Shown: one piece after another, positions 1-64,000 of the stretch
How the letters are laid out: each line of letters begins with the position of its first letter
Position numbering within the stretch: the first letter of the stretch is position 1
NCBI GenBank assembly: GCA_947646915.1
Contig: CANSII010000003.1
Span: forward strand, 5,010-69,009
Source: an uncultured Clostridium sp.
GTDB lineage: Bacteria; Bacillota; Clostridia; TANB77; CAG-508
Reading direction: 5' to 3'
Length of the DNA: 64,000 nt
Position numbers and translations under genes: made by a program
Notes under the pieces: generated by a model
Told to the model about the DNA's origin: nothing
Database searches by the model: none
Seen by the model: only the letters and a program-made list of their open reading frames with translations

Positions 1-137
1 TTAATATTACCTTTTTCGTCTAATATTGTTAGAGATTCTAAGTCGTTATTGTCCTCCATATTTAATGCTCTAAAAAAGTAATAATTTTCTTCATCTTCTA
101 TTATATTAAAATTCTTAATATTAAATAAACTTTCCAT
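1..137 (-). CDS. hypothetical protein, N-terminal fragment (gene runs off left edge)
   Basis: ATG at 137 on minus strand, open to position 1: MESLFNIKNFNIIEDEENYYFFRALNMEDNND...; no motif recognised. Confidence 0.3.
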   Translation of the reverse strand, partial: MESLFNIKNFNIIEDEENYYFFRALNMEDNNDLESLTILDEKGNI

Positions 138-299
138 TTACATTATTCCTTTGTTATGTTTTTTACATTTTATCATAACAATTATAAATATAAAAGATGT
201 TTCATATTTAAATTTTGTTTTTTGCACAAATATGTTACAATTCACAGCCTTAAAAATAGCAATATAAAGTTACTAGTCAGCCATTAAAAGAATAATAAT

Positions 300-447
300 A
301 AAGCAAATAATATTAATCTGAAAAAATGAGTTTGACAGTGGTTCGCTATTCACTTTAAGCAGTTATAGTGTGTATCAATATTTAGGATTTTTAGTATCTT
401 AAACGCCTTGGAGAATGGAATTTTTGAAGATTCATATTATTTGCTTT
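300..447 (+). repeat. R140 dispersed element, full copy
   Basis: Conserved blocks AAAAAATGAGTTTGACAGTG / TTATTCACTTTAA / TTATAGTGTGT / AGTATCTTAAACGCCTTGGAGAA, closed by inverted arms AAAGCAAATAATATTAATCTGAAAAA ... TTTTTGAAGATTCATATTATTTGCTTT. Matches copies at 15141, 24330, 30764, 40879, 59871 and 61043. Confidence 0.8.
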
Positions 448-520
448 TAATAAATTATTTAATTAAAGTTGTGAATAGTAACACAAATATATTATTTATA
501 AAAAACCGAAACTTAAAATT

Positions 521-3172
521 TTATAAATCTGCAATAGAATTAATACAAATTTTACTATCCAATTTAGGTCTATTCATCAATTTTTGCAACTCTATCACAG
601 GAATAGGCAAAAGAGAAATACCAATAGTAATAATCCATTGAACACCATTTAAAGGAACAACCTCAAAAACATTTGCAAAAACTGGAATTATAACAACAAT
701 AGTTTGAATAAACAAACCTAAAACAAAACTACCTACCAAAAACTTATTTTCAAAAAACCCTGTTTCAAAAATTGACTTTTCACTTTTAATATTAAAACTA
801 TGAATTAATTCAAGAAAACCAATTGATAAAAACGCCATAGTTCTACCAACTTCTAAGCCATAATATTTATTACCCATACTAAAAGCAACTAATGTCAGCA
901 TTCCAATCATAACACCCTCAACAATAATCTTATTCCATAATCCATCTGCAAAAATACCTTTTTTACTATTTACAGGCTTTCTTTTCATAATATTTTTTTC
1001 AGGATTTTCTAATCCCAAAGCAATTGCTGGTAATGAATCTGTAACCAAATTAATCCATAACAACTGAATTGCAAGTAAAGGTGATTTTAATCCTAATAAT
1101 AATCCCATAAAAATAGTTACAATTTCACCAATATTTGTTGCAATTAGAAAATGAATAGCCTTTTTTATATTATCAAAAATATTTCTTCCTTGTTTTACCG
1201 CTTCCACTATTGTTACAAAATTATCATCTGTAAGAATAATATCAGACGCATTTTTAGCAACATCTGTACCATTTTTTCCCATAGCAATTCCAATATCTGC
1301 ATTTTTTAAAGCAGGGCTATCATTTACTCCATCACCTGTCATAGCTACAACTGCACCATTTTTTTGCCAAGCTTTTACTATTCTAACTTTATGTTCAGGT
1401 GTAACCCTTGCAAATACTGAATAATTTTTAATACTTTTTTCTAATTGACTTTGATTTATTTTATCTAATTCTTGACCTGTTATCGCCTTATCTTTTTCAG
1501 TTAATATTCCTAAATCTTTAGCAATAGCTTTTGCTGTTTCTAAGTGATCTCCTGTTATCATAACAGTTTTTATTCCCGCATTTTTACATGTAGCAACAGC
1601 ATCTTTTACTCCTTCTCTAGGAGGATCTATCATTCCTATAAGTCCTACAAATGTTAGATTATTTTCAATTGTTGATGATTCAATTTTAGATGGTATGGTG
1701 TCAACATCTTTATACGCTACTGCAATTACTCTTAAAGCATTTTGTGCCATTTGACTATTATCATTTTGTATTTTAGATTTTTGTAAAACCTGAACTTTTA
1801 CATTGTAATCATTCTCAAATTCATTAATTTCTAAAGTTTCTTTAGTACATCTCTCCATTAAAACATCTGGTGCACCTTTTGTTATTATTCGATATTTATT
1901 TCCTATTTTATGTATTGTTGACATCATTTTTCTATTAGAATCAAAAGGAATTTCATTTACTCTAGGCATATTTTCTTCTAACTGACTTTTTATCTTTCCA
2001 ATATTAATACCTTCTTCTACAATTGCTCTTTCTGTTGGCTCACCTGAAACATTTTTTATATCATTTTCCACAGTTATTTCACAATCTGTGCATAAAGTTG
2101 CTAATTGTATTGCAAAATTCTTATTCTTTGCTCTTACATCTACTACTTTCATTTTATTTTGAGTTAAAGTCCCTGTTTTATCTGAACATATTACACTGCT
2201 ACTTCCTAATGTTTCTACAGCTGGCAATTTTCTAATTATGCTATTTTTCTTTGCCATTTTTGTAACACCTATAGATAACATTATTGTTACAATTGCTGGT
2301 AATCCCTCTGGAATTGCTGCAACTGCAAGTCCTACTGATGTCATAAACATTTCTATTGGTTCTATATGTTTTATTAATCCAATTACAAATATGATTATAC
2401 AAATTGCTAAACATGCTATACCTAATATTTTTCCAACTTCTCCTAGCTTCTTTTGTAGTGGTGTTTCAGGTGCTTCATCTTCAATTATCATATTTGCAAT
2501 TTGTCCAACTTTTGTATTCATTCCTGTCTCAGTAACTACAGCTTTTCCATGTCCATTTACTGCAATACTTGCCATAAATGCAAGATTTTTCATATCCCCT
2601 AATGGTATATCTTTTTTACATACAATATTTGCATCTTTTAAAACAGGTTCAGTCTCCCCTGTTAAAGATGATTCTTCTATCTTTAAATTATGACTTTCTA
2701 TAATTCTACAATCTGCTGGAACATAATTTCCTGCCTCTAATTCTATAATATCACCTTTAACTAAATCTTCTGCATGTATTTCAATTTTTTTGCCATTTCT
2801 AATAACTTTTGCAATTTGAGGTGTCATCTGCTTTAATGCCTCTATTGATTTTTCTGCTTTTGCTTCTTGTATAACTCCCATTAGAGCATTAAAAATTACT
2901 ATTCCTATTATTATAATAGAATCTACATAGTCATTTTCTCCTTGCATTCTTGATACTAAAGCTGATATTATTGATGCTAATATTAATATTATTATCATGA
3001 AGTCATTAAATTGTTTTACAAATTTTATTACTAAACTTTCTTTCTTTTTTTCTTCTATTTTATTCCTTCCATATTTTTCTTGCCTTATCTTTACTTCTTC
3101 TTCTGATAATCCTATTTTCTCATTTGTGCTTAAATTTCTAATTACTTCTTCTTTTTTTAGTGTCTGCCACAT
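521..3172 (-). CDS. calcium-translocating P-type ATPase (P2 type)
   Basis: Phosphorylation motif CSDKTGTLTQN, MITGDH, hinge TGDGVNDSPALK, multi-TM C-terminal half. The ORF-track start at 3181 is GTG; the ATG at 3172 follows AGGAG by about 7 nt. Confidence 0.9.
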   Translation of the reverse strand: MWQTLKKEEVIRNLSTNEKIGLSEEEVKIRQEKYGRNKIEEKKKESLVIKFVKQFNDFMIIILILASIISALVSRMQGENDYVDSIIIIGIVIFNALMGVIQEAKAEKSIEALKQMTPQIAKVIRNGKKIEIHAEDLVKGDIIELEAGNYVPADCRIIESHNLKIEESSLTGETEPVLKDANIVCKKDIPLGDMKNLAFMASIAVNGHGKAVVTETGMNTKVGQIANMIIEDEAPETPLQKKLGEVGKILGIACLAICIIIFVIGLIKHIEPIEMFMTSVGLAVAAIPEGLPAIVTIMLSIGVTKMAKKNSIIRKLPAVETLGSSSVICSDKTGTLTQNKMKVVDVRAKNKNFAIQLATLCTDCEITVENDIKNVSGEPTERAIVEEGINIGKIKSQLEENMPRVNEIPFDSNRKMMSTIHKIGNKYRIITKGAPDVLMERCTKETLEINEFENDYNVKVQVLQKSKIQNDNSQMAQNALRVIAVAYKDVDTIPSKIESSTIENNLTFVGLIGMIDPPREGVKDAVATCKNAGIKTVMITGDHLETAKAIAKDLGILTEKDKAITGQELDKINQSQLEKSIKNYSVFARVTPEHKVRIVKAWQKNGAVVAMTGDGVNDSPALKNADIGIAMGKNGTDVAKNASDIILTDDNFVTIVEAVKQGRNIFDNIKKAIHFLIATNIGEIVTIFMGLLLGLKSPLLAIQLLWINLVTDSLPAIALGLENPEKNIMKRKPVNSKKGIFADGLWNKIIVEGVMIGMLTLVAFSMGNKYYGLEVGRTMAFLSIGFLELIHSFNIKSEKSIFETGFFENKFLVGSFVLGLFIQTIVVIIPVFANVFEVVPLNGVQWIITIGISLLPIPVIELQKLMNRPKLDSKICINSIADL

Positions 3173-3317
3173 AATTTTCACTCCTTTGTTTTTCTTTTTT
3201 TAATGTATATGTGGCTTGTACTTTTTTATTACTATAAATATTTTCAAGTCAAAATTGCTTACACTTTATACAAATCCAATGCAAATTTATATGTTTTTTT
3301 AAATAATTTGCATTTTG

Positions 3318-3347
3318 TTGCAAATTATTTAAAAAATGTAGTATAAT
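3318..3347 (+). promoter_or_regulatory. sigma-A type promoter candidate for the AAA ATPase gene
   Basis: TTGCAA (3318-3323), 18-nt spacer, TATAAT (3342-3347), 19 nt upstream of the ATG region. Confidence 0.4.
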
Positions 3348-3365
3348 AATATTGGAGGAGAAAAT

Positions 3366-4556
3366 ATGTTAGAAAGAAAAGAATACTTAGATAGATTAAA
3401 AAAATGGAAAGATAAAGATTTAATAAAAGTTGTGACAGGAATTCGAAGATGCGGTAAATCAACTTTATTTGAATTATATATTGAATATTTAAAAAGTATT
3501 GGAATACAAGACAATCACATTATATCAATAAATCTTGAAAATCCAGATAATGAATTTAATAATTATAAGGAATTATATCAATTTGTAAAAGGACAAATTA
3601 AAGACAATAATCAACATTATGTATTTTTAGATGAAGTTCAAAATGTTCAAGAATTTCAAAAAGCTGTTGATGGATTATATATACTAAAAAATGTAGATGT
3701 ATATATAACAGGATCAAATGCTTATCTATTATCTGGTGAATTAGCAACATTATTAACTGGCAGATATATAGAAATAAAAATGTATCCTTTATCTTTTAAA
3801 GAATATTTAAATTATTATGATAAAAAAGCTGATGAAAGATTATATGTAGATTACATTAATAGAAGTTCATTTCCATATGCTCTAAAATTAGAAGAAAAAT
3901 CTGAAATCGATGATTATTTAGATGCTTTATATAATACAATAATATTAAAGGATGTAGCTCAAAGAAGAAGAATAGCAGATACATCAATGCTTAGAACAGT
4001 AGCAAAATTTATGTTTGATAATATTGGAAATTGTTTATCAATAAAAAAAATTGCAGATACTTTGACTTCAGATGGAAGGTCTATATCTGTTCATACTGTT
4101 GAAAATTACTTAGATTCATTAGTTGAATGTTTTATTTTTAATAAAGTTCCTAGATTTGATGTAAAAGGAAAACACTATTTACAATCAGGTGAAAAATATT
4201 ATGCAACTGATGTAACTATGAGATATGCTATATTAGGCAGAAGAAATCTAGATGCTGGACATATATTGGAAAACATTGTATATCTTGAACTTATACGTAG
4301 GGGATATAAAGTATATATTGGAAAAACAGCAGAAAAAGAAATTGACTTTGTTGCTGAAAATAAAGAGGGTTTTACTTATTTTCAAGTGGCCTATACAACT
4401 AGAGAACCTTCTACACTTGAAAGAGAATTAGCACCATTGCAAGATATAAATAACCACTATCCAAAATATATACTTACAATGGATATAGATCCAATAGCTG
4501 ATTTCGATGGTATAAAAAAAATAAATGTACTAGATTGGCTATTAGACAAAAAATAA
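3366..4556 (+). CDS. AAA-family ATPase with DUF4143-type C-terminal domain
   Basis: Walker A GIRRCGKST, Walker B FLDEVQ, 396 aa, RBS GGAGGAG before the ATG; architecture recalled for the AAA_14/DUF4143 family. Confidence 0.75.
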   Translation: MLERKEYLDRLKKWKDKDLIKVVTGIRRCGKSTLFELYIEYLKSIGIQDNHIISINLENPDNEFNNYKELYQFVKGQIKDNNQHYVFLDEVQNVQEFQKAVDGLYILKNVDVYITGSNAYLLSGELATLLTGRYIEIKMYPLSFKEYLNYYDKKADERLYVDYINRSSFPYALKLEEKSEIDDYLDALYNTIILKDVAQRRRIADTSMLRTVAKFMFDNIGNCLSIKKIADTLTSDGRSISVHTVENYLDSLVECFIFNKVPRFDVKGKHYLQSGEKYYATDVTMRYAILGRRNLDAGHILENIVYLELIRRGYKVYIGKTAEKEIDFVAENKEGFTYFQVAYTTREPSTLERELAPLQDINNHYPKYILTMDIDPIADFDGIKKINVLDWLLDKK

Positions 4557-4580
4557 AATGCAATATAATTTAATGAAATT

Positions 4581-4629
4581 CACCTCATGAAACATTTAGG
4601 ATATTTTGTCATATTATGTTTATGAGGTG
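4581..4629 (+). terminator. 14-bp stem-loop; probable terminator of the upstream gene that also sequesters the SD of the next gene
   Basis: CACCTCATGAAACAT (4581-4595) pairs with ATGTTTATGAGGTG (4616-4629), one bulge. The 3' arm contains the SD GAGGTGG of the ATG at 4635. Confidence 0.5.
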
Positions 4630-4634
4630 GTTTT

Positions 4635-5216
4635 ATGTTAATAAATTCCATAATTTTAGCTATTTCTAGTAGCATTGATTCTTTAGGAATTGGTATTACA
4701 TATGGAATTAGAAATACAAAAATTTCATTTGTTGGAAAACTAATTTTATTATTAATTTCTATAGTTATTACTTACATTTCTCTATTTTTTGGTGACTTTC
4801 TAAAATTGTTTTTGCCTGATTTTATTGAGGGTTTTATTGGTAGCGGATTTTTTATACTAATTGGTTCTTATATATGTTTTCAGGCTTTTAAAAGTAATAA
4901 TAAAAATTCAAACATTTTTAATGATCCTATCTCCTCTGATTTAGACCACTCTAATGTTATTGACTCTAAAGAATCTTTATTTTTAGCAATTGCTCTTTCC
5001 TTAGATAGCTTTTGTATTGGTATTTGTGGTAGTATTGTTAATATTAATTTGATTTTTTTCCCTTTTCTTATTAGTGGTTTTCAATTACTTTTCTTGTCTC
5101 TTGGAAATTTTATTGGTAGATATATTTATAAGTTTAGTAATTTGCCTGAAAATATTTGGTCCATTTTTTCTGGCCTTCTACTTATAGTGTTTGGAGTTTT
5201 TAAAATTTTTTGGTAA
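4635..5216 (+). CDS. MntP/YtaF-family membrane protein (sporulation membrane protein YtaF-like)
   Basis: 193 aa, internally duplicated hydrophobic halves with SIDSLGIGITYG and SLDSFCIGICG motifs typical of the MntP/YtaF family. Confidence 0.6.
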   Translation: MLINSIILAISSSIDSLGIGITYGIRNTKISFVGKLILLLISIVITYISLFFGDFLKLFLPDFIEGFIGSGFFILIGSYICFQAFKSNNKNSNIFNDPISSDLDHSNVIDSKESLFLAIALSLDSFCIGICGSIVNINLIFFPFLISGFQLLFLSLGNFIGRYIYKFSNLPENIWSIFSGLLLIVFGVFKIFW

Positions 5217-5323
5217 TGTAGATAAATGAATATAGATGTGATATAATTTTTTTATGTATAATGAAAGGTTTTGGATAAAAAATGATGAATATTTAGCACA
5301 AAATAAAAATGTAAGAGGTCGAG

Positions 5324-5839
5324 ATGATGATTAATAGAACAAAATACATCTATAAAACATATTTAAGAGATGTTAATAGATATAAATATAATTTCTTTGA
5401 AGATAAGGAAAATAATTGCTATATTTCAATAAAAAAAATATTAGAAATTGAAAATCCCTTTTGTACAAAACATGGAGGATGTTTAATTGATAATAATTAT
5501 TATATAATTGAAGTAGTTCCATTAGATGAAAACTATTGTATAAGACTTTTTATTGATAATAAAAAGCACATAATATTATATTATTTTGATATTACAAAAA
5601 AAAATGGATTTGATAAAGAATTTAACTCTCCATATTATGATGACTTATATTTAGATGTAGTATTAAAAGATGGTAGCATACGTGTATTAGATGAAGACGA
5701 ATTAGAAATAGCTTTAGAAGAAAAAAATATTAACAAAGATGAGTATCATTTAGCAATAAATAAAAAAGATGAACTTATAAAAAGTTTAAAAGATAATACA
5801 AATAAATTTATGAAAATTGATTTTATTAAATATTTATAA
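5324..5839 (+). CDS. DUF402 domain protein (nucleoside di/triphosphatase-like)
   Basis: YYFDITKK...YYDDLYLDVVLKDGSIRVLDEDELEIALEE matches the recalled DUF402 signature (D-L-x-LD ... lDedEl). Confidence 0.55.
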   Translation: MMINRTKYIYKTYLRDVNRYKYNFFEDKENNCYISIKKILEIENPFCTKHGGCLIDNNYYIIEVVPLDENYCIRLFIDNKKHIILYYFDITKKNGFDKEFNSPYYDDLYLDVVLKDGSIRVLDEDELEIALEEKNINKDEYHLAINKKDELIKSLKDNTNKFMKIDFIKYL

Positions 5840-5876
5840 AAATGTCCAAAGGAAAACTCCACTTTTGGACATTTTT
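5838..5876 (+). terminator. palindromic GGACA hairpin, terminator of the DUF402 gene
   Basis: AAAAATGTCCAAA ... TTTGGACATTTTT perfect arms followed by a T-run; overlaps the stop codon at 5839. Confidence 0.6.
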
Positions 5877-5958
5877 TGACATTTTTATGTAAATCTATTG
5901 CATTATTGGAAATTTTGGTGTATAATAAAGTTATCATGTATTAAAAAGGAGGCAAACT

Positions 5959-6180
5959 ATGAATATTGTTTTAACATGTAACAGGTCACGGAAATTTTCC
6001 CGTACTATCACTATAGGAGGTAACGAGGAAAAACTCTTAAAATGGCTTAAGAAACATGATGTTTTTCTTGTTGCGGAGGATCTTCAAGATTTAGATTTTA
6101 CTACAAAACTTGAAATTCCATTCAACAACAAAAAAACATATAAAAAAGCCGTTGATTCGTTCCGTAACTGTTTCTGTTAA
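5959..6180 (+). CDS. small hypothetical protein (73 aa) with atypical codon usage
   Basis: Strong RBS AAGGAGG 7 nt before the ATG and a strong terminator downstream. Uses CGG/CGT/GCG/CTC codons that are rare elsewhere in the window. No family recognised. Confidence 0.35.
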   Translation: MNIVLTCNRSRKFSRTITIGGNEEKLLKWLKKHDVFLVAEDLQDLDFTTKLEIPFNNKKTYKKAVDSFRNCFC

Positions 6181-6212
6181 ATCTTTGGTAGAAAATCTTT
6201 CTGCCTGCGAAT

Positions 6213-6248
6213 TGACCGAGGGGGAGATCCCCCTCGGTCATTATTTTT
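6213..6248 (+). terminator. rho-independent terminator
   Basis: 12-bp GC-rich stem TGACCGAGGGGG / CCCCCTCGGTCA with loop AGAT, followed by TTATTTTT. Confidence 0.8.
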
Positions 6249-6297
6249 CTTCTCAATTGTTTAACTTTTTGCTTACTTTTTTCAGTAGATTTATACT

Positions 6298-9200
6298 TTA
6301 TTTTTTCAACTTCATAGATAGTAACTTAGAAATACCACTCTCTTCCATAGTAACGCCATAAACAGAATCAGCAACCTCCATAGTACCCTTTCTATGAGTA
6401 ATAACCAAGAATTGGGTAGATTCAGTAAACTTCTTCAAATAATCAGCATATCTAAACACATTAACATCATCTAAAGCAGCCTCAATCTCATCAAGAACGC
6501 AGAAAGGAGCAGGATTAATCTTCAAAATTGCAAACAGTAAAGCGATTGCAGTAAAAGCCTTTTCTCCTCCAGACAATAGAAGCATACTTTGTAACTTCTT
6601 TCCAGGAGGTTGAACAGTAATTTCAATACCACACTCTAAAATATTTTCTTCATCTTCTAGTTTTAATTCAGCTTTACCACCACCAAACAATTCAGCAAAA
6701 ACCTCTCCGAAGTTTTTATTTATAACTTTAAACTTTTCTCTAAATTGTTCTTTCATAATTTGAGTCATATCTGAAATTACTTTTCTTAATTGACTCATTG
6801 TATTTTCTAAGTCTAATCTTTGTTCACTCATAAAATCATATCTATCTTTTAGACTTTTATATTCTTCTATTGAATCAACATTTACACTACCAAGTTCTCT
6901 AATGTCAGTTCTTAATGTATTTACTCTTCTTTGAGTTACAGCAACATTTTCTGGTTTTTGATAATCACCTACATTATTTGGAGTAAGTTCATATTCTTCC
7001 CACATTTTGCTTATAACTTCATTAATATCCTCTTCTATTTTTGACTTTCTAACTTCTAATTTTACAAGTTGACCTTTTAAGTCTTCAATAATTTTAAATT
7101 TAGCAGTTATTTCATCCTCTTGTTTTGAAAGTTCTTCACTTTTTTCTTGTCTTTGTTTTTTCATTTTCTCAATTTTTGAACTACTACTTTTTACATTTTC
7201 TTGTATTTGTTCAATTTTTTGAAGAGTCTCATTTATTGACTTCTCTAAGTTTTCATTATCTACTTTTATTTGTTCAATTTGACTTTTCTTATTTTCTATA
7301 CTTGCATTTGCATTTGCCAATTCCTGATTAATTCTTTCTTGAATTTCTTCTATCGAGCTTTCACTTTCGTCAAATGAAGATACAGAAATTTTTAAATTAG
7401 TTATATCAAAATTCAAATCATCAATATATTTTTGATCATCTTTATTTAATTCTGCAAATTCAGAAATAATCTTTGAAAACTCTTCATTTTTCTTTGTTAT
7501 TTCTTCAATTTGCTTTTGTATTTCCTCTTTATTTTGATTAGCCTCTCTTTTCTGATTTTCCAAGTTAGCTTGTTCTTCTTTTAATCTAGCTAATCTATTT
7601 TGAAGTTTTTCAATATTTTCATCTATTGATAAAACTTTCTGTTTTTGTGTAGCATATGTTATATCAATTTCTTGCAATTCTTTTTCTAAATTAGCTGATA
7701 ATTCAAAAGTTCCTTCAATAGAATCTTCATATTTTTCTTTATCCTCTTGTAATTTTTGAATCTTATCTTTTAGTTCTTTTAGTTCTTTTTCTAGTTTTTC
7801 AATTTCTTTACCTCTACCTAAAATATTAACAGTCTTTTTAGCAACAGATCCACCTGTTATGCTACCAGATGAATTAATCAAATCGCCTTCTTGTGTTACT
7901 ATTCTAAAGCTATAATTATTCTGTTTTGCAACTTTTATTGCAGTATCCATATTATCAACAATAACTGTTCTTCCAAGCAAATTTAAAATAATTTGTTCGT
8001 ATTTATTATTATATTTAACTAAATCTGATGCGATTCCTATTACACCTTTTTCATTTCCATTTATTTTATCTAATTTCTTACCTTTAACAGATGAAAGTGG
8101 CAAAAATGATGCTCTTCCTAAATTATTTTTTCTTAAATGTTCTACTAATCTTTTAGCATCTTGTTCTGTTTCTGTCACTATATTTTGAAGGCTTGCACCT
8201 AAGCACATCTCAATTGCAGTCTGTAAATCATTTGGAACATCAATAATATTTGCTAATACTCCATGCATTCCATTTCCAAGTTCTTTGATATTTTCGCAAT
8301 CTTTAAGTAAAGATTTTACACTTTTTATATAACCTTCTTTTTCTTTTTCTGTCTCTATTAAAAATTTTAGTCTTGATTCTTTTATTCTCATTTCACTTGA
8401 CAATGAATTTATATTTTCTTCAAATGATTTTATATTTTGACTTGCTTCCTGTTTCTGTGTTGTTAATTCTTCTAATGTTTTATTTGTTTTATTTCTTTTG
8501 TTTTCTATTTCATTAAAATCCTTTGCAATATCTTCTTTTGTAAGTCTTGTATTATCTAACTCTGAAATAGTACTTTGCATTTCTTGTTTTATCTGTAATT
8601 GTCTTTTTTCACAGTTTTCATAGTTTATATTTTGTGTGTTAATATCTGATTGTAACTCATATTTTTTATCAGTGTTTTGCTCAACTTGCTGTTTATAACC
8701 TTCAATTTCAATCTCTTTTGTTGATAATTTTTGTGTTATTTTATCAAGTTCTTCTTGTTTTTCTTTTAATTCTTTCTCAAACTTTTCTTTGTTTTGTTTT
8801 AAACTATCTCTTTTAGCCTCTTTTTGTTCAATTTCTTCTTTTAACTCATTTACTCTTGCATTTTGATCTTCTATTTCTTTTGAAAATCTTTCACTATTTT
8901 CATTATTATTTGCAATTCTTGTTTTAGCAACATTTATATCTGAATTTAATTGCTCAACTTGCTTTTGACTTTCAAAACCTACATTTGTCATATTTTCAAT
9001 GTTTTCAGTTATTTCATCTATACTCTCTTTTAGTTCTTCTTTTAATATTTTAACTTTTTCTAGTTTTCCTTCTTCATCATTACATTGAGATTGCATTATA
9101 TCTATATCTTTTACTAAATTTTCTAAATCTTGTTTATATTTTTCTATGTTATATACAAATAATCCTATTTCTATACTTTTTAGTTCTTCTCTTAAGTTTA

Positions 9201-9846
9201 GATATTTTTTTGCTTTATCCGCTTGCATTTGTAAAGGTTCAAGATTTCCTTCTATTTCTGTTAAAATATCATTTATTCTAAGAAGATTTAATTTTGTATG
9301 TTCTAACTTTTTCTCTGACTCTTGTTTTCTTGTCCTATATTTTACTATACCTGCTGCTTCTTCAAAAATGTTTCTTCTGTCTTCAGATTTGTTACTTAAA
9401 ATTTCATCAATTTTACCTTGTCCTATTATTGAATACCCATCTTTTCCAATTCCTGTATCCATAAACAATTCAAGAACATCTTTTAATCTACATGGTACTT
9501 TATTTATGAAATACCCTGTTTCTCCACTTCTGTAAATTTTTCTTGTGACTGTAACTTCTGTATATTCTATTGGCAATGCACCATCACTATTATCAAATAC
9601 TAAAGAGGCTTCTGCATATCCTAATGATTTTCTATTTTGCGTTCCTGCAAATATGACATCTAAGGATTTTGCTCCTCTTAGTGATTTCATGCTTTGCTCT
9701 CCTAATACCCATCTTATACTATCTGATATGTTGCTTTTTCCTGATCCATTTGGTCCTATTACTGTTGTTATTCCTGGCATTAGCTCTAATATTGTTTTAT
9801 CTGCAAAGGATTTGAATCCTTGTAATTCTAATCTTTTTAAATACAT
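6298..9846 (-). CDS. smc: chromosome partition protein Smc
   Basis: N-terminal Walker A GPNGSGKSN, long coiled coils, hinge, C-terminal LSGGEK signature and Walker B VLDEIEAALD. Start moved to MYLKRLEL (9846), the usual Smc N-terminus. Confidence 0.95.
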   Translation of the reverse strand: MYLKRLELQGFKSFADKTILELMPGITTVIGPNGSGKSNISDSIRWVLGEQSMKSLRGAKSLDVIFAGTQNRKSLGYAEASLVFDNSDGALPIEYTEVTVTRKIYRSGETGYFINKVPCRLKDVLELFMDTGIGKDGYSIIGQGKIDEILSNKSEDRRNIFEEAAGIVKYRTRKQESEKKLEHTKLNLLRINDILTEIEGNLEPLQMQADKAKKYLNLREELKSIEIGLFVYNIEKYKQDLENLVKDIDIMQSQCNDEEGKLEKVKILKEELKESIDEITENIENMTNVGFESQKQVEQLNSDINVAKTRIANNNENSERFSKEIEDQNARVNELKEEIEQKEAKRDSLKQNKEKFEKELKEKQEELDKITQKLSTKEIEIEGYKQQVEQNTDKKYELQSDINTQNINYENCEKRQLQIKQEMQSTISELDNTRLTKEDIAKDFNEIENKRNKTNKTLEELTTQKQEASQNIKSFEENINSLSSEMRIKESRLKFLIETEKEKEGYIKSVKSLLKDCENIKELGNGMHGVLANIIDVPNDLQTAIEMCLGASLQNIVTETEQDAKRLVEHLRKNNLGRASFLPLSSVKGKKLDKINGNEKGVIGIASDLVKYNNKYEQIILNLLGRTVIVDNMDTAIKVAKQNNYSFRIVTQEGDLINSSGSITGGSVAKKTVNILGRGKEIEKLEKELKELKDKIQKLQEDKEKYEDSIEGTFELSANLEKELQEIDITYATQKQKVLSIDENIEKLQNRLARLKEEQANLENQKREANQNKEEIQKQIEEITKKNEEFSKIISEFAELNKDDQKYIDDLNFDITNLKISVSSFDESESSIEEIQERINQELANANASIENKKSQIEQIKVDNENLEKSINETLQKIEQIQENVKSSSSKIEKMKKQRQEKSEELSKQEDEITAKFKIIEDLKGQLVKLEVRKSKIEEDINEVISKMWEEYELTPNNVGDYQKPENVAVTQRRVNTLRTDIRELGSVNVDSIEEYKSLKDRYDFMSEQRLDLENTMSQLRKVISDMTQIMKEQFREKFKVINKNFGEVFAELFGGGKAELKLEDEENILECGIEITVQPPGKKLQSMLLLSGGEKAFTAIALLFAILKINPAPFCVLDEIEAALDDVNVFRYADYLKKFTESTQFLVITHRKGTMEVADSVYGVTMEESGISKLLSMKLKK

Positions 9847-9867
9847 TTCTCTCACCATTCACTTTTT

Positions 9868-9900
9868 TGTCCATGTCCAAAGGGGACGTTTTCTTTTGGA
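9868..9900 (-). promoter_or_regulatory. GGACA-box motif in the smc 5' leader
   Basis: Read in smc sense: AAACGTCCCCTTTGGACATGGACA, ending 21 nt before the smc ATG. Same box before hydC, hydA and the 27638 gene. Confidence 0.6.
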
Positions 9901-9983
9901 TATATTTTCATTCTATAATATCTTTTAAAAAAAAGCAAGAATATTTTCTAACCTTTTTATTATACAAACGTGTATTTTGAGCC

Positions 9984-10003
9984 AGTCCCCAAAATGGACA
10001 TTT
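9984..10003 (+). promoter_or_regulatory. GGACA-box motif upstream of the por promoter
   Basis: AGTCCCCAAAATGGACATTT in por sense, 12 nt upstream of the -35 TTGACA. Confidence 0.5.
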
Positions 10004-10014
10004 CTAAAAATCTC

Positions 10015-10043
10015 TTGACATCAAAATTTATTTAGAATATACT
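10015..10043 (+). promoter_or_regulatory. sigma-A type promoter candidate for the por operon
   Basis: TTGACA (10015-10020), 17-nt spacer, TATACT (10038-10043). Confidence 0.5.
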
Positions 10044-10077
10044 TAACACATAAACAAAAATACAAGGAGGCTTTTAC

Positions 10078-10659
10078 ATGGATAATTTAATAGAAATTAG
10101 ATGGCATGGTAGAGGTGGACAAGGAGCAAAAACAGCATCACTATTATTGGCAGATGCAGCATTTAATACTGGAAAATATATACAAGGATTTCCAGAATAT
10201 GGACCAGAAAGAATGGGAGCTCCAATAACAGCATATAACAGAATAAGTGACAAACCAATAACAGTACATAGTAACATATATGAACCTGACTATGTAGTAG
10301 TTGTTGATGAAACACTATTAGAATCAGTACCAGTTACAGAAGGATTAAAAGAAACAGGAGCAATAGTAATAAACACAACAAAATCACCTGAATACTTAAA
10401 AAATGTATTAAAAGACTATAAAGGAAAAATATATACAATTGATGCAAGAAAAATATCAATAGAAGCATTAGGAAAATACTTTCCTAATACACCAATGCTT
10501 GCAGCAATAGTAAAAGTAAGTGGAATTATGACAGACGAAGCATTTTTAGAAGATATGCAAGGATCATTTAAACATAAATTTGCAAAAAAACCAGAAGTAA
10601 TAGAAGGAAACATGAAAGCAATAAAATTGGCATTAAACAATGTTACAAAAATTCAATAG
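10078..10659 (+). CDS. porG: 2-oxoacid (pyruvate):ferredoxin oxidoreductase, gamma subunit
   Basis: 193 aa, GRGGQGAKTAS motif, first gene of a gamma-delta-alpha-beta operon, RBS AAGGAGG. Confidence 0.85.
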   Translation: MDNLIEIRWHGRGGQGAKTASLLLADAAFNTGKYIQGFPEYGPERMGAPITAYNRISDKPITVHSNIYEPDYVVVVDETLLESVPVTEGLKETGAIVINTTKSPEYLKNVLKDYKGKIYTIDARKISIEALGKYFPNTPMLAAIVKVSGIMTDEAFLEDMQGSFKHKFAKKPEVIEGNMKAIKLALNNVTKIQ

Positions 10660-10671
10660 GAGGGAAAAATC

Positions 10672-10977
10672 ATGACTAATATAAATAAAAATACACCTAT
10701 GGAAGATTTAAGCATAGGTGGAAACATTTATACAGCAGGAAATGCAAGAGAATTTAAAACAGGAGACTGGAGAAGTGTAAGACCAGTATGGATAGAAGAA
10801 AAATGTAAACAATGTGGTTTATGTTTTCCAGTTTGTCCTGATAATAGCATTCCTGTATGTAAAGATTCTTTAAAAAGAACTGATTACAATTATGACTATT
10901 GCAAAGGTTGTGGAGTATGTGCAAAAACATGTCCTTTTGCTGCAATAGAAATGAAGGAAGAAGGTGTAGATAAATAA
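10672..10977 (+). CDS. porD: 2-oxoacid:ferredoxin oxidoreductase, delta subunit (2x[4Fe-4S])
   Basis: Two ferredoxin motifs, CKQCGLCFPVCP and CKGCGVCAKTCP. Confidence 0.85.
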   Translation: MTNINKNTPMEDLSIGGNIYTAGNAREFKTGDWRSVRPVWIEEKCKQCGLCFPVCPDNSIPVCKDSLKRTDYNYDYCKGCGVCAKTCPFAAIEMKEEGVDK

Positions 10978-12167
10978 TGAGTATAAGAGAAAGATTAAGT
11001 GGTAATGAAGCAGTAGCTACAGCAATGAAGCAAATTAATCCTGATGTTGTTGCAGCATTTCCTATTACACCATCAACAGAAATTCCCCAGTATTTTTCAA
11101 CATTTGTTGCAAATGGTACAGTAGACACAGAATTTGTTGCAGTTGAAAGTGAACATAGCGCAATGAGTGCTTGTATTGGTGCACAGGCTGCAGGTTCAAG
11201 GGCTATGACAGCTACTTCTGCAAATGGTTTATCTTTAATGTGGGAAATGATTTATATAGCTTCAAGTTTAAGACTTCCAATTGTTTTAAATCTTGTTAAT
11301 AGAGCTGTATCAGGTCCATTAAATATACATTGTGACCATTCAGATGCAATGGGTGTTAGAGATGCTGGTTGGATAATGTTATTTTCAGAAAATAATCAAG
11401 AAGCTTATGATAATAATTTAATGGCTCATAAAATTGCCGAAAATAAAAATGTTCAACTTCCTGTAATGATTTGTCAAGATGGTTTTATAACTTCACATTC
11501 AATAGAAAATATTGAATTAGAAGAAGATTCAGAAGTTAAAAAGTTTGTTGGAGAGTATCATCCTGAACATTATTTATTAAACAAAAAAGAACCTATTGCA
11601 GTAGGTCCTCTAGATTTACAAGCATATTTATTTGAACATAAAGCTCAGCAAGGTGAAGCTATGAAGGCTGCAAAACAAGTTATTTTAGATATTTCTAAGG
11701 ATTTCGAAAAATGGACTGGTAGACATTATGGATTATTTGAAGAATATAAATTAGCGGATAGCGAAATTGCAATTGTTTGTATGAATTCAACTGCTGGAAC
11801 TGCAAAAGCTGTAATAGATAAATTAAGAGATAATGGTGTAAAGGCTGGTTTATTAAAAATTAGAGTTTATAGGCCTTTCCCTAGTAATGAAGTTGCTAAA
11901 GCTCTAAGTCATCTAAAAGCAATTGCTGTTTTAGATAGGTCAGATTCTTTAAATGCAATGGGTGGTGCTTTATTTGAAGATGTAACATCTAGTATGTATG
12001 TGGCTAAAAATCAAGTTCCTATGGTTAATTATATTTATGGTATTGGTGGTAGAGATACTACTGAGAATGATATTGAATCAGTTTATGCTGATTTAATTGA
12101 AATCGTTTCAAGTGGAAAAATAGAAAATCCATATAGATATTTAGGTTTAAGAAAGGAGGCAAAATAG
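10977..12167 (+). CDS. porA: 2-oxoacid:ferredoxin oxidoreductase, alpha subunit
   Basis: 396 aa, overlapping TAATG junction with the delta gene; order and size typical of porA/vorA. Confidence 0.85.
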   Translation: MSIRERLSGNEAVATAMKQINPDVVAAFPITPSTEIPQYFSTFVANGTVDTEFVAVESEHSAMSACIGAQAAGSRAMTATSANGLSLMWEMIYIASSLRLPIVLNLVNRAVSGPLNIHCDHSDAMGVRDAGWIMLFSENNQEAYDNNLMAHKIAENKNVQLPVMICQDGFITSHSIENIELEEDSEVKKFVGEYHPEHYLLNKKEPIAVGPLDLQAYLFEHKAQQGEAMKAAKQVILDISKDFEKWTGRHYGLFEEYKLADSEIAIVCMNSTAGTAKAVIDKLRDNGVKAGLLKIRVYRPFPSNEVAKALSHLKAIAVLDRSDSLNAMGGALFEDVTSSMYVAKNQVPMVNYIYGIGGRDTTENDIESVYADLIEIVSSGKIENPYRYLGLRKEAK

Positions 12168-12168
12168 T

Positions 12169-13119
12169 ATGGCATATAATTTGAAAGAAGTTGTAGCTAA
12201 TAAGCCTTCAAGATTTACAGAAGGTCATAGAATGTGTGCAGGATGTGGAGCACCAGTTGTAGCAAGACATATATTAAGAGCATTAAAAGAGGAAGACCAT
12301 GCAGTAATTGCAGGAGCAACAGGATGTATGGAAGTATCAACATTTATATATCCATATACAGCTTGGACAGATTCATTTGTACACACAGCCTTTGAATGTG
12401 CTGGTGCAACATTATCAGGTGCAGAAGCTGCATATAAATCACTTAAAAGACAAGGAAAACTACCACAAGATGAACATACAAAATTTATTGCTTTTGGTGG
12501 AGATGGTGGAACATATGATATAGGAATACAATCATTATCAGGCGCTATGGAAAGAGGACATGATATGTTGTATGTATGTTATGATAATGGTGCATATATG
12601 AATACAGGGATTCAACGTTCATCTGCTACACCAAAATTTGCAGATACAACAACATCACCTGCTGGAAAAGTAATTCCTGGTAAAATGCAATCAAGAAAAG
12701 ACTTAACTAAAATAATGGTTGAACATCATTTGCCTTATGTTGCACAAACTGCAGCTGTGAATAATATGAAAGATTTATATGAAAAAGCTGAAAAAGCTAT
12801 TTATACAGAAGGTCCAACATTTTTAAATGTTATGGCTCCTTGTCCAAGAGGATGGGGCTATTCAACTGAAGATTTAATGCAAATAAATAAATTAGCTGTA
12901 GAAACATGCTATTGGCCTTTATATGAAGTTGTTGATGGTGTTTATCATATTACTTATAAACCAATCAAGAAACTTCCTATAGAAGAATTCTTAAGACCAC
13001 AAAAGAGATTTAAACATATGTTTAATTCAGGTAATGAATGGATGATTGAAGAATTCCAAAAAGAAGTTGATAAAAGATGGCAAGAACTTTTAGATTTAGA
13101 ATCACTTAATAATAAATAA
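12169..13119 (+). CDS. porB: 2-oxoacid:ferredoxin oxidoreductase, beta subunit (TPP-binding)
   Basis: N-terminal CAGCG cluster ligands and TPP motif FGGDGGTYDIG...YDNGAYMNTG. Confidence 0.85.
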   Translation: MAYNLKEVVANKPSRFTEGHRMCAGCGAPVVARHILRALKEEDHAVIAGATGCMEVSTFIYPYTAWTDSFVHTAFECAGATLSGAEAAYKSLKRQGKLPQDEHTKFIAFGGDGGTYDIGIQSLSGAMERGHDMLYVCYDNGAYMNTGIQRSSATPKFADTTTSPAGKVIPGKMQSRKDLTKIMVEHHLPYVAQTAAVNNMKDLYEKAEKAIYTEGPTFLNVMAPCPRGWGYSTEDLMQINKLAVETCYWPLYEVVDGVYHITYKPIKKLPIEEFLRPQKRFKHMFNSGNEWMIEEFQKEVDKRWQELLDLESLNNK

Positions 13120-13131
13120 GAGAAAAAATTT

Positions 13132-13161
13132 AGGAAGTAAGTTTAGACTAACTTACTTCCT
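13132..13161. terminator. bidirectional terminator between porB and hydA
   Basis: AGGAAGTAAGTT (13132-13143) pairs with AACTTACTTCCT (13150-13161); A/T runs on both sides; convergent genes. Confidence 0.7.
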
Positions 13162-13168
13162 TATTAAA

Positions 13169-14923
13169 TTAATCAATATCATATTTTAATTTAGCACTAT
13201 ATGTAGTATGCAAATACTTATGAGCAACATGGCTTCCTGGTTTTTCTAAAAACTCATCATACAAATTTTTTATTACAGGATTTTCATGAGATTTTCTAAA
13301 AACACTTTTTTCATCAATTGAATATAAGCTCTCGCTTCTTAGTTTTCTAACATCTACAGTAGATCTTACTTTAGAACTTTTAATAGGTTGCCCTCCGCCC
13401 ATAACACAACCTCCAGGACAAGCCATTATTTCTACAAAATGGTAAGGAGATTTATTCTCTTTAATCTGTTCCATGATTTTCTTAGCATTAGCTAATCCAC
13501 TTGCAACTGCAATTTTTACATCTTTTCCAGCTACATTTATGGTTGCTTCTTTTATCCCCTTTTCTCCTCTCACTTCTTTATATTCTATCTTATCCATACT
13601 TTTATTTTCTAAAGTATCAACAGCTGTTCTTATTGCAGCCTCCATTACTCCGCCAGTAGTTCCAAAAATAGCACCTGCACCACTTGCTTCTCCCATAGGA
13701 CTATCGAAATCACTATCTTCTAATCCAACAAAATCAATATTAGCCTGTTTAATCATTCTAGCTAGCTCTCTTGTAGTAATAACATAATCAACATCTCTAA
13801 CGCCATCTACTTCCATTTCATCTCTTCTACATTCATATTTTTTTGCAATACATGGCATAACAGATACTGTACAAATTTTATTTCTATCAATTCCATATTT
13901 ATTTGCAAAATATGATTTAATAACTGCACCAAACATTTGATGTGGTGATTTACAGCTTGATAAATGATCTAAAAGCTCTTCATAATTTTTTTCTGCAAAT
14001 CTCACCCAACCAGGACTACAAGATGTTATCATTGGTAAAACTCCTTTTGTTTGAATTCTTTCAATAAACTCATTTGCCTCTTCCATAATTGTAAGGTCTG
14101 CAGCTGTATTTGTATCAAATATTTTATCAAATCCCATTCTTTTTAGTGCTGTTATCATTTTGCCTTTTGCATTAGTTCCAATTGGCATACCGAATTCCTC
14201 TCCAATTGCAACTCTAACTGCAGGTGCTGTTTGAACTACAACAAATGTATCAGGATCTTTTAATTTTGTCCAAACATCATTTATTGATTCTTTTTCATGT
14301 AATGCTCCTGTTGGACAACTTTCAATACATTGTCCACAAAATGTGCAATCAACATCATTTAAGCTATTATTATAAGTTGTAGAAATACAAGATTCAAAAC
14401 CTCTTTCAACACAATCTATTGCACCTATTCCTTGTACATTTTTACATGTTGCAACACATCTTCTACACAATATACATTTATTAAAATCTCTTACAATTGC
14501 AGGAGATTTATCATCTATTTTATGTTCTGTCATCTCACCTGCAAATTCTATGTCTAATATATTAAATTTTTCAGCTAATGCTTGTAATTCGCAATTTCCT
14601 GAACGTGTACATGTTAAACAATCTTTCGAATGGTTTGATATTATTAAATCTAAAATTACATGTCTTGCTTCTAAAACACTTGCTGTCTGTGTGTGTACTA
14701 CCATTCCTTCTTCAACTGTTTGTATGCATGATGTTGCAAATCCTTTTCTTCCTTCTATTTCTACTATGCACATTCTACAGTCTCCAACTTCATTTATTTC
14801 TTTTAAATAACATAGTGTTGGTATATCTATTCCAGCTTTCTTGGCTGCTTCTAATATTGTAGTTCCTTTTGGTACTGCTATTTTTTGGTTATCTATTGTT
14901 ATATTTACTAAATTTTCTTCCAT
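13169..14923 (-). CDS. hydA: [FeFe] hydrogenase catalytic subunit (HydA of HydABC type)
   Basis: N-terminal 2Fe-2S and 4Fe-4S domains; H-cluster motifs TSCSPGW, MPCIAKKYE, MACPGGCVMGGG. Start moved to MEENLVNITI (14923), 8 nt after AAGGAG. Confidence 0.9.
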   Translation of the reverse strand: MEENLVNITIDNQKIAVPKGTTILEAAKKAGIDIPTLCYLKEINEVGDCRMCIVEIEGRKGFATSCIQTVEEGMVVHTQTASVLEARHVILDLIISNHSKDCLTCTRSGNCELQALAEKFNILDIEFAGEMTEHKIDDKSPAIVRDFNKCILCRRCVATCKNVQGIGAIDCVERGFESCISTTYNNSLNDVDCTFCGQCIESCPTGALHEKESINDVWTKLKDPDTFVVVQTAPAVRVAIGEEFGMPIGTNAKGKMITALKRMGFDKIFDTNTAADLTIMEEANEFIERIQTKGVLPMITSCSPGWVRFAEKNYEELLDHLSSCKSPHQMFGAVIKSYFANKYGIDRNKICTVSVMPCIAKKYECRRDEMEVDGVRDVDYVITTRELARMIKQANIDFVGLEDSDFDSPMGEASGAGAIFGTTGGVMEAAIRTAVDTLENKSMDKIEYKEVRGEKGIKEATINVAGKDVKIAVASGLANAKKIMEQIKENKSPYHFVEIMACPGGCVMGGGQPIKSSKVRSTVDVRKLRSESLYSIDEKSVFRKSHENPVIKNLYDEFLEKPGSHVAHKYLHTTYSAKLKYDID

Positions 14924-14941
14924 AAATTTACTCCTTCTTTC

Positions 14942-15120
14942 ATGTCCATTGTTCATTGGGTGTCCATCGGGGACGTTTCTTTTTGGACATTATTTTGTGC
15001 AATGTCCATTGTAGATTTTTCCTTTCATTTTGCTTCGTTCGTTCATCGTCATTCAAAAAATTCTTCGAATTTTTTGTCTGCTAAATTTTTCAGATGACTT
15101 ATGAAAAGTTGGACATTTTT
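14942..15120 (-). repeat. GGACA-box composite element (paralogue of the hydC leader) in the hydB-hydA spacer
   Basis: About 110 nt are near-identical to 17589-17714 (GCAGACRAAAAATTCGAAGAATTTTTT..ATGACGATGAACGA..GAAAGGAAA). Ends are AAAAATGTCCA / TGGACAT. Confidence 0.75.
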
Positions 15121-15140
15121 CAACTTATAATAGAACTATA

Positions 15141-15203
15141 TTAAGCCAAATAATATTAACTTGAAAAAATGAGTTCGACTATGAGTCTTTTTATTTGGCT
15201 TAT
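15141..15203 (+). repeat. R140 element, internally deleted copy
   Basis: TTAAGCCAAATAATATTAACTTGAAAAAATGAGTTCGAC... closed by TTATTTGGCTTA; only the left conserved block is retained. Confidence 0.6.
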
Positions 15204-15210
15204 GTTATTT

Positions 15211-17067
15211 TTAATCAATAGCTTTAAATGGGCATGTAATAATACATGTGCCACACTTTATGCACTTGTCTTTATTTATCTTTCTAATATCTCTTCCCTC
15301 TCCCTCAATTGCATTAACAGGGCAATTTCTTTGGCATAATCCACAACCTTTACACTTTTCTTTATTTACAGATATATCTGACAATTCTTTACATTCTTTA
15401 GTTTTGCACTTCTTGTCTATAGCATGTTCTTTAAATTCTTCTCTAAAATATCTTAATGTGCTTAATACTGGATTTGGTGCACTTTGTCCTAAACCACATA
15501 TACTTGCTTTTTTTATATTTATAGCTAACTTTTCTAATTTATAAATATCATATTCTGTTCCTTCACCTTTACATAGTTTTTCCAATATTTCAAGCATTCT
15601 TTTTGTTCCTATTCTACATGGTGTACATTTCCCGCAGCTTTCTTTTACAGTAAATTCTAAATAGAATTTTGCTAAGTTTACCATACATTTAGTGTCATCC
15701 ATGACTATTAATCCACCTGATCCCATCATTGATCCTATAGCTGTTAATGATTCATAGTCTATTGGTGTATCTAAATGTTCTGCTGGTATACATCCACCTG
15801 AAGGGCCTCCTGTTTGTGCTGCTTTGAATTCTCTTCCTTTTGGTATTCCTCCTCCTATGTCATATACAATTTCTCTTAATGTTGTTCCCATTGGTACTTC
15901 TACAAGTCCTACATTATTTACATTTCCTCCTAATGCAAATACTTTTGTTCCTTTTGAGTTTTCTGTTCCTATGCTTGAATACCATTCTGCTCCTTTTAAA
16001 ATGATTTTTGTTATATTTGCTAATGTTTCTACATTATTTATAACTGTTGGTTTTCCAAATAGTCCTTTACTTGCAGGGTATGGTGGTTTTACTCTTGGTT
16101 GACCTCTTTTTCCTTCGATTGACTCTAATAATGCTGTTTCTTCTCCACATACAAATGCTCCTGCTCCAAGTCTAATATCTATATCAAATTTAAATCCTGT
16201 TCCAAGTATATTTTCCCCTAATAGTCCATATTCTCTTGCTTGTTTTATTGCTATTTTTAATCTTTGTACAGCTATTGGATATTCTGCTCTTACATATATG
16301 TATCCTTGATTTGCTCCTATTGCAAATCCTGCAATTGCCATTGCTTCTAATACACTATGTGGATCTCCCTCTAATATGCTTCTATCCATAAATGCCCCTG
16401 GATCTCCTTCATCTGCATTACATACTATATATTTTTGATCTCCTTCTTCTTTTTTTGCAAAGCTCCATTTCTTTCCTGTTGGAAACCCTGCTCCTCCACG
16501 ACCTCTTAATCCTGATTTTGTAATTACTTCAATTACTTTTTCTGAATCCATTTCTGTTAAAACTCTTTCTAATGCCTTATATCCATCAAATGCTATATAT
16601 TCATCTATATTTTCTGGGTCAATTATTCCACAGTTTTTTAATGCTATTCTTTCTTGCTTTTTATAAAAATCTAACTCATTTAGCTTATCTACTATATTTC
16701 CGTCTATATTTTTACATAATAATCTTTCTACTTTTTTTCCTTCAATTATATGCGAATTTATAATTTCTTCACAGTCTTGTGGATTTACATGTGCATAAAA
16801 TGTTTCCTCAGGTCTTATTATTACTATTGGACCTTTTGCACAAAGTCCAAAACATCCTGTTTGAATTACTCTCACATTTTTTATTTTTTTCTCTTCTATT
16901 ATTTTTCTAAGGTTTTCTATAATTTGGGGTGATTTTGATGATGTGCATCCTGTTCCTCTACATACCAATATATGTTTTTCTCTAGTATCTGCTTTTGTAT
17001 TTACTCTTAAATCTAGTTCAGCTCTTTTTTCTTTTCTTTTTTTTTCTATTTCTTCAATTGTTTTCAT
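15211..17067 (-). CDS. hydB: NADH-binding hydrogenase subunit HydB (NuoF-like)
   Basis: 618 aa; FMN/NADH module GRGGAGFPTGKKW, ESCGKCTPCR, C-terminal 2x[4Fe-4S] motifs. Confidence 0.9.
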   Translation of the reverse strand: MKTIEEIEKKRKEKRAELDLRVNTKADTREKHILVCRGTGCTSSKSPQIIENLRKIIEEKKIKNVRVIQTGCFGLCAKGPIVIIRPEETFYAHVNPQDCEEIINSHIIEGKKVERLLCKNIDGNIVDKLNELDFYKKQERIALKNCGIIDPENIDEYIAFDGYKALERVLTEMDSEKVIEVITKSGLRGRGGAGFPTGKKWSFAKKEEGDQKYIVCNADEGDPGAFMDRSILEGDPHSVLEAMAIAGFAIGANQGYIYVRAEYPIAVQRLKIAIKQAREYGLLGENILGTGFKFDIDIRLGAGAFVCGEETALLESIEGKRGQPRVKPPYPASKGLFGKPTVINNVETLANITKIILKGAEWYSSIGTENSKGTKVFALGGNVNNVGLVEVPMGTTLREIVYDIGGGIPKGREFKAAQTGGPSGGCIPAEHLDTPIDYESLTAIGSMMGSGGLIVMDDTKCMVNLAKFYLEFTVKESCGKCTPCRIGTKRMLEILEKLCKGEGTEYDIYKLEKLAINIKKASICGLGQSAPNPVLSTLRYFREEFKEHAIDKKCKTKECKELSDISVNKEKCKGCGLCQRNCPVNAIEGEGRDIRKINKDKCIKCGTCIITCPFKAID

Positions 17068-17083
17068 TCATTATCCCCTCCTT

Positions 17084-17566
17084 TTATTCTTTCATATATT
17101 TATCTATTACTTCATCAAATTGCTTTACTGTTGCATTTCCATAAACTTCATCATTTACCATAAATACAGGTGCTAGACCACATGCTCCTACACATCTGAC
17201 ATCATCTATTGAAAATTTGCCATCTTCTGTTACTTCTCCTGCTTCTATTTTTAATCTTTCTTTTGCTCTATCTAATATCTTTTGTGATCCTTTTACATAA
17301 CATGCTGTTCCTAAACAAATTGATATATTGTATTTTCCTTTTGGGGCTAATGTGAATCTTGAATAAAATGTTATAACTCCATATATTTCTGCCATTGGTA
17401 TTGATAGTTCTTCTGATATTGTTATTTGTGATTGTTTTGGTATATATCCATATTTTTCTTGTATTTCATTTAATATTTCTATTAATTGATTTCTTTCTTT
17501 TGGATATTTTTTTATTATTTCTCTTGTTTCTTCTTTTAGTTTTTTTATTACACATTTTTCTCCCAT
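17084..17566 (-). CDS. hydC: hydrogenase subunit HydC (NuoE-like 2Fe-2S)
   Basis: 160 aa; thioredoxin-like [2Fe-2S] ligands CLGTAC ... CVGACGLAP. Confidence 0.85.
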   Translation of the reverse strand: MGEKCVIKKLKEETREIIKKYPKERNQLIEILNEIQEKYGYIPKQSQITISEELSIPMAEIYGVITFYSRFTLAPKGKYNISICLGTACYVKGSQKILDRAKERLKIEAGEVTEDGKFSIDDVRCVGACGLAPVFMVNDEVYGNATVKQFDEVIDKYMKE

Positions 17567-17588
17567 TTGCTAACTTGCTCCCTTCTTC

Positions 17589-17714
17589 TGTCCATGTCCA
17601 TCTAGGACGTTTCCTTTCACTTCGCTTTGCTCGTTCATCGTCATCCAAAAAAATTCTTCGAATTTTTCGTCTGCCAAATTGCAATAGTTGATTTATGCAG
17701 AGCGAACATTTTTT
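17589..17714 (-). repeat. GGACA-box composite element forming the hydC 5' leader
   Basis: In hydC sense it ends GAAAGGAAACGTCCTAGATGGACATGGACA, 22 nt before the ATG; paralogous to 14942-15120. Confidence 0.75.
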
Positions 17715-17963
17715 GTTTTTTTGATTATATCAAATTATATTTTCTACTTCAATAATTTATGACAATTTTCTACATAGAATAAATTTCTGTAGGAAATTAA
17801 TGTACAATATATTTTATATAATATAAATTCAGTATGACTTTCCTATTATATAAAAAACTACCCTGCAAATTACCTTCCTTAAAACATATCTAAAATATAT
17901 TTTAAGGAAAATAATTCACAGGATAGTTTCCTTCTATGAATTCATATATTTATATTTTCATAA

Positions 17964-18242
17964 TTATTTTTTATTTACTAAATCTTTTAATGCTTTACCA
18001 GCTTTGAATACTGGAGCTTTTGATGCAGGTATTTTGATTTCTTCTTTAGTTTGTGGATTTCTACCTTTTCTAGCAGCTCTTTTTCTAACTTCGAAAGAAC
18101 CAAATCCTACTAATTGAACTTTGTCACCTTTAACTAATGCTTCAGTTACTACTTCTACGAAAGCGTTTACTGATGCTTCAGCAGCTTTTTTTGTGTCTCC
18201 TGTTTTTGCAGCTATTGCTGCGATTAATTCAGCTTTGTTCAT
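17964..18242 (-). CDS. hup: DNA-binding protein HU
   Basis: 92 aa, [11 protein letters not shown]...[28 protein letters not shown]. Confidence 0.95.
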
Positions 18243-18356
18243 TTAAATTACCTCCTATAAGATTTAATATTTATGTACTTTTATCGCCTGAACTAAGCAA
18301 TAACTGTACTTCTAATATCACTATTCGCCAACTTTCGCTAAAATCCTTCTTTTTTT

Positions 18357-20013
18357 CTAATAAATTTTTAATTTTTCTAAAATTTTAACAAATTTATTAC
18401 CTGCTGGCAACATTTCTAATTCATCTTTAGTAAATATTTTTAATGCTAATACAGATAATACAAATATTATAACTGCAACAAGTATTGCTATTATTGTTGC
18501 CAATCTTTCGACAATTATTCTTTTAAAAACCAAATATATAAAATATGAACAAATACACATCATTATTGTTGCAAGGATTGGTTTAATAACAAATTTAGAA
18601 AATGTAAGATTTAATTTAATATATTTTCTTAATAATGTAAATGCAATTGTAAATGCAACTAAATGACATGCAACAGAACCAATTGCAGCTCCATAAATTC
18701 CTATTTCAGGAATTGGAATTAATGTTACATTTAAAATAAATTTTACAAAAACTCCACATGCTAGAGAAAATGTAGGAATCATTAATTTTCCATATCCTTG
18801 TAAAACTCCATTTATAGTTTGATCTAATATTGTAAATATTATTGTTAATGAGCTTATTTGTAATATTAATGCTCCATCATTTGCATTTGGGAATAATAAA
18901 TTTAGTATTGGTCCGAGCATATATAAACATTCCTACTGTACATGGCAATCCAATTAACATAGATACCAACAATGAAAATGATGTTTTTTGTGTTATTGTT
19001 TTTTTATCTTTTTTTGCTTTTGCTGCAGAAATTGCTGGCACTAGTGCTGTAGCAAATGCTACATTTATTGCTAATGGTAAACTTGTTAAAGTATCAACTT
19101 TTCCTCCTAAAATTCCATATAATGATGTTGCCATATCTTCAGACATAAAGTTTTTTAAATTTCTTACAACTGTAAAAGAATCTATATTTTTATTAATTGA
19201 AGACATAATTGCTGTTAATGTTATTGGTATTGATACTAATAAAATCTTTTTAACTATTTTTGATACACTTTGATATTTATAATTAACTGTATTTTTAATT
19301 TCTGTTGCTATTTCTTTTCTTTCTGTTTTAAAATATAAAAATAAATAACTAAATCCTAAAAATGTTGCAAGTGTTGTGGCTAAGTTTGCTCCTGCTGCCA
19401 TCCACTTTGTTGAGACATTTGATAATATTGCAACTATTTCGACTACTATTATAGTCAATAATGTTTTAAAAACTTGTTCAAGTGATTGAGATTTTGCTCC
19501 TATACTTATTTTTTGTCTTCCATTGAAGTATCCTCTCATTACAGATGCTACGGTTACAAAAAATATTGCTGGTGATAATGCAACTAATGTCATCTCTGAT
19601 TCTGGTATTTGTAACCAATTATTTGCAATAACTTTAGCTCCAAAAAACAATAATAAACTTCCAATTAAGCCAACTATTGCAAATGTTGCGAATGCTATTT
19701 TAAAAATTCTGTATGCACCTTTATTATCTCCTACTGCAACTCTTTCTGATACTAACTTTGATATCGCACTTGGTAACCCTATTGATGATATTGTTAATAA
19801 TAATGCATATATTTGATATCCACTTGCACATATTCCATTTCCTTTATCTCCAAATCCTTCTCTATTTGTTAGATATAGTGTATATACTAATCCTAAAATT
19901 TTTATTAATATTTGTGAAAACATTAATGTTAACACACCTTGCATAAATCCTTCTTTGTTTTGCTTATTTTTTTTCATATGCTTAGGACTTCTTCTGCTTT
20001 TTTTTCTTATCAT
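18357..20013 (-). pseudogene. spoVB: stage V sporulation protein B (MOP-flippase family), one frameshift
   Basis: ORFs 18877-20043 and 18357-18920 are collinear halves of one polytopic protein (...GLPCTVGMFIYA / GPILNLLFPNANDGA...). The frame changes near 18914-18920. Start probably MIRKK at 20013, after AGGAGG. Confidence 0.75.
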
Positions 20014-20044
20014 CTTTCCTCCTACAGTAGATGTCACTATCATA

Positions 20045-20100
20045 ACATCTAATTTCTAACCTCTGACATCTAACTTCCTACTTCTGACCTCTAGTCTCTA
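20045..20100 (-). repeat. eight in-phase heptad repeats (YAGRRGT) immediately upstream of spoVB
   Basis: In spoVB sense: TAGAGAC TAGAGGT CAGAAGT AGGAAGT TAGATGT CAGAGGT TAGAAAT TAGATGT. Confidence 0.8.
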
Positions 20101-20225
20101 TAATATAATTAATATTTAAATTTGCAATTTATTATACCATTTAAGTTTTGGATTTTTTATATTATTTTAATTATAATTTTTATTCATACTTTTATCAATA
20201 GTTTTCACAAATTTTCCAAAAATCA

Positions 20226-20254
20226 TTGACAAATTAGCTTTTTTATAATAAAAT
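20226..20254 (+). promoter_or_regulatory. sigma-A type promoter candidate for rplM-rpsI (implies a ~400-nt leader)
   Basis: TTGACA (20226-20231), 17-nt spacer, TAAAAT (20249-20254). Confidence 0.45.
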
Positions 20255-20662
20255 ACCTTAGTAATTAGAACAAATCGGAAAGCTAATAAATTTATAGTAT
20301 GTTATTTAAAACTATAAAATTTAATTAATAGCAAATTATAAATAGCAAAGCTTTCCGTAAATTTGTTCATGCGCCAAATTGCTGAGACTGTTAAAGTTTT
20401 ACTTTTTACAGTCTCAGTATGCAAGAAATTTGTGTGCAATATGTTTTATATAATAAAAAGTCAGTATGATTTTCCTATTATATAAAAATAAATTAGTTAG
20501 TGCAATTTAAATATAAAACTTCTCCCCGGTGGTTTTTATTTAAATTTCATATTAGGTTAGCTCTTAAATTATTTGATTTTTTAGAGATAACTTATACAAA
20601 AATCTAAAATTTTTGTATTCATTAAAATTAAATTTATAAAAAATAGGAGGGTAATTATTACC

Positions 20663-21100
20663 ATGAATAATACAACATATAGTCCAAAAAAAGGCGAAAT
20701 AGAAAGAAATTGGTATATAATTGATGCAGCAAATAAACCTTTAGGTAGAGTTGCAACTGAAGCTGCAAGATTATTAAGAGGAAAACACAAACCTACATAT
20801 ACACCTAATATGGATACAGGTGATCATGTTATAATTTTAAATGTAAAAGATGTTATTTTAACAGGAAATAAAATAAACCAAAAAATTTATAGACATCATT
20901 CAGGTTATATCGGTGGAATGAAAGAAGTTCCTGCAAAAGTAATGTTAGAAAAAAATCCTGAAAAAGCTATGACATTAGCTATTAAAGGAATGTTACCACA
21001 TAATTCTTTAGGTAGAGCTCAATTAAAGAAATTGAGAGTTTATGCTGGTAGTGAACATGAAAATCAAGCACAAAAACCAAAAGTTTGGGAGGTAAATTAG
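20663..21100 (+). CDS. rplM: 50S ribosomal protein L13
   Basis: 145 aa, ...[35 protein letters not shown]... Confidence 0.97.
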
Positions 21101-21101
21101 A

Positions 21102-21503
21102 ATGGCTAAATCAGAAAATATTGTTTACTGTGGTACTGGTAGAAGAAAATCTTCTATTGCTAGAGTAAGAATTGTTGAAGGAAATGGAAAAATAACTATT
21201 AATGGTAAAGATATAGATGAATTTTTCGGATTAGAAACTTTAAAAGTTATTGCAAGACAACCTCTTGCTGTTACAAATACTTCTGATAAATATGATGTTA
21301 TTTGTTCTGTTAAAGGTGGAGGTTTTACAGGTCAAGCTGGTGCAATTAGACATGGTATTGCTCGAGCATTAAATGAAGCTAATAGCGAATTTAGACCTGT
21401 TCTTAAATCAAATGGATTTTTAACTAGAGATTCTAGAATGAAAGAACGTAAAAAATATGGTCTTAAAAAGGCTAGAAAAGCTCCTCAATTTAGTAAGAGA
21501 TAA
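21102..21503 (+). CDS. rpsI: 30S ribosomal protein S9
   Basis: 133 aa, [12 protein letters not shown] ... [17 protein letters not shown]. Confidence 0.97.
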
Positions 21504-21576
21504 AAAAGTGCCCTTTTGGGCAAGAGGTCAAAAGCCTATATACAAAGCGGTAATCTATTTCGATTACTGCTTTTTT
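21494..21576 (+). repeat. left direct repeat of the rpsI-3' cassette (includes the rpsI stop and terminators)
   Basis: AGATAAAAAAGTGCCCTTTTGGGCAAGAGGTCAAAAGCCTATATACAA plus hairpin GCGGTAATC..GATTACTGC; repeated at 22866-22951 with 1 mismatch in the first ~50 nt. Confidence 0.85.
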
Positions 21577-21753
21577 ATTATCTTCATAAAAGTCGTTAAA
21601 AGCTGATAAAAGCTGTCAAAAGTCATTGCGTAATATACACACAATATACATACAATATACAAATAAAAAATAACCGTTTTGAAAATTTATATTTTCAAAA
21701 CGGTCATTTTGGTTATATTTATTTTTAATACCACCATTTCTCTGAAATTTAGA

Positions 21754-22611
21754 TTAACTCTTTTCTGATAAAAATTCTTCTAACTCTTTAGCAAATATTA
21801 ATTTTGATATACTTATTTCTCCTTCACTGATTATCTCTGTTTTCGTGTATCTTTGTACAATTCCATTCGTAATATTTACCTCTGAGCAAATATCTCCTTC
21901 TTCTTCTGCTGTAATAGAAAGTGATACTTTTTCATTAGGCATGGTTAGTATAATCCATTTTAATACCGGAAAAACATCATAAAAGTTGTAATCTTTCTCA
22001 TTTATGTGAAAAAGAAATTTCAATACTTTTTTGTCAAACTCGCACCCCATTGTCGGATATTGCATCTTCATTTTGTTGTTAGATGTGTAGAATCTTAATG
22101 TGGCTTCTGTGGTATACTTTTGAGAATCATAGCAAAAATCAACTACTGTGTCATCATTTTTTCCGTCTGGCTTTAATTTCATAGCCCCCGTTTCCATCAA
22201 TATAATAGTTCCGTCTTTAGAAATTTTATAATGAAAATCTCTATCAACTAATGGTTCCAATAAGCTATTTCTTCTTCCAATAATATAGTTCTCTATCTCC
22301 TTGTAAGAATAGATACATATTTTTGACATATAATACTCTTTTCCTTCATTGTCAATAAATATTATATCTAAACTACGGCCATAGCACTTTTCGATTTTTA
22401 TTGGAAAGACTACTTCATGCAATTCGCTAAATAACTCTTTAAAACTTTCAACCCTAATTTCCTTATACCTCTCTAAACGAAACATCCATTCTGCTAAAAC
22501 TTTTTTTACATTTCTTTTTACTACTCTATTTTGAAAAGTAATTCCTTTATAAAAACCATTTGTTGCTAACTTCGTCCGTAATAATGCTAACCTCATTTTT
22601 CTAAATCTCAT
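21754..22611 (-). CDS. hypothetical protein (286 aa), sole cargo of the rpsI-3' cassette
   Basis: Own promoter candidate (TTGATT-17-TAAAAT in minus sense), RBS AAGGAGG 8 nt before MRFRKMRL, own terminator hairpin at 21673-21706. No motif recognised. Confidence 0.6.
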   Translation of the reverse strand: MRFRKMRLALLRTKLATNGFYKGITFQNRVVKRNVKKVLAEWMFRLERYKEIRVESFKELFSELHEVVFPIKIEKCYGRSLDIIFIDNEGKEYYMSKICIYSYKEIENYIIGRRNSLLEPLVDRDFHYKISKDGTIILMETGAMKLKPDGKNDDTVVDFCYDSQKYTTEATLRFYTSNNKMKMQYPTMGCEFDKKVLKFLFHINEKDYNFYDVFPVLKWIILTMPNEKVSLSITAEEEGDICSEVNITNGIVQRYTKTEIISEGEISISKLIFAKELEEFLSEKS

Positions 22612-22865
22612 ATTTTTTCCTCCTTGCAATTGCAAAAATAAATTTTCTACGGGTTTTCAATTTATTTTATCATAATTGTATACATAAATCAATTTTTTTA
22701 TTTAAAAATATGTGTGTTTATTAAATATAAAGTAATTTTCTATTCTCTTTCCTTATAAATATCTATATTCTAACGTTATTAAGAACCACTAAACGTTGTT
22801 TATTAATATACATACAATATACAAAAACTGCTCAAAAGCCTTAAAAATAAGCATTTGCAATTTAC

Positions 22866-22951
22866 TAAAAGATAAAAAAGTGCCCTTTTGGGCAAGAGGT
22901 CAAAAACCTATATACAATACAAAACGGTAATCAAAATAGATTACCGTTTTT
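22866..22951 (+). repeat. right direct repeat of the rpsI-3' cassette
   Basis: AGATAAAAAAGTGCCCTTTTGGGCAAGAGGTCAAAAACCTATATACAA plus hairpin ACGGTAATC..GATTACCGT. Confidence 0.85.
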
Positions 22952-23267
22952 ATCTTTCATTTTCCTCACATTTTATATTTTTTGCATTAATTCTTTTGTT
23001 GATAATAGCTTTAACCTTTCTAGTATTAATCAAATTTTTGAATGCTTTACGAAGGTCTCCTATATATTCTAGTTCTTTTATAACTGGTTGTTTCATAACA
23101 TTTTCTATTGCATCTTCTTCAGTATAACCATTTACAATGCTATTTATTAGCATTTGCAAAACGGTTTCTCTTGCTTTGGAATCCCTTGATTTTTCTTCTT
23201 TTGCTTTTTTATATCGATTTATTTCTAGTTCTGCTTCTATAATATTTCTTCCCTTTATAGCTCTCAT
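22950..23267 (-). CDS. hypothetical protein (105 aa)
   Basis: Start moved to MRAIKGRN, after AGGAG; Lys/Glu-rich helical protein; no family recognised. Confidence 0.45.
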   Translation of the reverse strand: MRAIKGRNIIEAELEINRYKKAKEEKSRDSKARETVLQMLINSIVNGYTEEDAIENVMKQPVIKELEYIGDLRKAFKNLINTRKVKAIINKRINAKNIKCEENER

Positions 23268-23331
23268 TTTACATCTACTCCTAAAAAAAATCTTCTTATT
23301 CACACATAAATTGAACAGAAGATTTTTTACA

Positions 23332-23505
23332 TTAATAATTATTATTTCTTTGTTGTTTTCTAGCTCTTCTACAAGCTGGACATCTTACAGGTTGATTTGT
23401 AAAACCCTTTTCAGCATAAAATTGTTGTTCTCCAGCTGTAAAAACAAATTCTGCACCACAATCTTTGCATGTAAGAGTAACATCTTCAAAAGTTGTTGTT
23501 TCCAT
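23332..23505 (-). CDS. zinc-ribbon domain protein (57 aa, below the ORF-track cutoff)
   Basis: METTTFEDVTLTCKDCGAEFVFTAGEQQFYAEKGFTNQPVRCPACRRARKQQRNNNY; CxxC...CxxC; RBS GGAGG upstream. Confidence 0.7.
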   Translation of the reverse strand: METTTFEDVTLTCKDCGAEFVFTAGEQQFYAEKGFTNQPVRCPACRRARKQQRNNNY

Positions 23506-23662
23506 TTATATAGACCTCCTTCTTAAAATTGATTTGAATTAATTTTATTACTTAACCAATCTAAAGAGAAGGCAAATATTTCAAAATAAATTCATTTATG
23601 TTTCTTTTCTGAAACTAATATAAATATATCACATTTAAATATAAAATGCAAGAAAATTTTAA

Positions 23663-23728
23663 TTTAAGTTTCAGTTTTTTATTTTTTATAAGTTCAATTA
23701 TAGAAAAAAGATATATAACTTTTTTCTA
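23663..23728 (+). repeat. backbone repeat B, empty copy (no R140 core)
   Basis: TTTAAGTTTCAGTTTTTTATTTTTTATAAGTTCAATTATAGAAAAAAGATATATAACTTTTTTCTA; about 85% identical to 24297-24350. Confidence 0.65.
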
Positions 23729-23766
23729 AATAATACAGTTATACAAAAAAACAAAGCTTAAAAATT

Positions 23767-24210
23767 TTAAATATCTTTGTCTAATATTATAGTAACTGGT
23801 CCATCATTAATCAATTCAACTTTCATTTCAGCGCCAAAAATACCTGTTTGTACATTATCAACTTCATCTTTACATTTATTTATAACATATTCATATAATT
23901 CTTTTGCAAAATCAGGTCTTGCAGCTTCTGTAAATGATGGTCTATTTCCACTAGAACAATCTGCATATAGAGTAAATTGTGAAACTAAAAGCAATGCTCC
24001 TTTTATATCTTTTAATGATAAATTCATTTTACCTTTTTCATCCTCAAAAACACGTAAATTAATTAACTTTTTTATTAAATAATCAGCTATTTGTTTATTA
24101 TCATTATGTGTTATACCAATTAAAACTAGAAATCCATTATCTATTTTTCCAACAATTTCATTATTAACCTCAACATTGGCTTTTTTTACTCTTTGAATTA
24201 CAAATTTCAT
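23767..24210 (-). CDS. dtd: D-aminoacyl-tRNA deacylase
   Basis: MKFVIQRVKKANVEV..., SQFTLYADC, GNRPSF; start moved to the ATG at 24210, after AGGGGAG. Confidence 0.93.
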   Translation of the reverse strand: MKFVIQRVKKANVEVNNEIVGKIDNGFLVLIGITHNDNKQIADYLIKKLINLRVFEDEKGKMNLSLKDIKGALLLVSQFTLYADCSSGNRPSFTEAARPDFAKELYEYVINKCKDEVDNVQTGIFGAEMKVELINDGPVTIILDKDI

Positions 24211-24296
24211 ATTATAGTCTCCCCTTCTCATATATATTTAAAATAATGCTCCTTTATTTATAACATACTTGAATTGTATGTGCAATATCAAAAAGG

Positions 24297-24510
24297 TTTA
24301 AGTTTCGGTTTTTATTTTTCAAACTTTATTATAGAAAAAAGATATATATTATAAAGCGAGTTTGACAGTGAGGCGTTATTCATCTTAAGTTATTATAGTG
24401 TGTCTCTTAGGTTTGAATGTTCAATATCTTAATCGCCTTGGAAAACAGAGCTGAATAATATATATCTTTTTTCTATATAATATATTTTTTGCATAATGCC
24501 GAAACTTAAA
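24297..24510 (+). repeat. backbone repeat B carrying an R140 core (filled copy)
   Basis: Outer arms TTTAAGTTTCGG / CCGAAACTTAAA. Inner 22-nt arms TATAGAAAAAAGATATATATTA (24330-24351) / TAATATATATCTTTTTTCTATA (24456-24477) enclose the core GAGTTTGACAGTG...CGCCTTGGAAAAC. Confidence 0.75.
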
Positions 24511-24558
24511 CAAAAAGGATTTAAGACCAAAATAGATCCTAAATCCTTTTTAATAATA

Positions 24559-24936
24559 CTATTCTTCCTCTAAATTCTTAATCTGAACTTTTCTATTTTC
24601 TTGTTTCCTTTGCATATTTCTTAATTGTTCATCACTTAATTCTTGAGCATTTTTTGTTATATATCCAGATGTATTAATATACTTTTCAATAGTATTTTCT
24701 AATTGATCATCTTTAGACTGATTTTCATTTATGCCCTTTATTTGATTTTTTAAATCGTGTATTTGTTGTTCTCTAACTTCTTGAATTTTCTTAGCATTTT
24801 CTTTATTATCAATATTACCAATATTAGAATATTGTTCTAAATGTCTTTTAGTTCTAGTATGATTTTCAACAACATTAATTAAATTTTCTATCTGTTTTTC
24901 TTTTTTTTCTAAATTATCATTATTAAAACTTTCCAT
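24559..24936 (-). CDS. hypothetical coiled-coil protein (125 aa; possibly Tlp-like spore protein)
   Basis: Start at MESFNN, 8 nt after GGAGG; Glu/Asn/Gln-rich. Similarity to Tlp is only an impression. Confidence 0.4.
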   Translation of the reverse strand: MESFNNDNLEKKEKQIENLINVVENHTRTKRHLEQYSNIGNIDNKENAKKIQEVREQQIHDLKNQIKGINENQSKDDQLENTIEKYINTSGYITKNAQELSDEQLRNMQRKQENRKVQIKNLEEE

Positions 24937-25011
24937 TATAAACACCTCCAAAAATATTATAATAATATTATTTACTTTTTTTCAGTTTTTACAAAAGAAA
25001 GTATTGAAAAA

Positions 25012-25729
25012 TTATTCAATAACTTCTAAAGCATCATTTTTATCCAATCCATTTAAATTATAGTAAGAATTAGGAATATGTCCAACAATAACATTTTCAG
25101 CCAATAAAACCTGATTGGTAATATTAGTAGTTATACTTTCAAAAGGTGTTAAAATATTAATTTCGCATTTTACAAATAAATACACTCTATGTAAAGTTTG
25201 ATTTATACCTTGTGATGAAAATTCGCTTCTTAAATCAGTTTCAACATTTCCAATAGTAGAAATTCTTAATTTAACCATTGGACCTCTACCTGCCAACAAT
25301 TTAAATCCTGTAAAACTTCCGAATAGCAATTTCTACATCATCTCTGCCCTGACTATCAATTTCTTTTTGAATTTTTACAGCAATATCTGAAATTATTTCA
25401 TTAATAGGGCTTACATTTGATTTTATCATAATAATATTACCACTATTATCTTTTTCAACTGAGAAAAGTTCTTCATAACTATGTTCTCTCATTACAACAG
25501 TAGCCTGTTCATTAGAAATTATTGTAGCTAGTGATTTTGCTTTATCTGTACATAAAGTATCAAATATTGGCAAAACCGCTTCAAGTATTGTTTTTGCTGT
25601 TATAATTGCGATTAACATTACTGTAAAAATTAATAACATTTTCTTTTTTTTTCTATTTTCTTTACTTTCAAATTTAGCTTGAAAGATAATAGGTAATCTT
25701 ATTCTTGGTCTTGAATAAATTTTACTCAT
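25012..25729 (-). pseudogene. yunB: sporulation protein YunB, one frameshift
   Basis: ORFs 25301-25729 (N-terminal TM, ...DVEIAI) and 25012-25329 (FGSFTGFKLLAGRGP...GINQTLHRV...) are collinear halves. The frame changes near 25318-25326. Confidence 0.65.
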
Positions 25730-27269
25730 AACTATTTACTGAAGTTCTAACATAATTAGGTATGTATAATTTTTGCCCTGTATATATTAGATTTCTATCT
25801 TCTATTCCATTAACTCTTGCAATTGCGTCAACTGTACTTCCAAATTGTTTAGCAATTTTCCATAAACTATCTCCTTTTTTAACAATATATAAAATAATAC
25901 TATAATCTTGTTCTTCTCTTTCACTATTTTCTTCAATACTATCTATTATATTAATATTAGCATTTCTATACATATTAGTATCTGTCTCCATATCTATATT
26001 ACAAGTAACATCTCCACCATCTTGAATAATAAAATCTGATGACTTCATTTCAATATTACTACTTGTATTTAATGTTTCTCCATTTTGTAAATTATCTATT
26101 GTATATTCAAATGGTATTTTTGCATCTTTTATAATAACTTGTTGTTTTCCATTTACAAACATAAATTTCAAATTCATTTCACATTCATACAAAATTTTAG
26201 TATTTATTTTATTCTCATTAACTATTGAAGTATCTACTAAAACATCTATTAAATTTTGATTTTCTATATCTTTTAAGTTGATTTTTTCTCTAATTTGTTT
26301 TATATCTTTTACATTTGTTTTATCTACCATTGTTGAAATTTGTTTTTTATCAAAATCTAAATTTACACATGGACTATACATATCTTGTATTAAATTTATT
26401 TCTTTTTCTTCATATACATCACATTTTACGCCTATTTCTGCTTCAACATATATTGAATGTTCTTCCTGTGAATTTGGTTTTATTATGATGTTCCTTATTT
26501 CATAGTTTACATCACAAATATTTCCTTCAACTACATCTTGTATATCTATAAATCCTACTACAGGTATCTTCATTTTTACTGTGCAAATTCTATTATCTTC
26601 TGTTAAATATAAAATTTTAACTTCAAATTCAGATTTTGCTAAAACTTTATTGTAACTTATCTTTATATCTTTATCTACTATATTTGCTTCAACTTTTAAT
26701 ATTTCTGCTAAATTATCTATATTTTCTATTGATATATTATCTTTTGCATATATTTTTGTTTCACCTTGACCAACTAATGAATTTACTTTTAAATTTTCTT
26801 TTAACATTTGTAAATTGTCTGCATCTTGTATTTCATTTATTATCTCTACTTCATCATTTGAGTATATTTTTAAGTTTACCTCCAATGTTGCTTTTACACT
26901 AACTTTTCTTCCATTTAATACTTTACATTCTATTGATTTTGTTTTTACATCTGTTATGACATTCATTCCTTCTCTACAATCTGACATATTAATATTTTCT
27001 GAAAAATCTAGTGTTGTATTTAATCCTCTTACTGTATCTTCAGTTCCGTCTGGCATATACATTATATAAGTATTTATACATCCATCTAGTCTGATTTTTT
27101 CATCTTGCACTTCTTTTTTATATATGCTTACTACACCACTTGTACATATTGTATTTAATATATCAGGTTTAGAATCTGGTACTATCATATCTCCTTCTAC
27201 AAATATTATTTCTTTCTGTTCCTTAACAAGCTTATTTATTCTTAAATTTTCTCTAACTGGATTTATCAT
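25722..27269 (-). CDS. DUF3794-repeat protein with C-terminal LysM (SipL-like spore morphogenetic protein)
   Basis: 515 aa; C-terminal LysM YIVKKGDSLWKIAKQFGSTVDAIARVNGI...LIYTGQKLYIP. Size and architecture recall C. difficile SipL. Confidence 0.6.
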   Translation of the reverse strand: MINPVRENLRINKLVKEQKEIIFVEGDMIVPDSKPDILNTICTSGVVSIYKKEVQDEKIRLDGCINTYIMYMPDGTEDTVRGLNTTLDFSENINMSDCREGMNVITDVKTKSIECKVLNGRKVSVKATLEVNLKIYSNDEVEIINEIQDADNLQMLKENLKVNSLVGQGETKIYAKDNISIENIDNLAEILKVEANIVDKDIKISYNKVLAKSEFEVKILYLTEDNRICTVKMKIPVVGFIDIQDVVEGNICDVNYEIRNIIIKPNSQEEHSIYVEAEIGVKCDVYEEKEINLIQDMYSPCVNLDFDKKQISTMVDKTNVKDIKQIREKINLKDIENQNLIDVLVDTSIVNENKINTKILYECEMNLKFMFVNGKQQVIIKDAKIPFEYTIDNLQNGETLNTSSNIEMKSSDFIIQDGGDVTCNIDMETDTNMYRNANINIIDSIEENSEREEQDYSIILYIVKKGDSLWKIAKQFGSTVDAIARVNGIEDRNLIYTGQKLYIPNYVRTSVNSYE

Positions 27270-27377
27270 TTTTATCCCTTTCCTTTCTTGAGTTTTTTAT
27301 TAATGTTAATTTTCTTTATACATATATATGTGCATTTTTTTCTTTTATGCTTTTTATTATAGAAAGGTTATAAAATT

Positions 27378-27638
27378 TTAATTATAATTATTTTTATCTT
27401 TATTTGGAGTAATTATGATATTTATTCTAGAATCATATTTATATTGTTTTTCCAACTTTTCTGAAAAGCTTGCTAATTCATTTGGTATTACTATTGTTGT
27501 ATATTGTTGTTCTTTTAATTCATCAATTTTTTTGTCTATATCCTCTGGTTCTTTTACTTCTTCTACATTTATACCTAATAATTTGGGAATATTATATTTA
27601 TTTATATCTTTTTCATATTTTATAAATGATATTTTCAT
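27378..27638 (-). CDS. small hypothetical protein (86 aa)
   Basis: MKISFIKYEKD...; lies between spo0A and the sipL-like gene; a GGACA box lies ~50 nt upstream. Confidence 0.4.
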   Translation of the reverse strand: MKISFIKYEKDINKYNIPKLLGINVEEVKEPEDIDKKIDELKEQQYTTIVIPNELASFSEKLEKQYKYDSRINIIITPNKDKNNYN

Positions 27639-27685
27639 TTTTTTCACCATTTTTAGTTTGGATTTTAAAAGAAAATTTATACAAA

Positions 27686-27775
27686 AAAAATGTCCAAGAG
27701 GGACATTTCCTTTTTAAGTCAGCTGTTAAAGCTATGCTTGTTACAGATGACTTATGCAGAGCTGGACATTTTTTA
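27686..27775 (-). repeat. GGACA-box element, short version
   Basis: Ends AAAAAATGTCCA / TGGACATTTTT. Shares CAGATGACTTATGCAGAGCTGGACATTTTT with 15091-15120 and 17690-17714. Confidence 0.7.
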
Positions 27776-27778
27776 ATT

Positions 27779-28597
27779 TTATGCAGTTTTCAGTTCTAAT
27801 CTTAATTTGTCTGCAATCATAGCAATAAATTCTGAATTAGTTGGCTTTCCCTTAGCTGCTGAAATAGTATAACCAAATATATTTTCAACAGTTTTTTGAT
27901 CTCCCCTCCCCCAAGCAACTTCAATAGCATGTCTAATTGCACGTTCAACTCTTGAAGGTGTAGTCTCAAATTTATACGCAATTTTAGGATATAAACTTTT
28001 AGTAATTTGATTTATTACATCAATATCTTTTACAACCATTATAATAGCTTCTCTTAAATATTGGTAACCTTTAATGTGTGCAGGTACACCAACTTCATGA
28101 ATAATATTTGTTACTAATGCTTCTAGATTTTTCTCACTATTTTCACCATTTAAAGGAATTTCTACATATTGTGGCTTAATCTCTCTAGTTGTAAAATTAC
28201 TTGAATTTTCATTTGGATTATAATTTTTAAGTTCTTTAATCCTTTTTATTAATAACTCAATATCAAAAGGTTTAACAACATAATATTCTGCGCCTAAATT
28301 AACTGCTTTTTTTGTTATCTTATCTTGTCCAACTGCTGATAACATTATACAGATAGGTTTGTTTTCATTTTTTAATCCACTTATTTTTTCTAAAACTCCA
28401 ATTCCATCTAAATGTGGCATTATCACATCTAATAAAGCAACATCTGGTTCTTGATTAGTTATCATTTCTACTGCTTCTTCTCCATCTTTGGCAATTCCTA
28501 TCACTTCCATATCATCTTGCTCTTTAATATAAGATGCAAGTGTTTTCGCAAATTCTTGATTATCATCTGCTATTATTATTTTGATTTTCTCTTTCAT
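27779..28597 (-). CDS. spo0A: sporulation master regulator Spo0A
   Basis: Receiver domain ([20 protein letters not shown]) plus the Spo0A-specific C-terminus [15 protein letters not shown]...[16 protein letters not shown]. Confidence 0.97.
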
Positions 28598-28724
28598 TTA
28601 TATTCCTCCTAAAATTTACTTTTTTACAATCAACTAAATAAAATTTCAACTGTAAAATTTTTACAGTTCTTATTATACTTTAAATATTTTTATTTTTTTA
28701 CAAAAATTTATAAAAGTTTCATTT

Positions 28725-29357
28725 TTATATACATTTATTAATTATTTTTTTAGATAAAATTCTATATTCTATTAGATTAATATTTTTTTTATCAAAATCA
28801 TCTACAAATTTATATACTTCGCTTTCTTCTATTTGTATTTTACAAATAATTATATTTGAATACTCAAAATCTACAATATTTATTTTATTTTTTCTACAAT
28901 AATATTTAAAAGTTTCTAAATAATTATATTCTATTTTACATTTTATTTCTGTTCCTATACATTTTTCAACAATATGACATTTTTCTATTGCATTAAGTGT
29001 TACATCAGAATATGCTTTAACTAATCCTCCAGTTCCTAATAATATTCCTCCAAAATATCTAGTTACTATAGCTAATACATTACATAAATTATTTTTTTGT
29101 AAAATATTTAACATTGGACCTCCTGATGTACCTGCTGGCTCACCATCATCACTTGACTTTTCTTCAATTTTTTCATTTTCTACAATTCTATATGCAATAC
29201 AATTATGTCTAGCATCAAAATATTTCTTTTTTGTACTTTTTATTATTTCTTCTGCTTCTTGTTTAGTATCTACTTTTATTAAATTACAAATAAATTTTGA
29301 CTTTTTTACAACTATTTCTGTTTGAATATTTTCTTTTATTGTTATAAAATTTTTCAT
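28725..29357 (-). CDS. YigZ/IMPACT family protein
   Basis: DDGEPAGTSGGPML motif, 210 aa. Confidence 0.85.
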   Translation of the reverse strand: MKNFITIKENIQTEIVVKKSKFICNLIKVDTKQEAEEIIKSTKKKYFDARHNCIAYRIVENEKIEEKSSDDGEPAGTSGGPMLNILQKNNLCNVLAIVTRYFGGILLGTGGLVKAYSDVTLNAIEKCHIVEKCIGTEIKCKIEYNYLETFKYYCRKNKINIVDFEYSNIIICKIQIEESEVYKFVDDFDKKNINLIEYRILSKKIINKCI

Positions 29358-29479
29358 CTTTTTCTTATATCCCTCAAAAAAATATTATTTAAACTATATA
29401 TCTCTCGAAATTGCTAATATATAAATATTTACACAGGATTGATTGTAACTGGAGATTATTTATAAATTCTTATAAAATA

Positions 29480-30727
29480 TTATTTTGTAACATTTCCTGC
29501 AACATAACCAGTTGAATAAGCAATTTGAAGATTAAACCCACCTGTATATGCGTCAACATCAATTATTTCTCCAGCAAAATATAATCCTTCTATAATTTTA
29601 GATTCCATTGTTTTAGGATTAATTTCTTTTATATTAATTCCACCACTGGTAATTATCGCTTCTTCTATAGGTCTAAATCCACTTATAGCAATTTCAAAAT
29701 TCTTTAATAAATTAACTAAACTCCTTCTCTCTTCTTTAGTTATTTCATTAACTTTTTTATTAGCATCTATTTTACTTTTCTCAATAATAACTGGTATTAA
29801 TTTTTGTGGAATAAGCTTATTTAGACTATTTTTAAATTGTTTATTTTTCAATTCTTCAAAATCTCTTAAAATTCTTTGATCTAATTTTTCTTCTGATAAA
29901 CTTGGTTTAAAATCTATTTTTAAAACTATCTTTTTACTTTGTACTAATTGATTTATATTTTTATATCTAACTAAATGTGCAGATCCACTTAATATAGTTG
30001 GACCAGATACTCCAAAATGAGTAAATATCATTTCACCAAAGTCATCATAAATTATTTTCTTATTATCAAGGTTTTTTAATTCAATCTTAACATTTTTTAA
30101 AGATAGTCCTTGTAATTTTTTACATAAATTTATATCATAACTTTCTAATGGCACTAAAGATGGTTTTAGTTCTGTGACAGTATGTCCTAACCTTCTTGCA
30201 ATTTTATATCCATCGCCTGTAGAACCTGTTAAAGGATAGCTTTTGCCTCCTGTGGCTAAAATTACTTTATCTGCTTGAAATATATTATTTTCTGTTTTTA
30301 CATTAAATCCTTTTTCTGTTTTTATAATCTCTGTAACTTTATGATTATATTTAATATCTACATCTGATTTTTTTAGTCTTTTGTATAGACACTCCAAAAC
30401 ATCAGATGATTTATCTGTTAAAGGGAATACTCTATTTCCTCTTTCAACTTTTACTTCTAAACCTTGCTCTTTTAAAAATTCTACTATGTCTTTATTAGTA
30501 TAACTTTTAAAGCAACTATATAAAAATTGACCATTTCCTGGAGTATTTGAAATAAATTCTTCAATTGGTAAAGATGATGTAATATTACATCTACCTTTTC
30601 CTGTTATTAATAATTTCCTTCCTAGCCTTTCCATTTTCTCTAGTAATATAACTTTATTTCCATTTTCAGCAGAAGCTATTGCTGACATCATTCCAGCTGG
30701 TCCTCCACCTATTACTGCTACTTTCAT
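29480..30727 (-). CDS. HI0933/BaiN-like FAD-dependent oxidoreductase
   Basis: N-terminal VAVIGGGPAGMMSA, 415 aa, C-terminal GEIIDVDAYTGGFNLQIAYSTG. Confidence 0.85.
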   Translation of the reverse strand: MKVAVIGGGPAGMMSAIASAENGNKVILLEKMERLGRKLLITGKGRCNITSSLPIEEFISNTPGNGQFLYSCFKSYTNKDIVEFLKEQGLEVKVERGNRVFPLTDKSSDVLECLYKRLKKSDVDIKYNHKVTEIIKTEKGFNVKTENNIFQADKVILATGGKSYPLTGSTGDGYKIARRLGHTVTELKPSLVPLESYDINLCKKLQGLSLKNVKIELKNLDNKKIIYDDFGEMIFTHFGVSGPTILSGSAHLVRYKNINQLVQSKKIVLKIDFKPSLSEEKLDQRILRDFEELKNKQFKNSLNKLIPQKLIPVIIEKSKIDANKKVNEITKEERRSLVNLLKNFEIAISGFRPIEEAIITSGGINIKEINPKTMESKIIEGLYFAGEIIDVDAYTGGFNLQIAYSTGYVAGNVTK

Positions 30728-30763
30728 AAATATCCCTTCAATCTTTATTATATAATATATATT

Positions 30764-31200
30764 TTAAGTCATAATAATATTAATTTAAAAAAATGAGTTT
30801 GACCTGTGTTTCTATTCTCTTTAACCCATTATAGTGTGTCTCTTTTCTTTGAATTTTCAGTGTCTTTAACGCCTTGGAAAACGGAATTTTTGAAAATTCA
30901 TATTATTATGACTTAATAATATGAATTTAAAAAAATGAGTTTGACCTGTGTTTCTATTCACTTTAACCTGTTATAGTGTGTCTCTTTTCTTTGAATTCTC
31001 AGTGTCTTTAACGCCTTGGAAAACGGAATTTTTGAAAATTCATATTATTATGACTTAATAATATGAATTTAAAAAAATGAGTTTGACCTGTGTTTCTATT
31101 CACTTTAACCTGTTATAGTGTGTCTCTTTTCTTTGAATTCTCAGTGTCTTTAACGCCTTGGAAAACGGAATTTTTGAAAATTCATATTATTATGACTTAA
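30764..31200 (+). repeat. three tandem R140 elements (142-bp period)
   Basis: Units 30772-30908, 30914-31050 and 31056-31192, separated by TGACT. The whole array is bracketed by inverted TTAAGTCA / TGACTTAA. Units 2 and 3 are identical by eye; unit 1 differs at a few positions. Confidence 0.9.
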
Positions 31201-31229
31201 TAAAAATATATCTTCAAAAAAAATTATTT

Positions 31230-32480
31230 TTACTTCATTTCCTGTATTGCTTTTAGTATTCCAAATTTTCCATAGTCATAAGTAAGACCACCTTGCATAT
31301 AAGCAATATAAGGCTCTCTTATTGGACCATCACAACTCAATTCAATAGTTGAACCCTCTGTAAAAGTACCTGCAGCCATTATAACTTTATCTTCATAACC
31401 TCCCATTTCACTTGGAAATGGAATTACATTTGAATCAATAGGAGAGCCTTTTTGTATTCCTTGACAAAATTTAACTAGCTTCTCCTCTGAACCAAATTTA
31501 ATTGTTTGAACAATATCAGCTCTTTTTACATCAAATTTTGGCTCTACATTATAACCCACTCTTTCTAAAATTCTACTTGCAAAAACAGCCGTTTTAACAC
31601 TACTTGCAACAACTTGTGGTGCAAAGAATAGACCTTTTATAAAGTTGGTATTTTGTCCTAATGAAGGACCAATTTCTTTGCCTATACCTGGTGCAGTTAA
31701 TCTTTCTGCACATAATTCTATTATCTCTCTTCTTCCTACTATATATGCACCTGATGTAGCTATCCCTGCTCCTAAGTTTTTCATTAAAGACCCTACAGCA
31801 ATATCTGCCCCTATTTCTATTGGTTCTCTGTCTTGAACAAATTCTCCATAACAATTGTCTACCATTATTATAACTTCTTCATTTACTTCTCTTATAGCTT
31901 TTATTACTTTTTCTATTTTTTCAATCGTTAAGCTTTCTCTAGTTGAATATCCTCTAGATCTTTGTATTTCAATTAATTTTACATCTTTTTTTGAAAGTCT
32001 CTCTTGTATTGTTTTTATATCAAAATCATTTTCTATAAGCTCTATTTGTTCATATTTTATTCCATATGATTTTAATGAACTTTTACTAACTTCATTTCCA
32101 CACCCAATTACTGTTTGCAATGTATCATATGGTTCTCCTGTTATACTTATCATCGTTTCATTTGGACGTAATAATGCCCCCAATGTTATTGATAGTGCAT
32201 GTGTTCCTGAAATCAGTTGTGCTCTCACCAACGCATCTTCAGCTTTGAATACATTTGCATATATTTCTTCTATTTTGTTTCTTCCAGCTTCATCTATTCC
32301 ATATCCAGTTGAAGAATTTAAGTGCATTTCTTGCAAGTTACATTCTTGTAATGCTTGTAATACTTTTATGCTATTTTGTTCTGCTATTTGTTCTATTTCT
32401 TTGAATTTTGGTTCTATCTCTTTTTCTACTTGTTTTGATAATTCTTCGATTTCTTTATCAATTCCTAATTTTTGTAACAT
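31230..32480 (-). CDS. methionine gamma-lyase family protein (aluminium-resistance/YnbB-like, PLP enzyme)
   Basis: 416 aa, typical YnbB-family length and N-terminus; family assignment from recall. Confidence 0.75.
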   Translation of the reverse strand: MLQKLGIDKEIEELSKQVEKEIEPKFKEIEQIAEQNSIKVLQALQECNLQEMHLNSSTGYGIDEAGRNKIEEIYANVFKAEDALVRAQLISGTHALSITLGALLRPNETMISITGEPYDTLQTVIGCGNEVSKSSLKSYGIKYEQIELIENDFDIKTIQERLSKKDVKLIEIQRSRGYSTRESLTIEKIEKVIKAIREVNEEVIIMVDNCYGEFVQDREPIEIGADIAVGSLMKNLGAGIATSGAYIVGRREIIELCAERLTAPGIGKEIGPSLGQNTNFIKGLFFAPQVVASSVKTAVFASRILERVGYNVEPKFDVKRADIVQTIKFGSEEKLVKFCQGIQKGSPIDSNVIPFPSEMGGYEDKVIMAAGTFTEGSTIELSCDGPIREPYIAYMQGGLTYDYGKFGILKAIQEMK

Positions 32481-32871
32481 TTTTTCATCTCCATTCTTTT
32501 TTATACATTGTACACCTTTTTTATATAAATTGCAATCATTTTTTGGCTTTTTGTTGCACTTTTAGTTATATCTTTCTATGCTATTAGAATTCATCCATCA
32601 TATTCTTTTAGCATTCAATTTTAAATTAAATTATTTCATAGGCTACTATATCAAATACTTTATATAATTCTAAATTTACCTTTAATATACTTCTCAAATT
32701 GTTAAATGATACTCATATTTAATTATATTTTTACGTTAGCCAATTTTAGTGATTGTCAAATAATCTTTATTCTCATATATTGGTAATAACTCATTTTAAA
32801 TGATTCTGTAATTCATATTCTCAATATCCTTTTTTATATCTTTCTTTTATTTCTATCAAAATATTTAAAAT

Positions 32872-35405
32872 TTAATTTAACATCTTGTTTATCCAAATTT
32901 TCCCTTTATTATTAATTTTTATTGTAACTTCACCATTTTTATCTGTTCTATAGACCTTACAACCTAATCCGTTGTAATCTTTTTAAAACTCTATCATTTG
33001 GATGACCAAAGGTGTTATCTTTTCCAACTCCAATAAGTGCAACTTTAGGTTGAGCTACATTTAAAAATTCTTGCATTGATGAAGATTTCGAACCATGATG
33101 AGCCACTTTTAATATTGTAGATTTTAATGTACTAGTATCTTCATATTTTTCTACAATAGCTTTTTCTGCTATTTCTTCAATATCTCCTGTAAATAACATT
33201 GAAAAATTTTTGTACACCATTTTGCAAACTAAAGAATTATTATTAATATTATTTTGACTAATCACATTTTTTGAATTTGGCCACAACACATCAAAATACA
33301 AGTCTTTCTCTATATTTATTCTATGTCCTGCTTCTACTACCTGTACTTTTACATTACGTTCTTTTACTATTTCTATAAATTCTTGGTAATTAGTTGAAGT
33401 TTGAAATTGATTTCCTATTATGACATTTTCCACTTTTATTTCTTGTAATAAATATAGGATAGAACCGTACATGATCATTATCAAAATGACTTACAATAAC
33501 AATATCTATTTTTGTAAAGCCCCTATCTAAAATATAGGGTACTAAAGTATTTTTGCCTACATTAGAATTCAAATCACCACCACCATCAATTAAAATTGTT
33601 TTTCTTGATGAAGTAACAATTAAACAAGCATCTCCTTGTCCCACATCAATAAAATAAATATTCAAATTTTTTGGTAAAAAAGCAATAAATAGAACCATAA
33701 TTAAAGTAATCAATAGAACCTGTTTAAAAACTTTAGCATTTTGTTTAATTTTATATTTAATAAGAGCAATAACATTTCTTAATCTAATTTGTGTTTTACT
33801 TAAATTTTTTAGAGAATATAATTTATATATTTGAATTAAAATAAAAATAACAAGCCAATATAATACTATTTTAAACATTGATGGTGTTGGAAGATAAATT
33901 TTCGAATACTTTAATTCTGATACTTTAGAAATATGTAATAAAATTTGAATAAAAAAATCTAAAAATGGTAAGATAATTTGTGAAACATTAAAATTAAAAT
34001 ATGATATTATTATTAATAAAAAACCTAACATAACCATTGGTCCTATTATAAAGTTTATTAATAAATTTGAAATTAAAAAATATGGATTAAATGTGTTTAA
34101 TTTGTATAATATTATGGGTAATATAACAATCTGGACTGAAATTGACACTGATAAAACATTTTTTATATAATCTAAAAACTTTTGTATTTTAGGTTTAATT
34201 CTATACTTATACAGTTTGTTCTTAATATTTATATTTTTTAGTATTTTTAAAATATCTTTATTAAAAGCAATTATACCAATAACCCCTCCATAAGAAAGTT
34301 GTAATCCTATATTATTTAGTAAAAATGGATTATAAATCAAAATTACTAATAATGATAATGATAAACTTGTCCATATATCATTTTTAGTATAAATTATTTT
34401 AGATAACAGCAAAATTATTCCCATTACACCTGCTCTTGTAATTGAAGGAGAAAAATTTGTCATAAACATATAAAAAATTAAAACAAAAATACATGCAATA
34501 TATATTCTTCTTTTTCCTAAAATACTTTTGAATATTATATTTATGCCCATAATAACATATGTGACATGCATTCCAGAAACTGCTAGAATATGTGATAAAC
34601 TTGCATTTCTAAAATCTTCTTGTATTTCTTCATCCAAATCACTTTTATCTCCTAATATTATGCCTACTAATATTGATGAATTTTCTTTTATTGCTTTTTT
34701 AACATTTTGTTTTATATTATTAGAAATTTGATTTGATAACTGAAATAAGAAATTAGCTTTTTCCTTTTCTATTACTTTAACATCTTTACACTTTATAGTT
34801 CCATAAATTTTTAATTGTTTTAAATATTCTGAATAATCAAATCCTTTATAATTTCTTTGAATTTCTGGCTTTATATACTGTCCTAAAATATTAATTTTAT
34901 CTCCATATTCTAAATTAAAATTTTTATTTACACTAATATAAAATCTTAAATTCATTCCTTTATATTTAGATTGTATCTTATATTTGTTATAATACTGTTT
35001 TTCTTGTTTATTACTTATTACAATTCCTGTTAATTCTATATTTTCTAATTTTGATAAAGTACTATATATTATTTCATAGCTTTTATTTTCATATAAAACA
35101 ATTGAATTTGATATTGATGAAAATATAACGATTACTAAAATGACTTTTGAATTTAAAAATATTTTTAAATATCTAAAATATCTTTTTATAAATGAAAATG
35201 ATAAAATTTTAAAACTTAATTTTTTTAAGTTACTTTTTGTACTATTACCTCTTAGCAATTTAAACTCATTGTTTTTATTTCTTCTATATATTAATAATAC
35301 TGCAATTACTAGAATATTTAATGGGACTATACTAAATTTAAAGTATAGCCCCACTATTATACCTATTATATATCCTAGAACTGCAATTAATATTGGTCTT
35401 TTCAT
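32872..35405 (-). pseudogene. comEC: competence protein ComEC/Rec2, two frameshifts
   Basis: Three collinear pieces: 33390-35405 (membrane domain ... SHFDNDH), 32957-33484 (YGSILYLLQ...AHHGSKSS...FGHPNDRVLKRLQ) and 32872-32968 (GLGCKVYRTDKNGEVTIKINNKGKIWINKMLN*). Shifts near 33466-33474 and 32968-32975. Confidence 0.8.
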
Positions 35406-35439
35406 TTTACCTCCATTACTACAGTAAAGTTTTTATTTG

Positions 35440-36882
35440 TTAGAAAATTCTTCTTGCACCAACATAATTATTTTTATAATATGAACTAGAAAGCAAAGAT
35501 GTCCTTACACCTGTTTTTGAATTTTCTGCATGTATAAAAGTATTTCCCCCAATATAAATACCAACATGATTAATTCCTGACTTTCCAAACATAACTAGAT
35601 CTCCTGCTTGTAAGTTTGTTACAGATATTCCATTACTATATTGTGCAGCTGCTGTTCTATTTAAATTCACTCCAAAATGTTTATATACATATTGTGTAAA
35701 TCCTGAACAGTCAAATCCTTTAGGAGTTGTTCCTCCATATACATATTTGCAACCTAAATATTGTTTTGCATATGATACAACATCATTTCCTTTACTAGAA
35801 GTTTCTGCTACCGGAGTATTTGGCGTTGTATTTTGTGTTGTTGTAGTTCCTGTTGTTGAATTCTTATTTGCTGTATCTGTTTCTGTAGTTGCATTTGTAT
35901 TTGTTGTTGCTCTTTGATTAATTGAACTTCTTGATGTAGATTGTTTTGTTGATGATAATAATGTTTCTAATATATAACCTTTTTTACCACCAACTTCTAC
36001 ATAACACCATCCTGATTCTGTTGAAATTACTGCAACTTCTTGATTTACTGATAATTGTGTTACTATACTTGCAGTTTTACTTGCAGTTTTTCTTAAGTTT
36101 ACAGTTTGTGAATTTATATACATCTTTTTAGTTTGAGGTGTTGCAGGTTTTTCTACAACTGGTTGTGTTGATACTGGTGTTGTTTCTTCAACTTTCTCAG
36201 GTTGTTTTGTTTGTAAGTTTTCTAAAACTATCCAGCCCTTTTTTCCATCTTTTTTTTCTATATATGCCCATTTATTTATTATTTCTTTTACTTCAACTTC
36301 TTCATCTTTTTTTACTTCTTCCATTTCTATCGCTGTTATTAATGGAATTATTTTTAATTTAGAATCATTTACAATAATATATTTTTCACCTTTTTTTATT
36401 TCTTCTGAAGTTTCTACATTAGAAACTGTTTCTTGACTTGGCTCATTTTCATTATTATTTGATTCTTCTTGACTATTATCTTGTTGATTTTCTTGGCTGT
36501 TTGATTGATTATTCTCTTGTGTTTCATTTGGTGCTGGTTCTTGTTCTGTTTTGTTTTCTGTATTTAATGTTTCTGTTGTATTCTTTATTATGTTTGCTTC
36601 TACTTCTTCTTTTACTTTTAATAAGTCTTGTCTTATATATCCAGTTATTCTTTTGTATTTTACTTTATACCATTCCCCTGTTTTTTCTAATACTTCTACG
36701 TCTTCTCCTTCTGATGCTAATTCTAATACTTTTGAGTCTAGAGATGGTTTTTCCCTAAGTTTGGCTGTTTCTACTGTTATTTTTGCTGTATTTGCTGCAA
36801 AACTTATATTTATAAAAAGCATTACTGATAAACTTATTAGTGCCATTAATAAAATGCTTTTTATATTCATTTTTGATTTCAT
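35440..36882 (-). CDS. secreted SH3b-repeat NlpC/P60 (C40) peptidoglycan endopeptidase
   Basis: Signal peptide, three SH3b-like repeats, low-complexity N/Q/T/E linkers, catalytic GFDCSGFTQYVY...HVGIYIG. Confidence 0.85.
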   Translation of the reverse strand: MKSKMNIKSILLMALISLSVMLFINISFAANTAKITVETAKLREKPSLDSKVLELASEGEDVEVLEKTGEWYKVKYKRITGYIRQDLLKVKEEVEANIIKNTTETLNTENKTEQEPAPNETQENNQSNSQENQQDNSQEESNNNENEPSQETVSNVETSEEIKKGEKYIIVNDSKLKIIPLITAIEMEEVKKDEEVEVKEIINKWAYIEKKDGKKGWIVLENLQTKQPEKVEETTPVSTQPVVEKPATPQTKKMYINSQTVNLRKTASKTASIVTQLSVNQEVAVISTESGWCYVEVGGKKGYILETLLSSTKQSTSRSSINQRATTNTNATTETDTANKNSTTGTTTTQNTTPNTPVAETSSKGNDVVSYAKQYLGCKYVYGGTTPKGFDCSGFTQYVYKHFGVNLNRTAAAQYSNGISVTNLQAGDLVMFGKSGINHVGIYIGGNTFIHAENSKTGVRTSLLSSSYYKNNYVGARRIF

Positions 36883-37098
36883 TGTTATACTCCTTATTAT
36901 ATTGTATTAATAAACTTTAATTTTTGTTCTAGTATACAAAAAAATAACTTTTTTCTTATACTATCAATTATTCTTTCGTTGTTGATTATAACACAAATTA
37001 AAAGCACTGTCAAATGTAAGTCTCAAAATCCTTTCTTCCGTATAATTCTATGTTTATGATTTATAACTAATATATATTTCAACATTATATATTTTGTA

Positions 37099-38028
37099 TT
37101 AAATATTTTGGTCAATTGGTGGAACTAATTGTTTTTTCCTTGCAACAACACCCTCTAAAAATGTTCTATTATTTTCTAATTTTTTATTATAAGCTTTTTC
37201 AACAGCATCTGTTCTTGAACCCAATGCAATTACTTCAGAATTACAATTTAATATATCTGTTATTGCAAGTACAAATAAACTTAATCCTTTACTTTCAATC
37301 TCTTTATTAATTTCCTTTTCTAACTTTTCTTGTCTTTTTAATATATCATCTATATTAATAGTATTTAATTGTGCAATTACATACTTTGTTCCTTCCTTCT
37401 CAAATGCTTTTGCATCTAATTTTACTAATTCTTCTTCTGTATAATCATCTAAACTTGTTCCTGCTTTTAACATTTTCAAGCCATATTCTTCTATATTAAT
37501 ATTAGCTATCTTTCCTAATTCTTTTAGTACTTTTTCATCATATTCAGTTGCTATTGGTGATTTTAATAATAATGTATCTGAAATTATACAACTTGCCATT
37601 AAAATTGCTTCTTCTTTATTTATTTCAAATCCAAATTTTTTAAATTCTTCATATAGTATTGTTGCTGTACATCCATATGGTTTTGCTGTATAATATATTG
37701 GTTTTGTTGTTCTAAAATCATCTATTCTATGATGATCTACTACTTCTATTATTTCAGCATTTTCTATTCCTTTTACACTTTGGTTAAATTCATTATGGTC
37801 AATTAATATTACTTTTTGTCCTTCTTCAACTTTTTCTATTAATTCAGGTATTTCTATTCCCAAATTTTCTAATATATATTTTGTTTCTTTGTTTGGTTCT
37901 CCTAGTCTTACTGCTTTCGATTTTGTATTACCCATTCTTTTGTTTAATCTTTCTTTTATTATACTTGAACATATTGAATCTGTGTCTGGACTTTTGTGTC
38001 CAAATATTAAAATATTTTCATTTAACAT
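37099..38028 (-). CDS. ppaC: manganese-dependent inorganic pyrophosphatase (family II, DHH)
   Basis: HKSPDTDS, DHNE, VVDHHRI, 309 aa. Confidence 0.9.
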   Translation of the reverse strand: MLNENILIFGHKSPDTDSICSSIIKERLNKRMGNTKSKAVRLGEPNKETKYILENLGIEIPELIEKVEEGQKVILIDHNEFNQSVKGIENAEIIEVVDHHRIDDFRTTKPIYYTAKPYGCTATILYEEFKKFGFEINKEEAILMASCIISDTLLLKSPIATEYDEKVLKELGKIANINIEEYGLKMLKAGTSLDDYTEEELVKLDAKAFEKEGTKYVIAQLNTINIDDILKRQEKLEKEINKEIESKGLSLFVLAITDILNCNSEVIALGSRTDAVEKAYNKKLENNRTFLEGVVARKKQLVPPIDQNI

Positions 38029-38108
38029 AATTTCATCATCCCTTCTTTTCTTTACTATAAAATTCTAAATATCTATTTTTAATTTTATTATATACAACAA
38101 GCGAACAT

Positions 38109-38996
38109 TTAAGTTTTATTTTTTTCTTTTAAAATCTTTTCTAATTCTTCTTTAGAAAAAACATACTTTTTATTGCAAAAATGACATGTTAATTCAGCTT
38201 TTTCATCTTCTTCAATCATTTCTTTTAAAACTTTTTTATCTAATGTAGCTAATCCTTCTTCCATATGCTCTTTTGAACAATCACATTCATATATTGGTGT
38301 AATATTTTCTTCTATTATTTTAACATTTTCATCACCTGATACTTTTTTTGCAATATCCACTAAACTTAGGTTTTGATCTAACATTTTTGAAATTGCTCCA
38401 GCTTTAAAAATTGATTGCTCAACTTGTGATATTTCTTCATCAGTTGCATCAGGCATTGGTGTAATAATATATCCTCCTGCTGATTTTACTCCATTTTTAT
38501 CAACTAAAACTCCTAAGGCTACTGCTGTATTTTTTTGTTCTGATTTTGCAAAATATTCTGCAAAGTCTTCTGCTATTTCTCCTGATACTAAAGGGCATAT
38601 TCCTATATATGGTTCTTTAAGTCCAATATCTTTGATAACATTTACAAATCCTGCATTTCCAACAGCTCCACCAACATCTAATTTTTCCATATCATTTAAT
38701 GGTAAATCAACAATTGGATTTGTAACATATCCTTTTATTTTAGGATATTTATTTGCTGTTGCTAGTAGCATTCCTATAGGTCCATTTCCTTTTAATTGAA
38801 CTGTTATTTTGCCCTTAATCCCTTTCATTTCACTTGCCATTATTGTAGTTATTGTTAATAATCGTCCAAATGCTGCTGTTACAACTGGACTTAAATCATG
38901 TATTTTTCTTGCTTTTTCTACTAATTCTGTTGTATCTGCACATATTATTGATATTTTTTCATTATATGCTAAAAACTTGATTATTTTATCTTGCAT
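38109..38996 (-). CDS. hslO: redox-regulated chaperone Hsp33
   Basis: 295 aa, C-terminal zinc centre CDCS...CHFC. Confidence 0.9.
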   Translation of the reverse strand: MQDKIIKFLAYNEKISIICADTTELVEKARKIHDLSPVVTAAFGRLLTITTIMASEMKGIKGKITVQLKGNGPIGMLLATANKYPKIKGYVTNPIVDLPLNDMEKLDVGGAVGNAGFVNVIKDIGLKEPYIGICPLVSGEIAEDFAEYFAKSEQKNTAVALGVLVDKNGVKSAGGYIITPMPDATDEEISQVEQSIFKAGAISKMLDQNLSLVDIAKKVSGDENVKIIEENITPIYECDCSKEHMEEGLATLDKKVLKEMIEEDEKAELTCHFCNKKYVFSKEELEKILKEKNKT

Positions 38997-39079
38997 TTAT
39001 ACTCTCCTACTTTTAATTATTTAAAGTTTCGTTTTTTTTATTTACGAAATCAATTATAGCATTTCAAAATGTATATTTA

Positions 39080-40315
39080 CTAATTTGACATTTGGAACAT
39101 ATCTTTTCCCTCACCACATACTGGGCATACCCAATCTTCTGGAAGTTGGTCAAACTGAGTTCCCTTTGCTATACCTGCTTTTTCATTTCCAAATTTAGGA
39201 TTATATATATATTTACATTGTGTACATTCATATAATTCTTTTCCTGTTTTTTCTGTTCCAAAATTCTTATATCCAGCAGCAACTGCTACTACAACTATTA
39301 ATAAAAATGATAATGCTTTCCAAATTCCGCTATCACATAAAATTACTGCAAATATTCCAAATATTGCACTTATTCCATATAGTATTAATACTGCTTGTTT
39401 TTGGCTAAATCCTTTAGCTACTAATTTATGATGTAGATGTCCTTTATCAGCTTTGAATACTGCTTTTAATGATTTTCCTTTTATTAATCTTCTTATAACA
39501 GCAAATATTGTATCAAATATTGGTAATCCTAATACTATTAGTGGTAATACTATTACTGCTGCTGTATATGTTTTTGCTGATCCTAATATAGATATTACTG
39601 ATAATGAAAATCCTAAAAAGTTTGATCCTGTATCTCCTATAAATGTTTTTGCTGGTGAAAAGTTAAATGGTAAAAATCCTACTAATGAACCTGCTAATGC
39701 AGTAATTAATACTATTGAAATCATTGATGAACCATTTAATACAAATATTATTAATAATGATATTGATGATATTACTGATATTCCTGATGATAATCCATCT
39801 AAGCCATCTATTAAATTTATTGCATTAGTAACTACTATAATCCATACTATTGTAAGTAATACTGATGTTATTTCATGTATTTCTGGAATATTTATGAAAG
39901 GTAATGTTATCCCTTCAATTCTAATTCCTGATATTGCGACTACAATTGCACCTAATACTTGTCCTGTCAATTTTGTTATTGGTTTTATTGTTTTTATATC
40001 ATCAACTGCACAAAATGCTGATATAATAAATATTCCTAATAAAAATCCTAATAGTTTTTTCCAATATTGAAATGTTCCATATAAATCTATGGTATTTTCC
40101 ATACTCATTACAATTAATAAATAAATTGTTGATACTAAAAAACCTAGTATTACAGCTGGTCCTCCAAATTTAGGCATTGTTTTATTGTGAGCTCTTCTTC
40201 TTTCACTTTCATCACTCACTGCTCCCACTTTTTTGGCTATTTTTATTGTATAAGGTGTAGTTACAAATGTTACTACAAATGCTAAGATAAACGCTATTGC
40301 AATATTCCCCCACAT
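39080..40315 (-). CDS. WecA/TagO-type undecaprenyl-phosphate GlcNAc-1-P transferase fused to a C-terminal rubredoxin domain
   Basis: MraY/WecA motifs (NAINLIDGLDGL, FIGDTGSNFLG), then YECTQCKYIYNPKFGNEKAGIAKGTQFDQLPEDWVCPVCGEGKDMF in the same ORF. Confidence 0.8.
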   Translation of the reverse strand: MWGNIAIAFILAFVVTFVTTPYTIKIAKKVGAVSDESERRRAHNKTMPKFGGPAVILGFLVSTIYLLIVMSMENTIDLYGTFQYWKKLLGFLLGIFIISAFCAVDDIKTIKPITKLTGQVLGAIVVAISGIRIEGITLPFINIPEIHEITSVLLTIVWIIVVTNAINLIDGLDGLSSGISVISSISLLIIFVLNGSSMISIVLITALAGSLVGFLPFNFSPAKTFIGDTGSNFLGFSLSVISILGSAKTYTAAVIVLPLIVLGLPIFDTIFAVIRRLIKGKSLKAVFKADKGHLHHKLVAKGFSQKQAVLILYGISAIFGIFAVILCDSGIWKALSFLLIVVVAVAAGYKNFGTEKTGKELYECTQCKYIYNPKFGNEKAGIAKGTQFDQLPEDWVCPVCGEGKDMFQMSN

Positions 40316-40336
40316 AGTTTTCGTCCCTTCAATATT

Positions 40337-40783
40337 TTATTTTATATTATTTTTTTCAATTTCTTCTATCATTTTTATTCTTTCTGCATACCTTCCACCT
40401 TTAAATTCTGTACCTAACCAATTTCTTATTATACATATTGCCTCATTTGTTGTTATATAGTCTCCTCCTAATGTTATTACATTGATGTCATCATCTGCTT
40501 TTGCAAATTTTGCTGCTTCTTCATTAAATATTGTGGCTGCTCTTATTCCTTTAAATTTATTTGCTACTACTGTCATTCCATATCCTGATCTACATAATAA
40601 TATTCCTAAGTCACATTCTTTATTTTGTATTGATTCTGCTACTTTTTTTGCATATATTGGATAATCTGTTCTTTCTTCATTTTCTGTTCCACAGTCTTTG
40701 TATTTTATTTCCTTTTCATCTAAGTATTTCTTTATTTCTTCTTTTAATTTGTATCCTCCATGATCTGCTCCTATTGCAATCAT
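40337..40783 (-). CDS. rpiB: ribose-5-phosphate isomerase B
   Basis: MIAIGADHGGYKLKEE..., 148 aa. Confidence 0.92.
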   Translation of the reverse strand: MIAIGADHGGYKLKEEIKKYLDEKEIKYKDCGTENEERTDYPIYAKKVAESIQNKECDLGILLCRSGYGMTVVANKFKGIRAATIFNEEAAKFAKADDDINVITLGGDYITTNEAICIIRNWLGTEFKGGRYAERIKMIEEIEKNNIK

Positions 40784-40878
40784 TTGTATCCCTCCTTATT
40801 TTTTATATACTATATCATATATAGTCTAAAAAGTCCACCAAATAAGTGAAACTTTTGCTATATCTTGTTAATTAATCC

Positions 40879-40963
40879 TTTATAATGTGCTTCTAAAATA
40901 TAAATTCTCAGTATCTTAAACACCTTGGAGAACGCAGTTTTTGAAAATTTATATTATTATGGC
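40879..40963 (+). repeat. R140 element, right half only
   Basis: TTTATAATGTG...CTCAGTATCTTAAACACCTTGGAGAACGCAGTTTTTGAAAATTTATATTATTATGGC. Confidence 0.6.
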
Positions 40964-41066
40964 TAATTTATTTTCACTTTGTATTGCAAAATTCTAAATT
41001 TCATATTGGTGCCTAGAAAACAAAAAAACTGCCTTAAAGGAAATAATCCTTTAGGCAGTTATTAAT

Positions 41067-42077
41067 TTATTTTATTACTTCTTCTGCAAATCTATTATTA
41101 ATTATCTTATCAAATGGAGCTTTTTGTGTTAATTCACCTGCTTCACTAATTACTTCTTGCAATTTCTCAAAACTTTCTTGTTTTAATATTGGATTTTCAT
41201 TCCAAGCATCAATATCTTTATAACTTTGTATAGCTGTCTCAAGTAAATTTATATTAGTATCTGGGAAATAATCTTTAATAACTTCTGCAATTTCTTTTGA
41301 TGTATGCTCTTTTACCCATTTTTGACCTTTATATATTGCGTTTGTAAAATTTTGTATTAATTCTTCATTATTTTGAATATAACTTTTCTTAGCAAAATAT
41401 GCTGTATATGGTATTTCTCCTGCTTCTTTGCCAACAGAAGCTACAACATATCCCTTACCTAAGTTTTGTATATTTGATGCTGTTGGTTCAAATAGTGTTA
41501 CAAAGTCTGCATCTCCTGATGTAAAACTACTAGCCATTAAGTCAAATTTTATACTATCATCTAATATTAAATCTGTTTTTGGAGCTAACCCATTTTGTTT
41601 TAAGACATATTCTAATGTCATATATGGTACTCCACCTTTTCTTCCTGGTATAACTGTTTTTCCCTTTAAATCTTTCCAAGTAAAGTTTTCTATCTTTTCC
41701 TTTGATACTAAAAATGATCCATCTCTTTTTGTTAATTGTGCAAATACTTGCGTGTGATCTTCCTTTCCTTCATTGTACACATATATTGATGCTTCTGGTC
41801 CTGCAAATCCAATTTCACATTCTCCTGATAATACTGATGTCATTACTGCATCTGCCCCTTGACCTGTTGTTAAGTCAATTTCTATGCCATATTCTCTAAA
41901 ATATCCATTACTAATTGAAACATATTGTGGTGCATAGAATACTGAACGTGTTACTTCACTTACTCTTATGTTTTTATCTTGTTTGTCTGTTTTATTGTTA
42001 TTTACAATAAATATTGATATTGTAATAACAACTACTATAAGTATTAAAGAAATACATATCAATCTTTTTTTACGCAT
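41067..42077 (-). CDS. ABC transporter substrate-binding lipoprotein/anchored protein (NMT1/THI5-like, NitT/TauT family)
   Basis: 336 aa, N-terminal TM/signal anchor; family assignment from overall similarity recall. Confidence 0.7.
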   Translation of the reverse strand: MRKKRLICISLILIVVVITISIFIVNNNKTDKQDKNIRVSEVTRSVFYAPQYVSISNGYFREYGIEIDLTTGQGADAVMTSVLSGECEIGFAGPEASIYVYNEGKEDHTQVFAQLTKRDGSFLVSKEKIENFTWKDLKGKTVIPGRKGGVPYMTLEYVLKQNGLAPKTDLILDDSIKFDLMASSFTSGDADFVTLFEPTASNIQNLGKGYVVASVGKEAGEIPYTAYFAKKSYIQNNEELIQNFTNAIYKGQKWVKEHTSKEIAEVIKDYFPDTNINLLETAIQSYKDIDAWNENPILKQESFEKLQEVISEAGELTQKAPFDKIINNRFAEEVIK

Positions 42078-42115
42078 TTCACACCTTCCTTTCCTTTTGT
42101 TATATTTTATGTTAA

Positions 42116-42916
42116 TTATCGTGATGTGTGAGTAATTTTTTCAACTAATAGTACTACTCCATACATTATTCCTGCTAATATTCCTAAGATTATTACACTT
42201 GTCATTACTAAATCTAGTTTAAAAACTTGACCTCCATAAACTATTAAATATCCTAATCCTGCCTTTGATACTAAGAACTCTCCTGAAATCACTCCTACAA
42301 GAGAAAGTCCAATATTAACTTTTAATGAGTTTATAAATGTTCCTATATTTGCTGGTATTACAATTTTAGTTAATAATTGCCATTTTGTACATTTAAATGT
42401 TTTTGCCATTTTTATTATATCTTTGTCTGTTTTTAAAAATCCATTTAATATTTCTAATATTGTTACTATAAGAGAAATTGCAATTGCCATTACAATTATT
42501 GCTGATGTCCCTGAACCTACCCAAATAATAATGATAGGTCCTAATGCAACTTTTGGCAAGCTATTTAATACTACTAAAAAAGGTTCTGAAACCTTTGCTA
42601 AGAATTTAGACCACCACAATACTACAGCTATAATTAATCCCAATATTGTTCCTAGGCCAAATCCTACTATTGTTTCATATGTTGTGACTTTAATGTGCTT
42701 TAATAAATCATTTGATGTTAAATTTATAAATGTTTCTAATATTCTACTTGGTTGACTAGTTATAAATCCATCTATTATTTTTGCATTTGCTAATATTTCC
42801 CATATCGATAAAAAACCTACTAAAATTGATATTTGAGTAATAATTACTAGTATTTTCTTTGTTCTTATTTTTCTTAAATAATTTTTTCTTTCTTTTGATA
42901 TACTATTAATTTTCAT
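42116..42916 (-). CDS. ABC transporter permease (NitT/TauT family)
   Basis: 266 aa, six hydrophobic segments; its ATG overlaps the stop of the ATPase C-terminal fragment. Confidence 0.8.
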   Translation of the reverse strand: MKINSISKERKNYLRKIRTKKILVIITQISILVGFLSIWEILANAKIIDGFITSQPSRILETFINLTSNDLLKHIKVTTYETIVGFGLGTILGLIIAVVLWWSKFLAKVSEPFLVVLNSLPKVALGPIIIIWVGSGTSAIIVMAIAISLIVTILEILNGFLKTDKDIIKMAKTFKCTKWQLLTKIVIPANIGTFINSLKVNIGLSLVGVISGEFLVSKAGLGYLIVYGGQVFKLDLVMTSVIILGILAGIMYGVVLLVEKITHTSR

Positions 42917-43087
42917 CTACGCCCAACTCCTTCCATAATGTATCAAAATATTTACTAAATTTAGGGCTTTGTCTACAATTTATAGGTGTTTTATCTTTTA
43001 TTTCAAAATCTATTTTATGAATATCTTTAATTGTTCCTGGTCTTTTACTTAGTACAAGAACTCTATCTGACATACTAATTGCTTCTG
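42906..43087 (-). pseudogene. ABC transporter ATPase, C-terminal fragment (split by the element)
   Basis: (PE)AISMSDRVLVLSKRPGTIKDIHKIDFEIKDKTPINCRQSPKFSKYFDTLWKELGVDEN*; no start codon of its own; continues the H-loop VTHDISE found at 49161. Confidence 0.85.
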
Positions 43088-43152
43088 GTTGATTCTGAAA
43101 TAGACAATTTTAATTTTTGTTTCTACTAATCTAATATTGAATATTAAATTAG

Positions 43153-44719
43153 TCAATTTTGTGTGTTGTTGAGATTAATATCATTTAATTTCTTAAAATT
43201 AAACATTATATCTACTTGTTTGTCTTGGTGTATTTCTATTTTATTAATGATTATTTTCATTATTTCAGGTGTTGGTTTTTCTAATTTTAAAAATTCTCTA
43301 ACTATTTTTTCTATCTCTTTACTATCATCGTTTGAAGCATCTTCTTTTTTGTTTTTTAACTCATTGTATTCCTTTTCTTTTTGATTTACTTCATTGATTA
43401 GTTTGTTAAATAGCCTTTCATACATTTCTTCACTAACTTTTCCATTTAACTTATCAACATACATTTTGTCTATGTTATCCTTTATAATATTAATTTCCAT
43501 TTGTTTTTGTTTTAGCATTTTTCCATAATCTTGTTTTGTTCTATTATTCTTTATGTTTAATTCTATTTTCTTACTATCGATTGCTAAAAACAAGTTTTTT
43601 ATGTATTGTAGTATTGTTTTTTCTAATGCTTCATAGCTAAATCCATGTGATGTACAAAGTCCTAATTTTGAATTTCTACGATAATTATTACATATCATAA
43701 ACATATAGCCGTTTTTCTTTCCTCTTACTCCTATTTTGTGTTTGCATTCATAACAAAACAATAATCCATCTAATAAAAACTTATGCTTTTTTTCATTTCT
43801 ATTATATTTTTGCACAATTACCATTTTTTGTACTTTGTCAAAAAGCTGCTTTTCAATGATTGGTTCGTGTGTGTTTTCCACAATGTTCCACTGTTCTTGT
43901 GGATTACTTCTTAATTTTCTGTTTTTATAACTTATTCTACTTCTCTTATTTTGTACCGTATTTCCAATATATACCTCATTTTTTAAGATGTTTTTGACTG
44001 TTTTATTTTCCCAAAAAGTTACTTTATTATACCTTATTTGATTCGCTGTAGGTATTTTTTTGTCATTTAGATAATTTTTGATGGCTCCTACTTCTTCTCC
44101 GTAAACTAGCCTTATGAAAAATAGTTCTTACGATTTCCGCTTCTGGCTCACATATCATTAATTTGTTTTTATCGTTTGAGTCTTTTACATATCCTAATGC
44201 TGTTTTTCCTCCTACCCATTTTCCTTGTTTTTGCATAGTATGTAAGGCTGTCCTAATCTTTTTAGATAAATCTTTGGAATACATATCATTTAAGATAGAT
44301 TTAAATGGTGCTATATCATTATTACCATTATTAACTGCAAAAGTATCAATTCCATCTGTTACAGAAATATATCTAACTTCATGCTCTGGAAACCATTTTT
44401 CAATATATTCTCCTGTTTCTATGTAATCACGACCTAAACGTGATAAGTCTTTTGTTATGACCATATTTACTTTTCCGTTTTCGATATCTCTAATCATTCT
44501 TTGGAAATCTGGTCTATTAAAATTTGTACCTGTATATCCTGGATCTATATAAATATCTACTAGTTCATATTCCCATCCTAATTTTTCTACATATTCTGTT
44601 AGTAAAGATTTTTGATTTGTAATACTTTCACTTTCATCAAATCCTTTGTCTACATCTTCTTTTGATAATCTTATATATATTGCCACCTTATAAATTACTG
44701 TTTTTATTGTCTCAAGCAT
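43153..44719 (-). pseudogene. large serine recombinase, one frameshift
   Basis: Resolvase domain VAIYIRLSKED...ESESITNQK...ITKDLSRLGRD (44063-44719). The recombinase/zinc-ribbon part continues in another frame from ~44115 (IRLVYGEEVGAIKNYLNDKKIPT...) into ORF 43153-43881. Shift at the A5 run 44117-44121. Confidence 0.8.
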
Positions 44720-44818
44720 TTCTCCTCCTTCCCATGCTTGATAAAAACAACGATTTGAATTCCTATTAATTATAACTAATTTTCTAGGAAATTCAAATAC
44801 TGAAATAATAAAAATTTA

Positions 44819-44923
44819 TTATCTCTTTTTCTCTAATAGATCAATTAAAAAATGAGATATTAAATTTTCGATTTCTTCACCCTTTTCATCAAAATACACA
44901 TTAATTTTAAATGTTTCGTTCAT
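44819..44923 (-). CDS. 34-aa ORF upstream of the recombinase
   Basis: MNETFKINVYFDEKGEEIENLISHFLIDLLEKKR, RBS AGGAGA 6 nt upstream; function unknown. Confidence 0.3.
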   Translation of the reverse strand: MNETFKINVYFDEKGEEIENLISHFLIDLLEKKR

Positions 44924-45309
44924 ATTTTCTCCTGTTAATTTATTAATATTTATTCAATTTATATGCTAGAAAGACTTTATTATTCACATATAAATTATTG
45001 ATTTAAAGGGCTTGTTTTAAGAAAAACTCTATATTTCTATTTTTAATTCAATTTTTTTATAGCATTTCTTTTTTTATTTTATAATTATCCTCTATTATAT
45101 ATACATCCATATTTTTCGAAAAAACTAACCATAAATTAAAAAAATTTTATTTTTCTAGTAAAAACTGAATAATAAAATTACTGAAAAAATAAAAAATATG
45201 TGTTGCATTCGTGGTACAACACATACGACTTATTTTGAATAACAGCGATTCAATTTTGCATCTAAATAATAATATATAATCTTGTACTTGTCAAATAGAT
45301 TTTAAGCTT

Positions 45310-46143
45310 TTAGTTGTACACATTAAATCCTTTGCTTCCCATATATTCATATACCATATTTTTATAATCAATAATAAACTTTTTCCTCATCTTTTCATCA
45401 ATCTGATCTAAATCTAAATATGGTGCTATATCTTCTATTTCAGTTAATAAAAGCGTATTATCTTCTAGTTTTATAAAATCTATTCTTTGAATTCCATAAT
45501 AATTCCCATTCATTAAAGCGAATTTGTTTGCCATTTCTAGTTCTTTATGAGTATATTCATATTTTATTGCTTCTGGATAAATTGGAACTTTACTTGGTAT
45601 AAATTCCAAGGCATATTCAAACTTATCTTTTATATAATAAAATTGTACTTCTGATTTAAACTTCATAAAAGGTTGAATAATATAGGAATTATCAAATTTC
45701 TGCTTTAGATTATTTCTCTCTACTACTAATTGACCAATTCCATCATAACTATTTTTTAATTTCAACATATATTTATTTGGATTATTTAATAACTTTAAAT
45801 CTTTTAAATTATCAATACTTGGTATAACTGCATACCCTTTCTTAAATAAATCAACTAAATATGTTTTATCTTTACCATCAAATTTACCATCAAAATTTAT
45901 ACGTAGTAAATCTTTTTTTACTATTCTTGTTTTAAATTCATTCTCCTTATTTATGCTTTCTATTGTTGCATTCGATTCCCATGTATTTCTTTGTAAAAAT
46001 ACATCAAATATGTCTTCTAATCTCTCATCATAATTTTTATCAATAATAGCTACATTGTGTCCATCTTTTTGAAAAGTTCTTGCTAACCATATATCTTCTA
46101 ATTTTTCATCACTATCTATATTACTTATCATTAAGATATTCAT
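45310..46143 (-). CDS. ATP-grasp fold protein (carboxylate-amine ligase-like)
   Basis: 277 aa; pre-ATP-grasp N-terminus, YIIQPFMKFKSEVQFYYI and C-terminal GIQRIDFIKLEDNTLLLTEIEDIAP resemble ATP-grasp nucleotide/Mg sites. Confidence 0.55.
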   Translation of the reverse strand: MNILMISNIDSDEKLEDIWLARTFQKDGHNVAIIDKNYDERLEDIFDVFLQRNTWESNATIESINKENEFKTRIVKKDLLRINFDGKFDGKDKTYLVDLFKKGYAVIPSIDNLKDLKLLNNPNKYMLKLKNSYDGIGQLVVERNNLKQKFDNSYIIQPFMKFKSEVQFYYIKDKFEYALEFIPSKVPIYPEAIKYEYTHKELEMANKFALMNGNYYGIQRIDFIKLEDNTLLLTEIEDIAPYLDLDQIDEKMRKKFIIDYKNMVYEYMGSKGFNVYN

Positions 46144-46984
46144 TTTTTAATTTTCCACACCCTATTCTAAATTCTTTGTTTTGAAGTAATTGTTGTTTCA
46201 ACAATTTTTGCAATGTAGTATTTTCTACTAGTGTATTATAATTATCACATTCTTGTATATTAAAAACAAAATTCAATATATCTTTTTTTGCATCTTCGCC
46301 ATCTTTTACCTCGAATAATTTATAGAATTTAGCAATATTAGAATTAGAATCTATCATTTTATTTATTTGATTACTTAATAACCAGGAATCACAATGATAT
46401 TCTGGATTTTCTAATTTTAGGTATCTTTTGATTTCAGTTTTAGAATCTTTAATCGAATTTAATACTTCTCCTATTTCTAATTTATCTCCATAAGGTATAT
46501 GTATTTTTATATAATTTTCACGTCTTTCATATTGCAATCTTCCAACTTCTATTAGCTTTGTATTAATAAAATAGGCAGCCCAAATCATTTGCGAAACTCT
46601 AATATTTTTTAATTTTTTAATATAAATATCATTAGTTAAAGTTTCTGTAACTCTTTTTTTATATAACATCTTTTGTGTATCACTATAATTTTTATTTATC
46701 ATATTATTTTCGTGTAATTTATAGCCTAATAATACTAAAACACTTGTTATAAAAGAATTATATTGTTCTCCAAAAAGTTCTATCATATCTTGCTTTTTCC
46801 AAAGAGTATATATTGAAGATGATTTATTTGTATACAAAATATTATAAACTTCTTCACTTTTAGTATTAAAATCACTTATTGTATTAATATCTTCTATACA
46901 CTTATAACATTTATTTTTATATTTCTCATCATATATCCCATAATAATCTAGTGCTTTATCAATTTCAATATAATCTACTTGCAT
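46121..46984 (-). CDS. acyltransferase-like protein (NAT_N/DUF5596 plus GNAT-like C-terminal domain)
   Basis: 287 aa; VGRLQYE...IHIPYGDKL...CDSWLLSNQ...SNIAKFYKLF resembles the recalled family pattern. Overlaps the ATP-grasp gene by 23 nt. Confidence 0.45.
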   Translation of the reverse strand: MQVDYIEIDKALDYYGIYDEKYKNKCYKCIEDINTISDFNTKSEEVYNILYTNKSSSIYTLWKKQDMIELFGEQYNSFITSVLVLLGYKLHENNMINKNYSDTQKMLYKKRVTETLTNDIYIKKLKNIRVSQMIWAAYFINTKLIEVGRLQYERRENYIKIHIPYGDKLEIGEVLNSIKDSKTEIKRYLKLENPEYHCDSWLLSNQINKMIDSNSNIAKFYKLFEVKDGEDAKKDILNFVFNIQECDNYNTLVENTTLQKLLKQQLLQNKEFRIGCGKLKNEYLNDK

Positions 46985-47454
46985 TTTACATTATTCCCTT
47001 TCTTTCTTAATTTTCTTATTGATTTTATCATAATACAATAAAAAATAAAAGAATAACACCAACATTTTATCTACTTTGTTATCATAAAAAAGCATTATTC
47101 ATTTTATCAAAAAATTGTCCCTTTTGGTAAGATATTCGATAGCATACGCTATCTCCTACTTACCTCCACTCACAAAACTATCAAATTAATATTCTAAACT
47201 CTTTTATTTTCAACGGTTTGCTCATTTTACCACCTATCAAATTTTACTACCTTACATATTATCAAAAATTTGATACTTTTTGGCACAGAAAATTTTGTAT
47301 TTACAAAAATCCAATAATAAGATTACTGGAAAAAACTTGAAATATTTTTGTTTTGTTCGCTTGTTTTGGGCATAAATTTATAGTAATATATTAACAACCT
47401 TACGTTAAAGGAAAGGTTAGCCTTTTCTAAAAGGCGGAAAGGAGGCTACAGAAA

Positions 47455-47580
47455 ATGACCATTGGAGATGCAATTCTTGATTTAGTTGATAAATTGCTAG
47501 TAGAAAGGGAAAAAGTCGTAAGGCTAGAACTTTCATTGCAACATCAGTTAAATAAAGATGAGCAATTAGACAAAGACTAA
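47455..47580 (+). CDS. 41-aa ORF in a GC-richer patch
   Basis: MTIGDAILDLVDKLLVEREKVVRLELSLQHQLNKDEQLDKD; RBS GGAAAGGAGG 8 nt upstream; terminator-like hairpins follow. Confidence 0.3.
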   Translation: MTIGDAILDLVDKLLVEREKVVRLELSLQHQLNKDEQLDKD

Positions 47581-47764
47581 ACTGTAGCAATACATAGTCG
47601 ATAGAGTGGATTTCGCGGTCTGCTCTATTTTTTAGCATAAAAAAAGTATGTGTATTCGCGGGTACACATACGACTACAAGTTTGACCATTGGAATCAAAC
47701 ACATTTATTTTGTAATTAAATAATAACATATTCTTTTGTATTTGTCAAATAAATTTCTAGTATT

Positions 47765-49060
47765 CATTGCATAAACTTTTTGTGGGAAACACCACTATTG
47801 ATATTTTATCCATACATTATTTTTCTTAATATTTTCCTTATATTGCTATGCATTCCTGTTTTATCAATTTCAAATGTATATGTTTTTGTTTCTTCAACGC
47901 CTTCTTTTATATTTCTTGCTATTATTTTATCATATTTTTTTAGTTTTCTATTAATTTTTTTCTTTTTTATTAATTCTTCATATATTTTCCCTCCATTACT
48001 TACAAATACCCTTAATCTGCTCATTTTATCTATTCCATCATCACTCCATGTTCTTGGTCTTGAACTCATTCTATATGCATATACATGGCTTATATGTCCT
48101 TCTGCACTGCATCCTTTTAAATATTTTTCATCTGTTTCATATATTTCTATGCCTTTCCATTGATTCTTTATATATTTATAACTATCTTTTACTTTTTCTT
48201 TTCTTTTTTCATCTTCTGTTTTTTCTATTATTTCTTTAAATATATTTTCTACACTTACTGGATCATATATATTTATGTTATACCATAACTTACTTTTATA
48301 TTGTGGGAAATCTACTGTCGCCTGATTTATATACTTTAATAAATGAAATCTATCTAATACAAACTCTGATTTTTCTATCCAATTTAATCCTTCTTTTATC
48401 CATCCTGCTCCATCTCCACCTATATACACTTTTTCTATTTCTTTCATATCATACTTTTTATCTATATATTCTGCTACTTCTAACCATAAATCTTCACTGT
48501 TCTTTCCTAAACTACCTATATAATGCACATTCTTTAATATATTTCTTTTTCCTTTTTGATAATTTCCTTCATGCACATATATTAATTTTGGCATTCCTAT
48601 TTTATTTCCTCTTTCTGATACATGGTCTTCATCTACTTCTATGTATATTCTTTTGTTCGTTTATTTCTATAATATCTTCTTGTATATTCTATATTTCCAT
48701 AATCGGTTATTAACGTTCTTTTTCTTAAATCTTTTGTTTCATATTCTATTTTTCTTCTTGTGTCTTTAAAAATGCTTGTATCAATACTCTCTAAAATTCC
48801 CACAAGTGTTTTTCTTCCTGCTTCATCAAATACATCTCTTAATTTTCTACTAAACATGCTTATTTCACTATTTTTTAAGCTTTCCTCTAAACTTTTTTCT
48901 AAAAATTCTTTATTTTCTATTATTGTTTGTATTATAATATTAATCATAAAGAAGCACCTCCTTGATATGGCTTTGTTTTCTTAACAAAAACATCATATCA
49001 ATTGGTGCTTCTTTTGTCTAATTTTTTATTTTATTTTTCCCACATATTATTTATGCTAAT
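47765..49060 (-). mobile_element. ISLre2-family insertion sequence, internally deleted
   Basis: Imperfect terminal inverted repeats CATTGCATAAAC..TGTGGGAAA / TTTCCCACA..TTTATGCTAAT, flanked by the 9-bp direct repeat TCTAGTATT (47756-47764 and 49061-49069). Confidence 0.75.
47806..48947 (-). pseudogene. ISLre2/UPF0236-family transposase, frameshifted and shortened
   Basis: N-terminal part ...GILESIDTSIF...TDYGNIEYTRRYY, C-terminal part YIGGDGAGWIKEG...LDRFHLLKY. Frame change at the T4 run 48651-48654. About 100-150 aa appear missing relative to the recalled ~470-aa family size. Confidence 0.7.

Positions 49061-64000: not shown

Follow-up and report, generated by a model that had tools for sequence, protein, structure and literature searches.

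The window, the whole stretch of DNA that was analysed (64,000 nt), has a GC content of about 26%. Its GC skew is negative up to about 60 kb, and its genes lie mostly on the minus strand. Copies of a repeat, here called R140, are scattered between unrelated housekeeping genes, which encode a P-type ATPase, HydA, a NuoF-like protein, Dtd, RpiB, topoisomerase III, SMC, Mfd, LeuRS and others. The original prediction had listed nine copies or remnants, all in one orientation. Searches with blastn and nhmmer recovered exactly these nine, and 9 of 9 were on the plus strand. The full copies are at 300-449, 24326-24478, 30765-30915, 30914-31058 and 31056-31200; the remnants are at 15141-15202, 40872-40965 (a right half), 59854-59982 and 61044-61100. 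No credible minus-strand copy was found in the window by nhmmer with filters off at E<=10, using either a whole-element or a core-only profile. The pattern TTATAGTGTGT-N18-32-CGCCTTGGA occurred 5 times in the window, against 0.00 expected from shuffled sequences; in some copies the motif TTATAGTGTGT reads TTATAATGTG. Eight of the nine copies lie between minus-strand genes, as had been proposed, the exception being the copy at 61044, which lies between a minus-strand and a plus-strand gene. One additional, collapsed copy that was missing from the earlier list was located at 23663-23762.

The first copy lies within a composite element of 311 bp with layered inverted repeats (207-517, plus strand). 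Its outer terminal inverted repeat (TIR), named T1, consists of TTTAAATTTTGTTTTTT at 207-223 and the reverse complement of TTTAAGTTTCGGTTTTT at 501-517. A second inverted-repeat layer, T2, lies at about 233-246 (GTTACAATTCACAG) and at 467-481, between T1 and the arms of the hairpin unit. These arms are of A type (300-327 and 420-447) and enclose the core (327-420). The hairpin unit itself (300-447, plus strand) has 28-nt arms that are 89% complementary and a 92-nt asymmetric conserved core containing the blocks GAGTTYGAC, TTATT, TTATAGTGTGT, TGAAT and CTTAAACGCCTTGGARAAC. The 8-mers flanking the composite, GTTTCATA (199-206) and ATTTTATA (518-525), are equal at 6 of 8 positions.

A complete B-type element of 214 bp lies at 24297-24510 on the plus strand; its insertion separates the upstream gene's terminator T-tract from the dtd promoter. 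It is bounded by the T1 TIRs TTTAAGTTTCGG (24297-24308) and CCGAAACTTAAA (24499-24510), and it contains arms at 24330-24357 and 24450-24477 and a core at 24357-24449. A perfect 8-bp target-site duplication (TSD), CAAAAAGG, flanks it at 24289-24296 and 24511-24518. The collapsed copy (23663-23762, plus strand) is also of B type. It retains T1 at both ends and the outer half of each B arm but no core, and it is flanked by another perfect 8-bp TSD (AATTTTAA, 23655-23662 and 23763-23770). An old B-type left part at 61044-61100 (plus strand) comprises the left arm and the first third of the core.

The remaining copies are of A and C type, all on the plus strand. The three units from 30765 to 31203 form a tandem A-type array with a period of 142 and 3.0 copies, which are 98% identical and overlap or share their arms. 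An A-type right half upstream of rpiB (40872-40965) consists of the right half of the core and the right arm. An internally deleted A-type remnant (15141-15202) retains the left arm with the initial ~20 nt of the core, plus the terminal part of the right arm (TTAAGCCAAATAA / TTATTTGGCTTA). The C-type copy is 350 bp long (59819-60168), with arms at 59859-59886 and 60127-60154 and a core at 59886-59982. An unrelated hairpin repeat of ~145 nt, R2, is nested in it directly after the final GAAC of the core (59983-60126), and the right end of the C-type copy is probably truncated.

The element arms in the window are 28-34 nt long and 85-93% complementary. R140 elements span 150-350 bp, and none lies inside a called ORF. 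They contain no conserved ORF; the only candidates were mini-ORFs of 10-14 codons that differ between subfamilies, and a conserved small ORF as the content of R140 was rejected. No tRNA or tmRNA was found.

An exact scan with the two-block pattern gave 37 loci in 14 species-level MAGs from human and mouse gut. In gut metagenomes, 44 matches were real R140 loci and another 9 were chance matches. The MAGs carrying the family, at least 14 at species level, are labelled uncultured Clostridia, Clostridium or Eubacteriales. After duplicates were removed, there were 75 distinct copies, and 54 independent insertion loci once the copies of later-fetched relatives were added. The pairing statistics below rest on 67 distinct copies, taken from public contigs as well as the window. 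Since only one of the other loci (L080) had a second copy within its own ~8 kb, the genome of the window is unusually rich in R140 copies, which bears out the very high density claimed for it.

Because the copies were collected through the pattern TTATAGTGTGT...CGCCTTGGA, the invariance of these two blocks is partly forced. GAGTTYGAC, TTATT, TGAAT and CTTAAA were conserved independently of the collection pattern, and copies found later without it had TTATAATGTGT variants. A blastn search of plasmids and phages gave no match to an R140 copy. Rfam gave 0 matches in the window at the gathering score, and nothing relevant either in four loci at E<=1 or for the element alone at E<=10. A literature search with motif strings gave only chance matches to primers, and a keyword search for compensatory-hairpin MITEs in Clostridia gave nothing specific. 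Judged by these searches of Rfam, plasmids, phages and the literature, R140 appears to belong to no named family and to be previously undescribed.

R140 elements were gained and lost at orthologous sites. Syntenic contigs from relatives with 86-95% protein identity provided filled and empty sites for comparison, including four clean or near-clean pairs; additional pairs had 72-80% flank DNA identity. At the junction between a 125-aa gene and dtd, the window is filled (24297-24510) and the corresponding point in L099 (93% dtd identity) is precisely empty. There, the terminator T-tract directly adjoins the dtd promoter, and the 8-mer that is duplicated in the window, CCTTTTTG in gene sense, is present once. 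At the same place, MGBC107383 (L100) has a 55-bp mini-element with T1 ends, and L103 has half an element. At the HD/topoisomerase III junction, the window is filled (59819-60168) and the near-identical site in L096 is cleanly empty, running uninterrupted as ...AATGTTCT|CAACAATT... with the break point GTTCT|CAAC. This comparison revealed no visible target duplication at the C-type copy. At the HSP33/DHH junction, L094 is filled by a 215-bp B element (10550-10764), and the window and L096 are empty; the flanks of this element are equal as TAAATAAA after a 1-nt boundary shift. At the junction between a PLP enzyme and a FAD enzyme, the three tandem copies of the window correspond to a 67-nt remnant in L099, and L103 is empty. 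At the LeuRS/HD junction, the old B copy (61044-61100 in the window) was deleted differently in the window, L096 and L093.

Subfamily B is a 214-220 bp element with conserved TIRs (TTTAAGTTTCGG...) and 8-bp duplications of an AT-rich target. Elements of this size bounded by T1 were present in the window, L002, L006 and L094. Besides 24297-24510, similar elements were found at four loci in three other genomes, and 3 of these four had matching or near-matching 8-bp flanks. The flanking 8-mers were perfect at 24297-24510, matched at 7/8 positions in L002 and were ambiguous in L006. A 64-bp derivative in L097 had a perfect 8-bp duplication, TTATCATA. The T1 ends TTTAAGTTTCGG(TTTTT) / CCGAAACTTAAA were found in the window (the B type and the 207-517 composite), L002, L006, L094, L097 and L100. 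The original prediction had considered the arm pattern unexpected for TIRs recognised by a transposase. This view did not survive for the copies that were delimited, which end in TTTAAGTTTCGG...CCGAAACTTAAA with 8-bp TSDs. The B type has defining features of MITEs, namely conserved TIRs, 8-bp TSDs, small size, lack of coding capacity and insertion polymorphism.

R140 copies decay through loss of the palindrome centre. Decayed copies were found in the window (15141, 23663, 40872 and 61044) and in relatives (L099, L096, L097 and L103). The core-less versions, L097 and window 23663, keep pieces of the arms and look like deletions of a palindrome centre. At one orthologous locus (L012, L017, L030, L047 and L060), the coding flanks are 95-98% identical and the element is ~70% identical as judged by eye, with the differences mirrored between its arms, suggesting that the element was replaced by a paralogous copy through gene conversion or re-insertion. 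Given the filled and empty sites, the decay by internal deletion, the unrelated housekeeping neighbours and the nested hairpin repeats, R140 behaves as mobile DNA and not as a set of RNA genes.

The part common to all R140 copies is an asymmetric core of ~95 nt, closed by the 4-bp helix GTTY/RAAC and short A-run/T-run inner arms. The arms that flank it come in at least four designs, each present in more than one genome. Design A is TTAAGCATAATAATATTAATCTGAAAAAAT, design B is TATAGAAAAAAGATATATATTWCAAAG and design C is AATGTTTAATATATAATATTTAAAATT. Design D consists of AGTAGG, a variable segment of ~14-17 nt and TATATATTATAATAAAAAAC, and its stems reach up to 43 perfect pairs. A k-mer survey found no outer motif universal to all subfamilies. 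The centre was the most conserved part across the four arm/terminus designs, a result partly forced by the collection pattern.

Covarying closing stems had been claimed for the copies in the window, and they were confirmed in the 67 copies. Of all tested stem cells, 95.4% paired, against 71% after shuffling and 42-63% with the partners slid. Changes on both sides were observed in 296 cells, whereas 90 were expected. Within subfamilies, 250 cells changed identically in both arms and 146 in one arm; ~22 mirrored changes would be expected if the arms were independent. Arm indels were mirrored too, for example GCAAAT, GCCAAAT and GTCATAAT. The claim that the arms vary between copies yet remain complementary stood, but their status as the outermost parts did not, as the true ends lie further out in the copies that were delimited.

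Covariation of the closing stems would also suit a structured noncoding RNA family (sRNA genes or cis-acting modules) with a long P1 stem, whose core strand would be transcribed antisense. Against this, the outer stems lacked G:U intermediates. For 11 outer pairs in 67 sequences, 737 cells contained 4 G:U pairs and 53 unpaired positions. The commonest change was AU to UA, for which no wobble intermediate exists. Arm mismatches comprised 30 core-strand wobbles, 43 opposite-strand wobbles and 119 transversions, with no strand bias. The scarcity of G:U, the unbiased mismatches and the compensated indels together point to copying of one arm from the other at the DNA level and not to selection on an RNA stem, and the RNA reading that had been offered for these stems is not supported.

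RNA-like wobble is restricted to the 4-bp inner helix GTTY/RAAC, in which 265 cells contained 15 G:U and 4 unpaired. Pair 57:154 was UA in 32 copies, CG in 26, UG in 6 and other or unpaired in 2. Pair 56:155 was UA in 53, CG in 7 and UG in 6. Pair 54:157 was GC in 47, UA in 13, GU in 3, UG in 1 and unpaired in 2. The wobbles were 16 G:T or T:G on the core strand versus 3 A:C or C:A. An RNA is favoured by this covariation, with U:G present and C:A almost absent, and by a predicted GUGU/ACGC helix that tolerates an A-to-G change. However, covariation inside the core was limited to the 3 pairs of the inner helix, with nothing beyond them, and automatic consensus folding of the whole alignment returned nothing beyond the outer stem and a handful of invariant pairs.

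Folding energies were also compared between strands. With RNA parameters, the core strand folded 3.3 kcal/mol better than its complement on average (50 of 67 copies). Folding z-scores reached -4.6 and -6.7. These values speak for an RNA, but the asymmetry may just reflect the G+T-rich composition of the core strand. With DNA parameters, both strands folded equally well, and asymmetric stability of a single-stranded DNA hairpin was rejected as the cause of the orientation bias.

No promoter or terminator was conserved at a fixed position on either strand. A sigma-70-type promoter was rejected, as at most 28 of 67 copies shared a weak 8/12 match; within the core, 25-26 nt separate TTGACA from TATAGT. 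A terminator scan predicted no intrinsic terminator inside R140 elements. A Spo0A box (TTCGACA) and a DnaA box in the core were likewise rejected, their perfect forms being present in only a minority of copies. In addition, the neighbours of the copies are unrelated, and orthologous sites have lost copies or carry truncated ones. This decay by deletion disfavours each copy being a functional RNA gene.

The orientation of R140 was counted with one representative per independent locus, giving 54 loci from many genomes. The bias seen in the window generalised. Between co-directional genes, 32 loci were antisense and 3 were sense (p = 4e-7), corresponding to ~91% antisense or a ratio of about 10:1. 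Another 11 loci were between divergent genes and 2 between convergent genes. On the 5' side of the core strand, the neighbouring gene typically had its start codon 15-130 nt away. In one operon, the element follows a stop codon and precedes the next ribosome-binding site. The core strand was the C-rich strand in most loci, so the directions of genes and of replication are confounded. At the loci in which the neighbour gene and the locus majority disagreed, 7 copies followed the neighbour, 4 the majority and 3 neither, as judged within 8-kb loci. Given the near-symmetric TIRs, we favour post-insertion selection as the cause of the bias.

A search for a Y1/HUH transposase had been suggested. None was found among the 30 of 57 window ORFs that were scanned, and none of these ORFs was a transposase with matching ends. 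Y1/HUH, RAYT and integron integrase domains were absent from the scanned window ORFs and from the Pfam lists of the fetched loci (~0.9 Mb). No transposase ORF was flanked by a T1 pair, either in the window or among 103 loci, a search of about 1 Mb of retrieved DNA. The sole transposase-like Pfam match, PF04754 at 50336-50962, is syntenic in relatives and has no T1 ends.

The R140 repeat is best explained as a family of small noncoding mobile DNA elements, that is, MITE-like foldback repeats, to which we give a probability of about 0.62. R140 would be the central hairpin of non-autonomous elements of ~150-350 bp. These reside in AT-rich intergenic DNA, and their hosts form a clade of low-GC, spore-forming, uncultured gut Clostridia. 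A DDE-type transposase acting in trans, with 8-bp staggered cuts in AT-rich intergenic DNA, would mobilise the B-type elements. The complementarity of the arms would be kept mainly by arm-to-arm DNA copying, and selection on an RNA helix seems a less likely cause. Candidate routes for such copying are hairpin- or cruciform-templated repair and template switching at quasipalindromes; such a mechanism is known from E. coli quasipalindrome studies. The core of ~95-110 nt and the short GTTY/RAAC helix may be kept because they are needed in cis for the spread of the element; alternatively, they may act as an orientation-dependent signal. The antisense bias would result from the loss of copies in the opposite orientation, and a strand-coupled insertion step appears less likely.

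R140 has unusual traits: an asymmetric conserved centre, arms that change fast yet remain complementary and a strong orientation bias relative to genes. Five observations count against its being a MITE. A transposase gene with matching ends was missing from the ~1 Mb of retrieved DNA and from the scanned window ORFs. TIRs together with TSDs were demonstrated for the B type and the composite around 300-447 alone; the A (30765), C and D types have other ends or no clear ones, and the one clean C-type insertion is free of a duplication. Near-symmetric TIRs should give random orientation, yet 32 of 35 loci between co-directional genes are antisense. The centre of R140, which a typical MITE would not need, is its most conserved part, an outcome partly forced by the collection pattern. 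Finally, wobble in the inner helix is confined to one strand. We consider it unlikely that the conserved ~110-nt core bearing GTTY/RAAC is a strand-specific functional module, carried into several transposon chassis and tolerated or used only in antisense to genes. Such a core could be a small structured RNA or a folded single-stranded DNA site bound by some protein. The long arms would serve to display it on a hairpin or cruciform tip, and DNA copying from one arm to the other would keep them perfect. R140 would then be a mobile, orientation-dependent regulatory or recombination device and not just junk MITE DNA.

It is improbable that the ~110-nt core and its short A-run/T-run inner arms move by themselves, inserting into (TA)n-rich centres of pre-existing palindromes. 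The palindromes hit would include other palindromic MITEs, the arms would be target DNA and the layers would result from nesting. Insertion into palindrome loops had been put forward in the original prediction, and nesting gave it some support. One core is common to four unrelated arm/terminus designs, and the 300-447 copy is enclosed by another two layers of inverted repeats (T2 and T1). MGBC107383 has a 55-bp hairpin with T1 only where the window has T1, B arms and core. R2 is exactly centred in a palindrome of L093 that is intact in the window at 52597-52638, and it also lies directly at a core edge (59983-60126). All arm types are rich in TA repeats beside the inner arms. However, the distance from T1 to the B arms is constant in every B copy from several genomes, indicating that B moves as one unit. 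The core-less versions keep arm pieces and thus resemble centre deletions, no solo D-type outer palindrome was found in any locus, and blastn and nhmmer searches with whole copies found no arm-only copy in the window except the collapsed one (23697).

Still less probable is an element or site that depends on a single-stranded DNA hairpin, such as an IS200/IS605-derived PATE, a REPIN-like repeat or an attC-like site. It would be recognised as folded single-stranded DNA on one strand, and its insertion would be coupled to replication and strand-specific. The strong strand bias tracks GC skew in most loci, structure is conserved while sequence varies, and the G:T wobble of the inner helix is found on one strand only, all of which agree with such an element. 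The C-type insertion is clean, lacks a target duplication and lies 3' of GTTCT. However, GTTCT is absent at the other copies, and B-type copies bear classical TIRs and 8-bp duplications. Both strands fold equally well with DNA parameters, and the scanned window ORFs and the Pfam lists of the fetched loci lack Y1/HUH, RAYT and integron integrase genes. The core is on the C-rich strand, which is the template of the leading strand and not of the lagging strand; IS608-type elements reportedly use the lagging template exposed as single-stranded DNA, an observation attributed to Ton-Hoang et al. in 2010. In the conflicting loci, the neighbour gene also beat the locus majority by 7 to 4. A family of structured RNAs, disfavoured by the wobble-poor outer stems, the lack of conserved signals and of an Rfam match, and the decay of copies, is the most doubtful of the alternatives.

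Compared with known systems, R140 would work like a bacterial MITE of the long-hairpin kind, as do Correia/NEMIS, bcr1 and ERIC (reviewed in PMC3184786). Correia/NEMIS of Neisseria and bcr1 of the Bacillus cereus group are likewise 100-300 bp long, noncoding, intergenic and multi-copy, and they form long hairpins. They show insertion polymorphism as R140 does, and the B type of R140 has TIRs and TSDs. Correia elements carry an IHF site and promoters and have a conserved 26-bp TIR (PMC3184786). The R140 centre may also carry a signal. Correia elements duplicate a TA target, whereas R140 has a terminal repeat of 12-17 bp and an 8-bp duplication. In contrast to Correia and bcr1, the core-adjacent arms of R140 vary with compensating changes, its centre is conserved and ~91% of its copies are antisense; neither family has sequence similarity to R140. 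A typical MITE needs only its ends, whereas R140 copies share their centre and not their ends, change their internal arms in concert and have an orientation ratio of ~10:1.

REPINs and BIMEs likewise form hairpins in intergenic DNA, are mosaic or nested, occur in clusters or in tandem, and consist of arms and a central motif. In REPINs, the arms (REP) are conserved and the loop is variable, no 8-bp duplication is known, and the partner is a RAYT (Y1) gene. R140 differs in that its core is conserved and its arms vary, and no RAYT was found in the sequences examined. PATEs derived from IS200/IS605 are likewise small, noncoding, structure-dependent and strand-biased. Their left and right subterminal hairpins are different, and they insert 3' of a fixed tetra- or pentanucleotide and are not known to duplicate it, whereas the TIRs of B-type R140 elements are symmetric and the 8 bp they duplicate are AT-rich but vary in sequence. 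Membership of R140 among PATEs or REPINs was rejected on the presence of 8-bp TSDs at B-type copies and on the lack of a Y1/HUH domain in the ~0.9 Mb examined.

Integron attC sites (such as VCRs) are also imperfect palindromes of ~60-140 nt in which structure matters more than sequence. They have one chromosomal orientation and, like R140, are expected to act on one strand. Their outer R''/R' boxes are conserved and their centre is variable, and an attC site follows each promoterless cassette near intI. R140, in contrast, has a conserved centre and a reversed order of the GTT/AAC boxes. Its copies are 6-15 kb apart among housekeeping operons, and no integrase was found in the scanned ORFs. R140 was therefore rejected as an integron attC on its reversed GTT/AAC boxes, conserved centre, housekeeping neighbours and lack of an integrase.

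With R140, a repeat family is described for a clade of gut Clostridia that is poorly known and represented only by MAGs. It makes two questions testable. One is how long inverted repeats stay complementary amid drift, via DNA-level correction or selection; the other is how an element with TIRs and TSDs comes to have a gene-relative orientation of ~10:1. If the core is functional, R140 would exemplify a module with a role in regulation or recombination that several transposon chassis have spread. Its insertion polymorphism is usable as a strain-typing marker. R140 also explains assembly breaks: assemblies of the same strain break at the tandem array 30765-31203, and one contig ends there.

A second family of hairpin repeats, R2, was found at window positions 59983-60126 and in the related locus L093 (~9760-9940). 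Its arms read AGAACAAA.ACG.AG.CAT and ATGC.TC.TTTTGTTCT. The window copy was nested within the C-type copy of the R140 hairpin repeat (59819-60168), immediately after the core. The L093 copy was inserted at the exact centre of a palindrome, which in the window is the perfect 20-bp palindrome TAAAATTGTTGATATATAAA/TTTATATATCAACAATTTTA between mfd and the SpoU methylase gene (52597-52638). In locus L081, the mfd/SpoU methylase junction was occupied by a D-type R140 element. A third repeat, R3 (ATTTATATATCAACATTTTAATTAAATA...AACCATTATACAGTAACAA), was present in intergenic regions of the relatives L096 (~3170-3250) and L094 (~7440-7520), and its start was similar to part of the window palindrome (52619-52638).

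The inverted-repeat motif T2, GTTACAATTCACAG, was located at window positions 233-246, 467-481 and 59826-59840, and in the flanks of L003, L018 and L029. It formed an additional layer around the R140 copy at 300-447 and also the outer portion of C-type copies. T2 may be the end of a different MITE chassis.

The sole transposase-like gene seen encoded a 208-aa protein matching Pfam PF04754 (Transposase_31, YhgA/Rpn-like nuclease; 50336-50962, minus strand). No link between this gene and the repeats was seen. Its position was conserved in the relatives L093-L097.

A 394-aa ORF on the minus strand (56126-57310), flanked by mfd and the gene for topoisomerase III, had no Pfam match; it had a counterpart in L093 and was missing in L096. 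The relative L103 carried an insertion of MmeI-like restriction-modification genes (11363-13631) downstream of dtd, which the window lacked.

At window ~60000-61200, between the HD-domain gene (minus strand) and leuS (plus strand), both the sign of the GC skew and the gene strand flipped. This could be a replication-related switch point. No dnaA was seen.

Short CTCTGAC-rich direct repeats (20040-20100) were observed at the start of the 620-nt intergenic region upstream of rplM, and a similar motif occurred in L093 (~1530-1570). Rfam gave matches to 6S RNA in L004 (6208-6392, plus strand, 95.9 bits) and to the glmS ribozyme in L020 (6309-6463, minus strand, 94.5 bits). Each was a few hundred nucleotides from an R140 copy, and both are probably coincidental neighbours.

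Follow-up and report, generated by a model that had tools for sequence, protein, structure and literature searches.

Three tandem copies of a hairpin-forming repeat in an uncultured gut Clostridium: probable internal duplication of a single inserted mobile element

In the 64,000 nucleotides of DNA analysed here (the window), which come from an uncultured Clostridium of the mouse gut, three hairpin-forming units of 142 bp are arranged head to tail at positions 30772-31197. We consider it probable, though by no means assured, that this array goes back to the insertion of a single mobile repeat, non-autonomous and hairpin-forming, and that a 142-bp segment from its interior was subsequently duplicated at the site.

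Tandem Repeats Finder returned a single array at 30772-31203 (period 142, 3.0 copies, 98% matches, score 829), and the 33-nt start of the unit occurs exactly three times in the window, compared to none expected from shuffled sequences. Units 2 and 3 are identical in sequence, while unit 1 differs from both at five bases (30781, 30818, 30827, 30828 and 30856), a divergence of 3.5% from unit 2; the preliminary description had correctly reported this pattern, with two of the bases combined in one of its four sites. The terminal arms of a unit, 23 nt each, are 91% complementary, and every unit-to-unit junction can form a stem of 15 bp without mismatch, closed by the 5-nt loop TGACT. This pentanucleotide had been regarded as a spacer between the units but is actually the outer end of one arm, present once per junction. 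Similarly, the "terminal" repeats of about 24 nt proposed earlier are indeed inverted arms, but they are not the termini of the element, as the arms of related copies extend further outward as AAAGCATAATAAT.../...ATTATTATGCTTT, and three copies have their true ends in separate outer repeats that are flanked by target duplications. The ends of the array bear TTAAGTCA and TGACTTAA, in agreement with the bracketing described before. AAGTCA is found at the left end of the array only, and the outer, partly inverted-repeat sequence is confined to the array ends and absent from the unit junctions. The hexamer TAATAA opens each unit (30772, 30914 and 31056) and occurs again at 31198. The components of the array are as follows, X1 being a public short-read run that is independent of this assembly:

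30764-30771, plus strand: outermost part of the 5' arm, TTAAGTCA, at the left array end only, equivalent to AAAGCA/AAGCA of other type-A copies
30772-30913, plus strand: unit 1, 142 bp; T at 30781 is the family-typical arm mismatch; unit-specific unitigs at 1x in X1
30914-31055, plus strand: unit 2, 142 bp, same as unit 3; common segment at about 2x depth in X1
31056-31197, plus strand: unit 3, 142 bp, same as unit 2
31198-31203, plus strand: TAATAA, fourth copy of the 6-bp microhomology, putative duplication boundary
30792-30887, plus strand: conserved core of unit 1 (core profile match, E about 1e-21)
30934-31029 and 31076-31171: conserved cores of units 2 and 3
30894-30928, no strand: palindrome at the unit 1/2 junction, perfect 15-bp stem with TGACT loop
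31036-31070: palindrome at the unit 2/3 junction, same stem-loop type

The array is an insertion between two genes that adjoin each other in relatives. The same two genes are separated by 502 nt in the window and by 24-26 nt in the relatives L068-70 and L074/75, the downstream protein of L068-70 being 92% identical to that of the window, and an 80-bp relic resides at the same site in L071. The inserted block consists of the array together with 22 nt (left) and 26 nt (right) of the partly inverted-repeat outer sequence. In the empty site, TAG-AAAATAA/AGATTGAAGG, the candidate target sequence TTATT is present once, and in the window it is present on both sides of the block; this candidate duplication is a mere 5 bp long and AT-rich, and the extreme ends of the block are not inverted repeats. 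The insertion lies 6 nt from the stop codon of the upstream gene, and, given the 24-nt spacing, the two genes are probably co-transcribed. The downstream gene is followed by an Impact_N-family gene and then by spo0A (Spo0A_C at 27779-28597). In the reciprocal case, the window is empty at a position upstream of sipL where the L068 lineage has a copy; this copy is bounded by terminal repeats of 16 bp and flanked by the exact 8-bp duplication AAAAAACT. The features of the insertion site are:

30750-31223, plus strand: entire insert of 474 bp, which the closest relatives lack
30745-30749, no strand: left copy of the candidate target-site duplication, TTATT (AATAA in gene direction)
31224-31228, no strand: right copy of the candidate target-site duplication, TTATT
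31230-32480, minus strand: upstream gene, Met_gamma_lyase (PLP enzyme) family (Pfam PF06838, E 2.9e-169)
29480-30727, minus strand: downstream gene, HI0933-like flavoprotein (Pfam PF03486, E 6e-93)

The unit belongs to a family of which we sampled about 50 true copies in metagenome-assembled genomes (MAGs) and metagenomes of low-GC gut Clostridia from mouse, human and rabbit; five family loci lie within the window. In X1, the repeat reaches depths of 450-1150x (arms of the array, core) and up to about 2800x (type-B arms) over flanks at 12-15x, that is, 40-200x the flank depth, with many different flanking continuations. Each copy carries a conserved core of about 95 nt between arms of 25-35 bp. 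The core follows the order GAGTTYGAC ... TTATARTGTGT ... TGAAT ... TCTTAAACGCCTTGGARAAC, includes the invariant blocks TCTTAAACGCCTTGGAGAAC and TTATAGTGTGT, and its blocks are strongly conserved across the mouse, human and rabbit lineages. The arms, in contrast, are near-perfect inverted repeats inside a copy but differ in sequence between subfamilies, to the point of being unrelated even within one genome. Full elements measure 214-270 bp, compared to 142 bp for the unit, and the coding content amounts to unconserved open reading frames of 11-14 codons. A search of the whole window against Rfam 15 gave no match at gathering thresholds, and none was obtained when plasmid and phage collections were searched for the unit by BLAST. 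Pattern matches in viral contigs lie in unrelated sequence, one with an E value of 0.002 against the core profile and the other without a profile match. The family was not found in the literature that we searched.

Several copies bear signatures of mobility. The further members and derivatives of the family in the window are:

234-482, plus strand: c306, complete MITE (core 326-421) with terminal repeats GTTACAATTCACAG/TTGTGAATAGTAAC
24297-24510, plus strand: c24336, type-B (core 24355-24451) with terminal repeat TTTAAGTTTCGG
40840-40971, plus strand: degraded copy that keeps the 3' core half (40870-40937) and one arm
59870-59983, plus strand: diverged copy with a 7-nt insertion in the core
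15149-15196, plus strand: internally deleted copy, 5' arm and GAGTTCGAC joined straight to the outer 3' arm
23663-23762, plus strand: type-B palindromic element of 100 bp that lacks the core but has the outer terminal repeats and the outer halves of the arms; a palindrome not yet filled, or else the product of a deletion

Target duplications of 8 bp flank c306 (ACAAATAT at 226-233 and 483-490) and c24336 (CAAAAAGG at 24289-24296 and 24511-24518). These two and the L068 copy passed a strict MITE scan, which demanded a target duplication of exactly 8 identical bp and terminal repeats that match at 11 or more of 14 positions; they are three of about 38 non-redundant copies, and about 35 others failed. 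Presence/absence polymorphism is evident from the two reciprocal filled/empty pairs between the window and the L068 lineage and from the L071 relic. Together with the duplications and terminal repeats of the three copies, these sites bear out the earlier view of a MITE-like unit bounded by inverted repeats, which is also non-coding. Full-length elements encoding a transposase would be bounded by GTTACAATTCACAGCC or TTTAAGTTTCGG. The core is the same in the three copies that passed, but it is enclosed by terminal repeats of two unrelated kinds, which a single transposase would not account for, and a conserved core with variable arms is the reverse of the pattern of transposase-bound terminal repeats. 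Copies would presumably be moved by a transposase supplied in trans; no insertion sequence with matching ends resides in the window, where the gene for an ISLre2-family transposase is split, as is that for a large serine recombinase, and matching repeats are found near neither. We also considered that the arms might be pre-existing target hairpins. This fails for the array and the L068 copy, whose empty sites are not palindromic, so that their arms arrived with the insert. The type-B arms may nevertheless be such targets; type-B elements consisting of arms only are about ten times as abundant as those bearing a core. Copies also nest in the centres of other palindromes, c306 being located at the exact centre of a 54-bp type-B mini-palindrome (207-233 and 491-517).

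The two arms of a copy match each other far beyond expectation. They pair in 92% of cells, as opposed to 69.8% after shuffling (0 of 500 shuffles reached the observed value) and 44-55% with slid partners, and double changes affect 112 cells where 37 were expected. Between strains, arm pairs change in concert (GGGATG/CATCCC versus GGAATG/CATTCC). In addition, the core is inverted between strains at two loci (L009 versus L040 and L023 versus L046) within flanks that are 97-100% identical; these flips were seen between samples, and both loci lie between divergent genes. The arms would thus recombine with each other and flip the core, and, as the concerted changes suggest, such recombination would also keep both arms identical. 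The orientation of the copies is nearly fixed with respect to the neighbouring genes. In 28 of 29 cases it is the GAGTTYGAC side that is turned toward a gene start, all 22 copies between genes of the same direction share one orientation, and no family copy lies between convergent gene pairs. Four loci that were sampled two to five times were never flipped (two in confirmed same-direction contexts, a third by inspection). As one orientation is found almost exclusively, the core is predicted to have a polar effect on neighbouring genes. Our best guess is that it provides outward transcriptional activity, or tolerance of read-through, toward the gene on its GAGTTYGAC side.

Flipping cores raise the question of whether the family consists of invertons, in which a site-specific recombinase flips the core and thereby switches a polar signal for the adjacent gene, for instance a promoter or a determinant of read-through or termination, on or off, so that the array would be three switches in series. 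Known switches comprise about 95-150 bp between repeats of 20-35 bp, a size that the present elements fit. Like invertons such as fimS, flgB and cwpV of Clostridioides difficile and the capsule promoter switches of Bacteroides, the family shows a short segment in both orientations upstream of genes, and the predominant orientation toward gene starts is a criterion for inverton-embedded promoters (PMC11892184). The concerted, near-perfect arms and the two flipped cores agree with this. However, inverton groups have homologous repeats that are recognised by their invertase (PMC11892184), whereas the repeats of the present family are not conserved family-wide, being wholly different between subfamilies in one genome, and no intact, linked invertase was found nearby in the window. 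Moreover, the copies are mobile, produce target duplications and reach high copy numbers, and flips were seen solely at loci whose two flanking genes are transcribed outward from the element, with the uniform orientation of the same-direction copies and none of the four such multiply sampled loci flipped. The downstream genes have housekeeping and not surface or phase-variable functions. In L009 versus L040 the arm mismatch travels with the core, which places the crossover at the very edge of the arm. Finally, the contigs of the checked runs, which drop minor variants, contain no strand-switch joints. We therefore regard invertons as an unlikely explanation of the family.

The nature of the putative signal in the core was approached by sequence inspection. 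A consensus scan, together with inspection of the family consensus by eye, gave no properly spaced -35/-10 pair of a sigma-A promoter in either orientation; TATART (plus strand) and TATAAN (gene direction) are conserved, with no -35 element at 16-18 nt. Transcripts might start inside the core, downstream of CACTATAA, and run toward the GAGTTYGAC side. The genes downstream of the copies are housekeeping genes (rpsP, lepA, ftsA, topB, dtd, rpiB-like) and form no regulon. Several candidate resemblances to known sites play no part in the interpretation: the Spo0A box TGTCGAA may be compared with GGTCGAA/TGTCAAA, AATTTTTGAAAATT in the type-A arm is possibly CodY-like, and the SpoIIIE recognition sequence GAGAAGGG may be compared with GAGAACGG. 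Further possible likenesses are to a pC194-type nick site, to a tRNA B-box and to integron attC sites, although for attC the GTT and AAC boxes come in the reverse order.

Alternatively, the unit might act as a structured RNA, either acting in cis within operon transcripts, for example as a long RNase III hairpin whose apex binds a protein, or being a small RNA encoded in many copies, the tandem then being three RNA genes or modules. Along with the outer stem, the inner helix GTTY/RAAC covaries strongly (U-A 11, C-G 10, U-G 4) and is adjoined by tandem G.A/A.G, and a short variable hairpin displays a compensatory change (AGTGA..TCACT versus AGTCA..TGACT). The array folds better than shuffled sequence (z about -5.3, either strand), and most copies of the element, in fixed orientation, are placed where transcription coming from the upstream gene would pass. 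Against this, folding of the core consensus on both strands yielded no conserved secondary structure beyond the inner helix, and even at E values up to 10 Rfam 15 gave chance-level matches only over 30600-31400. Mismatches in the stem, which were meant to single out the folded strand, comprise 15 G.U (G.T) and 24 A.C and hence no bias toward either, as the arms are almost perfect. Flipping and concerted change account for the identity of the arms as a matter of DNA, the element inserts with target duplications and is not a fixed leader part of any gene, and copies flanked by divergent genes are located upstream of the promoters that these two genes have themselves. Thus, a structured RNA appears rather improbable as the basis of the repeat.

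Returning to the internal duplication of one insertion, a sequence of events can be proposed. The element would have entered the 24-nt junction between the Met_gamma_lyase-family and HI0933-like genes. The first duplication would then have used the 6-bp direct repeat TAATAA, present at the arm start and again just past the element, probably by replication slippage favoured by the hairpin, and unequal exchange between the 142-bp repeats would have given the third copy, as the identity of units 2 and 3 suggests. The T-to-G change that perfects the junction stems may reflect a templated quasi-palindrome correction. The 3.5% difference between units 1 and 2 indicates that the first duplication is old or that gene conversion from other copies took place; three of the five unit-1 differences match variants in other family copies. 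Slippage on a small scale is also seen inside an arm (L036 versus L032). The family as such is layered, with an asymmetric core at the apex of the arms and some copies inside outer repeats with 8-bp duplications.

The preliminary description had favoured rolling-circle or replicative copying alongside unequal recombination. The latter, or slippage, fits best. The outer arm hexamer is present once per junction, so that units 2 and 3 are internal segments of one inserted block and not complete elements; neither multimers from rolling-circle copying nor a series of independent insertions would be expected to look like this. A tandem made by transposition itself, through rolling-circle or replicative read-through past a terminus or by repeated adjacent insertion, would be in line with the head-to-tail units of constant period, with five differences in unit 1 as if from different donors, and with the tendency of the family to nest into other palindromes. 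However, the junctions lack the outer flank repeat and target duplications, gene conversion is adequate for the unit-1 differences, and features of rolling-circle (IS91/Helitron-like) elements were not found, as the units are internal segments and no HUH or Rep-type gene is among the scanned open reading frames of the window. All other sampled family copies are singletons, tandem copies being the exception in this family, although short-read assemblies would break at near-identical arrays. This route to the array is therefore very improbable.

The copy number of the units is supported by independent reads. In X1, unitig depths at 100% identity are 12.1-12.7 for the flanks, 10.3-10.4 for the unit-1-specific unitigs, 23 for the segment common to units 2 and 3 and 20.5 for the junction unitig. 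Depths of 1x, 2x and 2x indicate one copy of the unit-1 type and two of the unit-2 type, a conclusion drawn from the depth of unitigs, as opposed to any read that spans the array. One unit of X1 has an A>G variant, which tells apart the two unit-2-type copies of X1 and shows that X1 represents a different strain from the window. Mismatch-free contigs spanning the junction also occur in runs X2 and X3. The three tandem units with a 142-bp period noted at the outset by the preliminary description are accordingly confirmed by both Tandem Repeats Finder and unitig depth. That a collapsed or expanded repeat was produced by the assembly, as might be suspected from the high copy number of the repeat in the genome and from two contigs (L001 and L002) that both end inside the array, where short-read assemblies break, is barely credible in view of the mismatch-free junctions in three independent runs, the X1 depths and the variant that distinguishes the two copies.

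Several known repeats share features with the family. Correia elements (NEMIS/CREE) of Neisseria and the ERIC/IRU sequences of enterobacteria are non-coding intergenic repeats of 100-160 bp with long inverted-repeat arms and high copy number, which show insertion/empty-site polymorphism, co-transcription with neighbouring genes and long hairpins; their terminal repeats are the conserved part, and their target duplication is TA. The present family similarly comprises small intergenic inverted-repeat hairpins of high copy number with empty-site polymorphism, but its core is conserved while its arms vary, the visible target duplications are 8 bp long, and the orientation to the next gene is almost fixed. 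Among Firmicutes, small intergenic repeats that are mobile or modular include RUP and BOX of Streptococcus pneumoniae and the bcr1-type MITEs of Bacillus cereus, likewise non-coding and hairpin-forming, and BOX elements are modular with tandemly repeated internal modules. The family resembles them in being non-coding, hairpin-forming and intergenic, with no sequence similarity in the plasmid and phage collections or Rfam; BOX modules repeat by design of the element, whereas the tripling described here is a one-off at one locus. REP/BIME sequences, REPINs (with their RAYT transposases) and IS1397-type insertion sequences are palindromic, composite, nested or alternating, with insertion into palindrome centres and orientation biases; REPs are 20-40 nt long, have a conserved 5' tetranucleotide and lack a target duplication. 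Nested palindromes and insertion into palindrome centres are also seen in the present family, which differs from REPs and REPINs by its non-palindromic 95-nt core and by the lack of a Y1/RAYT gene among the scanned open reading frames of the window. PMC2817692 concerns elements of this group. In Drosophila, double insertions of transposable elements seed satellite arrays (McGurk and Barbash 2018, PMC5932611). There as here, a dispersed mobile element gives rise to a short tandem array that can be expanded by unequal exchange; the Drosophila case is eukaryotic and involves two complete insertions, unlike the internal microhomology duplication of a single insertion proposed for the array.

The tripling is ordinary by itself, but it provides a clean bacterial example of a dispersed palindrome turning into a short tandem array, and the array explains why short-read assemblies break at such sites in these gut Clostridia. 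The family to which it belongs, abundant in uncultured low-GC Clostridia, is an undescribed one of high-copy, nested mobile palindromes that are able to flip. Its architecture, a conserved centre between freely varying arms, reverses the usual MITE pattern and is combined with nesting, flips between strains and a near-absolute rule of orientation relative to the next gene. If the family is purely selfish DNA, it would still be of use in typing strains, and it would call for care when MAGs are assembled or invertons are called by pipelines. Judged from sequence comparison, the conservation of the core and the orientation rule point to a selected function that a reading as selfish MITEs would leave unexplained. 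It might tentatively be speculated, as a possibility well short of an expectation, that the core (GAGTTYGAC...TTATARTGTGT...TCTTAAACGCCTTGGARAAC, about 95 nt) constitutes a distinct module, either mobile on its own or under selection, which occupies the apex of hairpin-forming MITEs that are otherwise unrelated to each other (type-A, type-B and others), can be flipped by recombination of the host arms and has a directional effect on transcription of the neighbouring gene. If so, a regulatory cassette of a new kind, both nested and invertible, would be spreading among gut Clostridia with small genomes, and the triplet would put three cassettes at the junction of a gene cluster leading towards spo0A. 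Should the core contain a promoter, signal read-through or bind a protein, the insertions would rewire housekeeping and sporulation-linked operons, possibly forming an unrecognised layer of strain variation.

Analysis with Tandem Repeats Finder bore out the preliminary description of head-to-tail inverted-repeat units at 30764-31203, which form one array (period 142, 3.0 copies, 98% matches); a count of the unit's first 33 nt over the window gave three occurrences, against a chance expectation of zero. The second and third units (30914-31055 and 31056-31197) are identical, and the first (30772-30913) differs from them at five bases (30781, 30818, 30827, 30828 and 30856). Each unit has arms of 23 nt that are 91% complementary, each unit-unit junction forms a perfect 15-bp stem with the loop TGACT, and TTAAGTCA and TGACTTAA are located at the two array ends. 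Short-read assemblies break within the array, where contigs L001 and L002 terminate. Unitig depths taken at 100% identity in the public sequencing run X1 (flanks, 12.1-12.7; unit-1-specific unitigs, 10.3-10.4; segment common to units 2 and 3, 23; junction unitig, 20.5) agree with one unit-1-type and two unit-2-type copies plus two junctions. One unit-2-type copy in X1 has an A>G variant, which explains a 10.3x unitig over that part of unit 2/3, and thus the X1 strain differs from that of the window. Mismatch-free junction contigs are also present in two further runs, X2 and X3, and it is very unlikely that the three copies arose as an assembly artefact.

The G+C content of the window (26.5%), its genes, which include Spo0A, SMC, Mfd, sporulation proteins and an [FeFe] hydrogenase, and the occurrence of the same DNA in mouse-gut metagenomes identify the host as an uncultured low-GC Clostridium. 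Stage V sporulation protein B is matched in its N-terminal part by one ORF (18877-20043) and in its C-terminal part by a second that overlaps it (18357-18920), suggesting a frameshift or sequencing error in spoVB (18357-20043). Close to the window end, an AT-rich tandem repeat is found at 63554-63648 (period 25, ~3.7 copies, 77-79% matches). The array is flanked by two genes:

29480-30727, minus strand, HI0933-like flavoprotein gene, followed by an Impact_N-family gene and spo0A
31230-32480, minus strand, Met_gamma_lyase-family gene

The gap between these genes is 502 nt in the window, compared with 24-26 nt in the relatives L068-L070 (flavoprotein identity to the window 92%) and L074 and L075 (80%). 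Alignment of the junctions indicates that the array is an insertion, a 474-bp block (30750-31223) falling between AAAATAA and AGATTGAAGG of the empty site. AATAA (plus strand TTATT) flanks this block on both sides, and its extreme ends are ill-defined, AT-rich sequence. In L071, a 91% relative, an 80-bp relic consisting of one arm and the first 20 nt of the core resides at exactly the same point; thus, the insertion predates that split and can decay. A different structure occupies this intergenic site in the 79% relative L072 (2815-3000) and in L073, namely two direct copies of ~45 bp, ~75 nt apart, which include the ribosome-binding region (ATAATTAGAAAATTTTTTGRATGACGATGAACGGAGCGAAGC) and are unrelated to the palindromic family.

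The window harbors further copies of the dispersed family to which the array unit belongs:

~306-453, array orientation, intergenic family copy (c306)
15149-15196, array orientation, intergenic deleted family copy
24336-24483, array orientation, intergenic family copy (c24336)
40840-40971, array orientation, intergenic family copy
59870-59983, array orientation, intergenic family copy

In X1, the repeat reaches a depth of 450-1150x, compared with 12x for flanks, and repeat contigs run on into many different sequences. A search using a pattern from the two most conserved blocks yielded about 25 true copies from the MAGs of uncultured Clostridia of the mouse, rabbit and human gut, about 23 more in metagenome contigs, and a handful of chance matches in unrelated phyla; all sampled copies from the MAGs and metagenome contigs are singletons. 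Nothing similar was found in plasmid or phage collections, Rfam or the searched literature. We rate the array as ordinary, a secondary event in a family that is undescribed.

An alignment of 26 copies revealed a core of ~95 nt with the invariant blocks GAGTTYGAC, TTATARTGTGT, TGAAT and TCTTAAACGCCTTGGARAAC, located between arms of 25-35 bp whose sequence is unrelated between subfamilies and complementary within each copy. In the proposed stems 92% of cells are paired, versus 69.8% in shuffles (0/500 reach the observed value) and 44-55% with slid partners, and double-change cells number 112 versus 37 expected. The inner helix GTTY/RAAC covaries (U-A 11, C-G 10, U-G 4) and adjoins a tandem G.A/A.G and an invariant C-G pair, and a short variable hairpin follows GAC in the core. 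Beyond these features, no conserved fold was found in the core on either strand, and no wobble bias was discernible in the arms, which are too perfect. Thus, conservation concerns the sequence of the core and the pairing of the arms, the reverse of what characterizes a transposase-bound terminal repeat. In the L068 copy upstream of sipL, an extra insert of ~51 bp (6463-6513; AGCTACTGCATACTGG...CTCCAGCA) interrupts the otherwise invariant core block GTTCTCCAAGG.

When loci were oriented by the core, flanks were swapped in L009 versus L040 and in L023 versus L046, and direct alignment of both pairs showed flanks 97-100% identical and the segment between the arms inverted. Among other assemblies, L035 and L056 side with L009 and L065 with L040 at the first locus, and L039 and L064 with L023 at the second. 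Both arms carry a matching substitution between L023 and L046; thus, the arms evolve in concert, which is what recombination between them would produce. With such recombination, no recourse to RNA is needed to explain why arms of arbitrary sequence are perfect. The hybrid copies L037 (left half of L051 plus L042 sequence) and L048 point to exchange between copies located at separate loci. In the hybrids among L037, L042, L048 and L051/L014, the arm and flank of one locus are joined to those of another, which suggests larger rearrangements via recombination between family copies in the human-gut lineage.

In the L068 lineage the array is missing, and a family copy of 270 bp separates an 85-aa ORF from sipL; the window has no copy there, with only 108 nt in between. 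This insert, bounded by GTTACAATTCACAGCC and GGCTGTGAACTGTAAC, has AAAAAACT on either side, an exact 8-bp duplication of sequence that is single-copy in the window. A strict MITE scan (exact 8-bp duplication and >=11/14 terminal-repeat matches) was passed by L068, c306 (duplication ACAAATAT, same terminal repeat as L068) and c24336 (duplication CAAAAAGG, different terminal repeat TTTAAGTTTCGG), and by no other copy; a clean target duplication is missing in most. The window contains 11 occurrences of the type-B terminal motif TTTAAGTTTCGGTTTTT, versus 1.85 expected, including:

207-223, TTTAAGTTTCGGTTTTT site
501-517, TTTAAGTTTCGGTTTTT site
20140-20156, TTTAAGTTTCGGTTTTT site
23663-23679, TTTAAGTTTCGGTTTTT site
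23746-23762, TTTAAGTTTCGGTTTTT site
24297-24313, TTTAAGTTTCGGTTTTT site
24494-24510, TTTAAGTTTCGGTTTTT site
38108-38124, TTTAAGTTTCGGTTTTT site
39021-39037, TTTAAGTTTCGGTTTTT site

These motifs serve as terminal repeats in small palindromic elements (54-214 bp), some with the core and others lacking it. One pair brackets the entire c306 element, which thus lies at the exact centre of a 54-bp mini-palindrome, and another bounds a 100-bp element comprising the outer arm halves, the core being absent. In X1, type-B arms reach ~2800x, compared with only tens to a few hundred for that copy's core and 13-15x for the flanks. The same core thus lies inside at least two unrelated outer elements, arm-only palindromes being more abundant. 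The core module may enter the centres of palindromes, or the short derivatives may instead come from deletion between AT-repeat stretches. No transposase or recombinase partner was identified in the window, where the following two are both split and without matching repeats:

43153-44719, large serine recombinase, two ORFs (Resolvase domain 44063-44719; Zn_ribbon_recom domain 43153-43881)
47806-48947 and 50336-50962, split ISLre2-family (UPF0236) transposase (102-aa and 262-aa ORFs) and a nearby YhgA-like Transposase_31 protein

The split recombinase is probably the decayed integrase of a mobile element and, together with the split transposase and the Transposase_31 protein, suggests a degraded mobile-element region at ~43-51 kb.

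With regard to the triplet, complete termini would be expected at the junctions after rolling-circle multimerization or serial insertion, and the junctions lack them. The arms of related type-A copies reach out to AAAGCATAATAAT.../...ATTATTATGCTTT; in the array, the corresponding AAGTCA is found at the left end only, a single copy of this hexamer, as TGACT(T), lies in each junction, and the outer, partly inverted-repeat sequence is confined to both block ends. Thus, the repeated unit is an internal segment of one insertion. TAATAA begins all four boundaries (30772, 30914, 31056 and 31198), and in the most economical history this 6-bp microhomology would have given rise to a 142-bp duplication, whose two copies then underwent unequal exchange; the identity of units 2 and 3, which in X1 differ by one base, is in keeping with this. 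At 30781, unit 1 has the family-typical arm mismatch T, and units 2 and 3 have G, rendering the junction stem perfect; this T to G change suggests templated correction inside the junction palindrome. Compared with L032, the copies L036, L038, L057 and L061 have a ~21-nt tandem duplication in the 3' arm (TTATTGTATATCTTTTTT twice), which shows small-scale slippage in the arms.

The GAGTTYGAC side of the element faces a gene start in 28 of 29 cases; on the opposite side, 23 cases have a gene end and 7 a gene start. No copies between convergent genes were found among the loci examined. Both flipping loci sit between divergent genes, so that the rule holds in either orientation. Four loci sampled 2-5 times never flipped, and a same-direction gene context was confirmed for two of them by context analysis and for a third by inspection. 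As flips alter the orientation with respect to replication, it is the neighbouring gene, rather than the replication fork, to which the rule relates. No correctly spaced sigma-A promoter was found, and many downstream genes retain their own promoter beyond the element. The downstream genes are diverse housekeeping genes, and the element is thus not a regulon-specific leader. The simplest reading would be that the core has a polar, transcription-related effect which is tolerated or useful only toward the downstream gene. The array itself is ordinary; the family is unusual enough to merit attention.
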